64,000 bases of DNA, from contig JAYZAL010000006.1 in NCBI GenBank assembly GCA_036339735.1, positions 33,525 through 97,524 of the forward strand, read 5' to 3'. Of the stretch, positions 1 to 64,000 are shown in pieces. The position numbers and the translations under genes were made by a program. The stretch is from Candidatus Poribacteria bacterium. Lineage in GTDB: Bacteria > Poribacteria > WGA-4E > UBA9662. The notes under the pieces were generated by a model. That model made no database searches. It saw only the letters and a list, made by a program, of their open reading frames with translations, and had not been told where the DNA came from. Numbering within the stretch: position 1 is the stretch's first letter; the number at the start of each line of letters is the position of its first letter.

Positions 1-466
1 AAGTGGAATGGACCTATTATTTCGCGCAAATGGGGACAAAAAATATAAATTCTATCAGCTTATTGTCACCCCCGCAGATGGAGTAGGAAGACCCAACCAT
101 GTTCGTTGGTATGTCCGTGATGGAGAAGACCGTGGAACTTGGAAGGAATATCGCGAATTACGAAAGGAATTCCCGATCGAAGTTATCTCTAAGCAGTGGT
201 ACACGCTATCATTGCAAGGTAAAGGGAATAAATTTACCCTCTATATCAAGAACAAGGAGGATTTACCGTCAACCAAAGTAATGGAATGGACAGATACCAA
301 AAGCCTTCATCCCAAGGGGGTTATTGGCTTTCATACTAACAACTTACATCACTACCAAATTGATAATATGCGTCTGTTCGATTCACCTAATGAAGTTAAT
401 TTGGCTGTATCAGCCAAATCGAAACAGACTACTGCTTGGGCTGAGTTAAAGCAAGCAGATCGATAA
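1..466 (+). CDS. Partial (5'-truncated) ConA-like/DUF1080-like beta-sandwich protein with C-terminal TTW-type tail
   Basis: Frame is open to the window edge. Contains 'WYTLSLQGKGNKFTLY', 'KGVIGF' and 'QIDNMRL', typical of ConA-like sandwiches. Ends AVSAKSKQTTAWAELK. Confidence 0.6.
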   Translation, partial: SGMDLLFRANGDKKYKFYQLIVTPADGVGRPNHVRWYVRDGEDRGTWKEYRELRKEFPIEVISKQWYTLSLQGKGNKFTLYIKNKEDLPSTKVMEWTDTKSLHPKGVIGFHTNNLHHYQIDNMRLFDSPNEVNLAVSAKSKQTTAWAELKQADR

Positions 467-655
467 AATAATTTTCAATAATTGTATAATCTGGATAGAA
501 AGGGAAAGAGCAAAAAATCCTAAAATTTTGTTATTAATAACGGATTTAACTTAACAAAAGTCGAATGTTCAGCTCAGCGTAGTCGGATAATGATATACGT
601 GGAGAATATAGTCGTCAGAAGCAAAAAACAGTGTTAGTTTGTTGCTTCTTGGTTG

Positions 656-684
656 TTGCTAAATTTTATCCGTTGTGATACAAT
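656..684 (+). promoter_or_regulatory. Sigma70-type promoter for the 885 gene
   Basis: TTGCTA, 17 bp spacer, TACAAT with extended -10 TG. Confidence 0.55.
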
Positions 685-711
685 CGGGGGCGCTTGGTAT
701 TGTGATACAAT
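673..711. repeat. 12-bp direct repeat TTGTGATACAAT x2, each near-palindromic
   Basis: Identical copies at 673-684 and 700-711. Confidence 0.8.
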
Positions 712-884
712 ATTCTTCAAGTGCAGTGCAGTTGAGAACTAGAGTTCTAGAATATTCAAGCATAGGTAGCTACTACCTGTTGCGTATTTTAGTTCTTTTC
801 AGAGTCGAATTAAAAAGGCAGCAGATTGTTTGTAAGAGTAGGGTATAAACTCGAGATAGAAAAAGGAGTGTAAAAAAACAAGAT

Positions 885-1754
885 ATGAGAAAATTAGTAT
901 TATTGTCCCTTTTATGTTTGTTAGCACTGCCGGTTTTGTCATTGGCTAATGATCTAGCTCATTATTCGGGGCCTACCAACCCTGGTTGGATTGCTGGTGG
1001 TGCCGTGGCGGCTAATGTGAAAGCAATTGATGGTTTCCAGGGTGTCAAAGCAATGTTTAATAGTATTGAAAACTTTGGTGATGGAGATGAAGAGGGTGAT
1101 GGATCACCGTTGGCTAAGTGGCTTATAGAACACACTAATAATGGTCAACAAGACGTAGTTATCACTGACAGTGGAACTTGTCCCAGTGCTTTTTATCCCT
1201 TTCCAAATAAGAAACCCGATGGTTCAAATATAGAAAACTTCATTGAGGCTGGAAACGTTCACATCAACGTAGCTGACTGGATCTACTATATGAGTTATGA
1301 GGGAGGTGTTCGTAGCCCCAACAATGGACCTAGCGGAGCCGCTAACGTATTTGACATTAAAGGTCTCAGCTTTGGGTCCCGCTCAGGTAATATCAAGCCA
1401 AATGCTAATGGGAAAAAATACATTCCCTCAATGAAGGCGTTTAAGTCAGACCGACCATGGCATACTGAGCAATTCAAAGGTTCAGATTGGGACTTGGTTC
1501 TGTTTGGTGAAGATGGTGATGATGCTGACCCAGCTGTTGCAATTATGAAAAAAGCCGGAAAAGACGGTAATGGAATGATTGCCGCCATGTGGCAAGCCGC
1601 CAAGCCAAAATGGCCCGATAAGCCAGATATTCGTGGTATTGGTGTGGGTGAATTCATGGTTAATTGGTTACAAGAAAATGGTACTTTTAACGTAGATGCC
1701 AAGCATAAAATGACCACGACTTGGGCGAGAGTCAAATCATCTAACGTCAACTAA
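885..1754 (+). CDS. Secreted hypothetical protein with C-terminal TTW-type tail
   Basis: AAGGAG upstream; signal peptide MRKLVLLSLLCLLALPVLSLA; ends VDAKHKMTTTWARVK. Confidence 0.8.
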   Translation: MRKLVLLSLLCLLALPVLSLANDLAHYSGPTNPGWIAGGAVAANVKAIDGFQGVKAMFNSIENFGDGDEEGDGSPLAKWLIEHTNNGQQDVVITDSGTCPSAFYPFPNKKPDGSNIENFIEAGNVHINVADWIYYMSYEGGVRSPNNGPSGAANVFDIKGLSFGSRSGNIKPNANGKKYIPSMKAFKSDRPWHTEQFKGSDWDLVLFGEDGDDADPAVAIMKKAGKDGNGMIAAMWQAAKPKWPDKPDIRGIGVGEFMVNWLQENGTFNVDAKHKMTTTWARVKSSNVN

Positions 1755-1777
1755 TATTCTTTTAAATCAGATTTAAT

Positions 1778-1811
1778 AAAAAGGCCGTAACATTTTGTTG
1801 CGGCCTTTTTT
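1778..1811. terminator. Bidirectional intrinsic terminator
   Basis: AAAAAGGCCGTAACA-TTT-TGTTGCGGCCTTTTTT between convergent genes. Confidence 0.85.
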
Positions 1812-1995
1812 GTATTCTTTGAATAGAGGCATGAGGTATCAGTATAATTCAGAATGGTCCGACATATGTCAAAGAACCATACATACAATATTTAAATATG
1901 TAATGCCTAAACTTCGTAAAGATAAAGGACAAACTAGGTTCGCTGATTTTAATACTAACCTGGTTTTTTCATGTCCTTCTTTCCTTTACGTGTAT

Positions 1996-2844
1996 CTACC
2001 CCCGCTTTTCCCATTCAGATTTCATAAACTTGAGAGCGTCTTTAGCCAATTGTTCTTCACTTTCGTACATACGTCTCCAGATTTTGGTAGCTGCGACTAG
2101 TTCTGGTAATGCTAGACCAAAAGCCTCAACAACCATCCAACCATCGTAACCAGTTTCCTTCAAAGTATTAAAGGTTTCATCCCATTGAACTAATCCATTT
2201 CCAGGCGTACTTCGGTCATTTTCCGAGATGTGGACGTGTACTGTTTGTTGTTGGCAAGCACGAATAGCTTCGGCGACACTCTTTTCTTCGATATTAGCAT
2301 GGAAAGTATCATACATCATACGACAATTCGGGTGATTGACTGCGTCGATGAAGTTGGCTGCATCAACGGCTGAAGTCAGGAAATAACATTCAAATCGGTT
2401 AAGGTATTCAACGGCCAGAGTTACATCACAAACCTGAGCATGCTCAGCTACCAATTGCATACTCTCAATTCCCCAGGCTTTTTCTTCGTCAGTTGGACCT
2501 GTACCACTGAATTCACCGAGTGCTGAATGGTAAGGGCCACAAAGAAAAGTTGCACCCAGAGCTTGGCAACAGTCTAGTGCTTGTTTAGTTAAGGCAACTC
2601 CATTAGCTCGAATGGAAGCAGAAGGGCTAATGGGGTTATCTTCCGCATTACGAACGGTCACTGCTGTTCGTTCAAGGCCAACTTCGTCCAGCTGTTTGCC
2701 TAATTTTGCACAATGATCAACATCATACTCAAACAAAGGAACTTCCACACCATCGTAACCCATAGTTTTCAAATTCTCGAGAATGGGGTAGTGCTCCTCC
2801 CCGATATTGCCACTCCAAAGCAATAAATTCATACCAAATTTCAT
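1996..2844 (-). CDS. D-tagatose/D-psicose 3-epimerase family sugar epimerase
   Basis: EYLNRFE, YDTFHANIEE, HVHISENDRSTPG and VEAF motifs. Confidence 0.85.
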   Translation of the reverse strand: MKFGMNLLLWSGNIGEEHYPILENLKTMGYDGVEVPLFEYDVDHCAKLGKQLDEVGLERTAVTVRNAEDNPISPSASIRANGVALTKQALDCCQALGATFLCGPYHSALGEFSGTGPTDEEKAWGIESMQLVAEHAQVCDVTLAVEYLNRFECYFLTSAVDAANFIDAVNHPNCRMMYDTFHANIEEKSVAEAIRACQQQTVHVHISENDRSTPGNGLVQWDETFNTLKETGYDGWMVVEAFGLALPELVAATKIWRRMYESEEQLAKDALKFMKSEWEKRG

Positions 2845-2873
2845 AGTATTAACTCCTTTAGTTTAGATTAAAT

Positions 2874-4205
2874 TTATACTTTTCTGAGTCGGACGGCAAA
2901 GCTACCATCCATATCATGCAGATGTGGAAATGTTTGCCAATATCCTTCACTTGTTTGCATTGTTGGGTTTTTATCTGGTAAATAACTACTAATTGCTTCA
3001 ACAGAAAAGTTTGGGTACTGTTTTTTAAATCGCTGAATCACTTGCTGGTTTTCTTCGATTTCGGTTGTGCACGTACTGTAAATGATAATGGTATCTGAAC
3101 GGATTTGATTTGCAACATTAGATAATATTTGGAATTGTAAATCTGCTAAATCGCTGATCTGGCTACGGTTCTTTTTCCATCGGATGTCAGGGTGACGACG
3201 TAAAGTACCAAATCCTGAACAAGGAGCATCAACAAGAACAATGTTAGCTTTCGAGAGTGGCCGAATCGCAGGGTCTAAAGCAGATGCTACTATGGTTTCG
3301 ACATTTGTGATACCTAAACGCTGACAATTTTGTTCAACGAGTTTTATCTTTTGGTCTGTTATATCCATAGCGATAATAGAACCATCGTTTTCCATTAATT
3401 GAGCTAAGTGAGTCGTTTTTCCACCAGGTGCAGCACAAACATCAACAACCAATTTAGAGGATCCCTTTGTAATACCCGCCAGATGAGCAATTATCTGGGC
3501 GGCTTCATCTTGAACTTGACATAATCCCTCAGTATAAATATTGGATCGTACTAGGTCGCTAATACCTAGTAATTGTATGCCTTCTGGACTTGTTGATGTT
3601 TCACGCGCGTCTATACCACCTTTCAGAAATCTTTCAACCAAATTACATCTATCAATTTTTAAGGTATTAGTCCTTACAGTTAAGGGAGCTAAGCTATTAC
3701 TAAACTGACAAAAATCAGTTGCCCATTCTAAACCGAATTCCTCGATCCAACGTTCCACCAGCCATTTAGGATAGGACTGAGATAAGCTAAGCCATTCGAT
3801 CGGCTCATCTACCTGGTCAGGAAATGATAGACTATTTCTATTCCGAGAAAGGTTCCGTAAAACGGCATTAACAAAACGAGACGTTTTAATTTTGGGTTTA
3901 GCTAACTCAACTGTTTCGTAAATAATAGCATGAATCGGAATTCGGTTGAGATGTAAGAGTTGGTACGCACCAAGTCGTAAGATGTTTCGTAAACGAGGGG
4001 GTAAACGAAAACGATTAGGTATAAATGGATTAAGCACCCAATCTAGTTGCCCTTGCCAACGAATTGTACCGTAAACCAACTGATGTAGAAGATTAAGATC
4101 AACAGGTCGAACCCGAGTCTCAGTATTTCGAATAACGTTGGAAATACGACTGTTGGGGTGCTGAAGTTTGTTTAAACAGTTAAGAGCAGCTTTACGAACA
4201 TTCAC
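2874..4205 (-). CDS. rsmB: 16S rRNA m5C967 methyltransferase RsmB (Sun)
   Basis: NusB-like N-terminus; DVCAAPGGKT, DAPCSGFG and YSTCT motifs. Confidence 0.92.
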   Translation of the reverse strand: MNVRKAALNCLNKLQHPNSRISNVIRNTETRVRPVDLNLLHQLVYGTIRWQGQLDWVLNPFIPNRFRLPPRLRNILRLGAYQLLHLNRIPIHAIIYETVELAKPKIKTSRFVNAVLRNLSRNRNSLSFPDQVDEPIEWLSLSQSYPKWLVERWIEEFGLEWATDFCQFSNSLAPLTVRTNTLKIDRCNLVERFLKGGIDARETSTSPEGIQLLGISDLVRSNIYTEGLCQVQDEAAQIIAHLAGITKGSSKLVVDVCAAPGGKTTHLAQLMENDGSIIAMDITDQKIKLVEQNCQRLGITNVETIVASALDPAIRPLSKANIVLVDAPCSGFGTLRRHPDIRWKKNRSQISDLADLQFQILSNVANQIRSDTIIIYSTCTTEIEENQQVIQRFKKQYPNFSVEAISSYLPDKNPTMQTSEGYWQTFPHLHDMDGSFAVRLRKV

Positions 4206-4265
4206 AAGATTTGAAATATCGAAAATCAGTAGTTATAATTTAGAACAGAGCAAAGTAAACCTTCA

Positions 4266-4622
4266 ATGAATCACTCATTTTTCAACTTTCGTCCAGGTAG
4301 AAACTTGCGTATTTTGCGCTTCCTACTCAACATACCCAACTTTGTTAAGTTGGCTTGGCGACTGTTCAAAGATGCACGAGTCCCTATCCATATTAAGGCC
4401 GTTTGGGTGTTAGCTGAAGTCGTGGCTTTTGCTTTTGCTATTGCTTACTTCATTCTTCCCATCGACTTCCTTCCTGATTTCCATTTTTTAACAAGGTTCG
4501 ATGATTTACTAATTGGTCTTTTCCTGATTTCTGCCCCTGGTACATGGCTGTTCGTGAGACTGTGTCCACGCCCAATTGTTTTGGAGCACGTTAACCAGAT
4601 TGCCGCCGACAAGCAAAGTTAA
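4266..4622 (+). CDS. DUF1232/YkvA-like membrane protein
   Basis: 'RLFKDARVP' and 'YFILPIDFLPDF...DD' motifs. Confidence 0.75.
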   Translation: MNHSFFNFRPGRNLRILRFLLNIPNFVKLAWRLFKDARVPIHIKAVWVLAEVVAFAFAIAYFILPIDFLPDFHFLTRFDDLLIGLFLISAPGTWLFVRLCPRPIVLEHVNQIAADKQS

Positions 4623-4713
4623 CAAAACTTCACTTTTATGAGACCGAAATGTCTAGATAGTCTTTATTGAATTGCAATTAGTTGGCAAGAACCTTAGGTA
4701 GAGATTTGGAGGT

Positions 4714-6210
4714 TTACTGAGAAATAGTGGCAGTTATCTTGCCTACGGTGCCGGGGGTAAACCCATCAATCACAGTCTCTATAACCTGATAAGAAGGTTC
4801 CCAGAATACAAACAGCAGAACAGTTGGAACGGCAAAGAAGAGTAGAAGTAGTTGGTTACCGAATGTGAAGGTCAACGGTGTCTCTTCATCTGACTTTTCG
4901 AAGAACATTGCTCTTACTATACGTATATAGTAATAAAGTGAAACAGCACTATTCAGAGCAGCAACAACAACTAGCCAATAAAGGCCCCCTTCCACAGCGG
5001 CTGTGAATAAAACCCATTTTCCACTAAACCCCGCCAAAGGCGGTAGCCCAGTCAATGAGAAGAGAAAAAGAGCCATCGAGACAGCTAGTAGCGGTGCCCG
5101 CGAAATTAGGTTACGGTAGTTTTCTATCATTTCACCACCTAATCGATTGGAAACTAGAATAACTACAAAGAAAGCACCTAAATTCATAAAGAGATAAATG
5201 ATCAAGTAAAACAAAATGGCCTTAATACCGGTATCGTTCAATAGTACTGCACCCATCAACAAATATCCACCATGAGCAATACTCGAATAAGCCAATAAGC
5301 GCTTGACGTTATTTTGGGGTAAAGCTGCTAAATTACCAAAAGTCATAGTTAAAGCCGATACAACTGCTAATAATATAGTCCAGTTAGTAGCGCTAAGATC
5401 CGTAATTTGCCCAAACCCAAGATAAAAAATCCGAATCAGCAAAGCGAAACCCGCTGCTTTAGATGCGACAGAAAGGAAAGCTGTTACCGGAATCGGTGCC
5501 CCCTCGTAAACATCAGGTCCCCACATATGGAAAGGTACTGATGCAATTTTATAACCAAGACCGGTCATAACAAACACTGTTGCAACAGTGACTGCCAGAT
5601 GTGAGTTAGGCTCAGCAATAACTTCAGCCAGTCGAGTACCGATTTCTGGAATATTCGCAGTACCAGTTAAACCGAAAATGAGTGATAAACCAAATAGCAT
5701 AGTACCAGAAGCAACTGCACCGTAAATAATGTATTTAAAGGCGGCTTCGCTCGATCGGCGATTATGCGTAAGAAAACCTGCTAAAATATATGACGCTATT
5801 GATACAGTTTCCAAAGCTAGGTAGGCAATCAATAGGTTAGTCGAAGATGCCATCAAAAACATCCCCAAATTAACAGCTATTAGAATTGAGTAGTATTCCC
5901 CTTTTGTATTGGGATCTAATTCGGCAGATTGCATCGAAAAAATGATTGTAGCAGCTGTTGTAACTAAAACAATTACTTTAAAATAAATGGAAAAACCATC
6001 TATCTTGATCATACCATCAAATAAAAATTCAGACGGTAAGCCCGCAGAAAAAATAGCAATAAGTGTCAGGACAATTCCACCCAAAGCAATATACGCCGTT
6101 CCATTATTGTGTTTGCTATCAGGTGTCAAATCATAAATAATAGCAAGCAAAGCCGTTCCGATAACAATCAGTTCAGGAACAAAGTACTGGAGACTATCAA
6201 TACTATTCAC
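4714..6210 (-). CDS. nuoN: NADH-quinone oxidoreductase subunit N
   Basis: EAAFKY, KIASVPFHMWGPDVYEGAP and KRLLAYSSIAH motifs; last gene of the operon. Confidence 0.95.
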   Translation of the reverse strand: MNSIDSLQYFVPELIVIGTALLAIIYDLTPDSKHNNGTAYIALGGIVLTLIAIFSAGLPSEFLFDGMIKIDGFSIYFKVIVLVTTAATIIFSMQSAELDPNTKGEYYSILIAVNLGMFLMASSTNLLIAYLALETVSIASYILAGFLTHNRRSSEAAFKYIIYGAVASGTMLFGLSLIFGLTGTANIPEIGTRLAEVIAEPNSHLAVTVATVFVMTGLGYKIASVPFHMWGPDVYEGAPIPVTAFLSVASKAAGFALLIRIFYLGFGQITDLSATNWTILLAVVSALTMTFGNLAALPQNNVKRLLAYSSIAHGGYLLMGAVLLNDTGIKAILFYLIIYLFMNLGAFFVVILVSNRLGGEMIENYRNLISRAPLLAVSMALFLFSLTGLPPLAGFSGKWVLFTAAVEGGLYWLVVVAALNSAVSLYYYIRIVRAMFFEKSDEETPLTFTFGNQLLLLFFAVPTVLLFVFWEPSYQVIETVIDGFTPGTVGKITATISQ

Positions 6211-6237
6211 TATACAGAGTCCTCAATCACTAATGAC

Positions 6238-7761
6238 TTACGGTAGAATGCCAACGGCCTTGCTACTCGCGTTCACAGCCTTGACTATTGCATCGACATT
6301 TTGGTCAAACATGTCGATAATGAAATGTGGCCAAACACCCAAAAGAATTGTTAAGATACCAAGAGGAAGGAGCGTTGCAATTTCCCGGGCATTGATTTCT
6401 TCAATTTCCTCATATTTAGGATTAAGTTGCCCAAGGAAAATGCGTTGTAATGTCCATAAAAAATAAGCGGCACCAATCACAATCCCAATAGTTGAAAGAA
6501 TCGTTAAAAATTTAGCATTATCAAACGCTCCATCAAAAGCTCCCAGTAAAGATAATGCTTCACCAACAAATCCGCTCAAACCGGGTAAGCCCAAAGAGGC
6601 CATAAAAGCCAATGTAGTAATGCCTGTATAGACGGGCATCTTTGCACCAAGTCCACCAAAACCATTTATATCCCGATGGTGGGCTCGATCATAAATCACA
6701 CCAACCAACAGAAACAGCATCCCACTTATGACTCCATGGTTAAACATTTGTAGGATAGCACCGGTTATACCAGGTTTGTTTAAAGCAGCAATACCCAGTA
6801 TCACAAATCCCATGTGTCCAATAGACGAATAGGCAACCATCTTCTTAAAATCAGTCTGGAAAAGAGCACACAGTGAGCCGTAAATGATATTGACAACCGC
6901 TAGAATCGCTAACCAACTCGCTGAAGCTGCCATACCTTCTGGCAGCATAGTTACGTTAATTCTTACTAAACCATATGTACCCATCTTCAGCAAAATACCA
7001 GCCAGAATAACGCTTATAGCAGTTGGCGCTTGGACGTGAGCATCTGGTAACCAGGTATGGAAAGGAAAAATAGGCACTTTGACAGCAAATCCAACAAAGA
7101 AGCCCAAAAAGACAATCTTTTGGAAATCTGGATCGGCCAAAGGGTGGCCTGCAGTTTGAGCTAACTGTGTTAACTTAATAATATCGAAAGTTCTAGCCCC
7201 AGCTTCCCCACTCTTCAGATAAACAGCAATCATGGCTACGAGCATCAGAACACTTCCGAATAGTGTGTAGAGAAAGAATTTGATCGCCGCATACTCACGA
7301 CGTTCTCCACCCCAAATACCTACTAGGAAGTACATCGGTAACAGCGTCAGTTCGAAGAAAACGTAGAATAGAAAGAGGTCTAGGGCACAAAAGAATCCGA
7401 TCATACCCGTCTCAAGCAGGAGAAACAAAGCCATGTAAGCTTTAACTCCTTTATCAATTTTCCATGAAGCTCCTACGCAGATAGGTCCAAGCAAAGCTGT
7501 TAATAACACCAAAGTCACGCTCAACCCATCAAGGCCAATGTGATAGCTAATGCCAAAACTTTCAATCCAGGGAATTGTTAATTCATGTTGAATACCCGCT
7601 TCCGAATTATCATAATTTGTAAACAGAGAAACCGCGATCAACAACGGAATCAACGTTACAGCAAATGTCAACCACCTAGCGGTGTTATCTTGACCACGAG
7701 GCAAAAGTAAGACCAAGACCATACCAATAAGCGGTATAAAAATCATCCATGTTAGTAGCAT
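6238..7761 (-). CDS. nuoM: NADH-quinone oxidoreductase subunit M
   Basis: AAIKFFLYT, PFHTWLPDAHVQAP and LGLPGLSGFVGE motifs. Confidence 0.95.
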   Translation of the reverse strand: MLLTWMIFIPLIGMVLVLLLPRGQDNTARWLTFAVTLIPLLIAVSLFTNYDNSEAGIQHELTIPWIESFGISYHIGLDGLSVTLVLLTALLGPICVGASWKIDKGVKAYMALFLLLETGMIGFFCALDLFLFYVFFELTLLPMYFLVGIWGGERREYAAIKFFLYTLFGSVLMLVAMIAVYLKSGEAGARTFDIIKLTQLAQTAGHPLADPDFQKIVFLGFFVGFAVKVPIFPFHTWLPDAHVQAPTAISVILAGILLKMGTYGLVRINVTMLPEGMAASASWLAILAVVNIIYGSLCALFQTDFKKMVAYSSIGHMGFVILGIAALNKPGITGAILQMFNHGVISGMLFLLVGVIYDRAHHRDINGFGGLGAKMPVYTGITTLAFMASLGLPGLSGFVGEALSLLGAFDGAFDNAKFLTILSTIGIVIGAAYFLWTLQRIFLGQLNPKYEEIEEINAREIATLLPLGILTILLGVWPHFIIDMFDQNVDAIVKAVNASSKAVGILP

Positions 7762-7821
7762 AAATCACTCAACTCTTTCATTTAGTAGTAATCCTAATAA
7801 ACCATACAATTTACGACATTA

Positions 7822-10053
7822 TTAGCGAGGGAGATAGAGAAATAACAGTATCAAAAGAATTACACCACCTAGAACAAAGGCAAGGTAATTCTGGACTGTA
7901 CCAGTTTGAATACGACGAACTTGGTTTCCAATGGCTCGAATGCCCTTACCAACTACACCTACTACAATTCCATCAATAACGATCATGTCAAACAGACCAA
8001 CAATACCAGCGATAAGAACACGGGTAATCCATGCTACAGCATTAACTATACCATCAACAACATTGATGTCGATCTTACCGAAAACATTAGCCATGCCCAA
8101 TGTAACCCGTTTTACCACCACCCCATTATACAGCTCATCAACGTAGTATTTGTTCCAAAGAATGGTATGAAATGGACCAAGGGCTTTCTCAACGGGGTCT
8201 TCATCAATCGATTTACGCCCGTAAATTAACCATGAGATTAAAATACCCAACCCTGCCACAATAATGGAACAGATCATAGCAATTTTATGAGCTTTATGAT
8301 GAACATCATGATGTGGATCATGATATTTACCATCTGATCCATAATCAGATTTTCCTGCCGCTGCATACAATTCTGTTAAGCTTTCATCGGCTCCGCCATG
8401 TCCATTATGCTCGTTAGTGCTACCATTATGATATTGGTGTGGTGTTTGCACTAACTTATCAAAACTCCAACTAAAACTAATGTTAAACGGTAGGTGAGCG
8501 TGTACGACAGGGAAAGACAATACCATTAAGATAACTAAAGGAATAGCCATTTGACTCGGAGACTCGTGAGCATGATCATACATTTCCTGATTTTTCGGTT
8601 GGCCAAAGAAGGTAAGAAATACAAGCCGGAACATATAGAAAGCAGTGATCATGGCAGCAAAAAGTGCAATGCCGAACAAGATATAATAGTGAATCGTGTA
8701 CTGGCCAGCTTCCATAGCTTTACCCAGAACTCCACCCAAAACTGCATCTTTACTGTAAAAGCCAGAAGTTATGAAAGGCACACCAGAAATGGACAAAGTA
8801 GCAATTAACATCGTCCAAAAAGTGGTCGGCATTTTATGTCTGAGCCCTCCCATATTTCTCATGTCTTGTTCTGGTGGAATACCATCCCTTTCTGCCGGTC
8901 CATGGTGGTGATGATCATCATGCGCATGCCCGTCATCATCGCTATGATGAACATGTAAAGCGTGAATTACACTACCAGATCCAAGAAATAGAAGAGCCTT
9001 AAAGAAAGCGTGAGTGGTTAGATGGAACAAACCTGCCATATAGTTACCAGCCCCAATGGCAAGCATCATGTAACCTAATTGGCTAATTGTCGAATATGCC
9101 AAAACACGCTTTATATCCCAACGGACAATGGCAATAGACGCTGCAAAGATGGCAGTAATCCCACCGATATAAGCAATAAAGAGCGAGGATTCTGGTGTTA
9201 GTATCGGAAACATACGAGCCGTTAAATATACGCCGGCAGCCACCATTGTCGCGGCATGAATTAAAGCACTAACAGGCGTTGGACCTTCCATTGCATCAGG
9301 TAGCCAAGTGTGAAGCGGGAATTGAGCTGATTTACCAATTGGTCCACAGAAAATTAAGATGCCAGCCACTGATAACCACAACATATCGCCGGAACCAAGG
9401 TGTGATACGGCTTCGAATATTCCATGTTCGCCAAACAGCGAAAGTGTTTTAAATTTAGCGAAAAGCATCATCATACCGATAAACATACCAACATCTCCGA
9501 CTCGTGTAGTCAGAAATGCCTTTTTGCAGGCGTCAGCGGCAGAATCTTTCTCGAACCAGAATCCTATTAGTAGATAAGAGCATAATCCCACAAGTTCCCA
9601 ACCAATATAGATTCCCAGTAAATTATCGGAAACGATCAGAAGAAGCATCGAGAAAGAAAACAGGGATAGAAAAGCAAAAAAGCGAGGATATCGAGGATCG
9701 CCGTGCATATATTGTCTTGAGAAAATATGTACAAGACAACTGACTAAAGTAACTACTATCAGCATGATACCAGTTACACTGTCAAGCATAAAACCCATCT
9801 TAAACTTGAGGCTACCGATAGTTATCCAATCGACTACCATAGAATCAATTTGGCCACCAGGCTTTTGCAAGTCAGAATTAGTCAAAATTTGACCAAAAAG
9901 TAGAAGCGAACATACAAAGGCTATTAGCATAGCAGCCGTGGAAATTAGGTCTTGTACAGGGGAACGTCTCCCCATAAGGCCAAAAATCCCAAATATCGCA
10001 AATGCGGCTAACGGACAAAGGAGTATAGTGAAAATTAGCGAAAGAATCGACAT
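7822..10053 (-). CDS. nuoL: NADH-quinone oxidoreductase subunit L, with His-rich insertions
   Basis: KSAQFPLHTWLPDAMEGPTPVSALIHAATMV; HAFFKALLFL. Confidence 0.95.
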   Translation of the reverse strand: MSILSLIFTILLCPLAAFAIFGIFGLMGRRSPVQDLISTAAMLIAFVCSLLLFGQILTNSDLQKPGGQIDSMVVDWITIGSLKFKMGFMLDSVTGIMLIVVTLVSCLVHIFSRQYMHGDPRYPRFFAFLSLFSFSMLLLIVSDNLLGIYIGWELVGLCSYLLIGFWFEKDSAADACKKAFLTTRVGDVGMFIGMMMLFAKFKTLSLFGEHGIFEAVSHLGSGDMLWLSVAGILIFCGPIGKSAQFPLHTWLPDAMEGPTPVSALIHAATMVAAGVYLTARMFPILTPESSLFIAYIGGITAIFAASIAIVRWDIKRVLAYSTISQLGYMMLAIGAGNYMAGLFHLTTHAFFKALLFLGSGSVIHALHVHHSDDDGHAHDDHHHHGPAERDGIPPEQDMRNMGGLRHKMPTTFWTMLIATLSISGVPFITSGFYSKDAVLGGVLGKAMEAGQYTIHYYILFGIALFAAMITAFYMFRLVFLTFFGQPKNQEMYDHAHESPSQMAIPLVILMVLSFPVVHAHLPFNISFSWSFDKLVQTPHQYHNGSTNEHNGHGGADESLTELYAAAGKSDYGSDGKYHDPHHDVHHKAHKIAMICSIIVAGLGILISWLIYGRKSIDEDPVEKALGPFHTILWNKYYVDELYNGVVVKRVTLGMANVFGKIDINVVDGIVNAVAWITRVLIAGIVGLFDMIVIDGIVVGVVGKGIRAIGNQVRRIQTGTVQNYLAFVLGGVILLILLFLYLPR

Positions 10054-10087
10054 ATTTAGGTAAACTCCGTTAGTTATGCGAAGAAGA

Positions 10088-10390
10088 TCAGCCTTTTAAG
10101 GTATCCGTATCGGTAGGGTTGATCGACTGGAATTCGTAATAAATAGACAAAATGATCGACAGAAAAACTGCAGCTTCTGCTGCGGCTAGTACGATACCGA
10201 ACAAAGCTACCATATGTCCTGTAATATCAGCCGTGATAAAGTGAGAGAAAGCTACAAAATTTAGGTTGCAAGAATTCAAAATCAACTCAACACCCATCAA
10301 GATGCTGATTGCATTCCGACGGGTCAGAACAGCGAAAACACCAAGAGAAAACAAAACAATAGAGATATATAAGTAGTGCTGAAGTTGCAT
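10088..10390 (-). CDS. nuoK: NADH-quinone oxidoreductase subunit K
   Basis: RRNAISILMGVELILN and AAAEAAV motifs; 100 aa. Confidence 0.95.
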   Translation of the reverse strand: MQLQHYLYISIVLFSLGVFAVLTRRNAISILMGVELILNSCNLNFVAFSHFITADITGHMVALFGIVLAAAEAAVFLSIILSIYYEFQSINPTDTDTLKG

Positions 10391-10392
10391 GT

Positions 10393-10899
10393 TTATTCTT
10401 TAATTTCCTTGCGTGTAATTAGAACGGCCCCAATCAGTGCGATCAGTAGAATAATGGAAGCGGCTTCAAAGGGAAGCAAGAAATCCCCCATTATTGCTTC
10501 TCCAATAAGCTTTGTGGTTCCTTCTCCAGCATCGAACGGTATTTGGCTAATTTCCCATTCGGTCTGATTAACAACTAATAGAAGAATCGCAAAAATTCCT
10601 GCAGATACAATACCTCCTAGAACGAGCTGTCCTCGTTCCGTTCTCAGATTCATATCTAATTTACCACTAGTCATCATTACACCAAACAAGACTAAAACTA
10701 ATATACCGCCAACATAGACGACAACTTGGGTTGCAGCTAAAAAATCTGCCTTCAGAAACACATACAGGGCTGCCACACAAAACAGCGTAATCATCAACCA
10801 AAAAGCTGCATGAACCAAATTACGAACAGTAACCACACAGACAGCGGATCCGATAGTTATCAGGAAGAAAAACCAAAAAAGCGTCTGGGTCCAATCCAT
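10393..10899 (-). CDS. nuoJ: NADH-quinone oxidoreductase subunit J
   Basis: QVVVYVGGILVL and LPFEAAS motifs. Confidence 0.95.
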   Translation of the reverse strand: MDWTQTLFWFFFLITIGSAVCVVTVRNLVHAAFWLMITLFCVAALYVFLKADFLAATQVVVYVGGILVLVLFGVMMTSGKLDMNLRTERGQLVLGGIVSAGIFAILLLVVNQTEWEISQIPFDAGEGTTKLIGEAIMGDFLLPFEAASIILLIALIGAVLITRKEIKE

Positions 10900-10951
10900 A
10901 TCTTTGTGATACCTTATTACTTTACGTTGATGTCAGTTATTCCACTTTATT

Positions 10952-11617
10952 TCATTTATAAAGGGACGGATCTGCGAACTTATAAATCAAATTTTCTCTA
11001 TCAAATTCAGAATACTCAACACCTTCTAAGTCATCTTTCATCGTCAAACACTCAGTTGGGCAAACTTCCGTACATAAACCGCAGAAGAGGCAGAGCGACA
11101 TATCAATATCAAATCGATCCATCAAAAGCGCAACTTTTTTACGGTCGACAATCCGATCAACTTTATCTCCGCCGATCTTTACGGTTGCACCAGCTGGAAT
11201 GTCCGGGTATGTTGTGCCTTCCGGGTTTATATGCTGAACGGTAAATTGCATATCAGCAGTTATTTCTTTTGGTGGCTTTTTGTCTAGGATACCAACAATT
11301 TTTGTCTGATCCTTTAAGTGAACAACATTCATTGTTTCCCAAGCTTTACCACCCTTCTCTTTTCTAGAATCAATGTAAATACAATCGACAGGACACGCCT
11401 GTGCACATTTTTTGCAAACTATACAATCTTCTACTCGATTGTGAAGTTGACCCCGAAAACCCACTGGGATCTCACGGATATTGTCATTTACTTCAAACTC
11501 GTGTTGGTAAGGATATTGATGTGTAACATTGGGTTTGAACAGTTGGCGCAACGTAATTACCATCCCAAGCAATACGGAGTACACCCCATTATAAATGTTG
11601 AGCATGTATTTGGACAC
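10952..11617 (-). CDS. nuoI: NADH-quinone oxidoreductase subunit I (2x[4Fe-4S]) with a large insertion
   Basis: CIVCKKCAQACP and CLFCGLCTEVCP; 'VTHQYP' N-terminal motif; position in operon. Confidence 0.88.
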   Translation of the reverse strand: MSKYMLNIYNGVYSVLLGMVITLRQLFKPNVTHQYPYQHEFEVNDNIREIPVGFRGQLHNRVEDCIVCKKCAQACPVDCIYIDSRKEKGGKAWETMNVVHLKDQTKIVGILDKKPPKEITADMQFTVQHINPEGTTYPDIPAGATVKIGGDKVDRIVDRKKVALLMDRFDIDMSLCLFCGLCTEVCPTECLTMKDDLEGVEYSEFDRENLIYKFADPSLYK

Positions 11618-11647
11618 AATGATATCCTTTCAGTCGGTTAATTTAAT

Positions 11648-12814
11648 CTAGTTATCTTTTGTAAAACGATATTCCAGTTCAGTTAACTGGCCGCTATCTA
11701 CGCTTACAATTTGATGTCGAGTACCCATTTTCTCATGCCAAAACTCAAGCTCGAATTGGCCATCAGGCAAGCCTGCAATTTCGAATTGACCATCTTCCTG
11801 AGTTACAGTAAAGAACGGATGATCAATAACATGCACCCAACACTTCATCCAAGGATGAATATCACATTTGACAAAAAATAATTCTTCCGCATCGTAAGTG
11901 CGATCAATGGGGTTTCCCCCAACATTGACTGCTTTGTTGAAGGCCGGATTAGCTTCAGATAACGTATGTACGTTGTGTGGGACAACATCGGAGTTTTTGT
12001 AGCTGATCGTTTGGCCTTTTTGAATAGCCAGAACATGTGGCTTGTAAACACACCCATATTGGTCAACTTCAGCGACGTCCGAGGGCGCAGTATAGCTAGC
12101 TGTCGTTGGTAAACCTCTTCGGATACGCACTAAAATGTTCGCGATAGAATTGTCATTACCCAGAACTAAAGTTTCCGACTTCGGGTTACCACCGTGGATA
12201 TCCAAACAACCGGGAGTAGATCCCATATCTACATCTTTAATCTTTGGTATTGGTCCATCCCACAATACTTTCCCTCGAATAATCCCACTACCATTATTTT
12301 GGGTTGCTGTAACCTGAAATACATCACCGTCATGAGCTTCACCGTCATGAGCTTCACCGTCATGAGCTTCACCGTGATAGCTAGATTCTTTTATTTTGGC
12401 GATAGCTTCCTCATTTGCTGCTTGTACTGCTAGCGACGGTTGGCCAAGTGTATCTGCTTCGCCAGTCAAGGTTAAAAAAATCATAATAGTAAAAAATAGG
12501 ACCGTTAGTCCTAAGAAACCATAGATAACTTTACGCTCATCGTTAAGGTGCATAAAAACCAAAGCCACTAATGATGCCTTGACCGAAGCAATCAGCAAAC
12601 CAAGAAATATAGCCACGGGAAAGGGAACATCCAAGTAGGATGCGGCTACCGTAAAAACGGTCAAGACTCCTAGTGCCAAAAAAACGAGTATATACGATTT
12701 AACATGTACATGGTCATGGACTTTTTCGTCAAGGAAAGCATTAATTGCCTCGTCCGTCATTTCCGGATGTTTCGCTTTCAAATAATCAAACTCTTCATTT
12801 CGGCTAGTGGTCAT
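11648..12814 (-). CDS. Fusion: cytochrome c oxidase subunit IV-like 3-TM domain, His-rich linker, and cupredoxin/carboxypeptidase-regulatory-like domain
   Basis: 'KASLVALVFMHL' Cox subunit IV signature; PHNVH...CDIHPWM type-1 Cu site. Start set at ATG 12814 (GGAGGG RBS; overlaps the nuoH stop). Confidence 0.75.
   Translation of the reverse strand: MTTSRNEEFDYLKAKHPEMTDEAINAFLDEKVHDHVHVKSYILVFLALGVLTVFTVAASYLDVPFPVAIFLGLLIASVKASLVALVFMHLNDERKVIYGFLGLTVLFFTIMIFLTLTGEADTLGQPSLAVQAANEEAIAKIKESSYHGEAHDGEAHDGEAHDGDVFQVTATQNNGSGIIRGKVLWDGPIPKIKDVDMGSTPGCLDIHGGNPKSETLVLGNDNSIANILVRIRRGLPTTASYTAPSDVAEVDQYGCVYKPHVLAIQKGQTISYKNSDVVPHNVHTLSEANPAFNKAVNVGGNPIDRTYDAEELFFVKCDIHPWMKCWVHVIDHPFFTVTQEDGQFEIAGLPDGQFELEFWHEKMGTRHQIVSVDSGQLTELEYRFTKDN
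12324..12375. repeat. 15-bp tandem repeat (about 3.5 copies) encoding (GEAHD)n on the minus strand
   Basis: TCACCGTCATGAGCT x3 plus TCACCGT. Confidence 0.9.
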
Positions 12815-14144
12815 GTTTATCCCTCCAAGAAGCCTCCAATTTCCGCAAATTGGTTGCACCAATGTTACCAGCCAAAACAGTCTGATCATGCGGCTTTAGC
12901 TTCCCAAAGCTGTTAAATACGATCCCGAGTAAGGAAATTACAAAGAGGCTAATAATCAGGAAACTAATTCCGATACTGAGTGTCGAATCGGTTCGGAAAA
13001 ATAGCCCCCAGATTCCAGTCCCTAAAATGTTAAAAAACGAAATCGGAATAAGATACTTCCAGCAAAGATTCATTAACTGATCAACCCGAAGACGTGGCAA
13101 GGTCCATCGAACCCACATCATTACAAAGACTAACAAGAATGTTTTACCTACAATAATGAATAAGCCTGGAACAAACTGATCTTCATCTATTATTCCCTGC
13201 CATCCTCCTAAAAATAAGGTGGCTGCAATAGCACAAACAGCAAACACGTTAGCATATTCAGCGATAAAGAAAACTGCGAAGCGCATACCACTATACTCTG
13301 TATGAAACCCCGCAACTAACTCGGACTCGGCTTCCGGCAAGTCGAAAGGCGTTCGATTGACTTCGGCAATCGCAGATAAAAAATAGACAAAAAATGCCAA
13401 AAAAGTGAAGGGAGACCGAAAAATCATCCAATCGAGAATGGATCCTTTTATCTCGATTCCGAGGAAAGTAGCAATGGCTTCTCCCCCCGAAAACACGCCA
13501 TTTTGAGCTGCAACAATGCCTTCCATACTCATAGTCTGTGTCATCATAATTACAGTCAAAATGGATAAACCAATTGGTATTTCATAACTAACCATCTGCG
13601 CTGCTGAGCGCATGGCGCCGAATAGAGACCACTTGCTGTTCGAAGCCCAACCGGCCATGATTACACCAATTGCAATGACAGAAGAAATAGAAATAACATA
13701 AAAAATGCCAATATTGAGGTCGCTAACGAGGACACTCTGGCTGAATGGGATAGCAGCAAATACAGCAAATGAACAAGCAAAAATCAGATAAGGAGCAAAG
13801 CGGAATAGAAGTTTGTCGGCTTGCGGCGGAATTAGGTCTTCCTTGAAAAGAAGCTTTACCCCATCTGCTAGCGTTTGCAATAATCCCCAAGGCCCTACTC
13901 TCATTGGGCCTGTTCGATCCTGAATCCATGCAGAAACTTTTCTTTCCATTAACACAAGGACTAAAGGTATGAGTGGCACCACGGCCACAAAAATTGCGGC
14001 CACAGCAGACATAACCAAGACAGGACCGAGCCAACTGGGCAAAAAACTGAGGCTATGGCTAGCAAAATCCTCAGCCCAATTACTATTTCCACTCTCAACT
14101 ACAGCTGACTCTATTGATATGAAATTTTTAGCTAATGCTACCAT
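12804..14144 (-). CDS. nuoH: NADH-quinone oxidoreductase subunit H
   Basis: ERKVSAWIQDRTGP, NRTPFDLPEAESELVAGFHTEYSG and RWTLPRLRVDQLM motifs. Confidence 0.96.
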   Translation of the reverse strand: MVALAKNFISIESAVVESGNSNWAEDFASHSLSFLPSWLGPVLVMSAVAAIFVAVVPLIPLVLVLMERKVSAWIQDRTGPMRVGPWGLLQTLADGVKLLFKEDLIPPQADKLLFRFAPYLIFACSFAVFAAIPFSQSVLVSDLNIGIFYVISISSVIAIGVIMAGWASNSKWSLFGAMRSAAQMVSYEIPIGLSILTVIMMTQTMSMEGIVAAQNGVFSGGEAIATFLGIEIKGSILDWMIFRSPFTFLAFFVYFLSAIAEVNRTPFDLPEAESELVAGFHTEYSGMRFAVFFIAEYANVFAVCAIAATLFLGGWQGIIDEDQFVPGLFIIVGKTFLLVFVMMWVRWTLPRLRVDQLMNLCWKYLIPISFFNILGTGIWGLFFRTDSTLSIGISFLIISLFVISLLGIVFNSFGKLKPHDQTVLAGNIGATNLRKLEASWRDKHDH

Positions 14145-14187
14145 TTGTATACTTTACTGAACTATAAATTAAATATTAAATTAGGAA

Positions 14188-15375
14188 CTATCGATCTACT
14201 TCACCCATGACAATATCAATGCTACCAATAATCGCAATGATATCCGCCAACATTAACCCCCGACTTAATTCTTGCAAGGCACTCAGTGCTGCGAAACAAG
14301 GCGATTTAACTTTGACGCGAACAGGTTTCACACTTCCATCGCTGATGATGTAGAAACCTAACTCCCCACGAGGTGCTTCACTACGTGAATAAACCGCACC
14401 AGCGGGCGGGCGAATTGCCTTCATATTGGCCATGATCGGACCTTCTGGCCACTCTTTATCCAGCAGTTGACGTAAAATCTTGATTGACTCCTTCATTTCG
14501 TCCATTCTTACCATATAACGGTTCCAGCAATCACCAAGAACAATACCTAGGTCAGGGATATCTTCGCCAATGGGAACATCAAAGTCGAACTGATCATATA
14601 TCGAGTAAGTTTCATCCTTTCTCAAATCCCACTTTCGCCCTGCACCTCTAAGATTTGGGCCACTTGCACCATAACTAATGACCATTTCTTCGTCCATCAC
14701 AGCTACACCTGCGGTCCGTTCGATGAAAATCTTATTGTTGGTCAAAAGTGCATTGTACTCATCTATCTTTGGCTCAAAATAATCCAAAAACTCGCTCACA
14801 TCATCCAAAAAGTCAGGAGGCAAATCTCGAGAAACACCTCCTACTCGGATGTAGTTGTAAGTCAGTCTAGCACCACATAATTTTTCAAAAAGAAAAAGGA
14901 TTTTTTCACGATCACGGAAAGCGTAGAGAAAAGGAGTAAATGCACCGATATCCATTCCATAGGTGCCAAAGGCAAGGAGATGGCTAGCAATACGATTTAG
15001 CTCACCAGCCAAAACACGGAGGTATTCAGCACGCTCGGGTACACCGTCGAATTTGCTTGGGTCTACAGACAGCATCTTTTCAACTGCCATACTGAAACCC
15101 CAATTCTGGTTCATAGCGGCAATATAATCGAGCCGGTCAGTAAAAGGAACAATTTGGTCGTAAGACAAATTCTCAGCATGTTTTTCAAAACACCGGTGAA
15201 GGTAGCCAATATGAGGAATCGCGTCTCGAACGACTTCCCCATCTAACCTCAGCTCTAATTTCAGCACACCATGCGTGCTAGGGTGCTGAGGCCCCATGCT
15301 AACGATCATTTCATCGGAAAAAGGCTTGAGTTCTACAAAACGAGTTTCTTCTGGGGCTGTGCTTTGGGCTAACAT
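14188..15375 (-). CDS. nuoD: NADH-quinone oxidoreductase subunit D
   Basis: MGPQHPSTHGVL, GYLHR and EAPRGELG motifs; C-terminal GEVDR. Confidence 0.96.
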   Translation of the reverse strand: MLAQSTAPEETRFVELKPFSDEMIVSMGPQHPSTHGVLKLELRLDGEVVRDAIPHIGYLHRCFEKHAENLSYDQIVPFTDRLDYIAAMNQNWGFSMAVEKMLSVDPSKFDGVPERAEYLRVLAGELNRIASHLLAFGTYGMDIGAFTPFLYAFRDREKILFLFEKLCGARLTYNYIRVGGVSRDLPPDFLDDVSEFLDYFEPKIDEYNALLTNNKIFIERTAGVAVMDEEMVISYGASGPNLRGAGRKWDLRKDETYSIYDQFDFDVPIGEDIPDLGIVLGDCWNRYMVRMDEMKESIKILRQLLDKEWPEGPIMANMKAIRPPAGAVYSRSEAPRGELGFYIISDGSVKPVRVKVKSPCFAALSALQELSRGLMLADIIAIIGSIDIVMGEVDR

Positions 15376-15401
15376 AGTGCGAACACCTCAAGTAAAGCTA
15401 T

Positions 15402-15887
15402 CTAGTAAGGGACTTTCATCCCACGATACATATCTGGTTCCTGGTAATCTTTACGCATAGGATAACCTTCCCAATCATCTGGCAACAAAATCCGCCTCAA
15501 ATCACTATGGTTATCAAAAACCACACCATACAAGTCATAGATTTCTCTCTCGTGCCAATTGGCTCCCTTCCATAAGTGTTCGACGGTGGAAAGGCGAGGA
15601 TCTTCCTTTGGAACAATTGCTTTTATGACTACCTGGTGAATATGAACCATCGATTGGAAGTGGTAAACGATTTCCATTGTGTCATCTTCTGAAGAATGAT
15701 CAACCCCACTTAAGCATGATAGAGAATCAAAAGCGAGATCTGGATCATGTCGTAGAAATTCACACACAGGGACTACTTTAGAAGAAGGTATAATAATAAA
15801 AGGTTCTAATGTACCTGTGCCGTCAAGAACAATACCATCAACACCAAATTTGTTCTGCAGGCGCTCTAAAACTTCATTCGTGGTCAC
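15402..15887 (-). CDS. nuoC: NADH-quinone oxidoreductase subunit C
   Basis: ANWHEREIYDLYG...LRRILLPDDWEGYPMRKDY. Confidence 0.95.
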   Translation of the reverse strand: MTTNEVLERLQNKFGVDGIVLDGTGTLEPFIIIPSSKVVPVCEFLRHDPDLAFDSLSCLSGVDHSSEDDTMEIVYHFQSMVHIHQVVIKAIVPKEDPRLSTVEHLWKGANWHEREIYDLYGVVFDNHSDLRRILLPDDWEGYPMRKDYQEPDMYRGMKVPY

Positions 15888-15897
15888 CGTATCACCT

Positions 15898-16443
15898 TCA
15901 GGCTGTATGCTTTTTTTGGAGAAGTTTGCGTAAGAATGGAACAGTGGGTGGACCTTCAGTGGTCTGAAGACGAATCTTTTCTTGTAGCTTAAGCAATCCC
16001 TCTATTACGGCCTCAGGACGTGGAGGACAACCAGGTACGTATACATCAACTGGTATTACTCTGTCGACACCCTTCAGCACATGATAGCCGTGTTGCCAGT
16101 ACGGTCCACCGCTAGTAGCACAACTACCCATTGAGATTACATACTTTGGTTCTGCCATTTGCTCGTAGAGCCGAATAACTCTAGTTGCCATCTTTAACGT
16201 AACAGTACCAGAAACAATGATCAGATCAGACTGGCGAGGGGTTGCACGTGGCACACCAGCTCCAAACCGATCGAGATCATAGTTAGAAGCAGCAGTTGCC
16301 ATAAATTCAATGGCGCAGCAGGCAAGCCCAAATGTCATCGGCCATAAAGCTGACGATCTTGCCCAATTGGCTACCGCATCTATAGAGGTAACAATTAAGT
16401 TCTTATCAAAATCTTCGTTGGACAAATTAGATATATCTTTCAT
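15898..16443 (-). CDS. nuoB: NADH-quinone oxidoreductase subunit B
   Basis: [15 protein letters not shown] and PGCPPRPE motifs. Confidence 0.96.
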
Positions 16444-16883
16444 GATTGTCTCTGAGCCTCCAGAGCCGAAGATGGTACGTTTTGATTTCCAAGATCATTA
16501 TTATCATTCGGAACAGATTGTATTTTGCGAACCCACTCTAGATCCCCCTTAGCCCAAACATAAGCTAGACCGACCAAAAGAATAAGAATAAAAATTAGCA
16601 TTTCAACAAAAGCTAACATTCCAATCTGGCGATAAACCACAGCCCAAGGGAAAAGAAAAACGGTTTCGACATCAAAAATCAAAAAAATCAGTGCGATGAC
16701 GTAAAAACGAGTATTGAACTTGATACGGGTATCCCCGATAGGTTCTTCTCCACACTCGTAGGCGATGGATTTCTCTTGGGTAAAGAGACGTGTCTGAGCA
16801 ACACTCGAGATGAGAATATTGAGCAAAATAAAAACAGTTCCAGCAACTAAGAAAACAAGTATATTGGCGAAGTCAAACAGCAT
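16440..16883 (-). CDS. nuoA: NADH-quinone oxidoreductase subunit A
   Basis: YECGEEP and [13 protein letters not shown] motifs. ATG 16883 chosen; TTG 16892 is an alternative. Confidence 0.93.
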
Positions 16884-16948
16884 GGAGCACAAACCTCAAT
16901 GAGTTATCCTAATCCGATTCATCGCGTAGGCCGCCCTGAATCCGGCAA

Positions 16949-16977
16949 ATTATAGCCCAAATCAGCTATCTTTGCAA
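16949..16977 (-). promoter_or_regulatory. Sigma70 promoter of the nuo operon
   Basis: TTGCAA, 17 bp spacer, TATAAT on the minus strand. Confidence 0.75.
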
Positions 16978-17006
16978 CCAGAAATATATTAGGAAGCATT
17001 ATTGAT

Positions 17007-18254
17007 TTAATCAAATTCACCACCACATTTCCTGCACAAAATGTAAAATTGTATATCTTCCTTCAGAGCATACTGGATCATTAGCTCAACAGCTTCATCT
17101 GGCAGATCTTCATCGCATTTGGGACAACGATAAAGAGAACGGTTATTGTCATAGGGTATCTGTTCAACTTTACCAGTAAAATCCTGCCAAAAAGTAAATT
17201 CCCAGGGCAACTCATTTTTTGTTTTAACAGAAATCTCATAGGCATGCCTAATAAAAGTCTGGCAGTCAGCGAAAGAGATAGTGGAAAAAAATTGATTAGT
17301 AAGTGCATTCAACATCAAAAAAGCCTGAAGTTCAACGAAGTGTGTCCATCGATTAACCGAATTTCCATCAGCCCAGCAACGAATATAGCGGGTCTCGATA
17401 GGATTGAAAACAAACGTTTTTCCGTCTCTGTTTTCTGCATACTCGCCATCATATTGGCTATCAAAAATAGTGATCTCTTCACCACTAAATTTATTTTCTA
17501 AAGAAACTGCAATCTTGTTATGATGATAAGTTCGACCATCAGCCCAGTAATGCCAAAGCTTGATAGTATTAATCAACATCGGTTGACCGAGGTCCACCGT
17601 TACCTGAGTAGCGTCAAGTAAATCTTCAGGTTTGGCGCTTTCACCTGTGTCGCCATCTGTCAAATTCCAGCGACCTGCATAGTCGCTATTGGTTTCAACC
17701 CGCTTGTTTAAGGCTAAATTTTCTGTTTTTAACCTGTTGTTCGTAAGTGGCTGGCCAAAATCATTTGAAGCCATATAGCCACTCAGGTATTGACTGTACA
17801 ACTCACTAATAGGTAGAGACAATTGGTAGGACTTTGCTACACTTTGGCAGCAACGATCCAATTCTGCAGAACTCAGGTTAGCGACGACAAAACAATCTCT
17901 GACACCTCGTTTCCAAAAATCAAGTAAGAGAAACATGGCACGTAAATTCCCATCAGGTCGACGACGAATGATCACCGCTATTCGAAGACCGGTATCTGTA
18001 GAATAACTAATTAAACAACTGTGGAGTGGGTAATCAGGAAATGGGCCAAATTTACTCTGTTTGATCAGAGGTTTGTAGTGTTTGCAGTTGGCATCACAAC
18101 CAGGGATTTTGGCCCGTTTGGCCTGACAACAACTAGGGCATATAATGACACCGTTTAGTGCAGGACAAATACGCTTGGCATTATCAGATCTACAGGTCCG
18201 GCAACGCTGTTTTTTTGGTCGTCTTCGGCGATACCCAAGCCTCAATCTTGCCAT
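17007..18254 (-). CDS. Hypothetical protein: N-terminal Cys-rich zinc finger, inserted discoidin (F5/8 type C-like) domain, C-terminal zinc ribbon
   Basis: CRTC/CPSCC/C/C cluster; NLALNK..VDLGQ..WHYWADGRTY..TRYIR..FVELQAF; CPKC...CRKC. Confidence 0.65.
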   Translation of the reverse strand: MARLRLGYRRRRPKKQRCRTCRSDNAKRICPALNGVIICPSCCQAKRAKIPGCDANCKHYKPLIKQSKFGPFPDYPLHSCLISYSTDTGLRIAVIIRRRPDGNLRAMFLLLDFWKRGVRDCFVVANLSSAELDRCCQSVAKSYQLSLPISELYSQYLSGYMASNDFGQPLTNNRLKTENLALNKRVETNSDYAGRWNLTDGDTGESAKPEDLLDATQVTVDLGQPMLINTIKLWHYWADGRTYHHNKIAVSLENKFSGEEITIFDSQYDGEYAENRDGKTFVFNPIETRYIRCWADGNSVNRWTHFVELQAFLMLNALTNQFFSTISFADCQTFIRHAYEISVKTKNELPWEFTFWQDFTGKVEQIPYDNNRSLYRCPKCDEDLPDEAVELMIQYALKEDIQFYILCRKCGGEFD

Positions 18255-18287
18255 AATAATTCCAGTAAAGTTTGATCAATCGCGTCC

Positions 18288-20327
18288 TTATGACTCTCGA
18301 CGAGTTAGGCTCGACAAATACTCAGAGATTTTATTAGCAATCTTTTCAGCATCTACATCAGCAAAATCGAATAATTCTTTCAGCATCGGTGATATAGCTC
18401 CAGTATCAAGTAGGTTGTTGGCCAACCGACCCATTGTGCTACGATTAACTCCATCCTTCTGCCCTTCACTACCCCCCATATCCAGAATCTTGATCGAGTC
18501 AATTTTTTCCACTGGCCGCATCAATTGTTCAACTATGTCAGCACTTCCATCAATTAATTCCATGATTGCTTCTTGGACTAGAACTCGCTGTTCGGCTACG
18601 TTCCGAGCCTCCATATGAGCCATTTCACCTTGAGCTTTAGCCGTGGCCTCAGCCAAAACCGCATCTGCTAACCGTTCAATAGGTTGCGCTTGAGCTTCTG
18701 CACCAATGACGGCTACTTCTCTTTGCCATTCCGCTTCTTTGGTTTGTTGGACTGCAATGACACCAATTTCGGCTTCGGCCTTACCGGCCTCCGCAACTAA
18801 CTGATTTTTTTGCGCATTGGCAGTATCAACTTGCTTACCTGCAACAGCAATATTTCGATCTTCATCAATTAGCTGAAGCGATAATTCTTGCCCAATTCGG
18901 GATTGCTCTACCTCTAAAACCTTGTCGATTTCAGTTAATTCAACCTGCCGGTTTTGGTTGATCTGAGCAGTTTCGATGACTAGGTTTTTCTCGATCTCAC
19001 GCTCTTGAACTGCTTGCTCTTGAGAGAATTTACTAGTTTCAACAGACAGAGCCTTTTCAATGTCTCTTAAAGCTACACCTTCTTCTTGACCAATTTTGGC
19101 TCGTTCAATCTCCAACAACTTACCTTGTTCTCGAATACCTACTTGCTCTTCCTGATCAAAACGCTGTATTTCAACAGTCAAGTCTTTTTCAATTTCAGCT
19201 ATTTGAACCGCCTTCATTTGTTCAATCTGTTCTGTTTCTACCATCAAGTTCTTTTCAATTTCTCTAATTTGAACAGTTTGCTCTTGTTCGACTTTAGCTA
19301 ATTCGACTTCTTTAATTTTTTCAATTTCGCGTTCTTCGATGGCTTGTTCTTGTGCTACTCGGGCCTTTTCAACCTCTTGCTTCATCAAAAACTCACGTTC
19401 TTGAACCTCCTGCTCCATCTCAAACTGAAATTTCATAGTGTCAGCTTCTCTTTCAGCAGCATATATGGCGATATTTTTCTGCTGATCAGATTCTGCCCAA
19501 GCCTGATCTTGCTCTGCTTCTAATTTTTGAATTCGCGCATCAACTATAATTTTTACGATTGCGACTTCTTTTTCTTGCTCAATTTGTTCTGTTTCTTTAG
19601 CTTGTTCAGCTGTGATTTCGGTAATAGTTCGAATGCCACGTGCATCGAATTGATTTTCTTCTTTATAAGTTTCAAGAGGGGTTTGATCAACCCGAATAAT
19701 CGAAACAGCTTCTAATTTGAGACCATTCTCATTTTTTAGGTTTTCACCAACAGCACGATCAACTTTTTCCGCGAATTCGACTCGTTTCTGTAACAGTTCG
19801 GTTATTTCACTTTCAGCGGCAACACTTCTCAACGCACCTTCCAGTTTCGGCTCAATCAGCTCTCGGATTGTTTCAGGAGTCATTGACTTGTCTCCTAGTG
19901 CTTGAGCTGCTCGAAGAATATCTTCTTCATTAGGTTCGACCTGTAGATAAAAAACTGCTTCTACATTGGCTCGGTTAAAGTCAAGTGTAATAAAAGCATC
20001 TTCACCTTCACGTAAAACCTCCAACACCATTGTGTTTAGAGAGATTTCTTTAACTTCGTGGATTATAGTATTCAGCCAAAGACCTGACGTTATGCTAATC
20101 TTTTCACCACCACCACCAGTTCGGACCAGAGACATGTCAGCTTTTGGCTTTTTGTAGCGAACTACAAAAGCCAAAAAGACACCACTCAGTACAAAAACCA
20201 ACACAAAGGATATTGACACCCAACGGGCAAGTCCCACCAAGTTGTACTGGTCTGTTTGTTGGTAAGCAAGAAAACCGACCAAAACAGCTACAACAAAAAG
20301 AGTTATGACAAGAACTATTAGCCGCAT
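18288..20327 (-). CDS. Flotillin/SPFH (YqiK-like) membrane protein with an extended coiled coil
   Basis: Two N-terminal TM segments; 'LVRTGGGG', 'AAQALG', 'ALRSVAA', 'NGLKLEAVSI' and 'PVEKIDSIKIL' flotillin motifs; AGGAG RBS. Confidence 0.88.
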   Translation of the reverse strand: MRLIVLVITLFVVAVLVGFLAYQQTDQYNLVGLARWVSISFVLVFVLSGVFLAFVVRYKKPKADMSLVRTGGGGEKISITSGLWLNTIIHEVKEISLNTMVLEVLREGEDAFITLDFNRANVEAVFYLQVEPNEEDILRAAQALGDKSMTPETIRELIEPKLEGALRSVAAESEITELLQKRVEFAEKVDRAVGENLKNENGLKLEAVSIIRVDQTPLETYKEENQFDARGIRTITEITAEQAKETEQIEQEKEVAIVKIIVDARIQKLEAEQDQAWAESDQQKNIAIYAAEREADTMKFQFEMEQEVQEREFLMKQEVEKARVAQEQAIEEREIEKIKEVELAKVEQEQTVQIREIEKNLMVETEQIEQMKAVQIAEIEKDLTVEIQRFDQEEQVGIREQGKLLEIERAKIGQEEGVALRDIEKALSVETSKFSQEQAVQEREIEKNLVIETAQINQNRQVELTEIDKVLEVEQSRIGQELSLQLIDEDRNIAVAGKQVDTANAQKNQLVAEAGKAEAEIGVIAVQQTKEAEWQREVAVIGAEAQAQPIERLADAVLAEATAKAQGEMAHMEARNVAEQRVLVQEAIMELIDGSADIVEQLMRPVEKIDSIKILDMGGSEGQKDGVNRSTMGRLANNLLDTGAISPMLKELFDFADVDAEKIANKISEYLSSLTRRES
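18825..19418 (-). repeat. About 9 tandem 22-aa (66-nt) coiled-coil repeats in the flotillin
   Basis: QEQAIEEREIEKIKEVELAKVE, QEQTVQIREIEKNLMVETEQIE, QEQAVQEREIEKNLVIETAQIN and similar units in register. Confidence 0.75.
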
Positions 20328-20358
20328 AGGTTGCTCCTAAAGAAATAGGGAAATACTT

Positions 20359-21774
20359 TCAAAAACGCGATTTCCGCCAATCAGCTCCCTTGTTAAGACG
20401 ATATCTACCTTTCAATGGTTGTCGTGGTGAAGACTGCCAAGCCAAGTTGGCCAAATAACAGAGGGCATTCTCAATCAAGGTTTTTGCCAGAGTGGCTTTG
20501 GCTGCATCCCGAGTGTCAATGGCAAAAGCTACATAATGTCCATCACCCCATCCCAACTGGATGCCAACAGCATCTTGATTGTCTCGACGAACAGCTAACT
20601 TAGTGTAAGCGGGGTCATCTGTTACCCAGTGATCATCAGTAATTAGGGCATTCACATCAACTTTATTCGGCCAAGTAAACAAGCCTGTTCTTTTTCCATC
20701 TTCCGTGATATTAACATTGATATCAGAGGAACTGACAACCTTGATTGGATACTGATCGACTGGTAACCAGTTGCCTTTCCACGAGGACTCATGGGTATGA
20801 ACACCATCGGGGGGGACGATATTGTCATCCATCGCTGAAGCCCAAACGACTCCGCCTTTTTGAACGAAATCTTTGATATCTTCTTCTGCATCTTCGACTA
20901 AATACTGGCCATCGTGGGCAGGAGCATTCCAAGTAAACCATACGATATCGTATTCCGAAAGCAAAACACTGGAAAGTTTAACCGCATTATCAGGGTTGCC
21001 ATAGTTGTCTGGGTTTGAGTTAATATGTACGGTTTGGTAATCGAATTTGTGCCCTTCAATATCAGTTAACGCCTCTAAAATTGCAGGTTCATTTGTTCGA
21101 CTATCACCAACGACAACTAGTACTTGAAAAGCCCCTACTGGTACAATTTTCATAGATGAAATGGAGTTAGAAAAGGATTGGGGTGCCATGTTCAAGTTTC
21201 TTAGCTCTAGTTTATATTCGCGACTGTTAAGGGGCAGAACCATACGTCTACCTTCAAAATTCGGATGCTCATAGCAAACGGCACGACAACCACTGAAGGG
21301 AAAGTTAGGGCCCCTTTGAATTCGAATCGAGGAAATAGAATTGTTGATCCCAATATCCTTTAGGTCGCTCACATCTCGTAAAATAACAGCTTTCTGACCT
21401 CGGTAATCAGCCTCGCCGTACACTTCGATAATCATAGGGATAGCCCCGTATTCGGGCGGCGTGGGGTGTGCTGCTGGGCTGAAACTGACCGAAGAAATTA
21501 CATCTCCAAAATTATACGGGATTTGATGGATATTGGGGTAGTACCCAGGCGCTAAAACTAATCTTCGGCCGACATAATTGATATGTTCGTGAAATATAGC
21601 TTTATAGTTGGGAGCAGCCGAAAAGGCTGGTCCTTTATAGATCTTAATTGACGAAATTAAGTCTTGTGCACCGATGTCTTCTGTATTCGGAACTGAGTCA
21701 AGAATGGTGACTTTACGGCCATTGTAGTTAACATGTTGAAACACCTCAATGACTAGTCGTGGAGAAAGAGCCAT
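20359..21774 (-). CDS. Beta/gamma-crystallin domain protein with a C-terminal alpha/beta (GATase/ThuA-like) domain
   Basis: Four (F/Y/H)-x-H/A-x-N/D-Y/F-x-G Greek-key motifs, each followed by D/N-x-ISS; 'LSEYDIVWF...IKDFVQKGG' GATase-like signature; no signal peptide. Confidence 0.75.
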   Translation of the reverse strand: MALSPRLVIEVFQHVNYNGRKVTILDSVPNTEDIGAQDLISSIKIYKGPAFSAAPNYKAIFHEHINYVGRRLVLAPGYYPNIHQIPYNFGDVISSVSFSPAAHPTPPEYGAIPMIIEVYGEADYRGQKAVILRDVSDLKDIGINNSISSIRIQRGPNFPFSGCRAVCYEHPNFEGRRMVLPLNSREYKLELRNLNMAPQSFSNSISSMKIVPVGAFQVLVVVGDSRTNEPAILEALTDIEGHKFDYQTVHINSNPDNYGNPDNAVKLSSVLLSEYDIVWFTWNAPAHDGQYLVEDAEEDIKDFVQKGGVVWASAMDDNIVPPDGVHTHESSWKGNWLPVDQYPIKVVSSSDINVNITEDGKRTGLFTWPNKVDVNALITDDHWVTDDPAYTKLAVRRDNQDAVGIQLGWGDGHYVAFAIDTRDAAKATLAKTLIENALCYLANLAWQSSPRQPLKGRYRLNKGADWRKSRF

Positions 21775-21778
21775 AAGG

Positions 21779-23170
21779 TCAGTTGATATCTCTTAGGGCT
21801 CGGGTAGCCAAATCAGCGCGCCGGGACTGAAATTCTCTATCCGAGACTCGCCCTCCTCGCATCACATTTGTTTGGTGGTACATGAATTCCGTTGCATCCA
21901 TTTTTCTCTTAAAAAGACGAAAATACTCAAACCGTGTCAGGGTAGGAGGTATGTTACCCGGGCATAATGTGTGCATTCCAATCTGAACAGGATTTCCCAT
22001 TCCAACGTTGGTTTGACCGCAACTGACCCATTTAGTACCATCTGAGCTTGCATAACCCAAGAATTGATTGCCGCGCCTCTCGAGCCTAAGATAGAGCTCA
22101 CGTACATTACGTAAGCCAGGGCCACGGCCTACTAATGAGTATTGCCGATTAACATGTCTTTCAAACCGAACATCTCCCCTAAAACCATGCGGTCCTGATG
22201 TTTTTTCTAACCGAACAAAAGCGTTAGGGCTTTTCCATACTACAAGTCCACCATGCTCACGCAAATCTGGAGAGACTCGAAGACGGCACTCGATAGCAAA
22301 ATCGCCCTCCACCTCCATCAACAAACGAGGTGCATCCATGTCGCCACCCTGACCAGGTGGTGAACCATGCCATAAATCTTGGCCTGGTTCTGCACGCATT
22401 TCTAGGTAGCCTTGCCTCTCAGACCAGGATCCACCACCACCGGGATCTACCCATTTCCATTCAGGCCGCATGTCATTACCGATGAACTCATCATCGAATA
22501 CCAGTTCGGTAAATTCAGAAGAAGATGACCACCCCTCAATCTTAACCGAAGATATCATATCAGCAAAATTTTGGGGTAAAACATGAAGGTTTGGAATTTC
22601 TTTTTTATACTCAGAAGGTTCCATTCTTATGCTAAGCTTGGCTCCTTCAAAGTCAATATGTTCAAAGAAGTGGATATCGGTTCCATAAGAAGGGAAGTCA
22701 GGACCTTTAAAGATTTTGATCGAAGAAATGCTATCATGGATTCCAAGATCTCCAGTATGGGCAATATCTCGCAGGATTGTTATCTTACGCCCCCCGTAAT
22801 CAACATGTTCATAACACTCGACAACAACAGGAACAGTTCCCCATTCTGGGCCAGTTGTTTCTAGCATTGAACCAAAACTAATTGAGGAAATACTGTCTGG
22901 GAAATTGTAAATAACATCATGTAAATTAGGATAGAAACCTGGGCCTAAAGCCAACTTCTTACCTTGAAAACCACGATGTTGATGAAAAATAGCTTTATAG
23001 TTAGGGCTGGACCGAAACCCAGGCCCTTTATAAACTTTGACAGAAGAGATATTGTCTTGAAACCCAATTAGCGTTGTAAATTCCACGGGCTCAAAAACAC
23101 AAGCGCGTCGGCCACCGAAATTAACATGTTCAAAAACTTCAGCAATGAGTCGAGGAATTACGGCCGGCAT
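21779..23170 (-). CDS. Beta/gamma-crystallin domain protein with a C-terminal ConA-like (DUF1349/beta-xylosidase C-terminal-like) domain
   Basis: FEHVNFGG, HQHRGFQG, YEHVDYGG and FEHIDFEG with DNISS/DSISS/DMISS; 'APRLL..VEGDF' and 'LRLERRGNQFLGYASSDGTKW'. Confidence 0.8.
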   Translation of the reverse strand: MPAVIPRLIAEVFEHVNFGGRRACVFEPVEFTTLIGFQDNISSVKVYKGPGFRSSPNYKAIFHQHRGFQGKKLALGPGFYPNLHDVIYNFPDSISSISFGSMLETTGPEWGTVPVVVECYEHVDYGGRKITILRDIAHTGDLGIHDSISSIKIFKGPDFPSYGTDIHFFEHIDFEGAKLSIRMEPSEYKKEIPNLHVLPQNFADMISSVKIEGWSSSSEFTELVFDDEFIGNDMRPEWKWVDPGGGGSWSERQGYLEMRAEPGQDLWHGSPPGQGGDMDAPRLLMEVEGDFAIECRLRVSPDLREHGGLVVWKSPNAFVRLEKTSGPHGFRGDVRFERHVNRQYSLVGRGPGLRNVRELYLRLERRGNQFLGYASSDGTKWVSCGQTNVGMGNPVQIGMHTLCPGNIPPTLTRFEYFRLFKRKMDATEFMYHQTNVMRGGRVSDREFQSRRADLATRALRDIN

Positions 23171-23202
23171 TTGTACCTTTTAGGACAATCAGAATCATGC
23201 CA

Positions 23203-23231
23203 ATCCTATCATTTTACCCCTCAAATGTCAA
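23203..23231 (-). promoter_or_regulatory. Sigma70 promoter of the crystallin-flotillin operon
   Basis: TTGACA, 17 bp spacer, TAGGAT with extended -10 TG, on the minus strand. Confidence 0.65.
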
Positions 23232-23307
23232 GCTACAACTCGGTTGCGCTAATACCACGCCACCTGACAAAATCATCGTTTGATTCGAGATTTCCCTTTG
23301 ATCTGTT

Positions 23308-24222
23308 TCATTCCAAAGCTTGGAGTTTGCGGAAAAAGTCCCGAAATATAGGATCCCTATGAACATGAGTCACCACACGAAGAAAATGTCGTCGGCGATC
23401 AACACTAAATGTGACTTGATCAGTCAAGATTGGGCTGTGTACAAGTTCTGTTTCTAACCAAGAGGGATCAATTAAGTAAGCCACTGCAGACATGTCCCAA
23501 ATCACTTTTGACCAAGCAAAGTGATCATTGGAATAGGCTTTGAAAATTTCGGTCAGATAGTCTCCAATTTCTCCCTTTCCCTTCACGTAGTATTCAATTT
23601 CAGCCACTGTGGTTTGTAGGTGTGATGCTACACCTTGACAGGGGATTTGAATCAGTGGGACCCCACAATCAAAAATTAATTGCGACGACGATAGGTCTTG
23701 CGCCAAGTTGAACTCACGACTGTGCCGATGATGGTGTGGTTGCCCACCAAGCCAAACCACTACAATCTTTTCCATGATCTTTGGTTCCAACAAGATTGCC
23801 GAAGCTATATTACTAACTGCACCAATTGCTACCACGTACAAAATATCATCTGACTCTAAAGCTAAGCTAATTAAATGTTCTGTTACTGGACTTGCCTCGG
23901 GTTTTTCCCAGTCAGATAAGAATTTGGTTGAGCCTTTAAAAACAAGGCCTTCAGGGGCAATATTAAGCCTTGATAAGAGGCGTAATATTTCTTGGTGACT
24001 CTTCTCCATTCCGTCCCCAGCATCATGTGAATTGCTGTTATGGAACGGAGCCGCATAGATCCCCGCAACATCAAAACTGTCTGGGGACATAAGCGCTTGC
24101 ACAACCGCAAACTGATCATCAATTTCGTTGTAAGTGTCGGTGTCGAGTACCATTTGGACTTTGCCCTTGGGAGGAGCTAGCCGCTCAAGTAAAGTGGGAA
24201 CTGATAGCTGTGGGAAAATCAT
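23308..24222 (-). CDS. Nucleoside hydrolase (IU-NH family)
   Basis: DTDTYNEIDDQFA Asp-rich motif; WLGG, EFN and IWD motifs. Confidence 0.85.
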   Translation of the reverse strand: MIFPQLSVPTLLERLAPPKGKVQMVLDTDTYNEIDDQFAVVQALMSPDSFDVAGIYAAPFHNSNSHDAGDGMEKSHQEILRLLSRLNIAPEGLVFKGSTKFLSDWEKPEASPVTEHLISLALESDDILYVVAIGAVSNIASAILLEPKIMEKIVVVWLGGQPHHHRHSREFNLAQDLSSSQLIFDCGVPLIQIPCQGVASHLQTTVAEIEYYVKGKGEIGDYLTEIFKAYSNDHFAWSKVIWDMSAVAYLIDPSWLETELVHSPILTDQVTFSVDRRRHFLRVVTHVHRDPIFRDFFRKLQALE

Positions 24223-24240
24223 ATTTGATCCTTTTGAAAA

Positions 24241-25494
24241 CTAGAAGGGAGATAAGTTGCCATTACTATCGAAGTCTAACGGTTCTGGTTCACTAAGAAT
24301 CTCCAGAGATGACATTAGCTGTGCCGACTCCAATAGTGATTCTGAAATATGTATTTGGCTTAGTTTTAAAGTGCTTTCAATCCGTACAATCCTTGCATCT
24401 TCTGGTGGTCTTAACCCAATAGTATCGAGTGCCACAGTGATCGCTTCTCGGTCGGTATCAAAATGGAACGGAATTCGAGACTTTTGTGGTCCCAAAGACG
24501 TGATACAATTCATGTAGGTAGCTTCCTTATCAAACTTATCAACCAGACGCTTAGTGGTGAAATCTGCTAGACCGATTCCCGTCGCATTCCCCGCACTTTC
24601 TCCTGTTAAGTCGCAGACTAGAATACGTAGATAAGAAGGCTTCTCCGGTTCGGGTTCAAAATTTTGCATATAACGACCGATGACATTAGTATCCATACCA
24701 GTTCCACTAATATTTTTACCCATCCAATCAACAATCAGTAAATCAAGAGTGTCAAAAGGTAATTTAGCAGAGATCTCTTTAGAATGAGCCAATAGTTTTT
24801 GTTCAGTTGAAAGTATATCTGTGGCTGGAATGGCTTTTGCCAAGGCTGTTTCGCCATATGCATTTTCTACTAAAGCAAACCCAAAAGGTACCTTACCAGA
24901 ATCAATCAATAAAGCGGCGGAGGTTCGAATCACATGCTCAAAACCGTAACTGAAAAAGGCACGATGATACATGTTAGCCCCTCGCTGTTTGCCAACACCA
25001 ATAGCAAGCATTTTCATGATCCCACTTTCAATAGAGCCATTGAAATCGGTATGAGACTTAACTCGATTAACTGGTACTACGTGGTCAGCATCCGCCGCAT
25101 GCTGGTCTAAAAAAACAGGTAACCCATCAGCAGTTTCTCCCATTATTTTTGTATCCATCGTTGATTTGATTGGAACACCCATCGTTTGCTCGGAAATGCC
25201 ATAATGGTGTAAAACTTCGGTTTGCCCTTCCGGTGTAGCCCCACCATGGCTCCCCATGGCCGGGAAAATAAATGGTCTGGCGCCAAGATCTTTCAGAAAT
25301 TCAACTATAGCTTTGATTGTGGCTGCGATATTAGCTACCCCGCGACTGCCAGCTCCTACCGCTACGGTATCGCCACTTTTAATTATTGATTCAACCCCAA
25401 TACTTACGAGCTCTGACTGAACGGCTTCTCGAACATCGTCAAAAAAAGCCCGTGGAAAGAGTTGTTTTACGCGTACCATTTTGGGTAGAGACAT
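24241..25494 (-). CDS. Lactate racemase N-terminal domain (LarA-like/DUF2088) protein
   Basis: GSRGVANI, PAMGSHGGAT, NRVKSHTDF and GKNISGTGMDTNVIGR motifs. Confidence 0.75.
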   Translation of the reverse strand: MSLPKMVRVKQLFPRAFFDDVREAVQSELVSIGVESIIKSGDTVAVGAGSRGVANIAATIKAIVEFLKDLGARPFIFPAMGSHGGATPEGQTEVLHHYGISEQTMGVPIKSTMDTKIMGETADGLPVFLDQHAADADHVVPVNRVKSHTDFNGSIESGIMKMLAIGVGKQRGANMYHRAFFSYGFEHVIRTSAALLIDSGKVPFGFALVENAYGETALAKAIPATDILSTEQKLLAHSKEISAKLPFDTLDLLIVDWMGKNISGTGMDTNVIGRYMQNFEPEPEKPSYLRILVCDLTGESAGNATGIGLADFTTKRLVDKFDKEATYMNCITSLGPQKSRIPFHFDTDREAITVALDTIGLRPPEDARIVRIESTLKLSQIHISESLLESAQLMSSLEILSEPEPLDFDSNGNLSPF

Positions 25495-25588
25495 TCCTTC
25501 TCCTTTTACTCACAGTTCGTTTTTTCTGTCAATTTCGTTATCTTAGCAAATCGACATAATGATTGCAACATCCGTATAACTCTACATC

Positions 25589-25617
25589 TTGCACCTATTG
25601 GGTTGCTGTGCTACAAT
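25589..25617 (+). promoter_or_regulatory. Sigma70 promoter
   Basis: TTGCAC, 17 bp spacer, TACAAT with extended -10 TG. Confidence 0.6.
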
Positions 25618-25695
25618 AGGGGGCCGTTTTTTTTGACACTGTAGTAGAAAGATACTAAGATTTAACCGTCATGACAAACATGCTTGGAGCAGTCG

Positions 25696-26466
25696 ATGAA
25701 ACTGGGATTAGTTACGTACAACATGGCCAAAGATTGGGATATCCCCACTATTATCAATAACTGTACTGAAACAGGATTTGAGGGAGTCGAACTAAGGACT
25801 ACTCACGCACACAAAGTCGAGGTCAGCTTATCACAAACCGAACGGTCAGAAGTAGCCAAAATGTTTGCTGACTCGGCAGTGGAATTAGCCGGCTTGGGGT
25901 CAGCCTTTGACTACCACTCGTCTGACATTGATGTTGTGCGTCAGAATATCGAGGGTACGAAAGAATATACAAAGTTAGCTGCTGACGTGGGTGCACCTGG
26001 TGTCAAGGTCCGTCCCAATGGTTTCCCAGACGGAGTTTCAGAAGACGCGACGATAGAACAAATTGGTCTATCGCTACGGGAATGCGGTGAGTTTGCAAGT
26101 GACTATGGCGTCGAAATTCGCCTGGAAGTGCACGGGAAAGGGACATCCGAGCTGCGCCACATTCGTAAAATGATGGAAATTGCTGACCACGACAATGTGC
26201 TCGTGTGCTGGAATTCAAACTTTGGAGAAGTAGAAAATAACTCAATTAAAAACCCGTTCAGCTTAGTTCAAAATAAGATTGGATTAGTTCACATTACTGA
26301 GTTGCATCGGACAGAATACCCTTGGCGGGAGCTCTTTTCAGAATTGAAGGCAATTGGATATAAAGGCTTCACCTTAGCCGAGATTGCCGGAAGTGATAAC
26401 GATATCGACGCAGTCCGGATAATGAATTTCTATCGAGCCTTGTGGAACGAGTTAAACCGACCGTAG
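25696..26466 (+). CDS. Sugar phosphate isomerase/epimerase (xylose isomerase-like TIM barrel)
   Basis: GFEGVELR, IRLEVHG, LVHI and YKGFTLAE motifs; GGAG RBS before ATG 25696. Confidence 0.8.
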   Translation: MKLGLVTYNMAKDWDIPTIINNCTETGFEGVELRTTHAHKVEVSLSQTERSEVAKMFADSAVELAGLGSAFDYHSSDIDVVRQNIEGTKEYTKLAADVGAPGVKVRPNGFPDGVSEDATIEQIGLSLRECGEFASDYGVEIRLEVHGKGTSELRHIRKMMEIADHDNVLVCWNSNFGEVENNSIKNPFSLVQNKIGLVHITELHRTEYPWRELFSELKAIGYKGFTLAEIAGSDNDIDAVRIMNFYRALWNELNRP

Positions 26467-26506
26467 GCTAGTCCGGTTACCGAAAGAGGCTGGATCAGGA
26501 GTTGTT

Positions 26507-27493
26507 ATGTCAAATCTCACCTTTGAGCAAATCAGCCAGCCAATTACCCAAGACCTTCAAGCCATAGAACAAATTCTGCTTGATGAAACAGCTATCCAGT
26601 ATGAGTTTGTGGACCAAGCGGTGCGCCACGTTGTGGAGGGTGGAGGGAAACGGCTACGACCAATTTTACTGGTATTATCTTCTCAGTCCTGTGGATACGC
26701 TGGTACAGACGGTCACATTTTAGCAGCCTGTGTGGAACTGATTCACGTTGCGTCTCTGGTGCACGACGACGTCTTGGATGAAGCACCAATCCGTCGTGGG
26801 CGATCTACTTTACACTCTAAGTGGGGTAACAAAGTCGCCGTTTTAGTTGGAGATTATCTACATGCTCGCGTACTAAATATGTTGGTTAGCCGAAAGTCTG
26901 ATGATCCTGCCCTTGCTATACTATCGGATGCCGCTCAGGCTATGTGCGAAGGTGAAGTAATCCATGCTTATAAAAACGGAGATTTCGAAATTTCTTCGTC
27001 TGACTACTTAGAAATTGTGGCCCTCAAAACGGGTCGTTTAATCTCAGCCTCCTGTCGAATGGGGGTTGCCATTGCGACTGAGGACGCTGACCAAATTAGG
27101 GCAATATCTGATTATGGTGAATCGATTGGCGTTGCTTTTCAAATCATAGATGACCTGCTTGATTTTACTGCTGAATCAGGTAAATTCGGAAAGCGGCCCT
27201 TCAACGATTTGAGAGAAGGTAAACTAACTTTCCCCATGATTTATGCCCGTCAACAATGTACACCAGAAGAGCGAGAGAAACTGGAAGTGATATTCAATAC
27301 CGAGTTTGAAGAAGATCGAACGATGAATTGGATCAACCATCTCATCAGTCGCTACCGAGTAGAAGAATATTGTCTAAAAATTGCACAAGACCATGCGAAT
27401 CGAGCTAAGTTAGCCTTGAAAGTTCTCCCACCAACACCAGCGCGCACTGCTTTGGAGCAGTTGGCCGATTACACTGTGTCCCGAGACTGGTAA
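26507..27493 (+). CDS. Polyprenyl diphosphate synthase
   Basis: GGKRLRP, LVHDDVLD...RRG and FQIIDDLLD motifs. Confidence 0.92.
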   Translation: MSNLTFEQISQPITQDLQAIEQILLDETAIQYEFVDQAVRHVVEGGGKRLRPILLVLSSQSCGYAGTDGHILAACVELIHVASLVHDDVLDEAPIRRGRSTLHSKWGNKVAVLVGDYLHARVLNMLVSRKSDDPALAILSDAAQAMCEGEVIHAYKNGDFEISSSDYLEIVALKTGRLISASCRMGVAIATEDADQIRAISDYGESIGVAFQIIDDLLDFTAESGKFGKRPFNDLREGKLTFPMIYARQQCTPEEREKLEVIFNTEFEEDRTMNWINHLISRYRVEEYCLKIAQDHANRAKLALKVLPPTPARTALEQLADYTVSRDW

Positions 27494-27498
27494 ACCCA

Positions 27499-28902
27499 AT
27501 GTTCTATCCGGCCCATCTAAACCTTGACCAGCAGCCTTGCCTAGTTATAGGTTCTGGCCCTTACGCAGAGAGACGTGTCATTTCTCTTTACCGTTGTGGA
27601 GCGACCGTCACTTGGGTCGGACCCGAAAGTACACCTATACTTGATATGCTAACTCAAAGCAATCAGATTAGAGGTCATAATCGGCAAGTTGTTTTGGAAG
27701 ATTTGGCAGAATCATACCTGTTAGTCTTCATAGAAACTGGGAATAAATTGATGAATTCAGAATTATTCCATAGATCTGGTCATATACCACTCATTAATGT
27801 CCATGATGTCGTAGAAGAATCGACTTTTGCATCTACTTCATTAGTTACTACCGATGAACTGACCGTCAGCGTTTCAACCGGGGGATACAGCCCAGCTCTC
27901 TGTCGCTACATTCGTCAATATATTGAACTGATAACTGGCAAGGATACAATAAATCACCCCAGAGGAGCTGATATCAACAGCCGCTTCACTTGGATGCAAG
28001 TAGGCAATGGTAAGTTTCCACTCTATCCAGTTGGGCTCATATTAGAGGGAAGAACATGTTTAATTAGCCAAAAAATTGACAAAAGACGCGACTACCAGAA
28101 ACGTTTTGATTTACTGAAAAAATGTGGAGCTATAATCACTAATCAGCCAACAAAAAACACTTTTCTCGCTTTTACACATCAATCATATACGGCGTACTCT
28201 AAATTGTCCGAGGTTCTAGATCAATCCGATAGAAGTCGGTTTGTTACACCAAAACTAATCATGAACGGAGATCTAATCATTGGGATCTCACCTGGCAGTC
28301 ACATCTCAGAAAATCCCGATCGCATACAAAAAATCTATGATCATCTCCGAGAACAATTCACCAAAAATTCTTATGGAAAGCTCTTAGGACTACTCGGCTC
28401 TCTGCGTCCCACTGTCAGTAAAAACCTTCCACTAGCTGAGCAACGACAACAGTTCTATAGCTCTTTAATTCTGCGTTCTTCATGGGAAAAAAATCCGACT
28501 CAAGACAATCCTAAACTTATAAGAGACCAAATCACTTTAGACCAAGATTGTTGCCTTGCTTTTGGTAACCCAGACTGTCAAATAGACTGTCTGCTTAACG
28601 CTATCCGATTGCAACACTATGATTCAGCTCAACTCAAAAAAGAGATTAGTAATCAAGTGAGTATAAGTAACATCAAAAATCTTGACCATCACATGTTAAT
28701 AAATACCAATCTTACTCACTTGAGTTGTCAACCCGACTGCTTAACTGATAACTTTGCGCTTCAGGAATCTAGTTTGACTGAATCTCAAACAAATGCTGTC
28801 GCACAGCAAAAATACTGCGCATCAGATCTTGACCATCATATGTTGATCAATTCGAACTCTACAAGACTACTGTATGATGAAGAAACATCTAGTACAATAT
28901 AA
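27499..28902 (+). CDS. Precorrin-2 dehydrogenase/sirohydrochlorin ferrochelatase-like (SirC/CysG-N), atypical and internally duplicated
   Basis: 'FYPAHLNL...CLVIGSG' and 'VSVSTGGYSPAL'; second degenerate copy starts 'LYPVGLILEGRTCLI'; lies upstream of hemA. Confidence 0.7.
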   Translation: MFYPAHLNLDQQPCLVIGSGPYAERRVISLYRCGATVTWVGPESTPILDMLTQSNQIRGHNRQVVLEDLAESYLLVFIETGNKLMNSELFHRSGHIPLINVHDVVEESTFASTSLVTTDELTVSVSTGGYSPALCRYIRQYIELITGKDTINHPRGADINSRFTWMQVGNGKFPLYPVGLILEGRTCLISQKIDKRRDYQKRFDLLKKCGAIITNQPTKNTFLAFTHQSYTAYSKLSEVLDQSDRSRFVTPKLIMNGDLIIGISPGSHISENPDRIQKIYDHLREQFTKNSYGKLLGLLGSLRPTVSKNLPLAEQRQQFYSSLILRSSWEKNPTQDNPKLIRDQITLDQDCCLAFGNPDCQIDCLLNAIRLQHYDSAQLKKEISNQVSISNIKNLDHHMLINTNLTHLSCQPDCLTDNFALQESSLTESQTNAVAQQKYCASDLDHHMLINSNSTRLLYDEETSSTI

Positions 28903-29062
28903 TCGTGAATAAACTTAAAATCCATTTAAAAAATTTTCTTTTGTTTGATTGTAAAAAACTATCTTCGGCTCGTTAGGACGTGCCGAAAATCGAATCGAAA
29001 TAGGCCAGAACAACATCTGAACCGTGCATAACACAATACAAGAAAGATTGACGTAAATCCCT

Positions 29063-30466
29063 ATGAATAAAATTGCTGTTATTGGTAGTAATCACTTGGT
29101 AGCACCGCTGTCTTTTCGGGAACAACTAGCATTCCGGGAGCAGCTAACCCAAGCCAATCAAATTACAATTGATAAAAATGTACCTATATCCTCTGGAATT
29201 GGTAAGGCTATTGAAGCAGACTTGAAAAGGCTTGGTATCAAGGGAAAAACTTATGATCAACTTCAATCCATGACATCAAAGTACCAAATACACGGTACTG
29301 TAACTTTATCTACTTGTAACAGAGTTGAAATTTATGCTTCTTTACCTTCTGACCAGTCGGCTGGTCAACTGTCAGATTTTTTGGAAGATGTATTTCAACT
29401 AAATCAATCCGATATTAACAAATATACTTATCTATACGAAGGTCTGCCTGCAATCCTACACTTATTTAGGGTGAGTGCAAGCTTGGATTCGATGATTTTA
29501 GGTGAGCCGCAGATACTAGGACAAATCAAATCTGCCTATGAAAAATCCCTGACAAGCAATACTACTGACCTATTACTAAATCGTTTGTTTGCCAAAGCTA
29601 TCAGCTTTGGCAAACAAGTTCGTACCGAGACAAACGTAGCTTCTGGAGTTTTATCTATCAGTTATGCAGCAGTCGAGTTAGCGAAACAAAAATTAGGTAG
29701 TTTGGCCAATAAAACAGTTGTAATCATAGGTGCAGGAAAAATGAGCGAATTAACGGTGAAGCACTTGGTAGAAAATGGTGTATCCCGTGTGATTGTGGTC
29801 AATCGAAGTTGTGAGAGAGCTGAACGAGTAGCCGAAATGTTCAATGGAACGGCCATGGTTTATCAGCCTGATCTCAAATTTTTAACGCAGGCCGATATCG
29901 TGATTAGTTCAACTACAGCGCCTCACTACGTTGTACAACCTTGTGCGCTAGAACGAGTTATGGAAAGGCGACAAAATCAACCTATGCTTTTGATTGATAT
30001 CGCAGTCCCTCGTGATATTGACCCAGAAAGTGAGAAAATAGAACAAGTACACCTGTACAATATTGACGCCCTACAAGAAGTGGTTACTACTAATCGAGAA
30101 GATCGGCAGAAAGAAGCTAAATTAGCTGAGAATATTGCATCCGAAGAAGCCGTCAAATTCCACAAATATTTAAAGACACTGGGTGTAACACCAACCATTA
30201 AGTTGCTTAATCAAAAATTTCAGCAAATTGCTGATCAGGAACTCGAACGAAGCATCAAGAAAGCGTTACTGGATACTGAACAGGAAGCGGTTGTAACAAC
30301 AATGCTCAAATCATTGATTAAAAAGCTGCTAGATTCACCAACTAGACATCTTCGCCAAACAGCTATGTCCAATGATTCTATACAGCAAGTTGATCTTTTA
30401 CGCGAGCTTTTTCGATTGGATGATAACCCCGATTCAAACTTAAATACGACCATTAGAGAAGAATGA
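29063..30466 (+). CDS. hemA: Glutamyl-tRNA reductase
   Basis: STCNRVE, SLDSMILGEPQILGQ, IIGAGKM and DIAVPRDID motifs. Confidence 0.95.
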   Translation: MNKIAVIGSNHLVAPLSFREQLAFREQLTQANQITIDKNVPISSGIGKAIEADLKRLGIKGKTYDQLQSMTSKYQIHGTVTLSTCNRVEIYASLPSDQSAGQLSDFLEDVFQLNQSDINKYTYLYEGLPAILHLFRVSASLDSMILGEPQILGQIKSAYEKSLTSNTTDLLLNRLFAKAISFGKQVRTETNVASGVLSISYAAVELAKQKLGSLANKTVVIIGAGKMSELTVKHLVENGVSRVIVVNRSCERAERVAEMFNGTAMVYQPDLKFLTQADIVISSTTAPHYVVQPCALERVMERRQNQPMLLIDIAVPRDIDPESEKIEQVHLYNIDALQEVVTTNREDRQKEAKLAENIASEEAVKFHKYLKTLGVTPTIKLLNQKFQQIADQELERSIKKALLDTEQEAVVTTMLKSLIKKLLDSPTRHLRQTAMSNDSIQQVDLLRELFRLDDNPDSNLNTTIREE

Positions 30467-30477
30467 AATAATTTCTC

Positions 30478-31416
30478 ATGATTGTAATTGGGACTCGAGG
30501 AAGTCAGTTGGCACTGTGGCAAGCCGAATACGTTCGTACTTGCCTTCAGCACCATCATTTGGATTTAGATTTCCAGATTAAAGTTATTAAAACAACTGGT
30601 GACAAACTTCAAAAAAATAGAGTGGATGACGGAGTTAGTAAGGGCGCCTTTACTAAAGAAATCGACCAAGCACAACTTGATGGAACGGTAGATCTAGCTG
30701 TTCACAGCCTAAAAGATCTCCCAGTAGACTTGCCGATGGGCATTTCCTTAGGTGCTATTCCTACTCGAAATGATCCTAGAGATATGCTGGTTAGTAAGAT
30801 TGGTACTCGCCTGTCTCATCTACCACCTAATGCAAAAGTTGGGACACATAGCCTTCGCCGTCAAACCCAACTAAGACACCAGCGGCCAGATTTGGAAATT
30901 GTTGGCATTCGCGGTAATATTGACACTCGAGTTCAGAAACTGCGTGATACCGATTTAACTGCTATTATCTTGGCCACAGCAGGGCTCAACCGGTTGTACA
31001 GTTCATCTCATAACCAACAACCACCCAGTTTGCCTGATTTGCAGTTAAATCCTATTCCCACGGAACTAATGGTACCCGCAGCCGGGCAAGGTGCACTAGC
31101 AGTTACAGTTCGGACAGATGATAGAGATATGGTTGATTTGATAAAAAATATTAATCACACACAAAGCCAAGTAGAAATTACAGCTGAACGGTCTGCACTG
31201 CATACACTAATAGAGGTCAGTGGTCTCGAGGCTGGTTGCCAAATTCCGGTTGGAATCTATGCCCAGCACTTTGACGATAGGTTGAAAATAAAAGGAATAC
31301 TATTTTCTGATCAAGGCATAAAACGGACTGAAATAGAAGGATCAATTAGAAAACCAACAGACCTTGGCCAAAAAATCGGTCTCCAACTTTCAGGCATTAG
31401 TTCAGCAGATGATTGA
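30478..31416 (+). CDS. hemC: Hydroxymethylbilane synthase
   Basis: IGTRGSQLALWQ, AVHSLKDLP and GCQIP motifs. Confidence 0.95.
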   Translation: MIVIGTRGSQLALWQAEYVRTCLQHHHLDLDFQIKVIKTTGDKLQKNRVDDGVSKGAFTKEIDQAQLDGTVDLAVHSLKDLPVDLPMGISLGAIPTRNDPRDMLVSKIGTRLSHLPPNAKVGTHSLRRQTQLRHQRPDLEIVGIRGNIDTRVQKLRDTDLTAIILATAGLNRLYSSSHNQQPPSLPDLQLNPIPTELMVPAAGQGALAVTVRTDDRDMVDLIKNINHTQSQVEITAERSALHTLIEVSGLEAGCQIPVGIYAQHFDDRLKIKGILFSDQGIKRTEIEGSIRKPTDLGQKIGLQLSGISSADD

Positions 31417-32962
31417 TAATTCGGATCAACAAACACCTAGAGGAAAAGTATATCTGGTTGGTGCCGGTCCAGGGGACAGGAAGTTAATCACCATAAGAGG
31501 TCAAGAATGTTTGGAGAAAGCTGATGTAGTAGTCTATGATCGTCTAATAAACCCCCAGCTTTTATCCTTTTGTCTTCCCGAAAGTGAGAGGATTTATGTT
31601 GGTAAGCAAGTTGGATCTAAACGAAACCAGCAAAATGAAATCAACCAAATCTTAGTCAAAAAAGCTAAAATGGGTAAGAGCGTAGTCAGACTGAAAGGAG
31701 GAGACCCACTAGTCTTTGGCCGAGGCGGAGAAGAAGTTTTTGCTTTGTCTCAAGCCAATATAGAATTTGAAATCGTACCTGGAATAACCTCGGGCTTAGC
31801 CGTTCCTGCCTACGCGGGAATTCCTATTACTGACCGAAATTTAGCTTCTTCTGTTTTGTTTGTAGCAGGACATAAAGCTGATGAATCAGATATAGACTGG
31901 AAAGTATTAGCTAACAGTATTGATACGATAGTTATTTTTATGGGAGCTAAGGAAATACCAAATATTACTAGCAGTTTACTAAAACACGGTCGATCGCCTA
32001 CTACACCGGTAGCTGTGATACGGCTGGGAACTACAGCTCAACAGGAAACAATAGTTGGCAGCTTGAATGATATTCAACAGAAATCAGATCACCTGCAACC
32101 ACCGGTCATAATCGTTGTTGGAAAAGTTGTAGACCTTCGTCAATATGGCAAATGGTTTGAACAAAAACCTCTCTTTAGTCGAACGATCTTGATTACTCGG
32201 CCCGTAGAACAAAGCAAAGAAATTGTCAATTTATTAGAAGAGGGTGGGGCTGAAGTAGTAACCTACCCAATGGTCGAAATTACACCAATTGACCCAAACG
32301 ACGGGTTAAGACTAGCAATTCAAGATATCTCTCGCTACAATTGGATAGTGTTTACGAGTCCTAACGCGGTACAAGTTTTTTACAGAAAGCTGATGCAACT
32401 TGGCCTAGATAGTCGAGCACTAGCGAAAAATAAAATTTGTGCGGTTGGTTCAAAAACTTTACAAGTGTTAGAATCAATTGGCATAAGAGCCGATTTTTTT
32501 CCTTCGGAGCCAAGTGGAGAGGGAATCGGAAAAGAGCTCCCGATTCAAACAGAACAGCGAGTACTACTGCCTCGTTCAGATATAGGTCAGAAAAAAATTG
32601 TGAAGCTACTACAAGATAGGGGGGGAATAGTTAATGACCTTCCAATTTACTGTACAGCTTCTCCTCATCAATTTGGCAGCGTAGAACAAATCCGATCTGT
32701 ACAAAAAAGGCTAATCGAGGCAGCATTTGACATGATTGTTTTTACAAGTCCTTCTGCTATACAAAACTTTTTGATCCAACCGCAGCACGTCGAGGGTTTT
32801 ACTCCTCAAAAGATATTAAATAGGGTCGAGATAGCTGTAATAGGTCAGACGACCAAATCATTTGCCAATGAACATGGAATTCCAGTCAGTGTAGTACCAA
32901 AAAAGCCTTCAATGGCCCACTTAGCGCAAGATATAATCAGGTTTTTCCAAAACCAGAAATAG
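31409..32962 (+). CDS. cobA: Uroporphyrinogen-III C-methyltransferase/uroporphyrinogen-III synthase fusion (CobA-HemD)
   Basis: VGAGPGD and RLKGGDPLVFGRGGEE, then HemD 'ILITRP' and 'FTSPNAV'. ATG 31409 overlaps the hemC stop. Confidence 0.92.
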   Translation: MIDNSDQQTPRGKVYLVGAGPGDRKLITIRGQECLEKADVVVYDRLINPQLLSFCLPESERIYVGKQVGSKRNQQNEINQILVKKAKMGKSVVRLKGGDPLVFGRGGEEVFALSQANIEFEIVPGITSGLAVPAYAGIPITDRNLASSVLFVAGHKADESDIDWKVLANSIDTIVIFMGAKEIPNITSSLLKHGRSPTTPVAVIRLGTTAQQETIVGSLNDIQQKSDHLQPPVIIVVGKVVDLRQYGKWFEQKPLFSRTILITRPVEQSKEIVNLLEEGGAEVVTYPMVEITPIDPNDGLRLAIQDISRYNWIVFTSPNAVQVFYRKLMQLGLDSRALAKNKICAVGSKTLQVLESIGIRADFFPSEPSGEGIGKELPIQTEQRVLLPRSDIGQKKIVKLLQDRGGIVNDLPIYCTASPHQFGSVEQIRSVQKRLIEAAFDMIVFTSPSAIQNFLIQPQHVEGFTPQKILNRVEIAVIGQTTKSFANEHGIPVSVVPKKPSMAHLAQDIIRFFQNQK

Positions 32963-33191
32963 ACCGAGTCAGTTTCACCAAAATGAAAACTGACGATTGT
33001 CTCCATATAGGAAATGAACCCAGTTTATTTCTTAGACAGATCAAAAACAAAACAACCGAGTCCACGGTGGGTAGTTTGACGACCAGTTATTTTTCTTAGT
33101 AAAATATTGCTCCTCTAATGCCAAACCTCTGAACTGGTAACTGTGATAAGCTATACTATTCAAGCGGCTAAATTTTTGCAAATCAAATCAT

Positions 33192-33683
33192 ATGGAAAAC
33201 AGAGTACAGAATTATCATAGACCATCCGCACGGGCGAAAATACTCTTGGCTAGTCTGATTCTGACTAGTACTATGATCTACTGGATTGTTACCGGAGTCA
33301 AGAATACGAGTGTGCACCACTTTACGCCTGATCAGTTGTTTTTAAATGCTGAAAACGTCGACCGTAAAGGTGTACAGGTTGATGGCCTAATCTCTGAAGG
33401 TAGTTCGCACTGGCAGGCAACAGAGCTTAAGTTAACTTTCGCCGTAAGGGACGCTGAAAATAAAGCCAAGATTAATGTTATTTCGACAGGACTTGTGCGT
33501 CCCGACAATTTTCATGATGGAGGTAACGTATTTGTTCAGGGCATCTACCATGCCGATCAAAACCTGATTCGAGCGACAAAAGTCCAAACAAAATGCGCCT
33601 CCAAATACGATGCAGCAGATGCTAGTAAAGGTAAAGGACCAAGCTCAAATGATAAATCTATTGATACTAGAGAAGGAATCTAG
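33192..33683 (+). CDS. ccmE: Cytochrome c maturation heme chaperone CcmE, CxxxY variant
   Basis: N-terminal TM anchor; 'PDNF' and 'TKCASKY' motifs; upstream of ccmF. Confidence 0.85.
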   Translation: MENRVQNYHRPSARAKILLASLILTSTMIYWIVTGVKNTSVHHFTPDQLFLNAENVDRKGVQVDGLISEGSSHWQATELKLTFAVRDAENKAKINVISTGLVRPDNFHDGGNVFVQGIYHADQNLIRATKVQTKCASKYDAADASKGKGPSSNDKSIDTREGI

Positions 33684-33697
33684 GTACCTCTAAGCAA

Positions 33698-35758
33698 ATG
33701 ATAGCCGAAATTGGACAAGCTACTATTTGGTTGGCATTATTTAGCTGCAGCTGGACAATGATAGCAATTTTCTTAGGGATGCGGCACAAACACCTAGGTG
33801 CTGTTCAAAGTGGCCGGAATGCAGTAATCGTCACTTTTTGCTTAATCACTGCGGCAACATTCGCATTGATCTATAGTTTTCTGACTGACGATTTTTCCTT
33901 GTTTTATGTATATGAAGGATCAAGTTTGAAGCAGCCAGTATTCTACAAAATCACAGCTCTTTGGGGCAAAATGTCAGGTTCGCTACTATTTTGGTTGTGG
34001 CTACTGACGTTGTTTTCAGCCGTTGTTGTTTGGCAGAATCGTCAGAAGCCATCTTCAGAGAAGAACACACCATTAGCTGATTATGCCCTGATCACGTTGG
34101 CTTTCGTTTCTTTATTCTTCGTGGTTTTAGTCACTGGTCTGATCGAAGGCGTGCGTAATCCTCTGGCCCGTTTCCCTCAAGATATTGTTCGCCCTGATGG
34201 GTTGGGGATGAATCCGCTATTACAAACCCCCAGTATGGCAATTCATCCACCGTTGCTATACATTGGATTTATTAGTCTAACTGTTCCATTCGCCTTTGCT
34301 ATGGGCGCATTAATTTCGGGTAATGTTAGCAATCTGTGGTTACATCTCTCTCGTAGATGGACCCTTTTTTCCTGGATTACTTTAACGGTTGGCATCGCAC
34401 TCGGTGGAAATTGGGCATACCAAGAATTAGGATGGGGTGGGTACTGGGCTTGGGACCCAGTCGAGAATGCTTCATTTATGCCTTGGTTACTATGCAGTGC
34501 TTATCTGCATTCAGCTATGATCCAAGAAAAACGGAACATGTTAAAAATCTGGAATATACTCTTAGTTTCCTTATCCTTCGGCTTCACTATTCTGGGTACT
34601 TTTATCACTCGAAGTGGTATTATCTCATCCGTCCACGCTTTTGCTCAGTCACAAGTAGGCGGGTTTTTCGCGTTTTTTTTGGTGGTCTTGTTGGTGAGTA
34701 CAACGCTTTTGATACTTATTCGCAGGAATAAACTTAAAAGCCCCAACCAAATTGGATCGTTGCTCTCTAGAGAAAGTGCGTTTGTACTTAATAACTGGAT
34801 TTTGGTTGCTTTAACGGCCATGATACTATTTGGCACGTTATGGCCCATCATCTCCGAAGCCGTTACCCAGCAAAAAATGGCCGTACCAGAAGCTTATTTC
34901 AACCAAATTGTCATTATTCCAGGCCTGATTCTATTGTTACTAACTGGTATTGGTCCCATAATTTCCTGGAAAACTTTGACTTTAAGCAACTTTAACAGAG
35001 TCTTTGCCAAACCGACAGCCATATCTATTGTTTTTGGTTTCTTAGCTTTAGCATTTTTTTTCGTGAATCGCGAGGTTGAAACTAGTACAAGCACCATTGT
35101 TTTATCCGCTCTCTGTGTGTTAGGATCAGCATTCGTAATCACCGCTATTGTAGAGGAGTTTTATCGTGGTGGTAAACTGAGAGCAAAACGAAATCGAGTA
35201 AATCTTCTTAGTGGTATGCTTCGGCTGCTTTGGAAAAACAGAAGACGCTATGGTGGTTATATCGTACATATCGGTATAGTAATCCTATATATCGGTATCA
35301 TGGGGTCCAAAGGATATGATCGGTTAGCCACCGAGAGCCTAACGCAAGGGCAATCCATCAAGGTTCGTAATTATGAATTTCTATCCGGTAATGGTTTTCA
35401 GGAAAAACACGAGAACTTTGATTTGAGTGGAATCAATTTTGAAATCAAAAAAAATGGCCAGACCATTACCACAATGCAGCCGGCCCGTGCTTTCTATCAC
35501 ACGGCTGGACAAGGTGATCAAGATACTATTGAATCCGCTATCCATCACATTGGATTAAATAATCTCTACATTGCTCTCGGTCCACTCCCCAGTACCTTTC
35601 CTAACTACGACGAGGAACCAATCACAGTTGAGGTATACCATAACCCACTCATTAATTTAGTCTGGGTTGGGATTGCTGTTATGTTCATCGGTGGTTGGAT
35701 TGCTATTCTAGAAAGTACAGTTCCCAAAACACGAATACCACAAACCTCTAATGCTTAA
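33698..35758 (+). CDS. ccmF: Heme lyase CcmF
   Basis: WAYQELGWGGYWAWDPVENASFMPW WWD domain; SVHAF motif. Confidence 0.95.
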   Translation: MIAEIGQATIWLALFSCSWTMIAIFLGMRHKHLGAVQSGRNAVIVTFCLITAATFALIYSFLTDDFSLFYVYEGSSLKQPVFYKITALWGKMSGSLLFWLWLLTLFSAVVVWQNRQKPSSEKNTPLADYALITLAFVSLFFVVLVTGLIEGVRNPLARFPQDIVRPDGLGMNPLLQTPSMAIHPPLLYIGFISLTVPFAFAMGALISGNVSNLWLHLSRRWTLFSWITLTVGIALGGNWAYQELGWGGYWAWDPVENASFMPWLLCSAYLHSAMIQEKRNMLKIWNILLVSLSFGFTILGTFITRSGIISSVHAFAQSQVGGFFAFFLVVLLVSTTLLILIRRNKLKSPNQIGSLLSRESAFVLNNWILVALTAMILFGTLWPIISEAVTQQKMAVPEAYFNQIVIIPGLILLLLTGIGPIISWKTLTLSNFNRVFAKPTAISIVFGFLALAFFFVNREVETSTSTIVLSALCVLGSAFVITAIVEEFYRGGKLRAKRNRVNLLSGMLRLLWKNRRRYGGYIVHIGIVILYIGIMGSKGYDRLATESLTQGQSIKVRNYEFLSGNGFQEKHENFDLSGINFEIKKNGQTITTMQPARAFYHTAGQGDQDTIESAIHHIGLNNLYIALGPLPSTFPNYDEEPITVEVYHNPLINLVWVGIAVMFIGGWIAILESTVPKTRIPQTSNA

Positions 35759-36248
35759 ACAACTATCCATCCGGACGGTTTGGTTTTATTACTTAACCGT
35801 CGTACTCACTTCAGGTGTGGTAATTACCCCTAAGATAGTAATTGGACAAAGTTCTAGTGACTTGAAACAATTATTAAGGAGTGTCTACTGCTATTGTGGC
35901 TGTTCAAGAGAGACAATTGAAGTATGTGTTTGTGGTGTAGCTCATGATATAAAAAGCGAATTTAAACAACTACTAAGTCAAGGACAAACAGTAGAAGAAA
36001 TTAAGGCTGGATATCTAGCAAAATACGGAACCCAATTCGATGCAATCATGAAAGCTGAGGGATTTAATTTAGTCGCATATATTGCACCTTTCTTCTTTCT
36101 ACTAATATTTGGTAGTGTAGCAGTCTTGGTAATTCAGAGGCAAAAATCAGAAATTACGGCGCCTCCTGAATCCGGTGAAAAGATACTTGATGATAACCAG
36201 TTAAAAAAAATGGAAGAGCAAGTTGAAGAATACCGACAAAAGCGATAG
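35751..36248 (+). CDS. ccmH: CcmH/NrfF-like cytochrome c biogenesis protein
   Basis: Signal/TM segment, CYCGC...CVC, 'KYG' and a C-terminal TM; overlaps ccmF. Confidence 0.7.
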   Translation: MLKQLSIRTVWFYYLTVVLTSGVVITPKIVIGQSSSDLKQLLRSVYCYCGCSRETIEVCVCGVAHDIKSEFKQLLSQGQTVEEIKAGYLAKYGTQFDAIMKAEGFNLVAYIAPFFFLLIFGSVAVLVIQRQKSEITAPPESGEKILDDNQLKKMEEQVEEYRQKR

Positions 36249-36266
36249 TCATTACCAGTTGTCGTA

Positions 36267-36296
36267 TTGACAATTTTTTCTGAAAAGTGCTAGACT
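36267..36296 (+). promoter_or_regulatory. Sigma70 promoter for the rhodanese gene
   Basis: TTGACA, 18 bp spacer, TAGACT with extended -10 TG. Confidence 0.65.
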
Positions 36297-36411
36297 TCAG
36301 GGCGGGCGGACATGTTAATTTAGCTTTGCGTAAAGCATAAACTATGACTGCCTGTGTAGTTTACTATATCAATTCTATATTATTCTAAACCTTGTTGATT
36401 GGAGATGTGAA

Positions 36412-36798
36412 ATGGGAAAAAGTGCAATGCAGCTTCTTGAAGAAGCAAAATCATCAATAAACGTCATTTCAGTCGAGGAAGCGACCAAGCTGATTGGTGA
36501 TGAAAGTGTTGTTTTCGTTGATGTTAGAGATACGGACTCTATTGAAACCGTCATCCCAGGAGCGGTTAATGTTCCAAGAGGAATGCTGGAATTTCATGCG
36601 GATCCCGAATTTGAAGCTTTTCATAAGCCAGAGCTAGATCCGAATAAGCACATAGTTTTTACATGTGGGGCTGGTGGTCAGGCTGCGCTGTCGGGAAAAA
36701 CCTTAAAAGAAATGGGTTTTGAGAATATATCTAGCATTGATGGCGGCATGGGAGCGTGGGAAGAAGCAAACGGCCCAACTGAAGAATTCAAAGGTTAG
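36412..36798 (+). CDS. Single-domain rhodanese/sulfurtransferase
   Basis: VDVR, IPGAVNVPRGMLEF, active-site C-GAGGQA and GGMGAW motifs. Confidence 0.9.
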   Translation: MGKSAMQLLEEAKSSINVISVEEATKLIGDESVVFVDVRDTDSIETVIPGAVNVPRGMLEFHADPEFEAFHKPELDPNKHIVFTCGAGGQAALSGKTLKEMGFENISSIDGGMGAWEEANGPTEEFKG

Positions 36799-36830
36799 TT
36801 ACTAATTACTATAGTAAAACGTAGTTTTTT

Positions 36831-36861
36831 AAGGGCGTTAGGTAAGAACCTAGCGCCCTTT
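36831..36861. terminator. Intrinsic terminator between convergent genes
   Basis: AAGGGCGTTAGGT-AAGA-ACCTAGCGCCCTT. Confidence 0.75.
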
Positions 36862-36933
36862 CCTATTCGGAGAAAAACTGAGTAAACAAAGATTTAACTT
36901 CAGCGCGATTTTTCTACCAAATACTCAGTAAAG

Positions 36934-39180
36934 CTAAATTTTGCCTATAGCTTTCAATACACGTCCCGGAGACATAGGTAAAGTATTCATTCGAACGCCG
37001 GTCGCGTTGTAGATGGCATTAGCAATGGCCGCTGGAGGTGGCACAATTGGCACTTCACCGACTCCACGAACACCATAAGGATGACCAGGATTTGGAACCT
37101 CAACAATAACTGTGTCAATCATTGGCACGTCGTAAGTAGTGGGCATTCGATAATCAAGGAAGCTGGAATTTGACATTTCTCCGTTATCATTGTAGACGTA
37201 TTCCTCGTTCAAAGCCCAACCGATTCCTTGTACTGCTCCACCTTGCATTTGACCTTCAACATAACTAGGGTGAATGGCTTTTCCTACATCCTGAATCGCA
37301 GTATACCTCAGAATCTCGACTTTCCCCGTGTCAGTGTCAACTTCGACATCAACAATATGAGTAGCAAAAGCTCCTCCGGGAGCAGATGGGTCAACTGTTC
37401 CGCGGCCAACAATTGAGTCATGTGCCCTACTAGCTATTTCTTTAAAGGATGCTTGTTGGGATTTCCCATTGATACTACTGAATACCCCGTTCTCAAAACC
37501 TACACTTCCAGATTCAACTTCCCAAAGGTTAGCAGCGGATTCTTTCATTTGTTCAATGACATCTTTAGCTGCTTCAATTGCAGCATAACCGGTTGCGAAG
37601 GTAGTTCGACTTCCACCCGTTACGCCAGTATAGCCGATCGAATCTGTATCAACTACAGCTGGACTAATATCTTCAACCGGGATACCCAAAACTTCTGCCG
37701 CCTGCATAGCAATTGACGTACGGGTACCGCCGATGTCAGTTGAACCTTCCATTAGGTTAAGTGTGCCATCGGAGTTAACATGCAACGTGACACTTGATTG
37801 AAGGCCGATATTAAACCAGTAACCAGATGCCACGCCTCTTCCCCTATTTGTACCTTCTAGTGGGGCAGAGTAGTGCTCATGTGCTTTGGCCGTTTCTACC
37901 GTCTCTAGAAAACCAATACGAGGGTAGACAGGACCACCAACCCTACGGGTTCCTTCCCTTGCTCCATTTTTTAATCGAAATTCGAGTGGGTCTTGACCTA
38001 ATTTTTCACAAATCTCATCGATTACTGTTTCTGCCATAGCTGCGTTAGTAGCTCCCGGAGCTCTGTAGGGCGCCGTCTTAGGAATATTGACAACAACGTC
38101 ATAACCGTCGAGCAAATAATTTTCGATGTCATAAGGTGCAAAAATGCATTCCATACCTGCACCGACTAGTGCTCCAGGAAAGGCACCGGCTTCGTAGATA
38201 AGTTCAGCTTGAGCAGCTGTTATTTTCCCTTCGTTATTGGCACCAATCTTGACTTTAATATAGGAACCAGCAGTTGGTCCAGTTGCCTCAAAAACATGAG
38301 ACCGATCCATTGTAATTTTAACGGCTTGACCAGTTTTTTGAGATAATAGTGCAGCTAACGGCTCTAAATAAACTGGGATTTTTCCACCGAATCCACCACC
38401 AATCTCCATAGGTACAACTTTGATTTTAGACACAGGAAGTTGTAGGATTTTTTCGATTTGACCTTGAACTTCAAATGCCCCCTGAGTACTACACCATATT
38501 GTCAAATGCCCATCAGCTCTATGAAGTGCCGTCGCATTATGCGGTTCGATATAACCTTGATGAACAGTGGCCGTCTTAAATTCTCTCTCTACAATTATAT
38601 CTGCTTCCACAAATCCTTTTTTAATATTTCCGGCCTGATGTTGGAAGTGTTGAGCAACGTTACTCACAACTTCTGATTTCTGTCCCAGAGAAGTTGTAGT
38701 TAAGTCTTCGTGTAGTAGTGGTGCTTCAGCAGACATAGCCTCTTTAACATCCATCACTGGAGTTAAAGCCTCATAATCAACCTGAATGAGGCTTAGTGCT
38801 TCTTCAGCTACATGTGGATTATTAGCAGCAATAGCCGCTATTGCATGCCCTTTGTACAGAACTTTATCGTGGGCTAAGATGTTGTTCTGCATAAACCTTA
38901 AGTTCGCAGTTCCTCCCTCTGCCAATGTTACCAGTCCATCTTCGACCTCTGGCATGTCAGCTGATGTGATGACGGCTTTTACACCAGGATGGGCTTCAGC
39001 TTGGCTTGTATCAATTGAGTGGATGCGAGCATGAGCGTAGGGGCTTCTTAATACCTTACCATGTAATAGCCCTGTCGTAGAAAAGTCGGCCCCGAACAAG
39101 GCACGTCCCGTTACTTTATCTTCGCCATCATGTCGAATAGGTCGAGTACCAATTACTTTATAGTTATCTTTCTCTGGCAT
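36934..39180 (-). CDS. Xanthine dehydrogenase-family molybdopterin-binding large subunit
   Basis: RSPYAHA, HQGYIEPH, IGGGFGGK, GQMQGG and GVRGVGE motifs. Confidence 0.9.
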   Translation of the reverse strand: MPEKDNYKVIGTRPIRHDGEDKVTGRALFGADFSTTGLLHGKVLRSPYAHARIHSIDTSQAEAHPGVKAVITSADMPEVEDGLVTLAEGGTANLRFMQNNILAHDKVLYKGHAIAAIAANNPHVAEEALSLIQVDYEALTPVMDVKEAMSAEAPLLHEDLTTTSLGQKSEVVSNVAQHFQHQAGNIKKGFVEADIIVEREFKTATVHQGYIEPHNATALHRADGHLTIWCSTQGAFEVQGQIEKILQLPVSKIKVVPMEIGGGFGGKIPVYLEPLAALLSQKTGQAVKITMDRSHVFEATGPTAGSYIKVKIGANNEGKITAAQAELIYEAGAFPGALVGAGMECIFAPYDIENYLLDGYDVVVNIPKTAPYRAPGATNAAMAETVIDEICEKLGQDPLEFRLKNGAREGTRRVGGPVYPRIGFLETVETAKAHEHYSAPLEGTNRGRGVASGYWFNIGLQSSVTLHVNSDGTLNLMEGSTDIGGTRTSIAMQAAEVLGIPVEDISPAVVDTDSIGYTGVTGGSRTTFATGYAAIEAAKDVIEQMKESAANLWEVESGSVGFENGVFSSINGKSQQASFKEIASRAHDSIVGRGTVDPSAPGGAFATHIVDVEVDTDTGKVEILRYTAIQDVGKAIHPSYVEGQMQGGAVQGIGWALNEEYVYNDNGEMSNSSFLDYRMPTTYDVPMIDTVIVEVPNPGHPYGVRGVGEVPIVPPPAAIANAIYNATGVRMNTLPMSPGRVLKAIGKI

Positions 39181-39358
39181 AATAAATTACTCCCTGATTA
39201 CCCAGTTTCAGTTTTCGCATACACTCGAATCTAATCATATCATAGAGGTAAAATCGACTCAAATAATTTGTATTATAATCGTTACATTTGAAAATGAATG
39301 CTTGAAAAAATAGGCCATGGAGATTGCAAAAATGGTAGAATAAAGCCATTGGTAAGTA

Positions 39359-39955
39359 ATGTCAGCGATGAATCAAGCTATTCGTAGTAAAACAGTATTT
39401 TTTTTCACTTTCTTTTTCTTTGTGTTGATACTAAGCTCGATTTTTTCCTATGGTGTCTACTCAACAAAGACTTCTGAAATAAATCAGCAATTTCAGCCAG
39501 TCTCTAAGGAATACCAATCAATTAGCTTTGATATCTTAGCCGACTATGATTTCGGAACGTTAGATTGGTCAGGTGGCAGCCAATCCAACCAGTTCATCAC
39601 CAATCAAATAGAACAAATCATTCCTCAGTCAATTAAAGCCCTAGACAATCAACTGGTTTCCGTTATCGGCTTCGTATTGCCGGTTGAAACTGATGGTGAA
39701 AGAATAGATAGTTTCTTACTTCTCCGTGATTTGCAGATGTGCTGCTATGGTACTTTGCCTGAACTCAACGAGTGGGTCTATGTTGAGGTTCCCGATTATT
39801 TAGAAGCAAAAAACCTAATCAGTGATACACCGATTAAGGTCTGGGGGACTTTACAGGTTGAACCAAGGTTTAAAGACGATTTTCTACTATCAATTTATTC
39901 GTTAACCTTTAGTGATGCGGATGCTCTACTAAATGAAAACGAAAGTGAAGAGTAA
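39359..39955 (+). CDS. DUF3299-like membrane-anchored protein
   Basis: N-terminal TM; 'IKALDNQLVSVIGFVLP', 'CCYG..P..NEWV' and 'V.GTL' motifs. Confidence 0.7.
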   Translation: MSAMNQAIRSKTVFFFTFFFFVLILSSIFSYGVYSTKTSEINQQFQPVSKEYQSISFDILADYDFGTLDWSGGSQSNQFITNQIEQIIPQSIKALDNQLVSVIGFVLPVETDGERIDSFLLLRDLQMCCYGTLPELNEWVYVEVPDYLEAKNLISDTPIKVWGTLQVEPRFKDDFLLSIYSLTFSDADALLNENESEE

Positions 39956-39976
39956 TTTAATTATGTTCCAAAGAAC

Positions 39977-40008
39977 AAAAAAGGTGGTAAAAGATTACCA
40001 CCTTTTTT
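39977..40008. terminator. Bidirectional intrinsic terminator
   Basis: AAAAAAGGTGGTAA-AAGA-TTACCACCTTTTTT. Confidence 0.88.
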
Positions 40009-40023
40009 ATTTAGTGTAGAAGA

Positions 40024-40635
40024 TTAGTTAGATTTTATATTAGCCCAAGTCGTACTTAATTTGGATTTGGCATCAACAGAAGCACCAGCGGATTGACCTG
40101 TCAAAATAACAAAGTAGTTACTCCCAGCACCAGCAGACCCTTCACCATTACCACCAAGGGTGATAGCACCGGCTTTGAATGAGCTTTTCCAGAGGTTAAC
40201 AGTAACCATTCCGCCATCAGTTGTCTCAACAGCTACAGGTTCCCCATCTTTTACTTGTTTTTCAAAACCTTCGACCAGCCATGTTGGAGGTGTACCACCT
40301 TTTTCTTCATCAGCTCTACTATCCAAAGCGACATAGACATCAACGTCTTTATCAACAGTAAAGCTTAGAAAATCTGTACCTTTTTGCTTTTTGTCATCAT
40401 TGGCAGACATGATCGTTTGCATGCCCTCAAACCCCTCAGGAATAGCAACGATTAGGTAGTCACGATCTATAAAGAATTTACTATCTTTTTTGAGTTCTCC
40501 CTCAATGTATTGGTCTGCAGGATCTTTACTTTTAGATTTAATGTCCGTAATCTTAACCTTAACCGGTGAAGCTATAGCTGCCAAGAAAGTTGTTAGGGTT
40601 AGAATAATAATGGAATTTAGTGTTAGTTTTCTCAT
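40024..40635 (-). CDS. Secreted beta-rich protein with C-terminal TTW-type tail (paralog of the next gene)
   Basis: Signal peptide; 'IDRDY..ANDDKK..PP.WL'; ends VDAKSKLSTTWANIK. Confidence 0.8.
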   Translation of the reverse strand: MRKLTLNSIIILTLTTFLAAIASPVKVKITDIKSKSKDPADQYIEGELKKDSKFFIDRDYLIVAIPEGFEGMQTIMSANDDKKQKGTDFLSFTVDKDVDVYVALDSRADEEKGGTPPTWLVEGFEKQVKDGEPVAVETTDGGMVTVNLWKSSFKAGAITLGGNGEGSAGAGSNYFVILTGQSAGASVDAKSKLSTTWANIKSN

Positions 40636-40672
40636 TTCTAATTCTCCGTATAGTATTAAATTAAGTTTCAGT

Positions 40673-41287
40673 TTATTGTGACTTAATAGTGGACCAGGTC
40701 GTGGTTAATTTAGCGGCCGGATCAACACTTGCAGATTGATCTTCTTCCACTAGTATCAGATAATTACTACTTTGGCCTGTGGCCGGCTTGTCGGCATTTC
40801 CACCTATGGCTACTTTTCCAGCCTTGACTTCTGCTTTCCAAAGATTAAAAGTGCCCATACCACCGTCAGTAACCTCAATGGCTAGTGGATCTTTTCCATC
40901 AAGTTGTTTTTCATAGCCTTTTTCCAGCCACTCTGGAGGTTTACCACCTTTTTCCTCATCTCCTCGGCTATCCCGACAGATCCAAATAATAGATGGCTTA
41001 TTGACTTTGAAAGTTACAAAACCGTCGCCCGTTGACTTTTTGTCATTATTGGCGGTCATGATAAACTGGATCCCCACCAGTTCTTTGGGCATTTCTACCA
41101 CAGTATAGTCTCGGTCAATGTAGTATTTAGTTCCTTTTTCTAATGAAGGGCCAACTTCATAAGGTAATTTACTTCCAACCTTAAGGTCTGTAATTTTTAC
41201 TGGTTTTGGTTTAGCCTCCGCAACAATGACAATGGCAAAGACAGCCAAAAAAGACAAACCTAAATAGATAGCTCTTTTTACAAACAA
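40673..41287 (-). CDS. Secreted beta-rich protein with C-terminal TTW-type tail
   Basis: TTG start with GGAG RBS; signal peptide ending AEA; ends VDPAAKLTTTWSTIK. Confidence 0.8.
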   Translation of the reverse strand: MFVKRAIYLGLSFLAVFAIVIVAEAKPKPVKITDLKVGSKLPYEVGPSLEKGTKYYIDRDYTVVEMPKELVGIQFIMTANNDKKSTGDGFVTFKVNKPSIIWICRDSRGDEEKGGKPPEWLEKGYEKQLDGKDPLAIEVTDGGMGTFNLWKAEVKAGKVAIGGNADKPATGQSSNYLILVEEDQSASVDPAAKLTTTWSTIKSQ

Positions 41288-41439
41288 TTCTTTACTCCCA
41301 AATGAAATAGGTTAAATATAATATTAGGCTGATACAATATCAACACAATCACAAACCAGCTCCATTGTAGTTGATATAGAAAAAATTGTAAAGCCAACAA
41401 ATATACAAGAATAGAAGAGAGAATTAAGGGTAGGTTAGA

Positions 41440-42165
41440 TTAGTCAACTTCAATGAGAACAGCCGTTACATTATCAAGTCCACCGTTGAGCAACGCTTGT
41501 TTGACCAAATTAGTAACAGCAATTTCCGGTCCATCCGCATCCTGAATAAGATCGGCGATTTCTATATCTGACGTAATCATATCATGTAACCCATCAGAGC
41601 AAATTAGCAACTTGTCCCCAACCAATAATTGATGTTCACCCTGATCAACTTCAACCGTCAGTTCTAAGCCAACTGCGCGATTGATAACGTTCCGGTAGTT
41701 ATGAGTACGAGCCTCTTCGGATGAAATTTGTCCTAGTTCTACCATTTCTTGAACCAAGGAGTGGTCGGTTGTCAATTGCTGAATCTCGCCTTGTCGAACT
41801 AAATAAATGCGACTATCACCAACATGAACATAAAGTAGATGCTTTCCTGACACAACTCCCGCTGTAAGTGTTGTTCCCATTCGGGCACTTGCATTAGGAA
41901 TATTAGAACAATGATAAATCTTATGATTAGCTTCGTTTACTAAGTCCTGTAATAAAGACAGTCGACTGCTAGGATTATCTAGTGTAGCGAGTTGATCCAA
42001 TCCTGATTTTAATACCGATAAAGCTGTTTTGCTCGCAATATCTCCAGCATCTAAGCCTCCCATACCATCAGCGACAATAAAAAACCCAGTATTGGTATCG
42101 TAAGCAAAGGCATCTTCGTTTTGTTTTCGTTGTCTGCCGATGTCAGTTCTGGCCGCTATCTTCAT
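41440..42165 (-). CDS. PP2C-type Ser/Thr protein phosphatase (Stp1/PrpC family)
   Basis: RKQNED, VADGMGG, HVGDSR, CSDGL and GGLDNVT motifs. Confidence 0.93.
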   Translation of the reverse strand: MKIAARTDIGRQRKQNEDAFAYDTNTGFFIVADGMGGLDAGDIASKTALSVLKSGLDQLATLDNPSSRLSLLQDLVNEANHKIYHCSNIPNASARMGTTLTAGVVSGKHLLYVHVGDSRIYLVRQGEIQQLTTDHSLVQEMVELGQISSEEARTHNYRNVINRAVGLELTVEVDQGEHQLLVGDKLLICSDGLHDMITSDIEIADLIQDADGPEIAVTNLVKQALLNGGLDNVTAVLIEVD

Positions 42166-42380
42166 TTCATTTGGTCCAACTTAGTTTTTTACATTCCTGG
42201 AGAAAAATTGCTCTAGGACAAATTATGGTCAACCATTGATCTCAACGGTAAGACGGATTTACTGGTTTCAGAATCCCAATACCCATTGCCCAAACGGTTG
42301 CGTTAAGTTTTACAGATAATGTAAAATACGGGTTTGGAGACGGCTGTTTTTGACTTCAAAGTTAGAACAAATCAACTAAA

Positions 42381-43577
42381 TTGAAAATCTTAACCAAATA
42401 TATACTGAAGGAACTAATACCTCCTTTCCTGATCTCTCTACTTGCCTTGACATCGATACTTATACTAGAAGAGATTTTTCGATTAACCAAGCTTTTCGTT
42501 AAAAAGGGTATCAGTCCTATCTACCTAGTCGAATTGTTGGTTTACGTGTTACCTGCTACATTAGTTCTGACGATTCCTATGTCAACTTTGATCAGTATAC
42601 TAATTGGGTTCGGTCGGTTTGCCACTGACAACGAGATTACTGCTATGAAAGCTCATGGCATTGGATTACACCAATTATTATGGCCAGTTCTAGTCGTTTC
42701 TCTGTGTATTGCTATTCTCGACTTCTTTTTTATGGATTATGCACTTCCACTTGGTAATCAGGCTTATTGGTCTTTGAAGCGAGACATCAGTCGCCACAAT
42801 CCTACTTTCGTTTTGGAAGAAGGAACGGTCATGAGAGAATTAGAGCAAGATGGCAAAATTTGGATGTTTGGCTCCACGCACCCAGAAACAGGAGACTTAG
42901 AAGGTGTTCGGGTTTGGGATGCCATTTGGTCAGGTCGACCTAGATTTGTTTCTGCTGACTCGGCGCGAGTAGCCTATGAAGATGGCCGTGGTTGGTTAAA
43001 ACTATTTGATGGTCAAAGTTATGAATCAATTTCTAGCCTTCGCCAAGCCAATGCCTTCCGAGTAACAGAATTTGAACAAAACAGAATTTCCCTTGATTTG
43101 ACAGAAGATATCAAACGTACCCAAGCTAAAACCAAACGTCCAAGAAGTATGAGTATAAAAAATCTTCGTACTTATATTGAGCAAGAACTTAAGCCGCAAG
43201 TTAATGCTGCTGAAGGCCAGTTTCCAAAAGAGAAACTACTCTATGCACAAGTCGAATATCACAAGAAATTTTCAATACCTTTTGCCTGCCTAGTTTTTGG
43301 ATTAGTTGGTGTACCCTTGGGGCTAATGGTCAGAAAAAGTGGAAAGATGGTTGGTTTTGGAATTGGTAATGGTCTTATTCTATTCTACTATTTGCTTCTA
43401 CAGTTTGGCCAAAATGCAGGGCGCAGTGGTATTCTAGGTCCCATGATGTCAATGTGGTTACCCAACATCGTTATTGGTATGGGTGGGCTTTGTTTCTTGG
43501 TCTATTGGATGTACCAATCTAACTTGCTTCATGTTGACACATCTACTACTTCTGCTTCTTCGGATATTAAAGACTAG
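42381..43577 (+). CDS. lptF: LPS export ABC transporter permease LptF
   Basis: YILKE, 'DNEITAMKAHG' and 'KFSIPFAC' motifs; first of the pair. Confidence 0.8.
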   Translation: MKILTKYILKELIPPFLISLLALTSILILEEIFRLTKLFVKKGISPIYLVELLVYVLPATLVLTIPMSTLISILIGFGRFATDNEITAMKAHGIGLHQLLWPVLVVSLCIAILDFFFMDYALPLGNQAYWSLKRDISRHNPTFVLEEGTVMRELEQDGKIWMFGSTHPETGDLEGVRVWDAIWSGRPRFVSADSARVAYEDGRGWLKLFDGQSYESISSLRQANAFRVTEFEQNRISLDLTEDIKRTQAKTKRPRSMSIKNLRTYIEQELKPQVNAAEGQFPKEKLLYAQVEYHKKFSIPFACLVFGLVGVPLGLMVRKSGKMVGFGIGNGLILFYYLLLQFGQNAGRSGILGPMMSMWLPNIVIGMGGLCFLVYWMYQSNLLHVDTSTTSASSDIKD

Positions 43578-43580
43578 CTT

Positions 43581-44642
43581 GTGAACACTCTTGACCGCTA
43601 TATTCTCTGGGAATATTTACGTACTTTATTTCTGTCCCTGTTTTTCCTCTCTTTCTTAGTGATTATTGTTCGATTATTTGATAAAGATCTTAAGCAATTC
43701 GGAGATGAAACAACTTCCTGGGTAGCAATACAAATTATTCTATTGCAAGCACCACGCCGCATTTTAGAAATCGTACCTGTTTCTAGTTTCCTGACAGCAT
43801 TCTTTTTGTTAGGTAAAATGGTACAAAATAATGAATTAATGGCGATGAAATCGGCTGGCTTAAGTGTTCATCGTATATCGATGCCCATCTTTTTATCTAC
43901 ATTTTTAATTTGTGTAGGATTTGCAGTTTTCTATAACCGTGTGGCTTCCCCTGCGTACCATGTAGCAAGCAAGATCCAACAAAAGATGCCTCTCCGTCGT
44001 AATCGAAACGTAGTTTTTCAAGGTCTTGATAACCGGTTGTTTTTTATTCTTAACTTGGATTTGGAAGAGGAATCCATCGACCGAATGACAATTTACGACT
44101 TTGATGATAAAGATCGACTAGAAAAAGAAACCTATGCTCAACAGGCTCGATGGGAAAAAGATATTTGGAATCTGAAGGATGGATTCGTGCGTCAGTTTGA
44201 AGATGGAGTTGAAGTATCATTTGAACCATTTGAGCAAAAAACCGTTTCAAGAAAGGAAGAACCACAACATTTAGTCAAGTATTCTAAAAATTTACGAGGC
44301 ATGACTATTAAAGAACTTCAACAAAGGATTCACTATAAAAAAAGGGCGAAGCAAACCACACGTCGTGAAGCAGTCCGTCTGCACCATAAAATGGCTTACC
44401 CCTTTGCAGCCTTCGTAGTTGTTTTAATTGGAATACCCATTTCGATTCAATTCGGTCGTGCTGGTTTCTTTTCTGGTTTGGTAATTGCTTTCTTTCTCAA
44501 CTTTATCTATTGGGGGTTTTCGTTTGCGGTATTCGAAGGGTTAGGTGAAAACGGAATTCTCAACCCATTTGTTGCATGCTGGAGTGCGAATGCCATTTAT
44601 GCGCTAGTTGGTATTATGCTCCTGCTCAAAACACCACAGTAG
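43581..44642 (+). CDS. lptG: LPS export ABC transporter permease LptG
   Basis: LDRYI, 'NNELMAMKSAG' and 'KMAYPF' motifs; second of the pair. Confidence 0.8.
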   Translation: MNTLDRYILWEYLRTLFLSLFFLSFLVIIVRLFDKDLKQFGDETTSWVAIQIILLQAPRRILEIVPVSSFLTAFFLLGKMVQNNELMAMKSAGLSVHRISMPIFLSTFLICVGFAVFYNRVASPAYHVASKIQQKMPLRRNRNVVFQGLDNRLFFILNLDLEEESIDRMTIYDFDDKDRLEKETYAQQARWEKDIWNLKDGFVRQFEDGVEVSFEPFEQKTVSRKEEPQHLVKYSKNLRGMTIKELQQRIHYKKRAKQTTRREAVRLHHKMAYPFAAFVVVLIGIPISIQFGRAGFFSGLVIAFFLNFIYWGFSFAVFEGLGENGILNPFVACWSANAIYALVGIMLLLKTPQ

Positions 44643-44658
44643 CTAAGCTAAAAAAACG

Positions 44659-45240
44659 ATGTCAAAAATTCTGGATGAAATGGGCCGAATTCTGTTTCGA
44701 ATGAGGAGTTATACTCCAGTTCCTTTGATCTTGGCTGCATTGATCTTTCGGAAGTTTCACTGGTTGACAATTGTGTGCGGAATTATAATATTAATGGCTG
44801 GTGAGCTGATTCGAATCTGGGCTGTTGGTTATGCTGGTGGACGTACCAGAACTCGAACTGTTAGCGCAGCTAGAGGTTTAGTTACAGCGGGCCCATATGC
44901 TTACACTCGTAACCCTCTCTATTTGGGCAATCTGTTAGTTAGTTCTGGTGTTTGTTTGGTTTCTGGTGTTTTATGGTTGTTACCAATCCTATGGTGTTTG
45001 TTTTTTTTGCAGTACGTGCCGATTATTAGTAGCGAAGAACAATTTCTAGGTCAAAGCTACAATCAGCTTTATTATAATTACCGCGCTAGCGTGCCTGGTT
45101 TTTGGGTGCGACTATCTCCTTACCCAAGCGCCTCAACCCATGATTTCAGTTTAAAACGTGCTTTTCAAAGCGAAAGAAGAACATTAACCGCAATTATAAT
45201 CATAATGATTGTAATGATGTTTCTACTAGTACTGCATTAG
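44659..45240 (+). CDS. Isoprenylcysteine carboxyl methyltransferase-family membrane methyltransferase (LmtA-like)
   Basis: LVTAGPYAYTRNPLYLG, EEQFL and Y..Y...VP motifs. Confidence 0.8.
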   Translation: MSKILDEMGRILFRMRSYTPVPLILAALIFRKFHWLTIVCGIIILMAGELIRIWAVGYAGGRTRTRTVSAARGLVTAGPYAYTRNPLYLGNLLVSSGVCLVSGVLWLLPILWCLFFLQYVPIISSEEQFLGQSYNQLYYNYRASVPGFWVRLSPYPSASTHDFSLKRAFQSERRTLTAIIIIMIVMMFLLVLH

Positions 45241-45305
45241 CGGGTCAATTGCATCTTAAGCTAATCTGTGTTAGACTAAAAAGAGTTGTAGAGGTTGTTT
45301 TTTTG

Positions 45306-46067
45306 ATGTATTTCGGGGAACGTCCTTTCCGGTGGCAAGTCGTATTTTTGCTGATTATGTTCGTCTTCTACGGTTGCGCAGCTAAGCCAGTAGTTGAATT
45401 TTACTTGGTTCCAACTGATTTGACGGACGTTCAAATCAACCCTGAAGCGGGTTCGGCGTCCTTAGTTCAAAAAGGTGTTCAAGTAATAATTGAGCCATTA
45501 GATGAAATAGACTTATTTGATCTTACCAAAAGTGGTGAAGTTAACCCTTATTTATACGTTGGTCGCTGGGGAAAAGTAGAGCCCCTGTATACTGTATTTG
45601 AAATATTGGTGTATAACACTGGACATAAAAGGGTTAGCATTAATGAGTCAGCGATTCTAATCGATAGTGACGGCAACCAATATGCATCATTAACCTATGA
45701 CTATTTTCGGGATCTTTACGCCAACAGTAAAACCTTAGTATCTTACCAGCCCAACTACTACTACCCATATAATTCCTACGACCCATATTATTACACCTCC
45801 CAGAGCTATCGGGCTGTTAACCGTTCTTACCGTCGGTCTCCCAGGGTTAAAAATGCTCGTTTCATTGTCAGAGATACGATCTTTGATGGTGGTCATATCT
45901 TTGAAGGAGGTAAACGGGTAGGATTCCTAATTTTTGATCGCCTACCCAAAACTGCTAAAAACCTACGAGTCATTGTTCCGCGAATAGCCATCTACGACAG
46001 TGATGACCAAATTAGCAATATTGATTTTCATTTTGGTTTTCAGCAGAAAACAGCAATTCAGCCATAG
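45306..46067 (+). CDS. Hypothetical lipoprotein
   Basis: Hydrophobic stretch ending FYG-C (lipobox-like); ATG 45306 preferred over the upstream TTG. Confidence 0.6.
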   Translation: MYFGERPFRWQVVFLLIMFVFYGCAAKPVVEFYLVPTDLTDVQINPEAGSASLVQKGVQVIIEPLDEIDLFDLTKSGEVNPYLYVGRWGKVEPLYTVFEILVYNTGHKRVSINESAILIDSDGNQYASLTYDYFRDLYANSKTLVSYQPNYYYPYNSYDPYYYTSQSYRAVNRSYRRSPRVKNARFIVRDTIFDGGHIFEGGKRVGFLIFDRLPKTAKNLRVIVPRIAIYDSDDQISNIDFHFGFQQKTAIQP

Positions 46068-46103
46068 ATAGTAATATTTTTTAAGATTTTGGAGTAAGTT
46101 TTA

Positions 46104-47279
46104 ATGAAAAAGTACACCAGCAGAAATTTGCCCGTTGGTTTCGGGACGTTTGTCATGTTTTTGTTTTCATTATGCAGCTCAATATTCTGTACCTCAGCGG
46201 TAGCATCAAAAACGCTGAAAGTTGCCGTGGCAGGTCCATTCACTGGCAGTGTTGCCGCATTTGGTGAAATGATTAAAAAGGGCGCCCAACTACGAGCGCA
46301 AGAAATAAATGAAAGTGGTGGTATTAATGGAAAGCAGCTGGAATTGGTGTTTGAAGATGATACAGGGAAAGATAAAGAAGCAAGTCTGGTTGCTACCCGT
46401 ATTGCTTCTAACCGAAAAATCCTAGCCGTTGTTGGTCACTTCAATAGTTCTTGTTCTTTAGCCGGAAAACCAATATATAAGAGGAATCGGATCGTAGCAC
46501 TGTCCCCAGGATCAACAAATGTCAATGTTTGCAAAGGAAGCGATTACACATTCCGAAATCTTTATCGAGATGATTTTCAGGGGGCCTTTGCTGCTAAATA
46601 CATAAAGACCGTTCTCACTAAAGTTGAAACGGTGGGTGTGTTTTTTGACAATGATGACTATGGCCGAGGGTTACGGGATAGTTTCAAAAAATCAGCCAAT
46701 TCAGTCGGCCTATCAATTGTAGCAGATGAAGCGTACGACCGAGATACTACTGACTATAAAGCCCAATTAACTAAAATCAAATCTGCTAATCCTGATCTGA
46801 TTTTTATCGCTGGCCTGTATAGTCAAGCTGGTCTGATCTTATCTCAAGCTCGAGAATCAGGCATCACCGCTCAGTTCTTTGGTGCAGATGGGGTTGATTC
46901 TCCCAAACTGCTAGAGATAGCTGGGGAATCTGCTAATGGAATTTACATCACCACGCCTTTTATTTTTGGGTTGGAAGGCAATGAAGAAGCTGAACGCGTA
47001 CACGCTGCTTTTAAACAAAAATTTGGTAAATCACCCGATACTTGGGCTGCGCTGACCTATGACGCTATTGGTATGATAGCTGAGGCTATCACCGAAGGTG
47101 GCGAAAAGCGTAAAGCTATCCGAGATTATTTAGGTAATTTGACCTCACCAGAAAAAGGCTACCAGGGTATTACGGGTTTAACTTACTTTGATGAGCATGG
47201 AGATTGTCTCAAACCTGCTTACGTCAAACAAGTTGCTCAAGGCCAATTCATTGCGGCCTCAGTGCAGATGCTTGACTAA
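46104..47279 (+). CDS. livK: Branched-chain amino acid ABC transporter substrate-binding protein
   Basis: AGPFTG, IN..GGING, VVGHFNS and YDA motifs; leads the livHMGF genes. Confidence 0.85.
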   Translation: MKKYTSRNLPVGFGTFVMFLFSLCSSIFCTSAVASKTLKVAVAGPFTGSVAAFGEMIKKGAQLRAQEINESGGINGKQLELVFEDDTGKDKEASLVATRIASNRKILAVVGHFNSSCSLAGKPIYKRNRIVALSPGSTNVNVCKGSDYTFRNLYRDDFQGAFAAKYIKTVLTKVETVGVFFDNDDYGRGLRDSFKKSANSVGLSIVADEAYDRDTTDYKAQLTKIKSANPDLIFIAGLYSQAGLILSQARESGITAQFFGADGVDSPKLLEIAGESANGIYITTPFIFGLEGNEEAERVHAAFKQKFGKSPDTWAALTYDAIGMIAEAITEGGEKRKAIRDYLGNLTSPEKGYQGITGLTYFDEHGDCLKPAYVKQVAQGQFIAASVQMLD

Positions 47280-47354
47280 AATTGAAAAGCAATACCAACG
47301 TAATACCAATTTACTTATGTCAATCAATCAAATCTGATTTTAGCATTCTAACAA

Positions 47355-48245
47355 GTGACATTATTTCTTGAACAAATCATCAATGGCCTCGTGTTAGGTG
47401 GAATTTATGCCTTGATTGCGGTCGGCTATACTATGGTCTATGGCGTGATACAACTTATCAATTTTGCTCACGGTGAGATTTTCATGTTCGGGGCATACTT
47501 TGCTTTTCTTGGTGTGACAGCTTTAAATTTACCACTTTGGTTAGCCTTGGTTCTGAGTATCGTGTTGTGCGCAATGCTGGGAGTTATTATTGATTTGATT
47601 GCATATCGACCTTTGAGAAACGCGCCACGTCTATCTGCTTTAATCACGGCTATTGGAATATCATTGGTTTTGCAAAACGTGGCTCGTATGATCTGGGGGG
47701 CGGAACCGCGCCGCGATTTGGCCAATGCTAAGTCCCAATTTTTGGCACAAACCATTACTATTCCTGGAGGGGCACAATTATCCTATCTCGATTTGTCAAT
47801 TATTGTTTTAGCTGTTTTCTTGATGGCCGGTCTAAACCGACTAATATACCTAACCCGAATAGGTAAAGCTATGCGAGCCTGTGCCCAAGATAAGATGGCA
47901 GCTAGTTTAATGGGTATCAATACTAACAGTGTCATAACGATTACCTTTGCCCTCGGTTCAGGGTTAGGCGCAATTGCTGGCATCATGGTCGGAATGAGGG
48001 AAACAATTGAACCAACAATGGGCTATTACAAAGGTGTAGCTGCTTTTGCAGCAGCCGTATTAGGAGGTATTGGTAATATTACTGGTGCGATGTTAGGTGG
48101 TATTGTGCTTGGAATTGCTGAGGTGCTGGGCGCTGGCTATATTTCCTCTGGCTATCGAATAGCAATAGCCTACATTTTAATGATTTTGGTCATCATCTTT
48201 CGCCCCTCCGGTTTATTAGGCCGAGCTAGCGCTAAGCGAGCTTAA
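47355..48245 (+). CDS. livH: BCAA ABC transporter permease LivH
   Basis: YALIAVGYTMVYGVIQLINFAHGE; AAVLGGIG. Confidence 0.92.
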   Translation: MTLFLEQIINGLVLGGIYALIAVGYTMVYGVIQLINFAHGEIFMFGAYFAFLGVTALNLPLWLALVLSIVLCAMLGVIIDLIAYRPLRNAPRLSALITAIGISLVLQNVARMIWGAEPRRDLANAKSQFLAQTITIPGGAQLSYLDLSIIVLAVFLMAGLNRLIYLTRIGKAMRACAQDKMAASLMGINTNSVITITFALGSGLGAIAGIMVGMRETIEPTMGYYKGVAAFAAAVLGGIGNITGAMLGGIVLGIAEVLGAGYISSGYRIAIAYILMILVIIFRPSGLLGRASAKRA

Positions 48246-48265
48246 CCACCCAAATAATATTCCAT

Positions 48266-49276
48266 ATGCCAAATCGGTCAAATGTATCCGATAACGCCGT
48301 AGGAGAAACTGAGGGTAGAAACCACTTCTTACCTCTCAGCTTACAATTAGCTGGATTGCTATTGGCTCTCTGCTTAGTTCCCCTAGTAACTAACTTCCTC
48401 GATAGGGGCAACTACGTCCTGCATATTTTTTCGACCGTTTATCTGTACATGCTGCTAGCCTTAGGATTGAATGTAGTGACCGGCTTCACTGGTCTACTAG
48501 ATCTAGGCTACGTTGGTTTTTATCTGGTTGGTGGTTATACTGCGGGATTACTCATGGTTCGTATGGGGCTAAGTTATTGGTTTGCTTTACCTATAGCAGC
48601 TATTCATGGAGCGATTTGGGGGCTTTTGCGTGGTGCTCCTACTTTGCGTTTAACTGGCGATTATTTCGCGATTGTAACCTTTGGTTTTTCCGAGTTATTA
48701 TTCCGAATTGTCAAAAATGAAGAATGGTTGATCGGTGGTCCAAATGGTTTTGTTAATGATATTCCTCCACCAGTTATATTGGGCATTGAACTTTATCAGT
48801 ATTGGCAACAGTACTACCATATACTAATCTTACTCCTTGTAACACTCGTAGCTGTTTACAGACTTCAATTTTCAAGGATCGGCCGAGCATGGAGAGCCAT
48901 CAGTCAAGATGAAGAAGCTGCACAAACGATGGGTATTGACCTGTATGAATATAAGTCATTAGCTTTTGCGATTAGTGGAGCAATTGGCGCAGTGGGCGGA
49001 GCGTTCTTTGCCCAATTTCAAGTCAATATTAGTGCAGGTGTCTTTGAGTTTTGGGAATCAATCCTAATCCTTTGTATGATTGTATTAGGTGGGATGGGTA
49101 CGATCAGGGGTTCCTTGGTAGGAGCGGCTATTCTAGGTTCTTTGGGAGAAGTTCTTCGCATTGTATTATCAATTTTGAAACTACCAGCTGACTCACGTTA
49201 TTTGATTTTTGGGATGATATTGGTTTTAATGATGAGGTTTAGACCATCTGGAATCCTGACAGATAACCAAAAGTAG
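48266..49276 (+). CDS. livM: BCAA ABC transporter permease LivM
   Basis: GLLDLGYVGF and LRLTGDYFAIVTFGF motifs. Confidence 0.92.
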   Translation: MPNRSNVSDNAVGETEGRNHFLPLSLQLAGLLLALCLVPLVTNFLDRGNYVLHIFSTVYLYMLLALGLNVVTGFTGLLDLGYVGFYLVGGYTAGLLMVRMGLSYWFALPIAAIHGAIWGLLRGAPTLRLTGDYFAIVTFGFSELLFRIVKNEEWLIGGPNGFVNDIPPPVILGIELYQYWQQYYHILILLLVTLVAVYRLQFSRIGRAWRAISQDEEAAQTMGIDLYEYKSLAFAISGAIGAVGGAFFAQFQVNISAGVFEFWESILILCMIVLGGMGTIRGSLVGAAILGSLGEVLRIVLSILKLPADSRYLIFGMILVLMMRFRPSGILTDNQK

Positions 49277-49286
49277 GTCACAACCT

Positions 49287-50063
49287 ATGGTGAAACCAAT
49301 CTTGGAAATCTTTAGCTTAACCAAAAATTTTGGTGGGGTAGTCGCACTAAATGAAGTTGACTTGAAGGTTATGCCTGGTCAAATTACTAGCTTGATTGGG
49401 CCTAATGGAGCAGGTAAAACAACTTTGTTCAATTGCTTGACTGGGTTGACTTCGTTAACTACTGGTCGAATTCAATTCCAGCAAACTAACATATCTAGTA
49501 TGGCAGCCCATCAGATTACTAGTAGTGGGATTGCTCGCACCTTCCAAAACATTCGGCTATTCTCAGCAATGACAGTTTTAGATAACGTAAAAATTGGTCT
49601 ACATACTCAGTCTAAAGGGTACCTGTGGTCATCTATTAGTCGCAATCTAAACTATAAAAAAGAAGAAGAGCAAATTACAACTAGCGCTTACCAATTACTT
49701 GAGTTTGTCAATCTAGCTCAATTTTCTCACCAGCAAGCTAAAAATCTATCTTATGGAGATCAACGTCGATTAGAGATCGCTCGCGCTTTAGCTACTGAAC
49801 CAAAATTATTACTGTTGGATGAACCGGCAGCTGGTATGAATCCACAAGAGACGAATGAACTAATTCACCTCATTCATAATATCAAAAGTAGAAACATTAC
49901 TATTTTCTTGATAGAACACGATATGAAATTAGTAATGCGAATTTCCGAGTGGATCACAGTTCTAGACTACGGGAAAAAGATTAGTCAAGGCCCACCTGAT
50001 GTTGTCCAATCTGATCCGCTTGTAATTTCAGCTTATTTAGGTCAATCGCTTGACAAACAATAA
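49287..50063 (+). CDS. livG: BCAA ABC transporter ATPase LivG
   Basis: GPNGAGKTT, LSYGDQRRLEIARAL and DEPAAGMN motifs. Confidence 0.92.
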   Translation: MVKPILEIFSLTKNFGGVVALNEVDLKVMPGQITSLIGPNGAGKTTLFNCLTGLTSLTTGRIQFQQTNISSMAAHQITSSGIARTFQNIRLFSAMTVLDNVKIGLHTQSKGYLWSSISRNLNYKKEEEQITTSAYQLLEFVNLAQFSHQQAKNLSYGDQRRLEIARALATEPKLLLLDEPAAGMNPQETNELIHLIHNIKSRNITIFLIEHDMKLVMRISEWITVLDYGKKISQGPPDVVQSDPLVISAYLGQSLDKQ

Positions 50064-50064
50064 A

Positions 50065-50781
50065 ATGAATCATCCAATTTTAGAACTAAATCAAATTCAT
50101 ACTTCTTATAGCAATATAAAAGCGGTGAAGGGCATATCTTTGACCATCCACCATGGTGAGATGGTTTGCCTGATTGGAGCAAATGGTGCAGGTAAATCTA
50201 CCACTCTAATGACAATTTCAGGTGTCTTAAGCCCAGTGTCAGGTTCAATTAAATTTGAGGGGAAAAGTTTAGATAATAAATCTGCAAGCCAAAGGGTGCA
50301 AATAGGTATCTCTCAGGTACCTGAAGGGCGGCATATTTTTCCTGAAATGACAGTACAAGAAAATTTAGAACTAGGCGCTTATATGCAAAGAGACTCGAAA
50401 AAAATATCCCAGGACATAGAATTCGTCTTTTCTGTATTTCCAAGACTCAAAGAACGAAAGATCCAGCGTGGTGGAACACTTAGTGGAGGAGAACAGCAGA
50501 TGTTAGCAATTGGTCGAGCTGTAATGTCCAAGCCAAAACTCTTGCTACTTGATGAACCTTCTTTGGGACTTGCCCCACTGATTGTAGAACAAATATTTGA
50601 GATAATCCAGAAGATTAACGAAAATGGAACTACTGTATTGCTCGTAGAACAGAATGCAAATTTAGCACTGACTGTTACTAATAGAGGTTATGTAATGGAG
50701 ACAGGTCACATTACCATGGAAGGTAATTCCAAGGACCTAATTGCTAACGAAAAGATACGTGCTGCTTATCTTGGAGAGTGA
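50065..50781 (+). CDS. livF: BCAA ABC transporter ATPase LivF
   Basis: GANGAGKST, LSGGEQQMLA and DEPSLGLAP motifs. Confidence 0.92.
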   Translation: MNHPILELNQIHTSYSNIKAVKGISLTIHHGEMVCLIGANGAGKSTTLMTISGVLSPVSGSIKFEGKSLDNKSASQRVQIGISQVPEGRHIFPEMTVQENLELGAYMQRDSKKISQDIEFVFSVFPRLKERKIQRGGTLSGGEQQMLAIGRAVMSKPKLLLLDEPSLGLAPLIVEQIFEIIQKINENGTTVLLVEQNANLALTVTNRGYVMETGHITMEGNSKDLIANEKIRAAYLGE

Positions 50782-50859
50782 TTCAGATAGATAGTTTTTG
50801 GTGAAGACTAAATTCAATTGAATCTAACTAGAATCAAACAAAACAGGAGTAAAAACTCG

Positions 50860-51861
50860 ATGTCTGAGAGAATAAAAGTCTTAGTTACAGATTATGCCTG
50901 GTCGACATTAGAACCCGAACGAAATATTTTAAGCTCAATCGGAGCGGATCTAATTGTTGCAGAAGATGAATTGGAAACCACCTTTGTTAAACACGCACCT
51001 AATGTAGACGCCATTTTAACCAACTGGGCCAAGGTCTCAACCCGTGTAATTGAATCAGCAATCAAATGCCAAGTCATAGTCAGGTACGGAATTGGACTAG
51101 ACAATATTGATGTGGAGACAGCCACAGGGTTGGGTATTACAGTTGTAAATGTTCCCACCTATTGCCTAGAAGAAGTGTCTGATCATGCTATGGCTCTGAT
51201 ATTGAGTTTGGCTCGAAAGATACCTAGACTCGATCAAGAAGTCAAAAAAAGGGGATGGGACCGAAATATAGGACCGCAGATGTATCGTCTGCGCGGCCAG
51301 CAATTGGGATTGATTGGTTTTGGTAAAATTGCCCAACTGATAGTTCCAAAAGCCCAAGGTTTTGGCTTGAAAGTGATGGCCTACTCACCGACACTAACAG
51401 ATGAAAGGGTTGAGGAATTTAACGTGCAACGCATGGATTTAGAAAAACTAGTTACGACTTCGGATTTTATTTCTCTTAACTGTCCATTGACTCCGCAAAC
51501 GCACCATCTCATTAATACCCATCGGCTACAATCTATGAAGTCAACGGCTTACCTCATCAACACTGCAAGGGGAGATATAATTGACAATAACGCCCTATAT
51601 GAGGCCTTAAATAAAGGTTGGATTGCTGGTGCAGGATTGGATGTCTTACCTGAAGAACCCCCCTCACCTGATCTCAACTTGTTAGATTTAGATAATGCCA
51701 TCATCACTCCTCATGCAGCCTTTTGGTCAGAAGAATCTATTTACGACTTACAAGTAACAGCAGCCGAAGAAGTTGTACGAGTACTGACCTCCCAAATGCC
51801 GCTTTCACTGATGAACCCCGAAGTTTTACAAAACCCAAATCTTCGGGCTAAAATCGAATAA
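50860..51861 (+). CDS. D-isomer-specific 2-hydroxyacid dehydrogenase (CtBP-like)
   Basis: GLIGFGKIA, INTARG and TPHAAFWS motifs; AGGAG before ATG 50860. Confidence 0.88.
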   Translation: MSERIKVLVTDYAWSTLEPERNILSSIGADLIVAEDELETTFVKHAPNVDAILTNWAKVSTRVIESAIKCQVIVRYGIGLDNIDVETATGLGITVVNVPTYCLEEVSDHAMALILSLARKIPRLDQEVKKRGWDRNIGPQMYRLRGQQLGLIGFGKIAQLIVPKAQGFGLKVMAYSPTLTDERVEEFNVQRMDLEKLVTTSDFISLNCPLTPQTHHLINTHRLQSMKSTAYLINTARGDIIDNNALYEALNKGWIAGAGLDVLPEEPPSPDLNLLDLDNAIITPHAAFWSEESIYDLQVTAAEEVVRVLTSQMPLSLMNPEVLQNPNLRAKIE

Positions 51862-51869
51862 CCACGATC

Positions 51870-52688
51870 GTGAAATCGTTTAGAGGACGGACCGTTTTGG
51901 TAACGGGAGCTTCATCTGGAATTGGCGAAGCTTTTTGCCGAAATTTAGCCAAGCGGGGATCTAATCTGATTTTAGTTGCACGGTCGGCCGACAAATTGGA
52001 ACATCTTGCGGAAACACTGTCTTATCAGCATAATGTTGACTTTTCCTGTATTCCTATTGACTTAGCGAAGGTAAATAGCTCCCAAGATCTATTTGACCAA
52101 GTTCAAGATGCTGGTTTATCTGTTGATGTATTAATTAACAATGCTGGCTTTGGATATTGGGGGAACTTTGAGTTTGCTAACTTGCAGGACTACCAGAATA
52201 TGGTTAACCTAAATGTTCGATCTATGGTTAGTCTGAGCTATCTATTTTTACCATCTATGTTGGAAAAAAAATGTGGTGGTATTATAAACGTTGGCTCAGT
52301 AGTTGGCTACCAACCAGTCCCATATGGTTCAGTTTATGTAGGTACAAAAGCCTTTGTGTTACAGTATTCTGAATCTCTATGGGGAGAATATAGACAAAAA
52401 GGGATCACAGTAACAGCTTTATGTCCAGGTACAACGAAGACAAATTTTTTCAATGTCTCGATTCCTGATCAACAATTACGCGAGTCGCGAATGCTGAGCA
52501 TGCAACAGGGCCAAAGCCCTGATTTTGTAGCTGAAGTTGGCCTTAACCAATTTCTAAAAGGAAAAAGCCAAGCTATCCCTGGTAAAGTTAATTACTTAGT
52601 CGCTCAGGGATCTCAGTTATTATTATTAGTAGCTCGTAGAGTAGCGATAAGGATAGCAGCCTCATTGTTTGATCCTAAAAAAGATTAG
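51870..52688 (+). CDS. Short-chain dehydrogenase/reductase
   Basis: TGASSGIG, NNAG and YVGTK motifs. Confidence 0.9.
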   Translation: MKSFRGRTVLVTGASSGIGEAFCRNLAKRGSNLILVARSADKLEHLAETLSYQHNVDFSCIPIDLAKVNSSQDLFDQVQDAGLSVDVLINNAGFGYWGNFEFANLQDYQNMVNLNVRSMVSLSYLFLPSMLEKKCGGIINVGSVVGYQPVPYGSVYVGTKAFVLQYSESLWGEYRQKGITVTALCPGTTKTNFFNVSIPDQQLRESRMLSMQQGQSPDFVAEVGLNQFLKGKSQAIPGKVNYLVAQGSQLLLLVARRVAIRIAASLFDPKKD

Positions 52689-52697
52689 TACCCAGCT

Positions 52698-52726
52698 TTG
52701 ATTCAGTGAGAGCTGTATGCTAAAAT
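52698..52726 (+). promoter_or_regulatory. Sigma70 promoter for nadB
   Basis: TTGATT, 17 bp spacer, TAAAAT with extended -10 TG. Confidence 0.55.
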
Positions 52727-52777
52727 ACGCGACCATTACCTAACCCACAAAAATGGATTCCTGAAGCAAGTAAAACA

Positions 52778-54412
52778 ATGAATTACCGATACCAGCTATC
52801 ATTTGATACGGATCAACTTCCTTCCATGGAGACTGACTTTCTGGTAATTGGAAGTGGTAGCGCGGGGATGCGTTGCGCTATTGAGGCCAACCAGCATGGC
52901 AAGGTATTGCTAGTAACAAAGAACATTATCAAAGAAAGTAACACACGCTATGCACAAGGCGGTATCGCAGCAGCAATGGGTGAAGATGATCATCTCGACC
53001 TTCATGTTGAAGATACTCTTGATGCTGGTGCTGGTCTTTGTGATCCTGCAGCGGTAGCAGTCATGGTTGAGGAAGGAGTCACACGTGTCAAAGAACTCAT
53101 TGAGTGGGGTGTCAAATTTGATAAAGACGATGAAGAAAAACTTAGCTTTACACAAGAAGGAGCACACCAAAAGCGTCGTGTTTTACATCGTGGTGACGAA
53201 ACGGGAAAAGAAACAACCGATGTTTTGGTAGATCACTTAAAACGTCAAGAACAAATCCAAGTTATCGAAAATTGTTTTGTCCTAGACTTGCTGACCAAAG
53301 ACGGCGTTTGCTATGGTGTCCTAGCTGTAATTGATCAAATCCTTCATGCTATTTTTGCCAAAGCTACTATTCTTTCAACCGGTGGCCTAGGCCACATTTA
53401 TCAGTGTACGTCAAACCCAAGGATTGCTACAGGAGATGGCTACGCTATTGCTTGGCGGGCGGGTTGTGAAATGGTAGACATGGAGTTTGTACAATTTCAC
53501 CCAACCACACTTTTTTTGGCTGGTGCGCCACATTTCCTAATTTCTGAGGCAGTACGAGGAGAAGGTGGCATTCTGCTTAACGCGCGAGGGGAAGTTTTTA
53601 TGGGTAAATATCATCCAATGGAAGAACTTGCACCACGAGATATAGTTAGCCGATCAATCCTAGCAGAAATGGAGTTAACAGACTTTCCTTGTGTTTACTT
53701 AGATATAACCCATCACAAAGAAGATTTTATCAGAAAACGTTTTCCCAAAATCTATCAAACTTGTGCTCATTACGGTTTAAACATTTCTACCGACGTCATA
53801 CCTGTTCGTTCGGGAGCTCATTTCATGATGGGCGGAATTTCTACCAATCTATTTGCGGAGACTAACGTATTAGGTTTTTTTGCTTGTGGGGAAGCCGCCT
53901 GCACGAAGGTTCACGGCGCGAATCGGTTAGCTAGTAACTCACTCTTAGAATGCCTAGTATTTGGTGTTAGAGCGGCACAAGCTGCTAACCGTTATATTAA
54001 TCAGCAAGATATAAAACCTGTTAGACTTCAATTTAAACGAATGAATTCACCCAAAAATGAGAAGAATCTAGATTCCCAAACAGCTAGAGATACTCTGCAA
54101 GCTCTAATGTGGAAGCACGTTGGTATCATTCGAGATGGCAAAGATTTGGCTAAAGTCGAGCAATTATTAGACCAAATTGACGCTGACCTATCTCAGGAAA
54201 ATGAGGCTGACATACTTGATTTCGAGATCCAGAATATGCTAGACGTAGCTAAGTTGATCACTAAGTCAGCAATACAACGAACAGAAAGTCGAGGTGGACA
54301 TTATCGACGAGACTTTCCTGAACGAGAGGACGAAAATTGGGCCAAGCACGTCTATATATGGGCGGAACATACTTCTGAAGGTCTGATCCAATTAGCCAAA
54401 GAAGTTCGGTAA
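52778..54412 (+). CDS. nadB: L-aspartate oxidase
   Basis: AQGGIAA, EFVQFHPT, LISEAVRGEG and HGANRLASNSLLE motifs. Confidence 0.93.
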   Translation: MNYRYQLSFDTDQLPSMETDFLVIGSGSAGMRCAIEANQHGKVLLVTKNIIKESNTRYAQGGIAAAMGEDDHLDLHVEDTLDAGAGLCDPAAVAVMVEEGVTRVKELIEWGVKFDKDDEEKLSFTQEGAHQKRRVLHRGDETGKETTDVLVDHLKRQEQIQVIENCFVLDLLTKDGVCYGVLAVIDQILHAIFAKATILSTGGLGHIYQCTSNPRIATGDGYAIAWRAGCEMVDMEFVQFHPTTLFLAGAPHFLISEAVRGEGGILLNARGEVFMGKYHPMEELAPRDIVSRSILAEMELTDFPCVYLDITHHKEDFIRKRFPKIYQTCAHYGLNISTDVIPVRSGAHFMMGGISTNLFAETNVLGFFACGEAACTKVHGANRLASNSLLECLVFGVRAAQAANRYINQQDIKPVRLQFKRMNSPKNEKNLDSQTARDTLQALMWKHVGIIRDGKDLAKVEQLLDQIDADLSQENEADILDFEIQNMLDVAKLITKSAIQRTESRGGHYRRDFPEREDENWAKHVYIWAEHTSEGLIQLAKEVR

Positions 54413-54445
54413 ATTTAATTATCAGAATTTGACATTTAAAAAGCG

Positions 54446-54730
54446 ATGAGAACCTTAATTCTGCTTGCTATTTTGTTAGCCGCTTTTGCTCTGGTAAGTC
54501 CAGTAGCTCAAACGGCGCTGAGTATCTTTTTAGCAGTTGTCTTTACCGTTGTATTATTTCTGTCTATTTTTTCGGACTTAAATGATCTTTCCTACCAGCA
54601 AAAGAAAAAAGATTCTTTGAACGAAGAGACTGGCATCACTGAATTAAGTATTCCAACGGTAACAGAGGAAGCTGATGCCATTGTTGCTGAGGTGAACTCA
54701 ACGCCTGCGGACAGGACAAACACCCAATAA
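54446..54730 (+). CDS. Small hypothetical membrane protein with an acidic tail
   Basis: Two hydrophobic segments followed by an E/D/T-rich C-terminus; 33 nt after nadB. Confidence 0.6.
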   Translation: MRTLILLAILLAAFALVSPVAQTALSIFLAVVFTVVLFLSIFSDLNDLSYQQKKKDSLNEETGITELSIPTVTEEADAIVAEVNSTPADRTNTQ

Positions 54731-55090
54731 TAGTCAAATTAGAACATACTTTTCGGATCACTTATAAGACCATATCGCATCAAAGAATGGCATAGTTTTT
54801 TCTGTGGTTCAGTAAGTGGTAACAAAATGTTTGCCCTGAAAAGGCCTCAGGGTGAAACTGAATCTGGTTTCAGACCATTTTACTCCGCTCTGCATGATCA
54901 GAAAAAGCCTTAAGTATGCTGATTATCCCGTCATAGATAGTGAGATGTATGCGTTCCTATCCGTGAATTCTTGATATAAACAGGCAAAAAGCTATACATC
55001 TCAAAAACGTGTGACCATTTTCAGTCTCGTAGCTTTACAATATGTTCGTCAGATGATGTCTCTACTTGAGACTTTTTAATAGGTAGATGC

Positions 55091-57814
55091 TTGTTGAAGA
55101 TTAGTACTCCTCTACCCCTTCTTATTTTCGTAATAGCAATTCCGATTATCTTCTACCCTAAATGGCTAAATTGGATCAATCCAAATCAGCCTGAAATTTC
55201 CTTTTCAGCTAACCGGTGGTTGGCTGTCATATTGCGATTTGGCTCTGTTTGCTGCTTAATTTTAGCTCTGGCAAACCTACATGGCTTGGTATTTACTGAG
55301 GCAAAATCGTTTGTACTAATAATTGATCATTCAGATAGTATTCCCTTATCAGCACGTCAGTTTGCACACCAAAAGGCCGAAGACATTATACATAAATTAA
55401 ATGATCAGGATAATTCGCAAATCATTTTTTTTGGCCAAGAACCTATTCTGTCAAGCAACTTATCAACAGTTCATAATAGCTCTATCAATGCGACGGAAAC
55501 AGATATTTCGGCAGCAATAAAAACAGCTATAACGGCCTTTTCACCTAGCATGGATAAACGTCTAGTTATATTCACAGATGGGCAACAAACTAAGGGAAAT
55601 TTAGCTGCCGCTCTGAACAATTTAGCTGGTAATGAAATACAAACTTTCATTGTCAATTTACCCATACATTATCCTTCAGAAGTAATTGTCCATGAGTTGC
55701 AAGTACCAGAAAGTGTTCAGCTGTCAGAAGAGTTCAGGATTCGTATTATACTGGAAAGTCAATCTAACACTACCGCCCCGATCGAAATTTGGCAAACCCA
55801 TCAATCGAAACGCGTACCTATCATAAAAGAAAAAAAGATTAATATAATTGAAGGCAAACAGGTTATTGAGTTTCCACACCGAATTGATTTGACTGGGAAT
55901 TATCGTTTCCAAGTACGCTTACAAATTGACGATCTATTCCAAGAAAACAACCAAGTTTTTGCCACAACATCTGTCATTTCAGAACACCCAAAAATTCTTT
56001 ATGTTGTCGATAGATTGTCCGAAAACAAGATCGGAAATTTGTGGCCAACATTAGATGAGATGACTAGCATAGAAGCAAAACAAATTGAAGCGTATCAATT
56101 CCCAAAAGACCTTACAGATTTACAATTCTATCAAACTATCATTTTAGACAATTTACCTATTGAAGTTCTGTCTTCATCTCAAATCAAGATCTTGGAACAC
56201 TACGTAGAGCAGACTGGTGGAGGGCTAATTGTGATTGGTGGCAATCAATCCTATGGCTTAGGCGGATACCACAACACAACACTAGAAAATATTCTGCCAG
56301 TTAAAATACAGCCAAAAAAAGGTAAGCAATCCTTAGCTCTCGTGATGTTGATAGACATTTCTGGCTCGATGGCAAACCAAGTTGGAAGACGTAAAAAAAT
56401 TGATTTGGCGTTGGAAGGCGTTCGGTTAGCAATTACAGGTTTAGATAAACCAGATATGGTTAGTGTGATTGGCTTCGCTGAACGTGTTCTACACGACATG
56501 CCGTTAAGCAAAGATAAGTCCCTTATACTTGGACAACTTAACCAATTTGAGCCATCTGGTGGAACAAAAATGCTGCCGGCATTAGAAATAGCTATTCAAC
56601 GTCTTGAGAATACAAAATCTGGGCACAAGCATTTACTCATTCTATCAGATGGAAAATCTGAAGGTGATTTCACTTCTATATTGCGCAAAATTTCTACATC
56701 AAAAATCTCGGTCTCAACGATTGCCGTTGGCAATATAGCTGAAGGAGTCTTGCAAAAATTAGCTGCCACGGGTCGTGGCTCCTACGAACATGTGAAAAAT
56801 GCTAGTCAACTACCGAAAGTTTTAGTTGATCAAGTTCGTCGCAGCCGGAAGTACTTAGTCAATGAAACAGTAGAACCCATAATTAGCAGTAGCAATCCTA
56901 TTCTCAAGCAGATTACTCGCCTACCTGAGCTTGACGGTTACCTAGCGACTACTGAAAAGAAAAATGCGCAAATTTTGATTACGTCGGGCACCACTAATTC
57001 CCATGGTTTAGACCAACCAATACTTGCCGTTTGGCACTATGGTTTGGGACAAGTAGCAGCGTTGACAACTGACGCAGGTCAACAATGGTCCACAAAATGG
57101 AAAACTTCAAGCCACAAATATTTCTCATGGCACCGATTTTGGTTACAGTTGATCATGGCTACCAGAAAAAATGAGAGTAGCAAGAAATTTGAGATGCAAA
57201 CTCAATTAATCAGGGGCTTAAATGGGATTGAAGGTCAAGTTCTTCTAGCCGGTCAAGTTGGCATCGGCATGTCGGCAACTTCAGTATCCCCAACCGGTCG
57301 CTTATCACCAATAGATTTGCAACTAACAGCCAGAGACCAAGCCCAAGGCCAATTTCCATTGACAGAAGTAGGCATCTATACAGTCTCCGTTCAGATTGGC
57401 AATCAACAAAAAATGGCCAGCCTAGCCGTTTCATATCCACTAGAATACCGTCATCTGGGTCAAAACAGTCAAGTTCTAACCCAGATTTCTCATCACACTA
57501 ATGGTGTATTAAATCCTTCCATTGACCAAATTACAGCCCCTTCCAGAACAAAATCGACTCAGCGACATTTCTTCACGCAACCTTTATTATTAGCAAGCTT
57601 GACTCTTTTTGTATTGGAGCTAATTTTTCGTGTTTGGCCACTTTTCCAACAATCAAAAAGCCTCGATGCCAAAAGATCGACAAACACACTAATAAATGAA
57701 CAGATTGCACTTCATCCAAAGACCGACGACAGTCCGAATGACCAATCATCATCCTTACACCAGATGTTATTAGCTAAACAGCGAAATAATCAATCATTTA
57801 CTGGCGAGGATTAG
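55091..57814 (+). CDS. Membrane protein with two VWA domains and a GATase-like (DUF1355-like) domain
   Basis: MIDAS motifs DHSDS and DISGS; TDG and SDG; 'GGGLIVIGGNQSYGLGGY..T.LE..LPV'; 'WHYGLG'; terminal TM segments. Confidence 0.8.
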   Translation: MLKISTPLPLLIFVIAIPIIFYPKWLNWINPNQPEISFSANRWLAVILRFGSVCCLILALANLHGLVFTEAKSFVLIIDHSDSIPLSARQFAHQKAEDIIHKLNDQDNSQIIFFGQEPILSSNLSTVHNSSINATETDISAAIKTAITAFSPSMDKRLVIFTDGQQTKGNLAAALNNLAGNEIQTFIVNLPIHYPSEVIVHELQVPESVQLSEEFRIRIILESQSNTTAPIEIWQTHQSKRVPIIKEKKINIIEGKQVIEFPHRIDLTGNYRFQVRLQIDDLFQENNQVFATTSVISEHPKILYVVDRLSENKIGNLWPTLDEMTSIEAKQIEAYQFPKDLTDLQFYQTIILDNLPIEVLSSSQIKILEHYVEQTGGGLIVIGGNQSYGLGGYHNTTLENILPVKIQPKKGKQSLALVMLIDISGSMANQVGRRKKIDLALEGVRLAITGLDKPDMVSVIGFAERVLHDMPLSKDKSLILGQLNQFEPSGGTKMLPALEIAIQRLENTKSGHKHLLILSDGKSEGDFTSILRKISTSKISVSTIAVGNIAEGVLQKLAATGRGSYEHVKNASQLPKVLVDQVRRSRKYLVNETVEPIISSSNPILKQITRLPELDGYLATTEKKNAQILITSGTTNSHGLDQPILAVWHYGLGQVAALTTDAGQQWSTKWKTSSHKYFSWHRFWLQLIMATRKNESSKKFEMQTQLIRGLNGIEGQVLLAGQVGIGMSATSVSPTGRLSPIDLQLTARDQAQGQFPLTEVGIYTVSVQIGNQQKMASLAVSYPLEYRHLGQNSQVLTQISHHTNGVLNPSIDQITAPSRTKSTQRHFFTQPLLLASLTLFVLELIFRVWPLFQQSKSLDAKRSTNTLINEQIALHPKTDDSPNDQSSSLHQMLLAKQRNNQSFTGED

Positions 57815-58043
57815 TTAATCTAAACCAGAAGAAAAGACCTAATCCTATTCCAGAAAAATTAGCAATTGATACATTTCCAGACCTAAGATGATTCCTACTC
57901 CCTTCAGGCAGCAAACTGAATTTGTCGAGTATCAGATTTTTGGTTACAAAATCCTAGTAATTAGTAACTTCTCATCTGATAGATTTTAGGGAAATAGATC
58001 CAAAAAACAAAAACGAAGGAAGATACTGACTATTTTCGTTAAA

Positions 58044-59048
58044 TCATCTTTTTTTAGGTCGAGCAGGTTGCCCAGTACGAGCTGATTCGTAGATGGCATC
58101 CATCAATTCAGATTGAATAATACCATTGGTCGGAGTTGTACGAGGTTCAGCTCTCCCCAAAATCGCATCAATAAAATTATCATCAGGGTTACCTGCGCTC
58201 ATGTCGTCCGTAATGGGTGGATTTTCAATTTGTTGAGACCCGTCAAATACTTTAATCCAACTCCCCCCCCAGCCATCAATATCGATCCGTCCATTGTCAA
58301 AAATATAGGTCATGTGCGAGCTATCGCTGGGGCAATTACCACTAACTACTATGCTTGCAAACACACCGTTTTCGAAACGAACGTTTATGGAAGAGTTAAT
58401 ATCTACTTCAGTACCATGATTATCAATAAAGGCAAAAACTTCAGCTACATTATTCTCGATTGACCAGCAAAGACTATTAAGCAGGTGAGCTCCACTGTCG
58501 TAAGCTTGGCCTCCACCCGATAACGCAGGGTTTTGCCTCCATGCACCCGCAGTTCCTCTTTTCCAATTTTGGCTCAGGTAACCGATAATTAATTCTAGCT
58601 TACCAAAAGTTTGGTTTCGAATTTGGTCTCTCAAGTAATAAAAATTAGAGGTGCAAGGTGTATTGTAACCAACAACCAAGACCTTTCCTGTTTCATTTGC
58701 TTTGGCCGACAAAGTGTAGGCATCATCGGCATCAGTAACCATTGGTTTTTCCATTAAGACATGGCAACCAGCTTCTAAAGCTTTCATACCTTGCTCGAAA
58801 TGGAGCGTATGTGGAGTTGAAATCAAGACCGCATCTGGTTCCGTTTCTAATAGCATTTTGTCCAGATCATCAAAAGCTGACGGGCTAGGTTCCAAATCGG
58901 GTAAATTACGATCAATATATCCTTGGGCAATATCAGTATTGACGTCACAAGCCCCGACGATCTGCACATCAGAGTTTTGGTTCATACGGCGGGCATGCCC
59001 AGATGAGTTACCCCCACAACCAACAATAGCTAAACGTACTTGACTCAT
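58044..59048 (-). CDS. Gfo/Idh/MocA-family oxidoreductase
   Basis: IVGCGG, HVLMEKP and GGGQAYDSGAH motifs. Confidence 0.9.
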   Translation of the reverse strand: MSQVRLAIVGCGGNSSGHARRMNQNSDVQIVGACDVNTDIAQGYIDRNLPDLEPSPSAFDDLDKMLLETEPDAVLISTPHTLHFEQGMKALEAGCHVLMEKPMVTDADDAYTLSAKANETGKVLVVGYNTPCTSNFYYLRDQIRNQTFGKLELIIGYLSQNWKRGTAGAWRQNPALSGGGQAYDSGAHLLNSLCWSIENNVAEVFAFIDNHGTEVDINSSINVRFENGVFASIVVSGNCPSDSSHMTYIFDNGRIDIDGWGGSWIKVFDGSQQIENPPITDDMSAGNPDDNFIDAILGRAEPRTTPTNGIIQSELMDAIYESARTGQPARPKKR

Positions 59049-59112
59049 TTAAAAAAACTCTCCTGATTTAAAAATATAATAAGTTTATTAAATCCGTTGC
59101 TCTAACACCGAA

Positions 59113-59793
59113 TTATATTTTGCTTTTTACAACAGCCCAAGTGGTTGTAATACAATCTTGGGGTGAAACGGACAAACTTTTAACTCCCTTACCACCAACA
59201 ATAAAGTCTTTATACTTTACAATGCTTTTTGAGGCACCTAAACCAATTCGGCCGCCTTGGATTTTACCAAATTTATTACGAACCCGCTCCTTGATTTTAC
59301 CACCTTCTTCTCCACCACTGAGAATAGCTTCGCCATTTTCGAAATCCAAACGAATATCAAACCATTTCTTGGGCGGGCAATTTGGTACACAATCAGCTTC
59401 GGCAACCGCACCATCTCTTTTGTGATTCTTCATACCAATCTTATCAAAAGCCCACTTTTGGCGACCACCAACAAAGACACCACCCAAATGATAATGTGCT
59501 GACTTGCCGTCATAACCAAAAACGATGAAAATATTCTGCCATTCCCCGTCCCCTAGGTCATTAGCTTTGACTGAGATGTATTCGATGCCATCCATCTCGG
59601 TTTCTTCATCCTTTTTTAATAGAACAATGGCTTCTTCCGCTACCTTGGTATTGTGGTATTCCCCTTTTTTGATTTTCCAGTCCCCACTGATAACTTCCCA
59701 CGATCTATCATCCTCAAAAGTATAATGGCGTTCCCCAGCCCAAGTGGAGTCGAGGAACAAAAAAAAGGAAATCACTAAAATCAATGCTCGCAT
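59113..59793 (-). CDS. Secreted ConA-like/DUF1080-like protein with C-terminal TTW-type tail
   Basis: AGGAG RBS; signal peptide; 'GDWKIKKG', 'WFDIRL' and 'GGRIGLG'; ends VSPQDCITTTWAVVK. Confidence 0.75.
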   Translation of the reverse strand: MRALILVISFFLFLDSTWAGERHYTFEDDRSWEVISGDWKIKKGEYHNTKVAEEAIVLLKKDEETEMDGIEYISVKANDLGDGEWQNIFIVFGYDGKSAHYHLGGVFVGGRQKWAFDKIGMKNHKRDGAVAEADCVPNCPPKKWFDIRLDFENGEAILSGGEEGGKIKERVRNKFGKIQGGRIGLGASKSIVKYKDFIVGGKGVKSLSVSPQDCITTTWAVVKSKI

Positions 59794-59822
59794 CTCTAGT
59801 CTCCTTTACAAAACACCTAAAT

Positions 59823-61796
59823 TTATTGGTTTGTTAATTCGATCAATGGTAGTGTGCTAACCTCCTTTGGTTGAAAGTCCTTGGCTTGAACAACATCTAA
59901 AAAGGCGATAAACATCTCATCGGTTGTTTTTTCTCCCCAAGTAACAGTTTTTGGAGGGTGATTCGGGTTATTGGGATTACTGGCTGAGTTATCAAAGTGC
60001 CCAACAGCTCTAACGATTGTACCGGCTGGCATGAAAATTGGCTGACGAAAATGGTAAATACTTTGCCAACTAAAATCCCAATCTTTTATCCAAATCAAAT
60101 CTTGTATTTTCCCATTGGGAAAAACAGCAGTAACACGCATATCTCTACCAATCAAGTGCATATGTGGAGAAATAGAAACAGCATAAACGTCCGTTTCCGG
60201 TTTCCATTCTGCCACTACTTCATAGTTTGAATTGTCAGCGGGAATTTGGAAACTATCATTGATAGCCATGGCAACGTGGACTTGCTTAGGGTCAACTGAA
60301 TCACAAAAATAAAGACCAACTCGGGACAAGTCTCTTTCAACTCTACCAGTTTTGTAATAGTGAATTTGTAGAACAATATCTGCACCTTTGGGAAGCAGAT
60401 ACCCAGTGCCATCTGGGTGAGGGCTCGGCCTAATTCCAGGAGCCCACCCACCTAGCCAGCCAGCTGCCTCGAAACCTGTGCCACCAAACCTAGCATAGCC
60501 TGGTTGTGGGTCTTCAGCGTCAAGTTCTCGAGCTCGACCGCTAGTATCCAGATAAATAATGACGTGGTGGACTGATCTCGGATTACCTGGATGAACGTCG
60601 AAGGCTGAGACATACATGTCCTTATCAAAATCAGTAGGAATGACGAAATGACGGTATTCATCCTCACCTTCAGCAGGAATGTCGTAAGGTGTCGACATTT
60701 CGACAACTAGGTCAGGTTGACCATGAGACCATCCGTCACTAAAAACGATCGGGATAGGCAAGTCGGAGTGGTTACCTTCTGTCATACCCAATTCGACCCA
60801 ATCGGACAAGAGATCAACCTCCCAATCTTCCATCCACTTCTCTCGCTTAAATTCACCATAACCTTTAGCAGCTTTCCAAGGTGGCATTAAACGTTTTTGA
60901 GTATATGAAACGATTTCAGTTGACCAGATTTTAGCATCTTGGTAATTGAGTAATGAGAAAGGGGCGACTTGATCAGGTCTGTGGCAACTTTGACAATGGC
61001 GTTGTAAAATTGGTGCGATGTGACGTGAGTATGTTATCTGATCAGATGAAGTTTCTACCTGATGAATCGTACAACCAAATGACTTAGTTTGTGAAATCGT
61101 AATCCTTTTTCCTTCGAGCATTTCTTCAATTGCGTTAGCCAGATATGTGTTTTTTACACGATTGCCGTATCGATTATCATCGATACTTCCAGCGTAGCAA
61201 ATTTCACCGTCTGAATTGACCAAAAATGCTTGCGGGGTCATACTTGCACCGACTTGTTGTGCCAACTTGCTGTCAAAATCTCTTACTACAGGAAAGTTAA
61301 TTTTCATTCTCTGTACATGTTGCGCGATTTTTTCAACATCATCTTCTTGATTAGAATAAATCCCTAAGACTTCGGTGTCAGGATAAGTTTGGTGCAATCG
61401 GTTTATTCGAGGGATGTATTGATTAGCAATAGGACACTGAGTCGATAAAAACAATAATACAAATGGCTTACTAATCTTTTCTAGTGAGTAGATTTTGGCA
61501 TCAATAGTTTCTAAGCGAAACCCCAGCAGAGAAGTTGGTCCTGACCACGCTTGTTTTTGTTTCAGTACTTGGTTCTTAGTATCTATTTCGTATGTCTTCG
61601 GGTTTGATACCGTATTCAAGTCGGCGACAGCAAGACAAATTCCAAACCAAGCAAACAGAGCAATTTTCACCAATTTTGTTTTTATGTTCTTCGTTATCAA
61701 GCCTAGCCCCAATTCTTTAACATTTTTAACATTATTAGCGTAGTGCAATAATGAAGTTGTAAGCATGTGATGTTTCTGACTTAGTCTATGCCTCAA
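59823..61796 (-). CDS. Redoxin + cytochrome c + copper type II (PHM/DBH-like) monooxygenase-domain protein
   Basis: STQCP..TPQAF..YAGSIDD..FGC redoxin; CQSCH; VHHVII, QIHY, PHMH and DEM. True start is probably downstream (61766 or GTG 61670). Confidence 0.8.
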   Translation of the reverse strand: MRHRLSQKHHMLTTSLLHYANNVKNVKELGLGLITKNIKTKLVKIALFAWFGICLAVADLNTVSNPKTYEIDTKNQVLKQKQAWSGPTSLLGFRLETIDAKIYSLEKISKPFVLLFLSTQCPIANQYIPRINRLHQTYPDTEVLGIYSNQEDDVEKIAQHVQRMKINFPVVRDFDSKLAQQVGASMTPQAFLVNSDGEICYAGSIDDNRYGNRVKNTYLANAIEEMLEGKRITISQTKSFGCTIHQVETSSDQITYSRHIAPILQRHCQSCHRPDQVAPFSLLNYQDAKIWSTEIVSYTQKRLMPPWKAAKGYGEFKREKWMEDWEVDLLSDWVELGMTEGNHSDLPIPIVFSDGWSHGQPDLVVEMSTPYDIPAEGEDEYRHFVIPTDFDKDMYVSAFDVHPGNPRSVHHVIIYLDTSGRARELDAEDPQPGYARFGGTGFEAAGWLGGWAPGIRPSPHPDGTGYLLPKGADIVLQIHYYKTGRVERDLSRVGLYFCDSVDPKQVHVAMAINDSFQIPADNSNYEVVAEWKPETDVYAVSISPHMHLIGRDMRVTAVFPNGKIQDLIWIKDWDFSWQSIYHFRQPIFMPAGTIVRAVGHFDNSASNPNNPNHPPKTVTWGEKTTDEMFIAFLDVVQAKDFQPKEVSTLPLIELTNQ

Positions 61797-61802
61797 TCCA
61801 TC

Positions 61803-62900
61803 TCAATCTAATGGGTGAGAACGATCAGCTAAGGGAAAAACGATTCTCTCTTTGGTTAGTTGACCACGGTAGGTAGCGTGGATCATTTCTAAGGCGGCAA
61901 CACCATCAGCCAAACTTGAGATAGGTTGAGTGTCGTTTTCTATAGCAGATATTAAATTTTCGATAGCTAATCGATTACCGCTCATCAAAGGATTGACCTC
62001 GAGGTCAATTGCTTCCCATTCCTGACCAGAGTTACTAGGCATAAAATATCGATGGGGATACAAGGTTAACGCATCTCCAGCACCACCGATTAGTGAGATA
62101 CGACCTTCTGAACCAACAAAATCTATCCCGTAGGTGCTTTCTCCACTTCCTCGACCTTTGATTGATTGGAAAAAACCAGCAATACCATTTCGGAAAGCAA
62201 AATAACTATGAATACGATCCCCAGCTATAGCCCCGACAGGTTCACCAGCTTGGCGAGCGTGATTGACTGTCACTTCTGCTCCATTTTCAGTGACATGAGC
62301 AGACATCCAAGCAACATCGCCACAAAAGTAGCGCATCATGTTAAACAAGTGAGTACCTAGTACGATCATATCTTCTCCACCACCACGGTGGTCTTGTTTC
62401 CCAGTAGCATAAACCGTTTCAACAGAACCAATGATTCCTTCATTTAACAAACTTTTTAATTGCTGGATACGAGGGAGATAAACAGCTTGATGTGCAACTG
62501 CTACCTTGAGCCCTCTTTTTTCAGCTAACTCAACCATCTGGTCACCATCAGACAAAGACAAGGCCACAGGCTTTTCACAATAGACATGACAACCAGCTTC
62601 TAAACATGCTAACACCATATCTAACCGCTCGGTGGTCCAACGAGGGCAAACACTGACAATGTCGAGTGATTCTTGGCTTAACATACGTTGATAATCAGCA
62701 TAACTAGATTGGGCCCCGGTTTCAGATACCGCTTTGTTTCGACCATCTGTATCCGGATCAGCAATACTAACAAAATCAATGTTATCTAAGCCTTGATAGG
62801 CAGTATGTAACCCATGGCCAAAGTTACCTGCCCCAGTATGACCAATTGCTCCAACTCGATATTTTTTTTGTTTCAAAGTAAAATTCCCTTGGTTTGACAA
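61803..62900 (-). CDS. Gfo/Idh/MocA-family oxidoreductase
   Basis: HVYCEKP and GGGEDMIVLGTH motifs. Confidence 0.88.
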   Translation of the reverse strand: MSNQGNFTLKQKKYRVGAIGHTGAGNFGHGLHTAYQGLDNIDFVSIADPDTDGRNKAVSETGAQSSYADYQRMLSQESLDIVSVCPRWTTERLDMVLACLEAGCHVYCEKPVALSLSDGDQMVELAEKRGLKVAVAHQAVYLPRIQQLKSLLNEGIIGSVETVYATGKQDHRGGGEDMIVLGTHLFNMMRYFCGDVAWMSAHVTENGAEVTVNHARQAGEPVGAIAGDRIHSYFAFRNGIAGFFQSIKGRGSGESTYGIDFVGSEGRISLIGGAGDALTLYPHRYFMPSNSGQEWEAIDLEVNPLMSGNRLAIENLISAIENDTQPISSLADGVAALEMIHATYRGQLTKERIVFPLADRSHPLD

Positions 62901-63401
62901 AATCCAGCCTATTTCTCGAATTCTATCATAAATTAATTCTGATTTGGTTCCTTTTTGTTGTTGGGATATGATTTATTTGGTTGTTGCAACAATGATATAA
63001 TCAAAGTAAAATGTCGTGTTAGAGATCAGCCTCAAAACTGTATTTGAAAGACTTCACTTGTTTTTTCCTATTTAATTCCTAGAGATTTTAATGGATGAAA
63101 AGTAATATCCATACATCCAATACCAATTTGAAAATTGGAAATTAAAGATTGAACCGTATACTGCTCAACTTTGCAGTGATTGAACGATTTCAAAGACGAA
63201 GCCATTCCTGATTTCTTTTTTCCAGCATACTTGTTAGTGAAAATTGGATAATTCAGATCATTGCTGGAGCCCGAGTTTACTTGATATCAATCTTAGCTCA
63301 ATAATCCCGAAAATAAGAGATCATAAAAAATAATATTACGCCATAACAGTAACGGCTGCTGGCTAACCAAAACAAAAATTAATTCGTTATAGGAGCTGAT
63401 T

Positions 63402-64000
63402 ATTTCCACTATTTATAAAAACCCCTACTCTAGCTCATCTCGTTGGTTAAGAGGTAACCTGCACGCACATACCTGCTGTGGCAAGTTTATGGATGCCAGC
63501 GTCAGTGGACACATCTATGCTGAACTAGGCTATGATTTTCTGGCTATTACTGATCACAACAACGCTCATAGTTTCGACCAGTGGGAAAAATGGCAAACAG
63601 AAACTGATTTGTTAATTGTTCCGGGAGAAGAAAACGGAAGCCGAGGCCATATTTTAGAACTCGGTATACAGTCAGTCACCCAAACCGAATCAGATTTGTA
63701 TAGTGAACGAGCAAAAAGCTTGTATCAAGCTGGTGGATTTATTGTGGGTTGTCACCCTCAGGAATACCCGGAATGTGGGGAAGAAGACATTCGGTCCGCT
63801 GTCGAACATTTGCATGGATTCGAAATTTTTAATGGTTTACGTGAAAGCCGAGGCTGTGACGAAACAGCTAACGTCGCACTTTGGGATCAAATCCTAACCG
63901 AAGGTGGCCAAATTTGGGGAGTTGCGACAGACGATTTTCATTGTGCCTATATCACTCCTGGTCATGGTTGGGTCATGGTACAAATACCAGAAGATTCCCC
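63402..64000 (+). CDS. PHP-domain metallohydrolase (CehA/McbA-like), 3'-truncated; absent from the ORF track
   Basis: Manual translation gives WLRGNLHAHT...GYDFLAITDHN...PGEE...CHP...EIFNG...WD...ATDDFH, open to the window end. The start appears to be ATT after AGGAG. Confidence 0.8.
   Translation, partial: MSTIYKNPYSSSSRWLRGNLHAHTCCGKFMDASVSGHIYAELGYDFLAITDHNNAHSFDQWEKWQTETDLLIVPGEENGSRGHILELGIQSVTQTESDLYSERAKSLYQAGGFIVGCHPQEYPECGEEDIRSAVEHLHGFEIFNGLRESRGCDETANVALWDQILTEGGQIWGVATDDFHCAYITPGHGWVMVQIPEDS

Follow-up and report, generated by a model that had tools for sequence, protein, structure and literature searches.

A Trp-centred C-terminal tail on small exported proteins of Poribacteria resembles the leader of type A T9SS C-terminal domains and may act as a sorting signal

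In secretion by the type IX system (T9SS), exported proteins combine a Sec signal, a variable passenger and a C-terminal domain (CTD), the type A form of which (TIGR04183, PF18962; FlgD_ig-like PF13860) is a seven-stranded sandwich with motifs B, D and E. Type A CTDs are described as binding the loops of PorV inside the SprA pore (PMC10994853), and cleavage by PorU is reported to occur at X/(GSA)(VLI) (PMC4560394). The account given of Prevotella intermedia indicates that a T9SS signal may be much reduced in length without losing its cleavage and modification; the minimal CTDs, of 50 to 60 residues, retain a folded sheet with motifs B, D and E (PMC11969387). Another class of signals comprises the short portable tags PEP-CTERM (with its exosortase), GlyGly-CTERM, MYXO-CTERM, IPTL-CTERM and LPXTG, which occur in many copies per genome. 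Finally, dockerins, small C-terminal modules with a calcium loop, a duplicated segment and a helix, display many passengers on a cohesin-bearing scaffold.

Judged by its sequence, the tail described here, 16 residues long and found in Candidatus Poribacteria, appears to act as C-terminal sorting signals do, and its closest counterpart is the leader segment of type A CTDs. As with type A CTD proteins, it stands behind a Sec signal and a variable passenger, in 62 of 96 Poribacteria copies it opens with a [GSA][VLI]-type motif resembling the PorU site, it shares genomes and passenger domains with CTDs, and on large proteins it is fused to the CTD front. In contrast to type A CTDs, it has a short helix only, without the seven-stranded sandwich and motifs B, D and E, it has an invariant Trp, it is found alone on small passengers only and it is missing from the 80 genomes sampled of a T9SS-positive phylum. 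Lacking both the fold and a model match (neither TIGR04183 nor PF18962 matched the five proteins described below), the tail is not a member of the CTD family. Compared with the short Prevotella CTDs as described (PMC11969387), it has a quarter of the length and corresponds to the leader only. With the CTERM-type tags it shares shortness, portability and high copy number, and with PEP-CTERM in particular a V-x-P beginning, a basic end and a junction at which the two have been swapped. It is nevertheless not of the tripartite CTERM class, since it has no hydrophobic or transmembrane segment and no TIGR02595 match and an exosortase was absent from 13 of 13 Poribacteria genomes. It shares with dockerins its small size, its C-terminal position and the putative ability to present numerous passengers on one scaffold, and cohesins are present in the genome, but it has neither calcium loop nor duplicated segment. 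No description of the tail was found in print, in a search that covered mainly open-access papers.

The stretch of DNA analysed (64,000 nucleotides, hereafter the window) contains five ORFs ending in this motif, as the initial annotation had recognized. ORF1 (2..466, + strand) is the 3' part of an exported 248-aa protein and carries the tail AVSAKSKQTTAWAELK (404..451, +). The ATG at position 8 had wrongly been taken as its start; the gene begins upstream of the window, and its true N-terminus is signal-peptide-like. ORF2 (885..1754, +) encodes an exported protein of 289 aa with the tail NVDAKHKMTTTWARVK (1689..1736, +), belongs to a cluster of 6 and has no Pfam or NCBIfam match. ORF3 (40024..40635, − strand; tail SVDAKSKLSTTWANIK at 40033..40080, −) encodes an exported 203-aa beta-sandwich like the accessory domain of GH2/GH138 glycosidases, and ORF4 (40673..41287, −; tail SVDPAAKLTTTWSTIK at 40682..40729, −) its 204-aa paralogue, 47% identical. 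ORF5 (59113..59793, −), exported and 226 aa long, ends in SVSPQDCITTTWAVVK (59125..59172, −). Behind the Lys of the tail, 4, 5, 2, 2 and 3 residues follow in ORF1 to ORF5, respectively. Signal peptides had been proposed for the four complete ORFs; by a hydropathy heuristic these are present, and ORF1 has one too once its upstream start is included. The five proteins had also been called unrelated, which did not hold, as they form three families: ORF1 and ORF5 share a blastp cluster of 10, two other members of which match PF06439, ORF3 and ORF4 form a second cluster and ORF2 falls in a third. The accompanying statement that the bodies belong to at least three unrelated families stands, with these three clusters in the window and 25 among 88 passengers genome-wide. 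Close homologues of ORF3 bear the name Candidatus Poribacteria. ORF3 and ORF4 are covered by contigs of 20 sequencing runs from 13 studies, 19 of which are recorded as RNA; the RNA runs are marine, and four runs were examined. Such contigs can neither rank expression nor exclude a DNA origin.

Other features of the window were noted in passing. Two adjoining proteins of about 465 aa (20359-23170) contain repeats that by eye resemble beta/gamma-crystallin, and a flotillin-like gene (18288-20327) adjoins the pair. A 413-aa membrane protein, part of which resembles cytochrome oxidase subunit IV by eye, is encoded at 11648-12889 inside a run of NADH dehydrogenase genes.

When the 13,360 stop-to-stop ORFs of the genome were searched with a profile built from the five tails, 48 matched at i-E < 0.1, and every match lay at most 7 residues from the stop. 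The iterated profile yielded 88 matches at i-E < 1, with the Trp 5 to 17 residues from the stop in 88 of 88, and none in reversed ORFs. The tail is far beyond chance. Because the script for the iterated profile dropped matches without Trp, the invariance of this residue was tested by separate scans; a position-first scan of the 3,246 called genes found 88 Trp-centred ends and no credible Leu or Phe tail. With 8 further proteins recognized by passenger homology or pattern, the genome has 96 tail proteins, and 93 of the 3,246 called genes (about 3%) carry the tail. V, K-L, W and K are near-invariant, and the consensus drawn up from the window could be refined to [AS]-V-[DE]-P-x-x-K-L-[ATS]-T-x-W-[GAS]-x-[IL]-[KR]-x(1-7)-stop. 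Trp-bearing matches to the iterated profile were strictly C-terminal and co-occurred with signal-peptide-like starts, as anticipated: a hydrophobic N-terminus of this kind, judged by hydropathy heuristic and not by a signal-peptide predictor, was seen in 80 of 83 complete tail ORFs versus 40% of 2,666 background ORFs.

Among the 25 blastp clusters of the 88 passengers, one LamG-like cluster accounts for 37. Family scans of 33 passengers returned LamG (8), F5/8 (2), PF06439 (2), cohesin (2), HmuY (1), CBM9-like (1) and DUF3108-like (1) domains and no family for 16, so that at least seven Pfam families are represented. Cohesin and LamG domains are shared between tail proteins and CTD proteins, and 11 cohesin domains in the genome exceed the cut-off. 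On the evidence of these domains and of the HmuY context, the passengers look extracellular. At that HmuY locus (L013, genome G000, contig C80:14267-18068), a TonB-receptor-like gene is accompanied by one HmuY with signal peptide and tail and by another that is tail-less and of lipoprotein type, a pair that, from its sequences, is best described as a putative anchor swap between paralogues. Neighbours of tail genes were mostly catabolic paralogues (Gfo/Idh/MocA-like, sulfatase-like and PhyH-like, named by eye), and other tail genes filled 42 of 172 neighbour slots. In the same genome, G000, a LamG tail gene is apparently split into two frames (C13:5381-6114), and a LamG fragment lies between two tail genes (C72:17235-17525).

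The tail lies outside the fold of its passenger, as the initial annotation had supposed, and this is borne out by the homologues and by the structure model of ORF3. The body of ORF3 has the fold of an accessory domain known from GH2/GH138 glycosidases. In its model (7-row alignment) most of the body shows block values of pLDDT of 66-94, compared with 48-60 for the tail, where a short helix is predicted at residues 197-202, over T-W-A-N-I-K. The domain also occurs in 120 longer proteins, none of which has the tail; their ends comprise T9SS CTDs, transmembrane CTERM-like tails, a dockerin, the bare domain and a third Trp tail. In P0006, an ORF3 homologue with 38% identity, a PEP-CTERM that matches TIGR02595 stands at the junction of the tail. 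The tail thus seems interchangeable with known sorting signals on the ORF3-type passenger. It is a portable C-terminal module, unfolded save for a short helix, on Sec-type exported binding domains. That no existing family model explains it was likewise confirmed, as Pfam and NCBIfam hold no model covering the tail in the five window proteins or in four short-variant proteins (see below). An atlas search with the tail alone as query gave one match at 0.79, which was uninformative. The third Trp-centred end, approximately x-V-x-x-W-x-L-Y, follows ORF3-type domains in the metagenome proteins P0069, P0082, P0007, P0110 and P0081 and has no NCBIfam tail model in the three proteins scanned; ends of this kind occur in Sumerlaeota-type genomes.

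Matches to the tail profile were found in all 21 relatives searched and in 121 of 121 genomes across the phylum Poribacteria, each with at least 16 matches, related genomes not being independent counts. The tail had been thought lineage-specific, and this did not survive, as a shorter variant exists in Eisenbacteria, Krumholzibacteria and Latescibacteria. It was found with the pattern T-[TS]-W-G-x-[IV]-K-A-L-Y-R, run on a species collection, which gave 115 matching stretches with the Trp at most 14 residues from the stop in 111. The records were Eisenbacteria, Krumholzibacteriia or Latescibacter- in 59 of the 115 cases and had unrelated names in 7. Twenty short-variant genomes contained 16-74 copies (14 genomes) or 1-6 copies (6 genomes). 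The short variant has [PA]-V-E five residues before the Trp versus ten in the Poribacteria tail. Alignment of the two profiles does not extend beyond the T-T-W-x-x-I-K core (94%), so that the variants may be convergent. One record was labelled Gemmatimonadota; none of 80 sampled genomes of that phylum matched the short-variant profile, the only one applied there. A universal profile search gave 419 matches, the best 150 of which consisted of 140 terminal tails with Trp, 6 chance repeats and 4 near-terminal or doubled motifs. One protein (L134:1-507) ends in four tandem short-variant tails. On a contig from a viral collection (L238:314-1438), a signal-peptide protein with the Poribacteria tail is encoded beside a long coiled-coil gene; the other match from that collection, L237, lies within a tail-sheath-like gene and is due to chance.

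An internal form of the motif exists as well, and the expectation of a strictly C-terminal position therefore holds for the Trp form (88 of 88) and fails directly before T9SS CTDs. In register and immediately preceding a type A CTD, the motif matched 64 times in one set of 21 genomes, 14 of which had matches, and 15 times in another set of 13, of which 8 had matches. As G008 belongs to both sets, this amounts to 79 matches in 22 of 33 distinct genomes. Both classes are represented, and controls, including the reversed pattern, gave none. The example in the present genome is an S8 protease with the tail in exact register, Phe in place of Trp, right before the CTD. The fused motif stands 3-4 residues before the first CTD strand. 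Positions not constrained by the pattern agree with the register of the tail: V/I occupies −10 in 20 of 24 and 13 of 15 fusions, P is found at −8 (17 of 24 and 9 of 15), and T at −2 (22 of 24); G-x-[IV]-K and T-T are kept despite the CTD. Fused passengers are mostly longer than 500 aa and comprise FG-GAP, ASPIC and S8 proteins (five proteins scanned) and, by eye, WD40 propellers. An AlphaFold model (26-row alignment) left the fused tail unpacked at a pLDDT of 44-57 and did not support packing of the tail on its own CTD. No fusion was seen in 14 short-variant genomes, where one pattern match crosses a stop. Many Poribacteria CTDs (in G000) have a second type of leader, [AST]-A-P and a helical-looking segment, before the first strand.

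Two further regularities distinguish the terminal from the fused form. Among the fused matches, 12 of 79 have Trp (in the wider set, 7 of 15), the remainder having mostly Leu or Phe, with Leu under-counted because the fusion pattern missed CTN leucines. When 21 genomes were scanned irrespective of position with two matched patterns, the Leu/Phe-centred one gave 3 matches, all followed by a CTD (one with an in-frame stop), and the Trp-centred one gave 268, with 31 of 31 terminal among the motifs in the 30 loci listed. Tails that end a protein are thus Trp-centred, and in front of a CTD the position is mostly Leu or Phe. Secondly, 90 of 91 complete tail proteins of this genome do not exceed 350 aa, and 42 of 43 CTD proteins have 466 aa or more; the tail without a CTD belongs to small passengers and the CTD to large ones. 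Proteins with the short variant have 119-574 aa.

The machinery had been called unknown. With the motif fused to CTD fronts and a T9SS-like kit in the genome it is not wholly so, although export or anchoring itself is our interpretation. The genome has 42 matches to TIGR04183, an SprA-like protein of 2,172 aa (score 133 versus a cut-off of 200), 20 PorV-family matches, 8 of them over the cut-off, and two PorU-like proteins scoring 419.9 and 358.4 against a cut-off of 420. These two PorU-like sortases (L231 on C38 and L232 on C16 of G000) have about 2,060 aa, compared with 1,095 positions in the model. Short-variant genomes had SprA matches in 5 of 5 tested and PorU over the cut-off. In the tail-negative phylum SprA exceeded the cut-off in 5 of 5 genomes tested; since the tail was found in 0 of 80 genomes there, T9SS does not imply the tail. 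The motor component GldM was silent in 5 of 5 genomes and likewise in control genomes.

The start of the tail was compared with the PorU cleavage motif. [GSA][VLI] occurs at −11/−10 in 62 of 96 Poribacteria tails versus 0-15 at other offsets; V at −10 belongs to the profile by which tails were selected, and the independent preference is that at −11 alone. Among short-variant tails the motif is present in 24 of 143, and Pro precedes the V in 71 of 143, compared with 12 of 96 in Poribacteria. Such a Pro would fit PorU cleavage poorly.

Candidate readers of the tail were sought by gene context and phylogeny. Tail genes do not cluster with T9SS genes (4 CTD and 2 PorV-like genes among 130 neighbours), and the neighbour counts revealed neither a reader candidate nor an enriched scaffold candidate. 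In a PorV tree of 38 rows, drawn from this genome (11 of its 20 matches) and from five other genomes (27 of 30 loci), no clade was clearly specific to the tail; one group with support, which joins three Poribacteria barrels and one of a short-variant genome, is a lead only. Two candidates were rejected: for Poribacteria, exosortase, found in none of 13 genomes there and present in 10 of 13 short-variant genomes, and, as a tail-specific protein, a half-size SprA-like barrel, which is also present in 3 of 5 tail-negative genomes. SprA-related barrels of 1,130-1,200 aa without a Pfam match (L185:8671-12096 on C26 of G000, L180, L181, L182 and L183) are conserved in Poribacteria, short-variant genomes and the tail-negative phylum, and in short-variant genomes such a gene often lies beside PorU, PorV and a POTRA-Omp85 gene. 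DUF5683-like genes follow canonical PorV in Poribacteria and in short-variant genomes (L187:9446-10213; L183:12205-13831), and in G025 a tail gene lies directly behind a 1,449-aa SprA-related gene (L184:11740-12459).

We tentatively prefer to read the tail as a sorting signal of the T9SS-like system in these lineages, a type A CTD leader that is also able to stand alone; we hold this with somewhat less than even confidence. The passenger would be exported by Sec and then fold. T-T-W-G-x-[IL]-K would form a short helix recognized by some T9SS component, the most plausible one being a shuttle of the PorV family within the SprA pore, and the tail would serve small single domains as the folded CTD serves large proteins. 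On this proposal a following CTD makes loss of the Trp tolerable. The beginning of the tail, [AS]-V-[DE], would be a PorU-type site at which the protein is cut, to be either attached to a surface glycolipid or released, and the cell would thereby be coated with some 100 small modules of lectin-like or ligand-binding character.

Possible, though doubtful, is a different role in which the tail is not cut off but retained as a docking peptide, bound non-covalently to a shared envelope receptor or scaffold. On large proteins exported by a CTD, removal of the CTD would leave the tail as the new C-terminus, and small proteins would arrive by a route independent of the tail. Retention would agree with the Pro at the would-be cleavage position in half of the short-variant tails and a minority of the long ones, with the four tandem tails on one protein, as for avidity, and with lipoprotein-like starts alongside the tail, of which one was found by regex, a second by eye and several among the short-variant pattern matches. 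The conservation of G-x-[IV]-K and T-T in CTD fusions and the unpacked state of the fused tail in the model point the same way. Docking nevertheless leaves unexplained both the size split and the loss of Trp only where a CTD follows, and no scaffold candidate is enriched beside tail genes.

We regard it as unlikely that the tail is an export or retention signal of a machine other than T9SS, such as a secretin system, an extra Omp85 protein or a lineage-specific protein, with the CTD fusions as secondary captures spread as a cassette. A secretin was found in 5 of 5 tail-bearing genomes tested, but of 14 control genomes 6 had secretin matches as well. This genome and the short-variant genomes have an additional POTRA-Omp85 protein in common, and both the absence of the tail from 80 of 80 genomes of a T9SS-bearing phylum and the lack of fusions in the 14 short-variant genomes would suit such a machine. 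Against it, the fusions hold their register across both classes and on unrelated passengers, and exosortase is excluded for Poribacteria.

Quite unlikely, too, is a purely physical device, either a short basic amphipathic helix sticking to the membrane or to some anionic polymer, or a motif that joins lectin domains into oligomers by binding to itself. The last 20 residues carry a net positive charge in 85 of 96 tail proteins, and the predicted helix over T-W-A-N-I-K and the tandem copies would be in keeping with this, but the helix has only about two turns, the 10-residue core has a helical moment (at 100 degrees) of 0.29, which does not exceed that of shuffled sequences (0.31), and the fixed spacing and near-invariant V, K-L, W and K look like specific recognition. 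That the tail is part of the passenger fold, or an artefact of chance or paralogy as the large LamG-like cluster might suggest, is very improbable in view of the spread over 25 clusters and at least seven Pfam families, the tail-less longer proteins with the ORF3 domain, the drop in model confidence from body to tail and the empty reversed control.

Returning to the tail as a CTD leader that can stand alone, the combination of CTD fusion, Trp switch and size split makes the reader of the tail a question that can be put to SprA, PorV and PorU specifically. Should a peptide of 16 residues be able to replace a folded CTD, this would revise what T9SS recognizes, T9SS would extend beyond the groups in which papers place it, and a very short display tag would be on offer. 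A bolder version, which we consider speculative and rather doubtful, is that Poribacteria, Eisenbacteria, Krumholzibacteria and Latescibacteria possess a second, peptide-only entry into T9SS, in which a 16-residue linear signal, composed of a cleavage motif and the Trp helix, directs folded domains of a size fitting the SprA pore to the surface with no folded CTD, and a CTD is added behind it only for large cargo. If true, no linear T9SS signal would precede it, and it would belong to a family of tails centred on Trp. The tail itself singles out a large group of exported binding proteins that lack annotation, both in abundant bacteria of marine and sponge-associated habitats and in three other uncultured groups.

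Follow-up and report, generated by a model that had tools for sequence, protein, structure and literature searches.

Gene X, which lies between nuoH and nuoI in the 64,000-nucleotide stretch of Candidatus Poribacteria DNA analysed here (the window), encodes an oxidase subunit IV joined through a linker to a cupredoxin. In our judgement X is probably subunit IV of the single aa3-type oxidase of this organism, bearing a tethered electron-carrier cupredoxin, with its gene relocated into the nuo operon. The features on which this reading is built are listed in Table 1.

Table 1. Features of gene X and its surroundings (positions in the window).
Feature	Position	Strand	Basis or remark
nuoA-B-C-D-H-[X]-I-J-K-L-M-N operon, without nuoEFG	4714..16892	(-)	ORF translations; Pfam for NuoH and NuoI
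nuoH, upstream neighbour of X	12804..14144	(-)	ORF list and Pfam
GGAGGG ribosome-binding site of X	12821..12826	(-)	6 nt 5' of ATG 12814-12812; within the 3' end of nuoH
Gene X, 388-aa oxidase subunit IV (COX4_pro)–linker–cupredoxin fusion	11648..12814	(-)	Coordinates include the stop codon
nuoH/X overlap, 11 nt	12804..12814	(-)	nuoH stop TAG at 12806-12804
Three transmembrane helices, residues about 40-117	12464..12697	(-)	Pfam, NCBIfam, AF2 model
15-nt tandem repeat, 3.5 copies, 100% matches	12324..12375	(-)	Encodes (GEAHD)n in the disordered linker
Soluble module, predicted to face the periplasm, residues 166-388	11651..12319	(-)	Paralogue of the lipoprotein cupredoxin upstream of COX1
Cupredoxin core, residues about 248-330; plastocyanin/amicyanin/pseudoazurin fold	11825..12073	(-)	Pfam, model, Foldseek
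His280 codon, first predicted Cu ligand (in VVPHNVH)	11975..11977	(-)	
Ligand loop Cys317-x2-His320-x2-Met323 (CDIHPWM)	11846..11866	(-)	
CarboxypepD_reg-like beta-sandwich tail, residues 331-385	11660..11824	(-)	Pfam, model
nuoI, downstream neighbour; start 30 nt past the end of X	10952..11617	(-)	ORF list and Pfam

The first-pass annotation of this DNA had described the order nuoH-X-nuoI with its coordinates, a short overlap with nuoH, a ribosome-binding site belonging to X itself and a short gap before nuoI, and the ORF list of the window bears all of this out. Although the longest frame (413 aa) begins further upstream, we took the start of X at ATG 12814 because its homologues start at MTT... 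or MAS.... Names in the nuo operon besides NuoH and NuoI were assigned from ORF translations alone. X is probably co-transcribed and translationally coupled with the complex I genes. The complex had been called NuoEFG-less, which is true of the operon but not of the genome, where a fused NuoE-NuoF-like gene is found on another contig.

The N-terminal half of X had been read as a prokaryotic oxidase subunit IV with three helices, and both family models scored above their cut-offs: Pfam COX4_pro (PF03626) matched residues 42-111 with 42.2 bits (cut-off 28.9) and NCBIfam caa3_sub_IV (TIGR02229) gave 43.9 bits (cut-off 37.25). The motif IASVKASLVALVFMHLN (residues 75-91) falls inside the COX4_pro match. 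In the AF2 model, helices span residues 21-59, 65-90 and 94-117, as expected of the small three-helix polytopic membrane proteins of the subunit IV family; residues 146-162, within the (GEAHD)n linker region noted earlier and found as described, are disordered, and the C-terminal half has a pLDDT >90. Lysine and arginine residues precede the first helix and also occur in the loop at 90-95, and the stretch following the third helix is acidic. Given the three-helix anchor and this charge distribution, the copper domain would face the periplasm, a placement that had been proposed before and that both the model and the charges in the sequence support.

The soluble half contains the NSDVVPHNVH and CDIHPWM motifs that had been singled out in the first reading. 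Pfam Copper-bind (PF00127) matched residues 249-326 with 24.2 bits (cut-off 21.2), and a Foldseek search of the PDB, with the model region of pLDDT >90 as the query, returned plastocyanin, amicyanin and pseudoazurin (E-values of 1e-5 to 1e-7, target-normalised TM-scores of 0.6-0.75). NSDVVPHNVH and KCDIHPWM align with AMPHNVH and HCTPHPFMR of amicyanin. The earlier description of the site as amicyanin-type holds for the spacing of the ligand loop but not for the protein as a whole, which scored 18.9 bits against the equivalog TIGR02657 (cut-off 110.2). Conservation of the proposed ligands was high among 224 relatives: His280 is kept in 220, Cys317 in 221, His320 in all 224 and Met323 in 221. 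An additional cysteine pair, C203/C255, which might make a disulfide, is nearly invariant among the relatives, and H260, H332, H360 and E361 are candidates for a second site. Judged from these residues, X carries a putative type-1 site that would bind copper. CarboxypepD_reg matched residues 335-381 with 23.6 bits, under its cut-off of 32.3. Since the first strand of this CarboxypepD_reg-like sandwich (residues 177-186) precedes the cupredoxin, the latter is inserted in the sandwich.

The whole soluble module is 51-55% identical to a lipoprotein cupredoxin encoded upstream of COX1, which scores 28.1 bits with Copper-bind. The stand-alone lipoprotein (e.g. L003 9293-10099) shares its ligands with X and falls in the same cluster. 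A lipobox signal peptide provides its anchor, the part played in X by subunit IV. In locus L003, COX2 lies at 5627-6424 and the multihaem cytochrome c at 11388-14528. Of 80 genome loci, 62 have a cupredoxin of this family immediately upstream of COX1, as do 39 of 80 metagenome loci; many phyla are represented, and in these cupredoxin-COX1 clusters COX4 usually follows COX3. In one sister-genus genome (G003), the cluster upstream of cupredoxin-COX1 encodes a Rieske protein, cytochrome b and a multihaem cytochrome c. Representatives of the family number 13,291 at a threshold of E<=0.001, falling to 812 at E<=1e-30. Several of its entries are named 'plastocyanin' by JGI. In a literature search with thin coverage of subscription journals, we found no account of this cupredoxin family, of a COX4-cupredoxin fusion or of any gene separating nuoH from nuoI.

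These features suggest the following scheme. The blue copper protein associated with the oxidase would have been duplicated and the extra copy fused to subunit IV, giving the caa3-type subunit IV of the organism's only aa3-type haem-copper oxidase. The three helices would anchor X in the membrane, presumably against COX3/COX1 like other subunit IV proteins, and the flexible, acidic, His-rich linker would hold the type-1-copper cupredoxin in the periplasm. There, working alongside its lipid-anchored paralogue, the cupredoxin could carry single electrons to CuA of COX2, with the multihaem cytochrome c that belongs to the Rieske/cytochrome b complex as their source; X would then do with copper what the cytochrome c joined to subunit II does in caa3 oxidases. 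Its gene would at first have stood between COX3 and COX2 in the cox operon and would have reached the nuoH/nuoI junction in an ancestor shared by two genera. Electron donation to CuA by a tethered carrier appears to be the likeliest role of the copper domain because the cupredoxin family sits downstream of Rieske/cytochrome b and multihaem cytochrome c. We infer both the membership of X in the oxidase complex and this direction of electron flow, as we do any consequence of the new genomic position. When a complex of COX1, COX3 and X (residues 28-125) was predicted, a control with COX1 replaced scored close to it.

COX2 of the source genome has a normal CuA site and no cytochrome c domain. Because this CuA is normal and the lipoprotein cupredoxin is already there, it is not evident why the oxidase would need another carrier on a tether, and this apparent redundancy speaks for a different use of the same subunit IV: its copper domain might serve copper acquisition or delivery, CuA/CuB assembly, or redox or oxygen sensing, with the His-rich repeat capturing metal. 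Consistent with this, His, Asp and Glu abound in the linker, its (GEAHD)n copy number is polymorphic (2, 3 or 4 in near-identical population variants), and a SCO1/SenC gene ends the cox operon. We nevertheless regard such a function as unlikely. The His-Cys-His-Met set on a cupredoxin fold is that of electron-transfer type-1 sites, from which known Cu chaperones differ; the place of the family, with COX1 on one side and a quinol oxidase complex containing cytochrome c on the other, suits a carrier; and the sequence of the His-rich stretch is unconserved between genera.

The position of X had also prompted the proposal that it is an additional subunit of complex I or part of an undescribed supercomplex of complex I and the oxidase. 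X would then be an accessory subunit of a NuoEFG-less complex I, or a physical bridge between complexes I and IV, with its helices docked on NuoH/A/J and the cupredoxin wiring the periplasmic side. The intimate junction with nuoH and the separate ribosome-binding site of X agree with such a role, as does the conservation of the arrangement: nuoH-X-nuoI is also found in G001, G002 and G004, that is, together with the source genome, in four of the seven genomes of family f1 (two genera, across which the position is kept at 68% protein identity), and in many marine assemblies. Contigs from RNA libraries (four studies) cover X and bridge both the nuoH/X and the X/nuoI junctions, a result compatible with separate transcripts and possibly affected by DNA carry-over.

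The comparison with the sister genus points the other way. Its three genomes lack X in the orthologous nuo operon, and nuoI directly follows nuoH in G003 and G005. An orthologous fusion of 401-403 aa is instead part of the cox operon, between COX3 and TM100 (G003, G005 and loci L061, L062 and L064, of which L061/L062 add a third genome), in the order COX3-fusion-...-COX2. A subunit IV gene would be expected beside COX1-3, after COX3; these orthologues stand there, and X at the nuoH/nuoI junction does not. The single cox operon of the source genome (cupredoxin-COX1-COX3-TM100-TM88-COX2-SCO) proved to have no subunit IV, the first-pass annotation having raised this possibility, and the empty slot is the exact place of subunit IV in 60+ related clusters. 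The same gap occurs in the cox operons of G001, G004 and locus L065; subunit IV is missing from the cox operon in exactly those genomes with X in nuo. X is the only COX4_pro match in the source genome, which has one COX1; because this genome, a draft of 107 contigs, is only 92% complete, a second subunit IV gene is conceivable and may lie on unassembled DNA. Cytochrome bd was not found in the same 92% complete genome.

With the sister-genus fusion in the cox operon and nuoH abutting nuoI, the nuo position of X is therefore a derived relocation, and X most likely began as an oxidase subunit gene and was transferred to the nuo operon that now carries it in two genera. The helices of X are those of the oxidase subunit IV family, Pfam and NCBIfam scans returned no complex I family match for X, and no periplasmic redox site is known in complex I for a cupredoxin to serve. 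The complex I proposal is thus left unsupported, and we consider it quite unlikely.

The conserved nuo position across two genera could mean more than neutral relocation. It is, to our mind, very unlikely that the move was selected, with X synthesised and inserted together with NuoH so as to nucleate complex I-complex IV assembly and the tethered copper domain helping to close the electron path; if true, the result would amount to a bacterial respirasome built around one small subunit common to both complexes. We give hardly any credence to the reading that nuoH-X-nuoI is a chimera of the assembly, or an insertion that is decaying and has no function. The window does come from a draft genome, but the arrangement extends well beyond it, with the identical order in three other genomes, in a metagenome contig (L142, the only fused locus from the metagenome scan) and in 14 DNA runs from at least nine studies (each with >=0.76 of the sampled words). 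The frame of X is intact, none of the ligands varies among relatives, nor do 150+ residues, and X is present in RNA libraries.

A subunit IV match was present in 149 of the 176 Poribacteria genomes searched; outside family f1 the gene stands alone, at 106-222 aa, and frames of at least 350 aa were seen only in the seven family f1 genomes, the source genome included, and in one artefact: a 372-aa frame in G011 is a stop-to-stop read-through around a 110-aa stand-alone gene. Four further cluster representatives carry the fusion; one comes from a Planctomycetota-labelled MAG, and JGI calls the other three 'caa(3)-type oxidase subunit IV'. On the cupredoxin tree, the COX4-cupredoxin fusions split into three or more distinct clades. 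One other fused clade comprises P0076, P0080, P0095 and P0131. A single clade for seven fused cupredoxin domains was rejected by the AU test (p = 0.0003), the group having been chosen after the tree was seen; the result fits independent fusions and gene conversion with the neighbouring paralogue alike. The fusion of carrier and subunit IV seems to have arisen more than once. An apparent fusion in Acidobacteriota (L080, match over residues 54-384) was discarded as an artefact of an upstream membrane ORF: in the ORF list the cupredoxin is a 238-aa stand-alone protein and COX4 a separate 102-aa gene.

X can be viewed as a 'Rosetta stone' fusion, physically joining a widespread family of cupredoxins to the aa3 oxidase. 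Because of this fusion, our analysis suggests that in Acidobacteriota, Fidelibacterota, Planctomycetota and related groups the link from complex III-type enzymes to the oxidase is made by copper proteins in place of soluble cytochrome c. An oxidase subunit gene inside a complex I operon is unusual, and with X the question of co-regulation or co-assembly across complexes can be put to the test in a marine lineage that is abundant and uncultured.

Among known copper proteins, X shares with amicyanin, plastocyanin and pseudoazurin (PF00127) the fold and the His...Cys-x2-His-x2-Met pattern, the latter as aligned with amicyanin. It differs from them in its insertion in a CarboxypepD_reg-like sandwich, the extra C203/C255 pair and its membrane tether, and its context is that of an oxidase, not that of methylamine dehydrogenase as for amicyanin. 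Auracyanin works between a quinol-oxidising complex and a terminal acceptor. In PMC10873879, auracyanin of Chloroflexus/Roseiflexus is a membrane-anchored blue copper protein and the periplasmic electron acceptor of alternative complex III; likened by this description, it resembles X as a membrane-anchored cupredoxin on such a route. Auracyanin is a separate protein, whereas the cupredoxin of X is fused to an oxidase subunit.

Tethered carriers are familiar from the caa3-type oxidases of Thermus, Bacillus and Rhodothermus, in which the donor cytochrome c is fused to subunit II. As proposed for X, a membrane subunit of an A-type oxidase bears a soluble one-electron donor bound to it covalently, and X scores above the cut-off of the subunit IV model that takes its name from these enzymes (TIGR02229). 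The carrier is haem c on subunit II in caa3 and a type-1 copper protein on subunit IV in X, which would make the latter a solution distinct from the caa3 design. The closest precedent is a halocyanin/CbaD fusion, OE_4073R of Halobacterium salinarum, which is listed as uncharacterized and is taken by the authors as support for a link between carrier and oxidase (PMC8305020). Compared by that description, it too places a blue copper carrier on a small accessory subunit of a terminal oxidase; it differs from X in being archaeal, in belonging to a ba3-type oxidase, in that CbaD is not COX4_pro, in having no complex I context as far as described there, and in its opposite domain order, the halocyanin being N-terminal in the paper's table.

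Within the window's nuo operon, in which the names NuoH and NuoI were checked against Pfam and the remaining subunits were named from translations, one additional gene, X, lies between nuoH and nuoI, as the first-pass annotation had observed. Its first 11 nt lie within the end of nuoH, GGAGGG sits 6 nt 5′ of the start, and 30 nt separate its stop from the start of nuoI. A longer frame of 413 aa is also open; homologues begin at ATG 12814, which bears out the start originally chosen. ORF translations of the window's nuo operon revealed no nuoE, nuoF or nuoG. The earlier description of the complex as NuoEFG-less holds for the operon only: apart from it, a separate contig of the genome carries a fused NuoE-NuoF-like gene, next to a 3-hydroxyisobutyrate-dehydrogenase-like gene. 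NuoI is matched over its full length in the sister genus too, and its 4Fe-4S motifs (63-87 and 170-192; Pfam) are ~80 residues apart, a far wider spacing than in textbook NuoI.

Coordinates of gene X, its neighbors and related features (window positions unless a fetched locus, L, is named; L003 is the cox operon locus of the window's genome)
Feature	Position	Strand	Remarks
nuo operon nuoA-B-C-D-H-[X]-I-J-K-L-M-N	16892 down to 4714	-	ORF listing
Gene X	ATG 12814 to stop 11648	-	388 aa
15-nt repeat in X linker	12324-12375		perfect, 3.5 copies
NuoI	10952-11617	-	221 aa
NuoL	7822-10053	-	743 aa; His/Asp-rich inserts, e.g. HHSDDDGHAHDDHHHHG
ORF immediately upstream of nuoA	17007-18254	-	415 aa; both termini Cys-rich (CxxC pairs)
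nuoH/X junction bridged	12723-13638		RNA-library contig, X15 record 6
nuoH/X junction bridged	12744-12902		RNA-library contig, X19 record 27
X/nuoI junction bridged	11337-11787		RNA-library contig, X18 record 18
X/nuoI junction bridged	11587-12040		RNA-library contig, X15 record 2; 31 nt only on nuoI side
Fused NuoE-NuoF-like protein	L223 898-2592 (contig C101)	-	564 aa; 2Fe-2S thioredoxin-like + 51K FMN + NADH_4Fe-4S
COX1	L003 7516-9234	-	His-rich starting tail, MAEHHHDHNHHHDEG
Two small membrane proteins between COX3/COX4 and COX2	L003 6424-6989	-	100 aa + 88 aa; CAVCFGD motif in the 88-aa protein
Cys-rich protein and polytopic membrane protein	L003 10107-11362	-	149 aa + 268 aa; no Pfam matches
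Third cupredoxin copy of G001	L140 3698-4492 (contig C6)	+	63% identical to the stand-alone copy
COX3 of the sister genus	L034 9467-10378; L037 8861-9763	-	301-303 aa

X had been read as an oxidase subunit IV fused to a cupredoxin, and Pfam, NCBIfam, Foldseek and phmmer all support this reading. COX4_pro matched residues 42-111 (42.2 bits, cut-off 28.9) and Copper-bind residues 249-326 (24.2 bits, cut-off 21.2), with CarboxypepD_reg below threshold on residues 335-381; the NCBIfam model for caa(3)-type oxidase subunit IV scored 43.9 bits (cut-off 37.25). X as an amicyanin equivalog was ruled out (18.9 bits versus a cut-off of 110.2, NCBIfam). An AlphaFold2 model from 58 sequences (mean pLDDT 85.5) has long helices at 21-59, 65-90 and 94-117, a further helix at 128-144, a disordered stretch at 146-162 and a confidently modelled β-rich module at 177-385. 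The proposed topology, three membrane helices with the copper domain facing the periplasm, is likewise supported. Foldseek placed the core of the soluble module close to plastocyanin, amicyanin, pseudoazurin and a Nitrosopumilus cupredoxin (target-normalised TM-scores 0.6-0.75), and phmmer aligned VVPHNVH and KCDIHPWMK of X with AMPHNVH and HCTPHPFMR of amicyanin. The putative copper ligands are kept throughout the family (His280 in 220, Cys317 in 221, His320 in 224 and Met323 in 221 of 224 members), as is an additional Cys pair (Cys203, 218/224; Cys255, 222/224). Since strand 1 of the CarboxypepD_reg-like sandwich is N-terminal of the cupredoxin and the rest C-terminal, the cupredoxin is inserted in this sandwich. 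A short tandem repeat codes for the disordered linker, and 98-100%-identical X variants from different assemblies have 2, 3 or 4 GEAHD units (383, 388 or 393 aa). His-rich acidic segments recur in respiratory membrane proteins of this genome, namely the X linker, NuoL and COX1.

The nuoH-X-nuoI arrangement is real. It is present in three other genomes and in a metagenome contig (L142), and sampled words of the 3.3-kb stretch were found at fractions of 0.76-0.96 in 14 DNA runs from at least nine studies and of 0.39-0.64 in six RNA runs. Contigs of four RNA libraries from four studies, placed on the window, cover X, and both junctions are bridged. This fits co-transcription of X with nuoH and nuoI; such contigs are no proof of a single transcript, and DNA carry-over is possible.

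We then compared the position of the gene across the GTDB family (seven genomes including the window's own). X lies between nuoH and nuoI in four of them (G000, the window's genome, and G001, G002 and G004; two genera, X identity 100-68%), and the cox operons of these four lack subunit IV. The window's genome, 92% complete, has a single COX4_pro match (X) and a single COX1, and no cytochrome bd was found in it. Its cox operon (contig C1) encodes, in order, a multihaem cytochrome c, a membrane protein of 268 aa, a Cys-rich protein of 149 aa, a lipoprotein cupredoxin of 268 aa, COX1, COX3, the 100-aa and 88-aa proteins, a COX2 that has the CuA site, and SCO1; a subunit IV gene is absent. In the third genus, an orthologous fusion of 401-403 aa is located in the cox operon, between COX3 and the gene for the 100-aa protein (G003 and G005); G006 has a same-frame fusion match, and loci L061/L062 display the same gene order. 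In the orthologous nuo operon of all three of these genomes, nuoH is directly followed by nuoI. Elsewhere in the phylum sample (176 genomes searched, 149 with a match), subunit IV has a gene of its own, with a product of 106-222 aa; one apparent long version outside the family was an artefact. In the one stand-alone-type cluster whose gene order was determined (G009, L038), it follows COX3, and in the remaining such genomes it lies ~10 kb from the cupredoxin genes. From these contexts, the cox-operon position is ancestral and the nuo position derived. The sister genus also has a COX3 lengthened by an internal insertion of ~100 aa (199 aa elsewhere) and a second, divergent nuo-like cluster (L046, G006; L047, G003; L048, G005) with NuoH ~42-46% identical; no NuoI match was seen there between nuoH and nuoJ-K-L.

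The stand-alone lipoprotein cupredoxin and the soluble half of X share 51-55% identity and the same architecture. Both belong to a large family: a 50%-clustered library yielded 13,291 representatives at E ≤ 0.001, of which 812 reached E ≤ 1e-30. At 62 of 80 genome loci the cupredoxin gene immediately preceded COX1 in the same orientation (3 near cox genes in another order, 5 fused, 9 without cox genes in view, 1 without downstream room); the metagenome loci, also 80, gave 39, 14, 1, 13 and 13, respectively. Genome loci came from many phyla, including Acidobacteriota, Fidelibacterota/Marinimicrobia, Omnitrophota, Planctomycetota, Verrucomicrobiota, Binatota, Gemmatimonadota and Spirochaetota, and the common order was cupredoxin-COX1-COX3-COX4-(100 aa)-(88 aa)-COX2. 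Ahead of the cluster, G003 encodes HEAT-repeat, Rieske, cytochrome b and multihaem cytochrome c proteins, and one Acidobacteriota locus a large polytopic membrane ORF. With genes of a quinol-oxidising, cytochrome-c-bearing complex on one side and those of the oxidase on the other, and by comparison with type-1 sites elsewhere, a type-1 copper protein of this kind would most simply be an electron carrier to CuA. The 100-aa and 88-aa proteins have no Pfam match, yet are kept in the cox cluster across many phyla. The Cys-rich 149-aa protein and the 268-aa polytopic membrane protein accompany the multihaem cytochrome c and cupredoxin in the family and at some Planctomycetota and Omnitrophota loci. 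No cox gene was present within the 8 kb fetched around the third cupredoxin copy of G001.

A cupredoxin-module tree placed the fused copies from the two genera with X in the nuo operon as sisters of the stand-alone copies from these genera (support 100), and did likewise for the third genus (support 86). A single clade of all seven fused copies, a group named after the tree had been seen, was rejected (AU p = 0.0003), which implies either two fusion events or sequence exchange between fused and free copies 3 kb apart. Four further cluster representatives (353-393 aa) combine COX4_pro with a cupredoxin of the same family; three are named caa(3)-type oxidase subunit IV by JGI and one is from a Planctomycetota-labelled MAG. 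As these group in a clade of their own (support 99, long branches), the fusion appears to be recurrent, and its recurrence argues for a functional link between the carrier and subunit IV.

X had initially been proposed as a link between complex I and an oxidase, in a supercomplex or as a new complex I subunit. The data do not bear out this proposal and point instead to the relocated gene of an oxidase subunit IV to which a copper carrier is tethered. Co-assembly of complexes I and IV as the reason why the nuo position has been conserved strikes us as improbable, but could be remarkable.

The full-text literature searched, mostly outside subscription journals, described neither a COX4_pro-cupredoxin fusion, nor this cupredoxin family, nor a gene intervening between nuoH and nuoI. 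The nearest concept, a carrier tethered to an oxidase subunit, is that of caa3 oxidases, whose donor cytochrome c is fused to subunit II. The nearest copper-carrier precedent is the Halobacterium halocyanin/CbaD fusion, which PMC8305020 presents as uncharacterized and takes as support for a halocyanin-oxidase link. Compared with that fusion, X is bacterial, carries the COX4_pro domain of an A-type oxidase and a CarboxypepD_reg-embedded cupredoxin, and is encoded inside a complex I operon.
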